A program made the position numbers and the translations under genes. A DNA stretch of 20,000 bases, taken from positions 112,464 through 132,463 of IMG/VR virus record IMGVR_UViG_3300042940_001453; one strand, written 5' to 3'. Positions 1 to 20,000 of the stretch are shown piece after piece. The notes below the pieces were generated by a model. That model made no database searches. It was not told where the DNA came from and worked only from the letters and a program-made list of their open reading frames with translations. Position 1 is the first letter of the stretch; each line of letters begins with the position of its first letter. This stretch comes from an uncultured virus (IMG/VR IMGVR_UViG_3300042940_001453). Its lineage: Duplodnaviria > Heunggongvirae > Uroviricota > Caudoviricetes.

Positions 1-170
1 TCTTTTATCATAGGCACTACGATAGTAGCGTCGTTAACAGTTTTAATTAAACTTCTTAACTCAGATATTAAAATATCAATTTGATCTTTCTTGCTCTCTG
101 AATTTTTCACTATGTCTTTACAAAGACCAGAAAAATTCTTTCCTTTATAAATTTCAAAATTTAAGTCCAT
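1..170 (-). CDS. Phage hypothetical protein, N-terminal part (runs off the window edge)
   Basis: Read manually: ATG at 170, MDLNFEIYKGKNFSGLCKDIVKNSESKKDQIDILISELRSLIKTVNDATIVVPMIK..., open to position 1. Preceded by TATTTATA 5 nt upstream. Confidence 0.75.
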   Translation of the reverse strand, partial: MDLNFEIYKGKNFSGLCKDIVKNSESKKDQIDILISELRSLIKTVNDATIVVPMIK

Positions 171-175
171 ATATC

Positions 176-183
176 TATAAATA
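176..183 (-). promoter_or_regulatory. TATTTATA putative late promoter element
   Basis: 5 nt upstream of ATG 170 and directly downstream of terminator 185-209. The same motif recurs before other genes. Confidence 0.6.
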
Positions 184-184
184 G

Positions 185-209
185 AAAAACCACTCTATTT
201 GAGTGGTTT
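185..209 (-). terminator. Rho-independent terminator
   Basis: Minus strand AAACCACTC-AAATA-GAGTGGTTT with a T-run, just after the stop of ORF 222..1226. Confidence 0.7.
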
Positions 210-221
210 ATTTGTTTTGTA

Positions 222-1226
222 TTATATTTTTCCGTTATCAATGTAATTTTTTATAACTATATTTTGATATGATTTCATTTTATTGATAATTTTAGTAATT
301 TGTTGTGTTTTACAATTACTTAGTTCTCTGATGTAAAGATATAGTGTTTTTTTATTGAAATTTTCAATTCTTTCGCTGTTTCTAAATAATTCTATAACCG
401 CATATGCTATATTGAGATCTTTTTGTTTGGTGAATATTTTTGTTATATTTCTTTCCCAATAGTTAATTAACAATTTCATAAACTCTTGTGTCTGAATAGT
501 CTTATGATGTGCATCTTCTGTTTGCAAACAAACACTATCTTCACCTGGAGTTTCACTAATATCTACGTGTTGATTAAATCTTTTATAATTGTTATTGTTA
601 TGGAATATCAAGTAATTTTTAGCTACAATACTAAAATAACTAAATGCCTTACCTTTACCAGCTTCAAATTTGTGAATATTTGAAACCAAGTGTGCTACGG
701 TTTCTTTTTGAATCTCTAATGGACTGTTGTCAAAATAAGTAAATTTAAATGTATTAAAAATATTTTCTACCAATTTATCAAAGCTGTATTTTATACGAGT
801 TTCGTAAATTTCATTTCTTTTTACGTTGTCGGTTTCGGAATTGTATTCGATGATAGCTTCTTCGGTTTTTTTAGAAAAGTAAATTTTTTCTTTTTTATTA
901 CGACCTCTACGTTTTTTTCTTACTTCTGTAAGTTCTTCAACTTCTTTATTAATCGCGTCCAATTCATTAATTACTATTACATCTTTGCTTGTTATGGTGC
1001 GGGGTACATTGATCTCAGATAAATTTTTAGATTCATATGTAATGTCTAATTTTAATTTATTTACCTTTTTGGGTTTTTTAACTATCTTTTTTACAGATGT
1101 TATTTTTGTTGGCTTCTTTATTTTTTTATTAACACTTTTTACCATAGCAGATACTTTACGTTTTTTAGGATTTACTACTTTAGTCACTTTCTTGGTAATG
1201 ACTTTACTTTTTTTTATTTTTTTCAT
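222..1226 (-). CDS. Phage RNA polymerase sigma factor-like protein (T4 gp55/sigma70 region 2-like) with Lys-rich N-terminal extension
   Basis: 334 aa. Segment 'IHKFEAGKGKAFSYFSIVAKNYLI' resembles sigma region 2.3-2.4 (KFD..KG..F..Y; gp55 FAYFT). First ~60 aa are very basic. Confidence 0.6.
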   Translation of the reverse strand: MKKIKKSKVITKKVTKVVNPKKRKVSAMVKSVNKKIKKPTKITSVKKIVKKPKKVNKLKLDITYESKNLSEINVPRTITSKDVIVINELDAINKEVEELTEVRKKRRGRNKKEKIYFSKKTEEAIIEYNSETDNVKRNEIYETRIKYSFDKLVENIFNTFKFTYFDNSPLEIQKETVAHLVSNIHKFEAGKGKAFSYFSIVAKNYLIFHNNNNYKRFNQHVDISETPGEDSVCLQTEDAHHKTIQTQEFMKLLINYWERNITKIFTKQKDLNIAYAVIELFRNSERIENFNKKTLYLYIRELSNCKTQQITKIINKMKSYQNIVIKNYIDNGKI

Positions 1227-1239
1227 TCAAGTAATAATG

Positions 1240-1521
1240 TCAAACGTTGTCGGTTTCTTCTTCTTTTACTTTTTTATTCAAAGATTCAATGATTTGTTTC
1301 AAATCCGTGAAAAGAAAACCAACATCGTCATCTTTTTCAAATATACCACGGTTATCAACATCTTTCAATTTATTAAAAGTACTTTCTACAGAATTTTTAA
1401 AGTTTATAATCCAGTCTTCAAGTATATCTATTTGATTAAATGATTTTTTTAATGTGATTAATAAAAACACATTAGCTGATACGGATACCAATAACAGTAT
1501 TAATAATAAAATTTCAATCAT
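1240..1521 (-). CDS. Small membrane-anchored hypothetical protein
   Basis: 93 aa with an N-terminal hydrophobic helix (ILLLILLLVSVSANVFLLITL) followed by a helical acidic domain. Confidence 0.75.
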   Translation of the reverse strand: MIEILLLILLLVSVSANVFLLITLKKSFNQIDILEDWIINFKNSVESTFNKLKDVDNRGIFEKDDDVGFLFTDLKQIIESLNKKVKEEETDNV

Positions 1522-1657
1522 TGTCTATAGGAGATTCATCATCTACTTCAACGAATTCAGATATGTAATCTAAAGCGTCATTTAAGGTTTTCCAACACGA
1601 TTCATCGTATGATCTTTTGATCAATTTGTACAATTCTTTAAGCTCAGTTTCATCCAT
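1514..1657 (-). CDS. Small acidic hypothetical protein (47 aa, absent from the ORF track)
   Basis: MDETELKELYKLIKRSYDESCWKTLNDALDYISEFVEVDDESPIDND*. Overlaps the next gene by 8 nt (ATGATTGA). TAGTTATA motif 3 nt upstream. Confidence 0.7.
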   Translation of the reverse strand: MDETELKELYKLIKRSYDESCWKTLNDALDYISEFVEVDDESPIDND

Positions 1658-1721
1658 ACTTATAACTACATATATATGGATGATCTACAAAACGAATAAA
1701 AAATTATTTTAATTGTAATTG

Positions 1722-2777
1722 TTAAAAACTAAACATACCTCTCGTACCAGTTTTGCCTTTTCGTTCAACAACCTTCTCTACTATCTTTTCAACCTCTATT
1801 GGCTTCTCTATTATTTTTTCCACTATCTTTTCCACTTCCACTGGTTTTTCCACAATTTTTTCCACTATCTTTTCAACCTCTACTGGCTTCTCTACTATCT
1901 TTTCAACAACAGATGGAGTAGCGGATATGTTTTTATCATTAGAGTCAGCCGTATTTTTTTCTTGTTTCTTATATAGTTCGTAATTTTTGTCTTCCTCTAC
2001 GTAGGTTTTATTGCTACTTATATTGTATGCCAATAACAATATAACTGCAAGTGGATCAAATACTGTAATAAGCACTACTATGAACCATTTAACTACTGTT
2101 TGAATTGTAGTGTTGAATTGATCCGCAACAAATTTAAATGTGGTAATATCCTTCTTTTGACTATTATCCACTTTTAATTTGTAAATGTTATCATCTATAG
2201 AACTTACTTTGGTACTATAAGTTTTAATCTTTTCATTTTCCCCCTCCAATTGTTTGTTTAAATCCCCAATCTGATCATTAATCTGATTTTGAATATTTTG
2301 TAATTGTATTGGATTTCTCGCAATTAATACATTTGTAAGTACTTCGTTCAATCTGACCTCTTGACTACTTCTCAAACTATAAAGTTTTTCAATTGTCTTT
2401 TTAGTAGACTCCATCTTACTAAGTTCTTCTTTTTTCTGAGACTCAAGTGTGACAATCTTATTCATAGATAACTCGGTCTCCAATGAAGATTTTTGAAACG
2501 CAGCTGTTAAAAATCCAAATACACCTAGAGATGTAATTGCCATTAAAGCAAATACAGCAATTATCATATAGGTTCTCATTAATATATTGGCTTTATTCCA
2601 ATATCTGAATAACCACGATGTTGTCACAAGTTTACCTAGTTCCAATGAACCAGCCATAATCATTGCAGCAATAGTTGCTCCTGAAAATAACAATCCAATA
2701 CCATATACACTAAAATAGGCAGCACACCCGGCGATTAAAAGTGACGTTGCCATTACCAAATGATGAAATTTTATCAT
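1722..2777 (-). CDS. Multi-pass membrane protein with coiled coil and C-terminal VEKIVE repeats
   Basis: 351 aa: three N-terminal TM helices, a long coiled coil, a fourth TM (WFIVVLITVFDPLAVILLLAY), then ~3 copies of KPVEVEKIVEKIVE. Confidence 0.8.
   Translation of the reverse strand: MIKFHHLVMATSLLIAGCAAYFSVYGIGLLFSGATIAAMIMAGSLELGKLVTTSWLFRYWNKANILMRTYMIIAVFALMAITSLGVFGFLTAAFQKSSLETELSMNKIVTLESQKKEELSKMESTKKTIEKLYSLRSSQEVRLNEVLTNVLIARNPIQLQNIQNQINDQIGDLNKQLEGENEKIKTYSTKVSSIDDNIYKLKVDNSQKKDITTFKFVADQFNTTIQTVVKWFIVVLITVFDPLAVILLLAYNISSNKTYVEEDKNYELYKKQEKNTADSNDKNISATPSVVEKIVEKPVEVEKIVEKIVEKPVEVEKIVEKIIEKPIEVEKIVEKVVERKGKTGTRGMFSF
1764..1910 (-). repeat. Coding tandem repeat, ~14-aa unit KPVEVEKIVEKIVE
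   Basis: Seen in the translation. The DNA copies are diverged at synonymous sites. Confidence 0.8.
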
Positions 2778-2780
2778 ATC

Positions 2781-2788
2781 TATAAATA
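2781..2788 (-). promoter_or_regulatory. TATTTATA putative late promoter element
   Basis: 3 nt upstream of ATG 2777 and downstream of the hsp20 terminator. Confidence 0.6.
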
Positions 2789-2797
2789 TATAAAAAT

Positions 2798-2827
2798 AAA
2801 AAACCCCGTTAATTTAATAACGGGGTT
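2798..2827 (-). terminator. Rho-independent terminator after hsp20
   Basis: 10-bp inverted repeat AACCCCGTTA (2802-2811) / TAACGGGGTT (2818-2827) followed by a T-run on the minus strand. Confidence 0.85.
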
Positions 2828-2847
2828 AATATAACCTTGATTGAATA

Positions 2848-3330
2848 TTAATCAATCTTTACTTTTTTCGTGACAGGAATCGTTGGTTTCACCTTTAATA
2901 ATGTAACCTTTAACAATCCATTTTCAAACTTTGCGGTGGGATTCGCTCGATCAATTTGATCTCCTAAAGTAAAACTACGTTTGAAACTACTGTGCTTTAG
3001 TTCTCTACGAATGTATTTTCCTGTAGACTCCTTATCATCCACGTTTTTGATCTTTTGACCACTGATAGTAAGTACGTTTTCTTGTACATCTACAGATACT
3101 TCGTCTTTAGACAAACCTGGAATTTCAGCTAAAATTTCCACACGGTCATTATAATCAATAACATCTACGCGGGGATAACTTTGTTTTTCAAAAAAACCAA
3201 CACCTAATTCTTTGTTTAATTCTGGGAAGTGAGCCGCAAATACTTCATCAAATACGCGGTCAAATGGTGTTAAAAATTCATCACGATCAATGTGTCGCAA
3301 TGCAAACGGACTATATTTTACTACTGACAT
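2848..3330 (-). CDS. hsp20: Small heat-shock protein, Hsp20/alpha-crystallin family
   Basis: PRVDVID...AEIPGLSKDEVSVDVQENVLTISG...RRE...SFKRSFTL...AKFENGLLKVTL. SD-like AAAGGT upstream. Confidence 0.95.
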   Translation of the reverse strand: MSVVKYSPFALRHIDRDEFLTPFDRVFDEVFAAHFPELNKELGVGFFEKQSYPRVDVIDYNDRVEILAEIPGLSKDEVSVDVQENVLTISGQKIKNVDDKESTGKYIRRELKHSSFKRSFTLGDQIDRANPTAKFENGLLKVTLLKVKPTIPVTKKVKID

Positions 3331-3426
3331 ATATTTACCTTTCTTTTTAATAATTCTATCGAACTTATTAACCTAATAGCCTCATTCGAGCACTATAGTG
3401 AATAACACATCCGTGTCATTCAACAA

Positions 3427-3456
3427 TATATATAACCAAATTTTGAAAAATGTCAA
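3427..3456 (-). promoter_or_regulatory. Possible sigma70-type promoter for hsp20
   Basis: Perfect TTGACA (3456-3451) with TATATA at a 16- or 18-nt spacing. Confidence 0.5.
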
Positions 3457-3462
3457 TATTTT

Positions 3463-6345
3463 TTATCCTACAGACGAAACTCCACCTGTTTGACACAAAT
3501 TAATATAGTTTTCGATAGACACAATATTATTGTTTCTTCTCAAGAACAATATGTAAAAGCTTGCACTACCCAATATTGAATTTGTTGTTACAACTGTATA
3601 AGTACCTGAAAATTGTCCCGATGCACCAGTGGTACACGCATAGTCTTGACCTCCGGCTGGATCTAATGTCCACGAAATATTAATAGTATATCCGTCTTGA
3701 GTTATAGTAGAAGGTAATGTACAGCCTGAATTTGGCAAAGCATTAACAACCGCTTTAGCAAAAGTTTTATCTGCAGATGTACCTGTTTTGTAGGCAATTG
3801 TTACTACTGTTCTGGTTTTTATCTGTGTCCAACTCTCCAACATACTTGGATTATAACTAATACACCCAAGATTACTTGTTACAGGTGTAACCACTGGAGG
3901 TATCACTGGAGTAACAACTTCTTTTTTACATTTATTTTTATCGGATAAAAATCTAATTGTTATATTTTTAGATGTCTCGCTGTATCCTGATGGTAGAGTG
4001 GCCACAGCTTCATTTTTTATATCAATGCTTGTTGGTTGATTTGAATTTGAATAATTTGCAATCCCGACTCCTATACTTATTTTTTTATATTTATATGGTT
4101 CAATAGAAATGGGAGATTGTGGATCAATTGTAACAGGCGATAACAACGAATTTAATACGCTGCCATCGTTATTGGTCCAATTTTGATTCAAAGTAATTGT
4201 CATTGAATCGGGGTTGTTATTTAGAATAACAAAACTTCCTGTATGTTTTATTTGTGTTAAAAGTGTAGGATCGCATATTTGCGGAGATGTAGATGTACCA
4301 CAATTACAATTTATAGAATTTGCCCCACCCGATATACCAATATCTTGTGGCCAATTTGGAGTTTTTAGCGTGGTGACAACGCAACTGTTTTTATCAGATG
4401 AAAAATAAAACGTATTTTGAGAAATTGGATTTATATAATAATTTGAATCTGTAGTTGCGGTAAATGGACAATTTAAATACACACTAACTGGTTGACTTGG
4501 ATTATTATAATTGTTTTTTCCAAATGACACTGATATTTTTTTACTTTCGTTTGGTTGTAGTATGATAGGTGAATCAGGATTCATCTCGACCGGAGTAAGT
4601 AAAGAATCGATAACGGTACCATTTTGATTTTTCCAATTATTTTTATCAAACGTAATTGTAATTGGTGTAACAGACGAATTGTTCGTTATTATAAAACTAC
4701 CACTATGTCTCACTTGAATTGTAGAAGATGGATTTGATACAATCTGAGCGGAATTTGGATTTGAATTGCATGATAATTCATCTACTCCCATATCTTGCCA
4801 AAAACTTGGAGTGATCCATACTTGTTTCAGAGGCAAACTTATATTACATGAATTTTTATCAAAACTAGCTATAATCTCACAATTTTGAGATTGCGGAGAA
4901 TATCCTAATGGTAAAGTCAAATTTACAGAACCTTTAGCCGTAAAAGTTTTTGGTTGAAGTGTGTTTTGATAATTAGATAAACCAAAACCAATGCTAATTT
5001 TACGTGTACTATTAGCAGAAATAGAAAACATTCCTGATGGACTAACATCAACAGTGTTAATTAATGCATTTAATGGTGTTCCATCTAAATTAGTCCAAGT
5101 GGGACTAATAGTTGCCAACATTTCCGCATTGTTGTTATTCGTGATTATGAAGCTACCACTGTGTTTTATTTGAGTAGTAGAAGTTGGATTACATACTGGT
5201 TGAGTATAACCATCACCACAATCTAAATAACCACATCTCGGACCTGTAAATGATATATTTGTTGGAAAATTTCCAACAGTTGCTGGTGGAGACGTACAAG
5301 AGGATGCATTTGAATCTTGTGTACCCAAAATATAAAGTGTTATTTGACCAAATGTAGATGTGTTTTCAAATGCATATTCATAATTAACATTTGTTCCACC
5401 CAAACTAGTTGCTGTAACCAAACCTGTATAAAAATATCCAAGTGATCCGTCAGGTGTATTTGATTTTTGCAAAATCAATCCGTCAAATGTCAAAGTTCTA
5501 TTGTATCCTAAGTTATCTCTGTAAGATATAATAGGCAAAAGTTGTCCACTCGATTTGTATGTTGTTATATTGGGATTTTGTAACAAACTATTTAAGTTAT
5601 TTAATATGTTTGATAAATCAGTTATTTTGGTGTTTGTATATCCATTTGCAGTTTTATCACCGTTGATTTTTTGAAACAGTAGTGAACTTGCAGTAGGTAA
5701 ATCTGCAGCGGTTATTGTGTATGTATAAGTTGTATTATCCGTTACGGCACTGGCACAAGTGCCTATAAACATACTGGACGTAAATGCATTCGATAAACAA
5801 TCTTTTGATACCAATTTATAAGCTTTCGTATCTACCAAATTATAAAACAATTCGATGTTATCTCCTGATTTAGCATAAGAAAAAACTTTATTCCATCCAG
5901 AATCAACAATTGGAGTAGTAACATCAGATTTAGAATACAATGTATATTGATAAACTTTATCTTGTATGTTGTTGGTTAAAAAGTTGTTGTTTTGTATAAC
6001 GCTTGGTGAATAAATTTTAACAGTTGCTACTCCTGTAGACGCAGCTACTTTAAAAGAACTGCTTATATAAGATGCGCCATAAAACTCACTAAATTTTATT
6101 GGTCTTCTATTGTCTTTGTTTATAAACCCAACTCCCAAAGCTTTTGTGATATTAATCGTACTTGAATCAGTATTGGAATTACCGATTCTATTTTCCATCT
6201 GGTAATAACTCTGTGATATAGAAAAATTACTTGATCCTGGATTATAAAAGTTACTTAATAAACTATTGATAGATAAATTTTCACTATTGTTGGTTTCACT
6301 TTTAAAACTAATCGGTCCAAATCTATTTAATATATTGACAGGCAT
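3463..6345 (-). CDS. Putative tail-fibre tip adhesin / receptor-binding protein with three ~150-aa beta-rich repeats
   Basis: 960 aa. N-terminus 'GPISF...SINS...IKFSEFYGA' resembles the start of phage fibre-tip adhesins. Lies directly downstream of the S74 fibre. Three repeats run from Q(I/V)xH(S/T)GSF(I/V)IxNN to DKN(S/K)C. Confidence 0.6.
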   Translation of the reverse strand: MPVNILNRFGPISFKSETNNSENLSINSLLSNFYNPGSSNFSISQSYYQMENRIGNSNTDSSTINITKALGVGFINKDNRRPIKFSEFYGASYISSSFKVAASTGVATVKIYSPSVIQNNNFLTNNIQDKVYQYTLYSKSDVTTPIVDSGWNKVFSYAKSGDNIELFYNLVDTKAYKLVSKDCLSNAFTSSMFIGTCASAVTDNTTYTYTITAADLPTASSLLFQKINGDKTANGYTNTKITDLSNILNNLNSLLQNPNITTYKSSGQLLPIISYRDNLGYNRTLTFDGLILQKSNTPDGSLGYFYTGLVTATSLGGTNVNYEYAFENTSTFGQITLYILGTQDSNASSCTSPPATVGNFPTNISFTGPRCGYLDCGDGYTQPVCNPTSTTQIKHSGSFIITNNNNAEMLATISPTWTNLDGTPLNALINTVDVSPSGMFSISANSTRKISIGFGLSNYQNTLQPKTFTAKGSVNLTLPLGYSPQSQNCEIIASFDKNSCNISLPLKQVWITPSFWQDMGVDELSCNSNPNSAQIVSNPSSTIQVRHSGSFIITNNSSVTPITITFDKNNWKNQNGTVIDSLLTPVEMNPDSPIILQPNESKKISVSFGKNNYNNPSQPVSVYLNCPFTATTDSNYYINPISQNTFYFSSDKNSCVVTTLKTPNWPQDIGISGGANSINCNCGTSTSPQICDPTLLTQIKHTGSFVILNNNPDSMTITLNQNWTNNDGSVLNSLLSPVTIDPQSPISIEPYKYKKISIGVGIANYSNSNQPTSIDIKNEAVATLPSGYSETSKNITIRFLSDKNKCKKEVVTPVIPPVVTPVTSNLGCISYNPSMLESWTQIKTRTVVTIAYKTGTSADKTFAKAVVNALPNSGCTLPSTITQDGYTINISWTLDPAGGQDYACTTGASGQFSGTYTVVTTNSILGSASFYILFLRRNNNIVSIENYINLCQTGGVSSVG

Positions 6346-6359
6346 ATATCCTATATATA

Positions 6360-7850
6360 TTAAGATTTAATCTTATTTTTTAGTTCTTGAACTTCTTTGT
6401 TAAGTTCTTGAATAGATTTTAATAATAGTGCTATCAATGGATTATATTTTACAACTTTGTATCCCTCAAGATTTTCCATTACCAAGTCAGGATACAATTG
6501 TTCAATTTGTTGAGCAATAACTCCGAAATCTTGTTTGCCATTAGACTTCCAATTGAATTCAATTGCATTGATTTGTTCCACTTTTTTCAGTGCATTTTCA
6601 ATTGGTCTAATATTATCTTTAAGTCTGATATCAGATGTAGCAAATGTAGAAAGTGCAACTATATCACCTCTAACATCCAACTGTCCGCTTCCACTAACAC
6701 GTAATAATTTGGTTTGTGAACTACCAGATGTAATTAAAAATACATTTGAATTTGGATTGTATCCAGATGGCCATCCAGTAGACCCACTTAAATGCAAATG
6801 TAATTGAGCATTTACGTTGTCGGAACTCACTATATTTCCAACACTTAATAATCTTTGTCTGATTCCCAAAACTCCCCAACCAGATTTTCCTGATTGCCAA
6901 GTTACATCTTTGCCTGGTAAAGCTGATGTATTTACGTGAGATCCAGAATAATAAAATGCAAAATTAGCAGATGTTCTTAAATAATTGTTTGAGGTTTGTA
7001 ATCCTATACCATATATGGATTGACCCGATGAAGAATTTTGAATCAAATGTTCACCTACAGCGGAAAATTGTAATGGGTTGTTTACAGTAACTCTACCTGA
7101 ACCCATACTTCCCAAATTATTAATACTACTATTTCTCACCAGATAATTAGTAGATCCTATAGCAGTGCCTGCTGTCCAGTATGTAAATTGATTTGCAGTA
7201 CCAGTGCCTGTTATGTTTCCTCCTGAATTCAAAGCATAAGAAGCGGTTTTAGCGCAACTAGCCGTACCATAAAATGCAACTTTTCTATTTGCGTTGTAAT
7301 GATTTGATGCACTAATGTAACCCTTGATGCTAGCAGAAACACTTCCTGAGAAACGTCCTCTTGAAACACCACTAAAACTACCAGTTAATTTAGAGTTTTT
7401 ACTAATCAATGAACCATATAAACTTCCACTGAAACTTCCACTAGCACTTGCTTTCTTAGTCAATATATAACCATAAAAACTACCACTCAATGATCCTGAA
7501 GTATTGGATTTTCCCGTTGTTAGTCCGTTAAAACTGCCTGTAAAACTACCTGTATTGGTACCGTTGAAGTTTCCACTAAAACTACCGGAGTGATCACCTT
7601 GAAAACTACCAGTAAAACTTCCTGTAAAAGTACCACTTAATGTTTTTGCAGATCCAGAAAAACTTCCGGTATAAGATCCTGTTACAGATGATAAAAATGT
7701 TACAACGTCCCCAAATGTGCTTTTTCTGGAGTATAAATCGTTGGAAGAACCAGATTCAATTGTTAAAATTAAATCTTTAGACGTTAACGTGCTGTATCGT
7801 ACCAGATCGCTAACTTTTACTTGTTGTATTAAATTACAGGTAGTTGACAT
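6360..7850 (-). CDS. Tail fibre protein with C-terminal peptidase S74 intramolecular chaperone
   Basis: 496 aa. GSF(S/T) repeats. C-terminus SDIRLKDNIRPI...NWK...GVIAQQIE..YP.LV...KYN.LIALL..SIQEL plus a coiled coil. Confidence 0.9.
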   Translation of the reverse strand: MSTTCNLIQQVKVSDLVRYSTLTSKDLILTIESGSSNDLYSRKSTFGDVVTFLSSVTGSYTGSFSGSAKTLSGTFTGSFTGSFQGDHSGSFSGNFNGTNTGSFTGSFNGLTTGKSNTSGSLSGSFYGYILTKKASASGSFSGSLYGSLISKNSKLTGSFSGVSRGRFSGSVSASIKGYISASNHYNANRKVAFYGTASCAKTASYALNSGGNITGTGTANQFTYWTAGTAIGSTNYLVRNSSINNLGSMGSGRVTVNNPLQFSAVGEHLIQNSSSGQSIYGIGLQTSNNYLRTSANFAFYYSGSHVNTSALPGKDVTWQSGKSGWGVLGIRQRLLSVGNIVSSDNVNAQLHLHLSGSTGWPSGYNPNSNVFLITSGSSQTKLLRVSGSGQLDVRGDIVALSTFATSDIRLKDNIRPIENALKKVEQINAIEFNWKSNGKQDFGVIAQQIEQLYPDLVMENLEGYKVVKYNPLIALLLKSIQELNKEVQELKNKIKS

Positions 7851-7852
7851 AA

Positions 7853-8395
7853 TTACTTCCAGGCGTAAATTTTAAGATACCATTTGGTTGTATCGATATT
7901 ATATTGACTTATTACACTGGTGCTACTGTTATAGTCGTAAACAGTAATGCTGGTATAAGTTGGGACAATTAGTAACACAGTACTAGAACTCGAAACGATA
8001 CTGCAAATTGGTTTTGTTTGGTTATTGAAAAAAGATGTTACGTCAACTTCTTGGTTAATAACAAATCTTCCATCATTACTATTACATTTTAAAACTACTC
8101 GGACCAAAGAAGGTACAGCAGAAAATCCGTGGGAAAATGAAAGAACATTTCCAGATGAATAATATGATATACTATTACTATCAGTTGTGGTATTAAATAA
8201 AGAAGTGGTATATCCAGATATACCATCTGAGTTAGCATAATCTTTTAAATCAGATAAAGTGGATTTTCTAGAATATTTTGAACCACCTGTATTTTCAATA
8301 ACCATCAGTTGATCTGCATCTTTGATACTAGAATAAGTTGCTAGATCGCTGACCTTTATTAGTTGTACATTTAAACTGTTACACGGAGTTGACAT
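7853..8395 (-). CDS. Short tail-fibre-associated protein
   Basis: 180 aa. The N-terminal module (KVSDL...SRKST) is shared with the neighbouring fibre genes. Beta-rich C-domain contains HGFSAVPSLVRV. Confidence 0.7.
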   Translation of the reverse strand: MSTPCNSLNVQLIKVSDLATYSSIKDADQLMVIENTGGSKYSRKSTLSDLKDYANSDGISGYTTSLFNTTTDSNSISYYSSGNVLSFSHGFSAVPSLVRVVLKCNSNDGRFVINQEVDVTSFFNNQTKPICSIVSSSSTVLLIVPTYTSITVYDYNSSTSVISQYNIDTTKWYLKIYAWK

Positions 8396-8399
8396 ATTT

Positions 8400-8407
8400 T
8401 ATAAATA
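8400..8407 (-). promoter_or_regulatory. TATTTATA putative late promoter element
   Basis: 4 nt upstream of ATG 8395. Confidence 0.55.
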
Positions 8408-8414
8408 TAAAGTA

Positions 8415-10787
8415 TTAAGAGTAAGAAGCTCCTATTCGATTAATAAGAATTTCACTGCCCATCAATACAATTGAATACAAGTCTCTAGACCCATTTGATG
8501 GATTTGATGCCGAACCACCTGGCCACTTTAAAGAATTAGGTGTACCGGTGCTCCACGTAAATGAAGTGCCACCGCTATTGTTATAAAAATACAAATAACA
8601 CACCTTCTTTTGAGTCAGATTTACATTAAAAGTTTGAGATGCTGTAGCCGTTACATAGATCATATCATAATCATCAAAACTCAAATTGGTAGTTGCAGCT
8701 GCAACAGTAGCACTTACAGTTGTATAATCTTTTTGGTAATTACCCTTGAAAGATCCTGTGATAATAGCCGCATCTGTCTTGGAAATAATTGAACCATTGT
8801 CAACTTTAATATTTCCATAAGAATACATTTTACTACCACTGATAGATCCATAAGCACGCATATCACCGCTACTGGATACATAAAATGTATTGGCAAAACT
8901 ACTTGATCCATATTGTACTAATATAGCGGTTTGTTTGTTTTCTACTCCAACTGGAGCACCTCCCACGAATTTACCAGCTAATACCGATCCAGCAACGTTT
9001 GCGGCTTCATTGCTACCACTAAACATTCTGATTTGCAACTTAGCACGTAGATACTTATTTATAGAACCACTTGGCTCTGCTGGAGGAGTTACACCTATAC
9101 CAACTGAACCATCTCTAGCAGCTGAATCCGTATTAATATATGGCCAGAAATAAAAACCATTACGTATTTGTTTCAATGCGGCCATTGTACCAGATGAATC
9201 CGAAGTTCTCGATGTAATGGTACTATTTTTAAGATGATATGATCCTGTGGTAATACTCAATGTCAAACTGCCACTGGAAACGGATTGTATAAACCACTGA
9301 TCTTGATTTGGATATCCAGTTGATCTGTTTTTATTTTGCAATACAAAACCAGCTGAACTTAATGTACCAGATCCTCTATTTACTACAAAAAGATTTGATT
9401 GAGCGTATTTAGCAGACGCAGATACATAAAAATTTATTTGACCAAACTCATTTTTATAAAATAGAGGAGATGTTGTTAATCTGTTGCCATCAAAATATGG
9501 TACAGCGCTTGAACTATTCAAAGATCCTTTTAACAAATAAGAGGATGTTAATGACGTAGTTGAAGAATCAGCGGTTATAGAATGTAAAGCATTATCTACA
9601 GTTCCAAGTACAGTTGAAGCTCTCAATGCGTATGAAGCACTGGTAGTTCTTGTAGAATAACTACTGCTTATAGCTTTACTTGAAGTAAGTGCATAACTAC
9701 TCGAAAAAGATGAATATTTTTGATTGCCATTATAAGAATAACTAGATGTACCATTTACTCTTAGGTTTGACCAAACTAAATACGAAGCGGTATCTGCGGT
9801 AGTTGACATACACATACTTGAGGTTTGTGCGTAACTACTGGATAAAGATGATAGTGCTCCATTTCCATTGTAAGAATAACTAGCTGTGCCTATAAATGAT
9901 GGTGACTCAATATATACACTTGAATATACACTAGCTGCAGTAATATTGTTAAATACACTTGTACCAGTGGTAGCAGTAACATTACCTGTTAACTTACCTT
10001 TTAAACTACCTGTGAGTGAGATATTACCACTACCAGAAAATACTCCTGAAAATCCATTTGCAGAATAAATCTTTGAACCAGATATGACATTTGGCACAGT
10101 AGTTCCAATCGGACTATTATTAATAGTTACCCCACCAATAGAACCGCCATTTATAGCTGCGTTGTCTATTTCACCATTTACAGCATATAAATTGTTATTT
10201 ACATCTACATTGTTAAATGAACTTTTACCTATACCAACCGTTACATTGCCTAGTAAACGTCCTTTTAAACTGCCTGTTATACCAACACTAGCTGTGAGTT
10301 GTTCTATATTAAATGGAGTATTTTCAAGAGTTAGACCGTTAGGGTAATCTAAAACTGTTATTTGACTATTTATAGAATTTCCAGTAAACGTAATATTGCC
10401 ACCGCCGCCAAGTGATTGATTAACATCTATTGTTTTTGCATAGATTCCCAAAAACGTTGGCGCCGATGGATTGTATCCGATAGTAAGATAATCACTTACT
10501 ATGGCTCTTTTAAATATATTTGGTACCTTTTGACTTATGACAGAATAGTTGTCACCTTCAAAACTTCTAAATGAACCCGTGTATGTATTATTTGGTCCTA
10601 CAAAATTCAAGTTGTTGAATGTTGTTAGAAGATTTGCTGTTTTTTGTACAAAACTACTAACAGTAGACTTTTTTGTAGAGTTGCTACTTACATTTTGTAT
10701 GATTAAATAATCATTATTACCGATAGTACCAGCTGTTAGTGTTGGTAATTCGGGAACAGTTCTACCTTGATTGGATACTATCGCCAT
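8415..10787 (-). CDS. Long tail-fibre-like structural protein (Ser/Gly/Thr-rich, ASYA/SSSYA repeats)
   Basis: 790 aa. N-terminal ELP...DYLII...TKKST module, TGSLKG and (T/S)ASY repeats, C-terminal 'LKWPGGS..P...RDLYS'. Located in the fibre cluster. Confidence 0.7.
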   Translation of the reverse strand: MAIVSNQGRTVPELPTLTAGTIGNNDYLIIQNVSSNSTKKSTVSSFVQKTANLLTTFNNLNFVGPNNTYTGSFRSFEGDNYSVISQKVPNIFKRAIVSDYLTIGYNPSAPTFLGIYAKTIDVNQSLGGGGNITFTGNSINSQITVLDYPNGLTLENTPFNIEQLTASVGITGSLKGRLLGNVTVGIGKSSFNNVDVNNNLYAVNGEIDNAAINGGSIGGVTINNSPIGTTVPNVISGSKIYSANGFSGVFSGSGNISLTGSLKGKLTGNVTATTGTSVFNNITAASVYSSVYIESPSFIGTASYSYNGNGALSSLSSSYAQTSSMCMSTTADTASYLVWSNLRVNGTSSYSYNGNQKYSSFSSSYALTSSKAISSSYSTRTTSASYALRASTVLGTVDNALHSITADSSTTSLTSSYLLKGSLNSSSAVPYFDGNRLTTSPLFYKNEFGQINFYVSASAKYAQSNLFVVNRGSGTLSSAGFVLQNKNRSTGYPNQDQWFIQSVSSGSLTLSITTGSYHLKNSTITSRTSDSSGTMAALKQIRNGFYFWPYINTDSAARDGSVGIGVTPPAEPSGSINKYLRAKLQIRMFSGSNEAANVAGSVLAGKFVGGAPVGVENKQTAILVQYGSSSFANTFYVSSSGDMRAYGSISGSKMYSYGNIKVDNGSIISKTDAAIITGSFKGNYQKDYTTVSATVAAATTNLSFDDYDMIYVTATASQTFNVNLTQKKVCYLYFYNNSGGTSFTWSTGTPNSLKWPGGSASNPSNGSRDLYSIVLMGSEILINRIGASYS

Positions 10788-10807
10788 AATATATTAATAA
10801 TTATTAA

Positions 10808-11518
10808 TCACCCAACATTTTTTAGTTTTTTTAATATAAATTTTACTAAACCGCTTCTAACAATATCATCTTCATCGAATTTAAATACATAAATTCCGTT
10901 ATTTCTACTTTCTTCATCGTCAAAGATGTTCATCATTGGCACAAATCCACTTTTACCATTGATATCACTTTGATCGGGATCACCACATATAAACAACTTA
11001 CTAAATTCTCCAACACGGGTAATTAATGTGGTCAATTCTTTCTTACTCATATTCTGAGCTTCATCAGCTACAATACATTTAGCGTTCCAACTCAAACCAC
11101 GTAAGAAATTTATTGGAAAACCGTGAATACGTTCTTCTTTTTTTAACTTATCAATATCGTGTTTTGGCAATAATTCTTCTAATTTATCTATTAGTGGTTG
11201 AATGTAAGGACTCATCTTTTCATCCATTTCACCTGGTAAAAATCCCAATTTACTATCACTACTTTCTACAATACTTCTGACATATACGATTTCACTTACT
11301 CTTTTTTGGTTTATCAAATTTAAACCGGCTAATACAGATGTATATGTTTTTGAAGTTCCAGCTGGACCTGAAATGAAGACTAGTTTAGTTGTTTTATTTT
11401 GTAGTAAATTTAATAATTCAATTTGTTTTGGCGTAAGAGTTCGGTCATCAATTTTTATTGTTTCTCTAATTTTTTCGTTTTGATGAACCTTTGGGCTTGT
11501 GTCTTTTTTCTTGCTCAT
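10808..11518 (-). CDS. phoH: PhoH-like ATPase
   Basis: GPAGTSKT Walker A, LGFLPG...EK..PY, FLRG, DEAQN, GDPDQSD, DIVRS. Confidence 0.95.
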   Translation of the reverse strand: MSKKKDTSPKVHQNEKIRETIKIDDRTLTPKQIELLNLLQNKTTKLVFISGPAGTSKTYTSVLAGLNLINQKRVSEIVYVRSIVESSDSKLGFLPGEMDEKMSPYIQPLIDKLEELLPKHDIDKLKKEERIHGFPINFLRGLSWNAKCIVADEAQNMSKKELTTLITRVGEFSKLFICGDPDQSDINGKSGFVPMMNIFDDEESRNNGIYVFKFDEDDIVRSGLVKFILKKLKNVG

Positions 11519-11819
11519 TTTTGTTGGTTAGTTGTTGTTTAATGTTTAAAACACGACCACAATGTTCATATTTCTCAGACAAAATATAATATTCGTAAAT
11601 ATTATTTAGATTATCTTCAAATGAATTGCGGTCTAATACTACTATGAAATCAGAATCTTTAAAGTTAAAGACCTCTATCGCATTCAAATTATTGTCTACC
11701 GCATAACATATTGATGAAACAATTTGTTCCATCAATTTAATTTTATTAGATTTAATTAAACTCTCCATCTGATCATAATCAGATGGCAAAGTTAATGAAG
11801 AGTACTTATCTGTCATCAT
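11466..11819 (-). CDS. Hypothetical protein with C-terminal UVR-like motif
   Basis: 117 aa with 'EKYEHCGRV' motif. The 3' end overlaps phoH by 53 nt. The start may be the second Met (11816), 4 nt after TACTTATA. Confidence 0.7.
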   Translation of the reverse strand: MMTDKYSSLTLPSDYDQMESLIKSNKIKLMEQIVSSICYAVDNNLNAIEVFNFKDSDFIVVLDRNSFEDNLNNIYEYYILSEKYEHCGRVLNIKQQLTNKNEQEKRHKPKGSSKRKN

Positions 11820-11834
11820 ATATAAGTATATAAC

Positions 11835-11867
11835 AAAAAATAAAGACGTTACCGAAGTAACGTCTTT
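11835..11867 (-). terminator. Rho-independent terminator with cUUCGg loop
   Basis: AAAGACGTTAC-TTCG-GTAACGTCTTT followed by ATTTTTT on the minus strand. Confidence 0.85.
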
Positions 11868-11890
11868 TCATAACCAATTTATCTAACCTT

Positions 11891-12124
11891 TTACTTTTTC
11901 TTCTTCTTTTTAACAGGTTTGTCACTATCGTTTTCGACCGTTTCTGTTTGTGTCACGGTTGAATTTAATTGTTGTAACCTTCTGTTAGAAGCGTTTTTCC
12001 AAGAACGAATTGTTTCTTGAGAAGCATCTGTGTAAGTTTTGCCAAGTTGCAACAAATCCAACACTTCTTTCTCAGAACCAGCTGCTACAATTCTTTGTTT
12101 TAACCCAAATGTAGTACCACTCAT
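11891..12124 (-). CDS. Hypothetical protein
   Basis: 77 aa with a basic C-tail. Its start overlaps the upstream stop by 1 nt (TAATG), preceded by AAAGG. Confidence 0.7.
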   Translation of the reverse strand: MSGTTFGLKQRIVAAGSEKEVLDLLQLGKTYTDASQETIRSWKNASNRRLQQLNSTVTQTETVENDSDKPVKKKKKK

Positions 12125-12315
12125 TATTTACCTTTCGTTTCTACAATTTCAATTTTAGAACCATCCGGCCATCGTTTAATAATTGATGACCAATGTTCAT
12201 ACTCCGTTCTAGCCTCATCCTTGGAAGTATATTCCAAATCGGAAACTCTTCTACCGTCTCGTAGAATTACGTACTTAATATTATTATCTGTCAAACTGTC
12301 GCTTTTCGCTGTCAT
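12124..12315 (-). CDS. Hypothetical protein
   Basis: 63 aa, first gene downstream of the sigma70-type promoter at 12393-12421. Confidence 0.7.
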   Translation of the reverse strand: MTAKSDSLTDNNIKYVILRDGRRVSDLEYTSKDEARTEYEHWSSIIKRWPDGSKIEIVETKGK

Positions 12316-12392
12316 ACTAATTTATAATTTAATATTTGAATGTGGTAATATAACTACGGATTCTAAGATTACCAGCCTTAGAACATAACGTA

Positions 12393-12421
12393 ATAATATA
12401 TACAAAACGCATATACGTCAA
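12393..12421 (-). promoter_or_regulatory. Sigma70-type (early) promoter
   Basis: TTGACG-N17-TATTAT. Confidence 0.65.
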
Positions 12422-12454
12422 GTTTATTTTAATCAGTTTTTATTCACGTATACA

Positions 12455-12462
12455 TATTTATA
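12455..12462 (+). promoter_or_regulatory. TATTTATA putative late promoter element
   Basis: 5 nt upstream of ATG 12468. The motif switches strand together with the gene. Confidence 0.6.
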
Positions 12463-12467
12463 TAAAT

Positions 12468-14207
12468 ATGATAGCTTTATTGGAAGAAAATCAACTGTTA
12501 AATCCAAAATTATCTAAGCAAGAGATTTACAATTTAAAAAAATTAGAATTCACATTCAATCGAATGTTGAAGGAATTAGCAATTCTTCAAGAATGCATAG
12601 AAACTAACAATTTACATTTAGCAGAATTTAAATTGAGTGTTGGTACACGTAAAGTATTAAAAGAAATACGTGAAAACAATCAACAAATTTCTGATATATC
12701 ATTGTTAGTAGAAGCTTCCACAGATCCAGTATCAACAGCAGATACTTCAAAAAATATACTATCACTAATCAATAAATTTCACACAGATAATAAACAATAC
12801 TTAGATAACGTTGATTCTGATGAAAGATTAAAAGACACATCTGTACCAAAAAATATTGGTGCCGAACCAAGTATTATTCAAAAGGCAGCATTAAAAACAA
12901 AAGAATTGGGTGGTAAAGCAGGTCAGATTGCAATGACTTTATTTCAATCAATTGTGGTAAATGCACTCAATCGATTTGTAAATTGGTCATCTGCATTAAA
13001 ATCAGATATTTTAGACGCTAAAAAACAAGGATCGGCTTGGCAAATGATAATGACCAAATTGGGTCCAAGTATGAAGATTGCAAAAAGAGCAGCTGATGGC
13101 ACCATAACATATGAAAGTGATTCTTCAGGAACATCGATGCTCAATAAATTACAAGATTTTACAAAGTTGAATCCAAAATGGACTAATACCATAATTGGTC
13201 TATTAATTAACATTACAAAAATGTTATCAATATCATTAACAGGTGCTACTGTAGGCACATCTTTGGTAATCGGTGTGTTAACTGGATTATTAGTAAGAAC
13301 AATTGTTGGTCACTATCTCAAAAAAGAATCTTGGAAAGATGCATTAAAAAATGCATTATTAGTTACAGGTTTATCTTTAGTTGGTGGCGCACTTACAAAA
13401 GGACTATTTAGCTACTTCAAAGGTGGTGGATTTATTGACGGCGCTAAGTCTTATTTTACAGGAGTTCCAGGCGCTGACATATCAGATCAAAATATTACCA
13501 GTGGAAATATTAAAGTATCTGAGGCTGATATAACAAAATTAATGGTCGCCACTAGACGAGGTGGTGATGAAAAATTACTTACTATTATTAAAAACACTCC
13601 AGAATTGTACAAAGCTTTTAAAGAAGAATCGGAGAGTTATCCTGATATAAAAACATTCATTAGGTTCCAGGACCGATCTGACCTCGCAGACATTATTAAT
13701 GGTGCGGGCGGAATACCTAAAGAATCATTGACTAAATTAGCAACAGGTATAGCAGATACTGCTACTCAATCATATACTGACAAACCTCTAAAAGAAATTG
13801 GCAAACTTGCTTTACAAGGTGACAATAAAGCTATGGATGCTTACTTGCAAAAATTTATGGCGACCAAATCTCTGGGTGTGGATCAGTATAGAATCTTGAA
13901 AAAAGCTATGGATGCCGGAATAATTGATAGAAATCAGTTTTTTTCAGGAGTTGGACCACGAACTCTCAATCTGACTGCTGAGTTAAGAGGCCATATACCA
14001 ATATCTATAAATGGCGTAAGTGTTATTGATAAATTGACACCAAACGAAGCAGAAACTGCATACACTGCAATGAGTATGGCTAAGCAAATGGGGAATCCAG
14101 TTGATGAAGATGTTTTAGCTAAGTTGGCAACAAAAGCTGGAAAATCAGTTACTCCGACAGTACAAGAATCAGCATACAAGTCGATTATTAAAAAACTATA
14201 TATATAA
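12468..14207 (+). CDS. Large hypothetical protein with central Gly-rich hydrophobic helices (possible virion internal/ejection protein)
   Basis: 579 aa. Hydrophobic segments '[17 protein letters not shown]' and '[22 protein letters not shown]'. No signal peptide. Confidence 0.75.
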
Positions 14208-14208
14208 T

Positions 14209-15975
14209 ATGAATGATATGAATTATACTAAAGAGTTATATACTCAATTTTTAAATGAAGCTGGTTTTTTTGATAAATTAAAAGGATCTGTAGGTTTGGG
14301 AGGTAAAAAACAATTGTCTTCTAATGATCTTCAGATATTAGAACAAAATATAAATTCCCTACTAACCAATATCGCAAATGAAATTGGTTCGACCAAAGAA
14401 AATCTTATTAACGACTTGACAAATGGCCCTAGTAAAGATTTAGTTACGCCAGAAATAATTCAGTACGCAACACAATTAACAAACTTATTAAATAAAATCA
14501 AATCAGTAGCCGGAACCGCAGGCACAACAGGCACAACAGGTACATCAGGCACAACAGGTACAACAGGTACAACAGGCACAACAGGCACAACAGGCACAAC
14601 AGGCACAACAGGCACAACAGGCACAACAGGCACAACAGGCACAACAGGCACAACAGGCACAACAGGCACAACAGGCACTACAGGCACAACAGGCACAACA
14701 GGCACTACAGGTACATCAGGCACAACAGGCACAACAGGCACAACAGGCACAACAGGCACTACAGGCACAACAGGCACTACAGGTACATCAGGCACTACAG
14801 GTACATCAGGCACTACGGGTAGATCCGAAAGACCTGGATATCAAACTAAACAAATTGATGATTTAAATTTTGGTGATGATATTGGTGGTGGTACTATACT
14901 AAAACAAATAAATGTAAATAAAATAAAACAAGATTTTGATAATTTATACAACAATTTGCCTGTAGATGCGAAGAATGTTTTAAATAATATAACAAATGAT
15001 AGCAAAATATTACCTAAAAACATACAATTGCCTATTAGACCTCCTGTCATAACAGAAATAGATGAATTATCTTATTGGGATGATACTAATAAAAAACAAG
15101 AATTTATAAACAAGTTTGAAACAATAACTAACTCAATTGTATCGTCTTTAGGTATTAAACCATATGAACATAAAAAACTTTATATTATTTTACATAAAAA
15201 TGGTATTGGTGATATTTTTAATAAATTATTTGCAGCATATATTGTATTAAAAGCTAATAAACCTATAAAAGATGCTTTTACATTAACAGACACTTCAGGC
15301 ACTACTGGCACTACTGGCACTACAGGTACAACTGGCACAACTGGCACAACTGGCACAACTGGCACTACTGGCACATCAGGTACTACTGGTACTACAGGTA
15401 CATCAGGCGTAGATGAAGATATGTTAACCACGGACGAAATAAATAAATTCGGAGCTTATTATTCACAATTAATAAGACTTCAATCTGAATTTGAAAAAAA
15501 TCTTGGTAAAAATTTGCAAACAAATAAAGATGTAAATAAATACTTTACTACTTTAAAAAACACATTGGGATCTTTAAAACTACTTGATTTTATCTCAATA
15601 GAAAACAAACCTATAGCTAAAAAATTAAAGAAAAAATTTATTAAAAGATTTTTGTGGGAACTAAATAATACACCATCTATATCACAAGTTAAAGATTTAA
15701 TAGGAAAGATAAATGAACAAGAATCAGTTGGATCGGGAAATACATCAACCAATATATTGGCACAATCTACATCTATAATCGATGTTATAAAGAAAAGTTT
15801 ACCAGCTATGGTAATGTTATTAAAAGAACTTTCCAAAGTCAAAATGTCTACACAAGAAGACAAAATGTTGATGGGCATTTTAAAGAAGTTTTTAAAAGCA
15901 GTTGTTAATAAGAACACACAAGATTTAGTAATAGATCCAAAAGTGAAAAGATCAATCGATTCATTATCAAAATAA
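14209..15975 (+). CDS. Hypothetical protein with two (Gly-Thr-Thr/Ser)n collagen-like tracts
   Basis: 588 aa with 34 and 12 Gly-X-Y triplets separating helical domains. Confidence 0.8.
14512..14820 (+). repeat. 9-bp tandem repeat (GGCACAACA consensus), 34 units, encoding GTT/GTS
   Basis: Directly visible in the sequence. Confidence 0.95.
15298..15408 (+). repeat. 9-bp tandem repeat (GGCAC(A/T)ACT), 12 units, encoding GTT/GTS
   Basis: Directly visible in the sequence. Confidence 0.9.
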
Positions 15976-16033
15976 TATTATACAAATATAATAACTGTGA
16001 CACATCATTATTGAATATGTATCTAAAAATATT

Positions 16034-16318
16034 ATGAGTGAAGTTACTAAATTTACAGAACAAGAAATGCAAGAAATCGCAATCGTTCAATCCAAATATC
16101 AACAAAAAATATTTGAACTTGGTCAATTGCAATTAGAAGAAATTGAACTAGAACAAACAAAAACAGAATTAACTGAACGTAGATCAGCTATTCTAACAGA
16201 GTGGAAAGATATTCAAAAACTAGAAGAAAACTTACTAAATAGTCTGGCTACAAAATATGGAGATGGTAGTCTTAATTTAAAAGATGGCACATTTAAGCCA
16301 TCTCCAAAAGAACAATAA
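16034..16318 (+). CDS. Coiled-coil phage hypothetical protein
   Basis: 94 aa, Glu/Gln-rich helix ending in KYGDGSLNLKDGTF. Followed by a terminator. Confidence 0.8.
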   Translation: MSEVTKFTEQEMQEIAIVQSKYQQKIFELGQLQLEEIELEQTKTELTERRSAILTEWKDIQKLEENLLNSLATKYGDGSLNLKDGTFKPSPKEQ

Positions 16319-16320
16319 TA

Positions 16321-16350
16321 AAAAAGCCGGTCTTAATTGACCGGCTTTTT
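16321..16350. terminator. Bidirectional Rho-independent terminator between convergent genes
   Basis: AAAAAGCCGGTC-TTAATT-GACCGGCTTTTT. Confidence 0.9.
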
Positions 16351-16353
16351 GTT

Positions 16354-16539
16354 TTACTTAGTTGGATCACCTATAGAAGCATCTTCGACAATCGCTTTAA
16401 TTTCATTTTCGATTTCTTTCATGCGTTCTTTGTAGCCAGCAGCTACATCTTTAAAATCTTTCTTTACATGCAAAAGATTTTCGGTTAGTTCATATACTTT
16501 CTTTTCGGCTTCAGCCTTTGTTAATTTAATATTACTCAT
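16354..16539 (-). CDS. Small coiled-coil hypothetical protein
   Basis: 61 aa. ATGA overlap with the upstream stop. Confidence 0.7.
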   Translation of the reverse strand: MSNIKLTKAEAEKKVYELTENLLHVKKDFKDVAAGYKERMKEIENEIKAIVEDASIGDPTK

Positions 16540-16946
16540 AACTTTTTTAAGTCTATAATTTGTGTTACTGATTCTATCGGTATATAACTAGTAACATAAT
16601 TACCTGGATCTACATTTTTTAAATCTGGTAATTTACTTTTATCTACAGCTACTATTATACCCTCTTTTTTGTCTCTGTAATTAACCAACGCAAATCTAGC
16701 TGCCAATTTAAAATCACTTGCTAGATAACTTCCCGTAATGTTTCGAGTGTTGCCTCTACCTTTTGACGTAACTTTACCAGTACTCTTTAGAATATTATAT
16801 TCTTTCTCAGACATTCCTCTATATAATTTCGTACTGTCAGTGGGAATTTTATCCAATTCATCCGCAATATATTGTAATTTTCCAGTTGGTTCCCATACTA
16901 GATAATCATATATGCTGGATTCGTATAATAAACTATATCGTTTCAT
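16536..16946 (-). CDS. ADP-ribosyltransferase-fold protein (putative)
   Basis: LYRGM...SYLASD..LAARFA...GIIVAVD...YV...IP pattern of ART/Tpt1-like folds. Start reassigned to ATG 16946, 5 nt after TATTTATA (16952-16959), giving 136 aa. Confidence 0.55.
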   Translation of the reverse strand: MKRYSLLYESSIYDYLVWEPTGKLQYIADELDKIPTDSTKLYRGMSEKEYNILKSTGKVTSKGRGNTRNITGSYLASDFKLAARFALVNYRDKKEGIIVAVDKSKLPDLKNVDPGNYVTSYIPIESVTQIIDLKKL

Positions 16947-16971
16947 TAATCTATAAATATACTTATGTATA

Positions 16972-17187
16972 ATGGAAGACATTAATTTTCACCAAGTTAG
17001 TATAAATAACCACGAAATTACAGTCTGGGCAAATAGATTTGTGGTACTAAGACATCCAGAAAAATGTGATTTATATGAAGATGATTGTTGTAGAGAAAGA
17101 ATTACGAAGTATTTGATTGAAGAAGGTTATATCAACGATAGTGGAGTGTTAATCATTGATAGTTACATTGATTTTGAATCCGAATAA
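16972..17187 (+). CDS. Small acidic hypothetical protein
   Basis: 71 aa. TACTTATG variant motif 4 nt upstream. Stops just before the tmRNA 3' end. Confidence 0.65.
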   Translation: MEDINFHQVSINNHEITVWANRFVVLRHPEKCDLYEDDCCRERITKYLIEEGYINDSGVLIIDSYIDFESE

Positions 17188-17189
17188 AA

Positions 17190-17574
17190 TGGTGGACGCG
17201 GGCGGAGTTGAACCGCCGTCTTTAACAGATAACTTACATCAGACTACACGCTTATATATTTTAAATTGTTAGGGAATAATAATGAAAAATATCTAAAAAT
17301 ATTACCCTTAAGATTTACTAATATCTCGACCATTTACGCAAATCAAATATTTGGTCCAGTCCAATAATTTTCACCCAACACAAATATCAGACTTCATTGT
17401 ATTGAATGTGCAACAACTTAGGCTGCAAGGGCTACAACGTCATCGTAAGAGAAGTCATAGCTAACTACGTTATCTTCAGCAGTTAATGTTTCGATAGGTG
17501 TATTAAAGAGGCCAACTATCATCCTCTACGTGCCTAACATACGTGTACTATTAAATCGATACCAGTACGCGCCC
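17190..17574 (-). ncRNA. ssrA: tmRNA (tag AEDNVVSYDFSYDDVVALAA*)
   Basis: 5' GGGCGCG pairs with 3' CGCGTCC-ACCA, giving G3:U70. T-arm GGCGG-TTCAACT-CCGCC. Tag ORF 17480-17418 follows TAACT and ends ALAA-TAA. Confidence 0.95.
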
Positions 17575-17596
17575 ATAAATTTTAAAGAACTGAAAT

Positions 17597-17670
17597 TGGA
17601 GCGGGTAGCCGGAATCGAACCGGCACATCGACCTTGGCAAGGTTGCAGGCTACCACTACATCATACCCGC
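17597..17670 (-). tRNA. tRNA-Gly(GCC)
   Basis: Cloverleaf, anticodon loop TT-GCC-AA, U73, encoded CCA. Confidence 0.92.
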
Positions 17671-17690
17671 GCTCTAATTAACAATATATA

Positions 17691-18488
17691 TTAGTGAAAT
17701 TTGTGAAATTTCAAATATTTTTTTAACTGACAAATTACATCACTTTCAAGTCCATAAATCAATTTTATATTATTCTCCAAAATAACTCTGGACAGTTTAT
17801 ATTCATCTTTTTTCAATTTAAATTTATTTTTTGGATCTAGGTAAATATTATATTTTGGTAAATAAAAATCCGGATAATATCTTCTTTTTTTCCCACATAT
17901 GTCCGTCCAAATGAAATTTATTTTTCTATCTCTTTTCCATTCAATTGAATTATTATCCAACCATTTAGCTAAATTAACTTCCCAGCTTGAATCCATCCAT
18001 ACATCTTTATATTTGAATTTTTTATAATTCGTTTCACCGCCACAATTCGGATTTGCGGCAGAGTTTTGACTAAGTAATACCGATAAACATTTTCTGGAAC
18101 AAGTTTTCGTTTCGTTTCTTTTTTTCGGAAACTTTATTTTACATATTACACATAATAGTTCTTTTTTTGGCTGACTCGCATAAAACTTTTTAAGCGATTC
18201 ACTGGTAGTAGATACATCAATCTTTGATTGAGAATATCTTTTAGCACAAGTTATGTTGCAACATTTTTTATGACTTTTATGTGTAGTAGATAAAAACTTT
18301 TTATTACAACACAGACACTCTCTTTCTATCTCAATATGTTTTATCCGAGCCCCAGCGGTAGACTTTCCACAACATCTTGATGTGCAATAGAAATTTGAAT
18401 TTCCATTTTTGATTTGCCTATTATATTCGGCCTTATTTTTCAGGAAAGATATTCCACATCCATTACATTTTAATTCTATTTGTTTCAC
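17691..18488 (-). CDS. Free-standing (homing-type) endonuclease: Cys-rich Zn-finger repeats plus PD-(D/E)XK domain
   Basis: 265 aa, GTG start. Three CxxC...C(S/T/N)xxC units. C-terminal 'DSSWE...W...YYPDFYLP..NIYLDPK'. Inserted within the tRNA array. Confidence 0.7.
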   Translation of the reverse strand: MKQIELKCNGCGISFLKNKAEYNRQIKNGNSNFYCTSRCCGKSTAGARIKHIEIERECLCCNKKFLSTTHKSHKKCCNITCAKRYSQSKIDVSTTSESLKKFYASQPKKELLCVICKIKFPKKRNETKTCSRKCLSVLLSQNSAANPNCGGETNYKKFKYKDVWMDSSWEVNLAKWLDNNSIEWKRDRKINFIWTDICGKKRRYYPDFYLPKYNIYLDPKNKFKLKKDEYKLSRVILENNIKLIYGLESDVICQLKKYLKFHKFH

Positions 18489-18547
18489 AGATATAAATAT
18501 ACTGGTGGAGACAAAAACGATTCGTTCTTTCCTCTAAACTTAGAAAT

Positions 18548-18623
18548 TGGTGGAGCAGATGGGAGTTGAACCCACAATCTTCACTTTGCAAAAGTGGTGC
18601 ATTGCCAATTATGCTACTGCCCC
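18548..18623 (-). tRNA. tRNA-Ala(TGC)
   Basis: GGGGCAG/CTGCTCC acceptor with G3:U70, loop TT-TGC-AA, ACCA end. Confidence 0.92.
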
Positions 18624-18631
18624 ATTTAAAA

Positions 18632-18660
18632 ATCTTACACCAATACATAGTATAAGTCAA
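18632..18660 (-). promoter_or_regulatory. Sigma70-type promoter upstream of tRNA-Ala
   Basis: TTGACT-N17-TAAGAT, ending 8 nt before the tRNA 5' end. Confidence 0.65.
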
Positions 18661-18676
18661 ATCAAAAAACAAAAAT

Positions 18677-18853
18677 TGGATGATCGTGACTTGCGAATAT
18701 ACGAGGATTTCACTGGTCGTTCCATATTTCGATCAAGTCCAACGGCACTGTGCGCACAGAAACCATAAACTTAAATCGAATGTCTATCTCGTCAACTTCA
18801 GTCTCATCTACCTCCTAATGGCAGAGTGCTATAATTCTATACACCAACGATCA
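18677..18853 (-). ncRNA. 177-nt tRNA-like RNA (UAG anticodon loop) with a ~105-nt structured insertion in place of the T-loop
   Basis: Perfect 7-bp acceptor TGATCGT/ACGATCA + T + CCA. D-stem GTGT/GCAC. Anticodon arm CTGCC-ATTAGGA-GGTAG. T-stem GACTG/CAAGTC encloses a long rod. Confidence 0.65.
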
Positions 18854-18864
18854 AATCTAAAACT

Positions 18865-18983
18865 TATCCCAGACACCTTGGCGGTTTTATGGGCATATTT
18901 AACCCACAGATTATTAGCCGAACACAGCCGTTGGTTATTGTTTCGGACCTAGCCAAGTTCAAACCTCTACCATTGTCTGATAT
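18865..18983 (-). ncRNA. Candidate structured ncRNA (multi-stem, ~115 nt)
   Basis: Nested helices TCAGACA/TGTCTGG, CTTGGC/GCCAAG, CCGAA/TTCGG and GTGGG/CCCAT. GC-richer than the flanking spacers. Confidence 0.45.
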
Positions 18984-18988
18984 AAAAA

Positions 18989-19065
18989 TGGTCGGGGTGA
19001 CAGGACTTGCACCTGCAGCTTCCTGACTCCAGATCAGGCCGTCTCCTAATTGACAATACACCCCG
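18989..19065 (-). tRNA. Atypical tRNA-Pro(TGG)-like
   Basis: CGGGGTG/CACCCCG-A-CCA acceptor. Arm CCTGA-TCTGGAG-TCAGG with C33, A37 and G38. T-loop TGCAAGT. Confidence 0.7.
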
Positions 19066-19072
19066 ATTAAAA

Positions 19073-19146
19073 TGGTCAGAAAGACGGGATTCGCACCCGT
19101 ACCTCACAACCCAGAGTTGTGCGACTATATTATTATCTACTTTCTG
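19073..19146 (-). tRNA. Atypical tRNA, anticodon CTG (Gln) on a Pro-like C1:G72/A73 acceptor
   Basis: CAGAAAG/CTTTCTG-A-CCA acceptor. Arm CACAA-CTCTGGG-TTGTG. D-loop lacks GG. T-loop TGCGAAT. Confidence 0.65.
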
Positions 19147-19152
19147 ATTAAA

Positions 19153-19256
19153 TTGTTGTCGGTGTTTGATGAATGGATCTTTCGATCACTAGTTCTTACT
19201 CTTGTAACTGATGATCACTCATTACAATTTCTCTAAAATTACACCCTTAACCGACA
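19153..19256 (-). ncRNA. Candidate structured ncRNA (~100 nt) closed by a 7-bp helix and ACAA tail
   Basis: TGTCGGT/ACCGACA closing helix, ATGAGTG/CATTCAT, ATCATCAGTT/AACTAGTGAT, TAATTT/AAATTG. Confidence 0.45.
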
Positions 19257-19265
19257 TATATAAAA

Positions 19266-19339
19266 TGGTTGGGGATGATGGAATCGAACCACCACAAGCA
19301 GATTCAAAGTCTGCCGCACTACCATTATGCAAATCCCCA
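19266..19339 (-). tRNA. tRNA-Gln(TTG)
   Basis: TGGGGAT/ATCCCCA acceptor, loop CT-TTG-AA, encoded CCA. Confidence 0.92.
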
Positions 19340-19346
19340 GTTAAAT

Positions 19347-19420
19347 TGGAGCGGGTAGAGGGAATCGAACCCTCTCATGGGCTTTGGAAGAGCCCCAGGC
19401 TACCGTTACATCACACCCGC
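19347..19420 (-). tRNA. tRNA-Gly(TCC)
   Basis: Loop CT-TCC-AA, U73, encoded CCA. Confidence 0.92.
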
Positions 19421-19426
19421 TTTAAA

Positions 19427-19519
19427 TGGCGGAGGCGAAGGGTGCTGCCCCCTCAGTGGCTTTTAGACCACGGCAGTTTAGCAAACTGCTGTAGAAACCT
19501 GACTATCTACGTCACCTCC
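19427..19519 (-). tRNA. tRNA-Ser(GCT), non-canonical T-loop
   Basis: Loop TT-GCT-AA, long variable arm GTGGT/GCCAC, G73, T-loop GGCAGCA. Confidence 0.82.
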
Positions 19520-19563
19520 ATAAAATTTTGACAAACTCCGATTTCTTCAAGAGACGATAACTT

Positions 19564-19592
19564 ACTATATCAGTCTTCGGTTCCATTGTCAA
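19564..19592 (-). promoter_or_regulatory. Near-consensus sigma70-type promoter within the tRNA array
   Basis: TTGACA-N17-TATAGT with an extended -10 TG. Confidence 0.7.
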
Positions 19593-19609
19593 GTGGAGTT
19601 GTATTAAAA

Positions 19610-19696
19610 TGGCGGAAGCAGTAGGACTCGCACCTACGAGGGTTTATGGCCCCAGGCGTTTTCAAGACGCTTTCCTCGACTAACCGGACTACTTCC
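19610..19696 (-). tRNA. tRNA-Ser(TGA)
   Basis: Loop CT-TGA-AA, long variable arm, G73, encoded CCA. Confidence 0.85.
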
Positions 19697-19711
19697 GTAT
19701 AAATTATAAAT

Positions 19712-19796
19712 TGGTGGGCATAGAGGGACTTGAACCCCCACGGATTTCTCCACGAGCTTCTAAGACTCGCATGGCTGCCAATTACATCATATGCCC
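19712..19796 (-). tRNA. tRNA-Leu(TAG)
   Basis: Loop CT-TAG-AA, variable arm GGA-GAAA-TCC, A73, encoded CCA. Confidence 0.92.
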
Positions 19797-19803
19797 AATA
19801 AAA

Positions 19804-19881
19804 TGGTCGGAATGATAGGATTTGAACCTACGACATCTTGCTCCCAAAGCAAGCGCTCTAGCCAAACTGAGCTACATTCCG
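19804..19881 (-). tRNA. tRNA-Pro(TGG)
   Basis: Canonical cloverleaf, loop TT-TGG-GA, C1:G72, A73. Confidence 0.95.
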
Positions 19882-19888
19882 ATTAAAA

Positions 19889-19963
19889 TGGTAGGCGGTA
19901 AAGGATTTGAACCTCTGGCCTTGACCGTGTAAAGGTCCTGCTCTTCCACTGAGCTAACCGCCC
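19889..19963 (-). tRNA. tRNA-Val(TAC)
   Basis: Canonical cloverleaf, loop TT-TAC-AC, ACCA end. Confidence 0.93.
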
Positions 19964-20000
19964 ATTTAAAAATTGTTATATACTTTATTTTAATTATCGC

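What the first reader, a model, noticed from the sequence alone, without database searches (positions are those of the whole stretch)
18503..19606. tRNA array interleaved with several non-tRNA structured RNA candidates
Seen: most tRNAs here are separated by only ~6-15 nt of A/T. Four larger gaps (18677-18853, 18865-18983, 19153-19256, 19530-19602) are each filled by a self-complementary element. Each is closed by a 7-8 bp terminal helix, most with short AT linkers like those around the tRNAs. Established: phage tRNA clusters can harbour other stable ncRNAs (T4 species I/II, GOLLD, ROOL). Inference: this is a polycistronic RNA cassette in which tRNA processing releases several uncharacterised small RNAs together with non-standard tRNAs. 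It may be a translation-takeover or anti-defence module.
Basis: partly seen in the sequence, partly recalled or inferred. Interest (0 to 1): 0.7.

Follow-up and report, generated by a model that had tools for sequence, protein, structure and literature searches.

The report
Non-tRNA structured RNAs in phage tRNA-array
Between the tRNA genes of an uncultivated lake phage lie four conserved non-tRNA modules, three of them folded RNAs kept by compensatory mutations (one is shaped like a tRNA but cannot read codons), of the same unexplained kind as the small 'stable RNAs' of phage T4.

Summary
The four gaps exist as described, on the minus strand of a phage tRNA/tmRNA operon. The window is the end of a 132-kb, about 45% complete virus record.

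- **E1 (18677-18853)** is a real RNA family: 29 distinct sequences and 9 base pairs with compensatory changes. It has a 7-bp acceptor-like stem, an unpaired U and an encoded CCA. It has no conserved anticodon loop, and a long arm stands in place of the T arm.
- **E3 (19153-19256)** is also supported by covariation, in 6 pairs.
- **E4 (19530-19602)** is supported by covariation in 3 pairs. It also carries a conserved sigma-70-like promoter.
- **E2 (18865-18983)** is nearly invariant. It has no covariation, but RNA-library contigs cover it.

None of the four matches Rfam 15, T4 rnaC/rnaD, E. coli RNase P RNA or 50,697 GenBank phage records. Single-sequence folding z-scores are weak (-0.4 to -2.0).

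Best reading: new families of phage tRNA-operon small RNAs, analogous to T4 RNA C and D. They are probably released by tRNA-processing enzymes. Their function is not shown; tRNA mimicry is the leading idea for E1. This scan had already found the E1 family on other DNA.

The parts
18677..18853 (-). E1: tRNA-shaped, non-decoding RNA. It has a 7-bp acceptor-like stem, an unpaired U and an encoded CCA, a D-like hairpin, and a second hairpin whose loop varies. A long irregular arm carries helix ACGAG/CUCGU and the loop UGAAAUC. This lineage also has a 53-nt hairpin insertion.
   Evidence: 29 distinct homologues, 122-177 nt. 24 pairs, 99.4% of cells paired, 9 pairs with changes on both sides. On the unfitted MAFFT alignment: 6 pairs, 98.3% paired. 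No Rfam match at E<=10.
18865..18983 (-). E2: nearly invariant 119-nt module. The core is 18870-18979, closed by CAGACA/UGUCUG, with an internal hairpin GUGGGUU-AAAUAUG-CCCAUAA in the MFE fold.
   Evidence: 26 of 32 IMG/VR 17-mer matches are true copies. There are 14 distinct variants, all at least 95% identical. No covariation. Contigs of 4 of 4 RNA libraries cover it. In L049 it replaces a GNRA hairpin of a larger RNA.
19153..19256 (-). E3: 104-nt four-helix RNA. It has a closing helix, a second stacked helix, a 9-bp hairpin UUGUAAU../..GUUACAA and a tetraloop hairpin GAUC-GAAA-GAUC.
   Evidence: 11 distinct variants, 27 pairs, 99.3% paired, 6 pairs with changes on both sides; 0 of 500 shuffles reach the covariation score.
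19530..19602 (-). E4: 66-73-nt element always 9-12 nt upstream of tRNA-Ser(GCU). The structured core is 19538-19597: hairpin UCCA(CUUGACAA)UGGA, then helix CCGA/UCGG enclosing a covarying hairpin.
   Evidence: 11 distinct variants, 16 pairs, 100% paired, 3 pairs with changes on both sides. It precedes a Ser(GCU) tRNA in all 21 loci that have it.
19564..19592 (-). Sigma-70-like promoter inside E4: TTGACA, a 17-nt spacer ending in TGn, then TATAGT.
   Evidence: 11 of 12 consensus matches plus TG. One match in the window against 0.07 expected. TTGACA, TG and TAnnnT are kept in 11 of 11 variants.
18632..18660 (-). Second promoter-like site (TTGACT-17-TAAGAT) in the 53-nt spacer upstream of tRNA-Ala.
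   Evidence: The spacer is conserved in 22 of 57 related loci at 86-100%.
19610..19696 (-). tRNA-Ser(UGA), with a long variable arm. ARAGORN missed it.
   Evidence: Read from the sequence. Rfam tRNA-Sec 31 bits, below the gathering score of 47. Relatives carry the usual GGUUCGAUUCC T arm.
19427..19519 (-). tRNA-Ser(GCU) with a non-standard T loop.
   Evidence: The MFE fold is a cloverleaf with a long variable arm, z -3.41. Covariation among 6 variants was seen by eye.
18989..19065 (-). Second tRNA-Pro(UGG). It has C at position 33 in this lineage.
   Evidence: Rfam tRNA 27.9 bits against a gathering score of 29. ARAGORN finds it at a relaxed threshold. Relatives have U33 and covarying stems.
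18503..18547 (-). Hairpin ending in ACCA. It is a duplicated 3' end of tRNA-Ala at the edge of the endonuclease gene cassette, not an independent RNA gene.
   Evidence: the same duplicated end occurs in L008 (cassette present) and in L038 (cassette lost, scar left).
17691..18488 (-). Endonuclease-like ORF (265 aa) inserted in the array.
   Evidence: Weak PHROG matches to HNH or other endonuclease families, E 1e-5 to 4e-14. No Pfam or NCBIfam match.
17190..17574 (-). tmRNA at the 3' end of the array.
   Evidence: ARAGORN and Rfam, 118.6 bits.

Best explanation
The stretch is part of a phage tRNA/tmRNA operon in which four non-tRNA modules are co-oriented and co-transcribed with the tRNAs.

E1, E3 and probably E2 are small structured RNAs of families not in Rfam 15. 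They are of the same kind as T4 RNA C and RNA D.

E1 is derived from, or modelled on, a tRNA. It keeps the acceptor stem, the discriminator base and CCA. It also keeps hairpins where the D and anticodon arms would be. The second hairpin has no conserved 7-nt anticodon loop. The T arm is rebuilt into a long arm that still holds a T-stem-like helix and a T-loop-like UGAAAUC.

Inferred mechanism:
1. The precursor is cut by the host tRNA-maturation enzymes, RNase P at the 5' side of the acceptor-like helices and 3' trimming down to the encoded CCA.
2. That releases E1, and by their closing helices E2 and E3, as stable RNAs.
3. E1 then acts as a non-decoding tRNA mimic that occupies a protein which recognises the acceptor end or the elbow of tRNAs.

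E4 is a short structured leader of tRNA-Ser(GCU). It also holds an internal promoter.

Shown here: the structures, their conservation, the strand, and presence in RNA libraries. Inferred: processing, stability and function.
For: E1.
- 29 distinct sequences, with 9 of 24 pairs compensated and 99.4% of cells paired. 0 of 500 shuffles reach the count of compensated pairs, compensated cells or the covariation score. That alignment is fitted to the model.
- On the unfitted MAFFT alignment of 24 sequences, 6 pairs are compensated and 16 of 500 shuffles reach that count.
- 24 of the 26 distinct sequences listed end in UCCA.
- After E1 itself, the best matches of the E1 model are true tRNAs aligned end to end, but they are not significant (E 0.27-3.9).

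E3 and E4.
- E3 has 6 of 27 pairs compensated. One hairpin has three different Watson-Crick stems: GAUC/GAUC, UGCC/GGCA and UGUU/AACA.
- E4 has 3 of 16 pairs compensated.

Strand. Many G-U pairs would be A-C on the other strand.

RNA libraries. In 4 of 4 freshwater or river metatranscriptome runs, contigs cover E2.
- One 398-nt contig joins E2, tRNA-Ala, tRNA-Gly and the tmRNA.
- Contigs spanning 19424-19615 join tRNA-Ser(GCU) with the whole of E4.
- A contig carries the short form of E1.

E2. All 5 transitions at positions paired in the predicted fold are C-to-U or A-to-G, which keep a pair on this strand. This is my own count, post hoc, with small n.

Precedent. T4 carries rnaC and rnaD plus the homing endonuclease segB inside its tRNA cluster. 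Their roles are unknown (PMC3014915, one passage read).
Against: - Folding energies of the single sequences are not significantly better than shuffles.
- E2 has no covariation. Its near-invariance may reflect recent exchange of array segments. The block E3-Pro2 is 99-100% identical in L047 and L048, whose anchor protein is only 72% identical.
- The RNA evidence is contigs only. It gives no ends, no strand and no levels, and DNA carry-over in the libraries is not excluded.
- No processing site, aminoacylation or protein partner is shown.
- E4's conserved TTGACA-17-TGnTAnnnT could mean that it is mainly a DNA element.
Confidence: 0.6

Rival explanations
1. E4 is essentially a DNA element: an internal sigma-70-type promoter with an extended -10 that drives tRNA-Ser(GCU) and the downstream genes. 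The inverted repeat around the -10 would have no role as a free RNA.
For: It is the best promoter match in 3 kb: 11 of 12 consensus positions plus TG. There is one match against 0.07 expected in the window. TTGACA, TG and TAnnnT are kept in 11 of 11 variants even though the hexamer's inner bases vary. E4 always lies 9-12 nt upstream of Ser(GCU).
Against: Three pairs covary, two of them in a stem whose 5' half lies upstream of any start site that this promoter would give. A protein-binding site would be conserved rather than compensated. RNA-library contigs run through the whole element to 19615. The motif is not enriched in the 132-kb record: 2 matches against 1 for the reversed control.
Confidence: 0.35
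2. The modules are non-functional remnants, either decayed tRNA genes or scars of homing-endonuclease cassettes. They would be carried along by recombination between the A/T-rich linkers.
For: The array is a mosaic. E1, E2 and E3 are present or absent between close relatives, and gaps of about 900 nt hold endonuclease-like ORFs. A real scar exists next to tRNA-Ala. E2 shows no covariation.
Against: Compensatory changes in E1, E3 and E4 show selection on RNA pairing. E1 keeps long invariant loops across 29 variants. E2 is kept at 95% identity or more in 26 contigs.
Confidence: 0.12
3. E2, and perhaps E3, is a selfish mobile module that inserts into hairpins or linkers of RNA genes. Its terminal inverted repeat CAGACA/TGTCTG would act at the DNA level.
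For: E2 sits in at least two contexts. In the window, L007, L016 and L033 it follows tRNA-Pro. In L049 it replaces a GNRA-capped hairpin of a larger RNA, and that hairpin is intact in L053 and L062. It is nearly identical across backbones whose anchor protein is 71% identical.
Against: There is no target-site duplication and no associated transposase. tRNA genes in this array show the same presence/absence pattern. All substitutions at predicted paired sites keep pairing on the transcribed strand.
Confidence: 0.15
4. E2 is a piece of a phage-encoded reduced RNase P RNA.
For: In L049 the sequence before E2 holds AGAGGAAGUUCGAUG and the sequence after it holds ACAGAACAUCGGCUACGG. These two could pair with one bulged U. 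The likeness to RNase P conserved regions is my recollection, not a test.
Against: No Rfam RNase P model matches L049 7900-9000 at E<=10 or the window. Local alignment of E2 and of the larger RNA to E. coli rnpB is no better than shuffles. The orthologous larger RNA of L053 and L062 lacks E2 altogether. The 5' part is absent from the window's 132-kb record and from L005 and L006.
Confidence: 0.07

Closest known systems
Phage T4 stable RNAs species 1 (rnaC, 139 nt) and species 2 (rnaD, 119 nt)
   Same: They are small non-tRNA RNAs encoded inside a phage tRNA cluster that also holds a homing endonuclease gene (segB). Their function is unknown (PMC3014915, one passage). The sizes are similar.
   Different: No homology was detected. 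The E1 covariance model does not hit the T4 region. Profile HMMs of E1-E4 give nothing below E 0.2. The one local likeness, between E2 and rnaD, lies in rnaD's variable hairpin and is not shared by the rnaD family.
Canonical tRNA (Rfam RF00005)
   Same: E1 has a 7-bp acceptor stem, one unpaired base and CCA. It has hairpins where the D and anticodon arms would be, and a T-stem-like helix with a UGAAAUC loop.
   Different: There is no Rfam tRNA match at E<=10. The loop of the second hairpin varies from about 4 to 11 nt and has no conserved anticodon. Extra helices and 25-80 inserted nucleotides lie in the T-arm region.
Bacterial Y RNAs (YrlA) that mimic tRNA
   Same: They are non-coding RNAs with a tRNA-like module. 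I saw PMC4201824 only as a search listing and the start of its abstract.
   Different: No Rfam Y-RNA-type match. In E1 the RNA's own two ends form the acceptor-like stem with CCA. No Ro/Rsr gene was seen in the window.
GOLLD and ROOL RNAs
   Same: They are structured RNAs often found near tRNAs in phages. I saw PMC12286853 only as a search listing and the start of its abstract.
   Different: Those RNAs are several hundred nucleotides long. There is no Rfam match in the window at the gathering score or at E<=10.
tRNA-shaped phage RNA with a rebuilt T loop
   Same: It is the same family as E1, sharing 42 of 58 short words. I reached the same reading independently.
   Different: It lies on another genome. 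That report's own evidence was not visible to me.

Membership tests
tRNA (RF00005) | Score at or above the Rfam gathering score of 29 bits | tested here: not met
   E1-E4 give no tRNA match even at E<=10. Pro2 scores 27.9 bits.
tRNA (RF00005) | 7-nt anticodon loop with a conserved U33 and a fixed anticodon | tested here: not met
   The loop of E1's second hairpin varies in length and sequence among 29 variants.
tRNA (RF00005) | 7-bp acceptor stem plus discriminator base plus CCA | tested here: met
   E1 only. The stem has 2 compensated pairs, and 24 of 26 listed variants end in UCCA. E2 and E3 have no CCA.
T4 rnaC / rnaD families | Detectable sequence or structure homology to T4 species 1 or 2 | tested here: not met
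   An rnaD family HMM built from 8 T-even sequences gives no hit on 14 E2 variants at E<=100.
T4 rnaC / rnaD families | Stable, processed RNA that accumulates in infected cells | not testable with these tools
   Only assembled contigs of RNA libraries were available.
Sigma-70 promoter (E4) | -35 and -10 hexamers at 16-18 nt spacing, conserved in relatives | tested here: met
   TTGACA-17-TATAGT with TG. The key bases are kept in 11 of 11 variants.
Sigma-70 promoter (E4) | A primary transcript start downstream of the -10 | not testable with these tools
   No raw reads were available.
RNase P RNA (RF00010 and relatives) | Match to an Rfam RNase P model, or similarity to E. coli rnpB | tested here: not met
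GOLLD / ROOL / any Rfam 15 family | Match at the gathering score | tested here: not met
   Only tRNA and tmRNA match in the window.

The most novel reading that the evidence does not exclude
The array carries a set of decoys for host enzymes that act on tRNA.
- E1, with its acceptor stem, CCA and elbow-like fold but no anticodon, would sponge a host defence or processing protein that recognises the acceptor end or the elbow of tRNAs.
- E4 displays the loop CUUGACAA and a second CUUGA. Both resemble the CUUGAAA anticodon loop of the neighbouring tRNA-Ser(UGA). E4 would sponge an enzyme that attacks or modifies that anticodon loop.
- The C33 variant of tRNA-Pro would be an escape form of the same conflict.
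Probability: 0.12. Interest if true: 0.8.

Novelty: new variant of a known kind. Interest (0 to 1): 0.55.

Why it matters
Small stable RNAs in phage tRNA clusters have been known in T4 for about fifty years without a function. Here, conserved and covarying but unrelated families fill the same niche in a lineage of large freshwater phages. One of them is clearly built on a tRNA frame. This suggests that tRNA-operon passenger RNAs are a general feature of phages and not a T-even oddity. The alignments and covariance model made here could be used to find members in cultivable phages, where function can be tested.

Tried and rejected
- **E2 as a homologue of T4 rnaD.** The local score is 27 against 14.2 +/- 2.0 in shuffles (0 of 200). 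The likeness lies in rnaD's variable hairpin, and the rnaD family HMM finds no E2. Rejected as chance.
- **E2 as a miniature paralogue of the larger RNA of L049 and L062.** Only a shared 10-mer was found, reached by 8 of 300 and 23 of 300 shuffles. Not supported.
- **E2, E1, E3 or the larger RNA against E. coli rnpB.** Nothing scores above shuffles, apart from a 13-nt match in E1 reached by 10 of 200 shuffles.
- **E1 as an intron-bearing tRNA.** Even without the inserted part, extra helices remain and the loop of the second hairpin is not a conserved anticodon loop.
- **Plus-strand ORFs 18680-18952 and 19211-19531.** They are antisense to the RNAs. The length variants of E1 differ by numbers that are not multiples of three.
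- **Search for more divergent E2 copies.** The genome-contig scan gave 35 matches to the 17-mer. Only one (L255, a 3-kb contig with tRNA-Ala) is E2, and L268 looks coding. A second viral scan gave only contigs already known.
- **RNA-library cover.** E3 had almost no cover, with depth 0-3.5. Bins 17682-18457 had none, but contigs join across that ORF, so relatives in those samples lack it. Depth is a single figure per contig, so neither result says anything about expression.
- **Mis-specified structure.** I entered the inner hairpin one column off. Only helix 1 of that output is used.
- **Terminator scan.** 0 sites found against 2.0 expected.
- **The 148-aa ORF next to the tmRNA.** No family or PDB match.
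Full report
**Setting.** The window is the last 20 kb of a 132,463-base virus record that CheckV rates 45% complete. Its genes include tail-fibre proteins, PhoH and Hsp20. The closest GenBank phages share less than 36% identity in PhoH, and a 790-aa protein has no match at all. Lake-water metagenome runs hold the sequence.

From 19963 down to 17190 the minus strand carries a tRNA array. ARAGORN finds 8 tRNAs and a tmRNA, and Rfam finds 7 tRNAs and the tmRNA. By reading the sequence I add three more:
- tRNA-Ser(UGA) at 19610-19696.
- tRNA-Ser(GCU) at 19427-19519. Its MFE fold is a cloverleaf with a long variable arm, z -3.41.
- A second tRNA-Pro(UGG) at 18989-19065. It scores 27.9 Rfam bits and has C33 in this lineage, against U33 in relatives.

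These rest. With them, the units are separated by 0-14 nt of A/T-rich linker.

**Single-sequence tests.** None of the four gaps matches any of the 4,227 Rfam families, even at E<=10. Their folding energies are only slightly better than dinucleotide shuffles:
- E1: z -1.34.
- E2: z -1.77.
- E3: z -1.98.
- E4: z -0.38.

By that criterion alone the finding would be weak.

**Relatives.** I used the 148-aa ORF next to the tmRNA as an anchor and fetched 57 related IMG/VR loci with 69-100% protein identity. Pattern scans added more.

The array is a mosaic. tRNA genes, the four modules and endonuclease-like ORFs of about 900 nt come and go between close relatives. Blocks can be nearly identical between otherwise distant backbones. 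E3 plus tRNA-Pro, for example, is 99-100% identical in L047 and L048, whose anchor protein is 72% identical. High identity alone is therefore not evidence of constraint.

**E1 (18677-18853).** I found 29 distinct homologues of 122-177 nt.
- On an unfitted MAFFT alignment of 24 sequences, RNAalifold predicts 24 pairs. Six of them have changes on both sides, and 98.3% of cells are paired. 0 of 500 shuffles reach the compensated cells or the covariation score, and 16 of 500 reach the number of compensated pairs.
- On the model-fitted alignment of 29 sequences, 9 pairs are compensated and 99.4% of cells are paired. A fitted alignment leans towards the model.

The compensated pairs fall in four helices:
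- The 7-bp terminal stem (G-C 18, A-U 11 at one pair).
- The second hairpin.
- The 3-bp helix next to the terminal stem (GAC/GUC against GGG/CCC in L123, L126 and L150).
- The helix ACGAG/CUCGU.

24 of the 26 variants listed end in U-CCA. The second hairpin sits where an anticodon arm would. Its loop ranges from about 4 to 11 nt and has no conserved triplet, so the RNA cannot decode.

The strand CUCGU is preceded by UGAAAUC. From memory, this fits the T-loop pentanucleotide pattern U-(G/U)-N-R-A. Its partner ACGAG lies 25-80 nt upstream, so the T arm appears to be split by an insertion. The inner part of that insertion is a variable hairpin, which is 53 nt long in the window.

After E1 itself, the best matches of the E1 covariance model are genuine tRNAs aligned end to end. 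They are not significant (E 0.27-3.9), and there is no match to T4 rnaC or rnaD. An earlier report of this scan on another genome (e1-6119511) describes the same family in the same way. The scan has therefore seen E1 before.

**E3 (19153-19256).** There are 11 distinct variants, including two divergent ones (L053 and L229). The fold has 27 pairs in four helices. 99.3% of cells are paired and 6 pairs are compensated. 0 of 500 shuffles reach the covariation score, and slid controls give at most 1 compensated pair. The small hairpin occurs as GAUC-GAAA-GAUC, UGCC-ACAG-GGCA and UGUU-GCAA-AACA. E3 ends in ACAA, not CCA.

**E4 (19530-19602).** There are 11 distinct variants of 66-73 nt. E4 always lies 9-12 nt upstream of tRNA-Ser(GCU).

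One of its pairs is broken in 5 of 11 variants, and nothing in it is compensated (helix 1).

The supported fold has three parts:
- A hairpin UCCA(CUUGACAA)UGGA.
- A helix CCGA/UCGG (C-G 9, U-A 1, U-G 1).
- An enclosed hairpin whose stem occurs as AGAC/GUCU, GGAC/GUCC and GAAC/GUUC.

In this fold 100% of cells are paired and 3 pairs are compensated.

The same element holds the best promoter-like site of the region. It reads TTGACA, 17 nt, TATAGT, with TG before the -10. The pattern occurs once in the window against 0.07 expected. Its key bases are kept in all 11 variants. It is not enriched in the rest of the record, with 2 matches against 1 for the reversed control.

I read E4 as a structured leader that also carries a promoter. 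The purely DNA reading keeps 0.35.

**E2 (18865-18983).** 26 of the 32 IMG/VR matches to its 17-mer are true copies. The 14 distinct variants are all at least 95% identical, so neither of two candidate folds gains covariation support.

Two weak points favour an RNA:
- One double change keeps a pair in the alternative helix CCGAA/UUCGG.
- All five transitions at predicted paired sites are of the kind that preserves pairing on the minus strand. This is my own post-hoc count.

Contigs of 4 of 4 RNA libraries cover E2.

E2 is modular. In L049 it stands where the orthologous larger RNA of L053 and L062 has a short GNRA-capped hairpin.

My tests do not support filing E2 there:
- No Rfam RNase P match.
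- No similarity to E. coli rnpB above shuffles.
- E2 is absent from two orthologues.
- The larger RNA is absent from the window's own record.

**Expression.** Only assembled contigs of four metatranscriptome runs could be laid on the stretch.
- They cover the tmRNA, several tRNAs, E2, E4 and the short form of E1.
- One 398-nt contig joins E2, tRNA-Ala, tRNA-Gly and the tmRNA. It skips E1 and the endonuclease ORF, so it comes from a relative.
- Contigs spanning 19424-19615 join tRNA-Ser(GCU) with the whole of E4.

This fits polycistronic transcription. It gives no ends, no strand and no levels, and DNA carry-over is not excluded.

**Comparison with what is known.** T4 encodes rnaC (139 nt) and rnaD (119 nt) at the end of its tRNA cluster, together with the homing endonuclease segB. 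Their roles are still unknown (PMC3014915, one passage). The window shows the same arrangement, but with unrelated sequences.

Blastn finds nothing for E1+E2, E3 or E4 in 50,697 GenBank phage records.

Two full-text searches turned up no description of these families. They were not exhaustive. I read passages, not the supplements, of a catalogue of 8,495 candidate structured RNAs from IMG/VR (PMC10690425). That catalogue may list them.

**Verdict.**
- Three of the four modules are structured RNAs under selection.
- E1 is a non-decoding tRNA-shaped RNA.
- E2 remains a conserved, transcribed module of unproven structure.

Processing by tRNA-maturation enzymes and a role as a tRNA mimic are inferences.

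Noticed in passing
window 18503-18547 (-), with 17691-18488 (-): The hairpin ending in ACCA is a duplicated 3' end of tRNA-Ala at the border of an endonuclease-like gene cassette. Relative L008 has the same duplication with the ORF present. L038 has lost the ORF and keeps a 115-nt scar holding both ends of the cassette.
   Followed up: partly
window 18989-19065, 19427-19519, 19073-19146 (-): Non-standard tRNAs. Pro(UGG) has C33 where relatives have U33. Ser(GCU) has a short T loop that is not the usual UUC type. Gln(CUG) has no GG in its D loop and is not found by the Rfam tRNA model.
   Followed up: partly
L025 7736-7850; L033 1015-1128; L039 628-766; L025 7536-7656; L053 4876-5013: Related arrays hold further non-tRNA modules that the window lacks. 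One is a family of about 100 nt with three hairpins. One is a 121-nt unit with an acceptor-like stem, CCA and GGUGAAAAUCC. One is a 138-nt unit closed by a 7-bp helix.
   Followed up: no
L049 8243-8700; L062 (minus strand) 578-826; L053 6098-6400: An RNA-like region of about 300-400 nt lies inside the arrays of relatives. It has a covarying GNRA hairpin (CAGUA-GCAA-UACUG against CAGCA-GCAA-UGCUG). Rfam and comparison with rnpB did not confirm that here.
   Followed up: partly
L047 279-336; L049 1921-1977: E1's motif GGAAC-loop-GUGAAAUCC recurs in another element about 6 kb upstream of the array.
   Followed up: no
window 16536-16982 (-): A 148-aa ORF directly downstream of the tmRNA is conserved in 57 related loci. 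It has no Pfam, PHROG, NCBIfam or PDB sequence match.
   Followed up: partly
window 18632-18660 (-): A second promoter-like site (TTGACT-17-TAAGAT) ends about 9 nt before tRNA-Ala. Relatives have TTGACA-type sites at the same place after E1.
   Followed up: no
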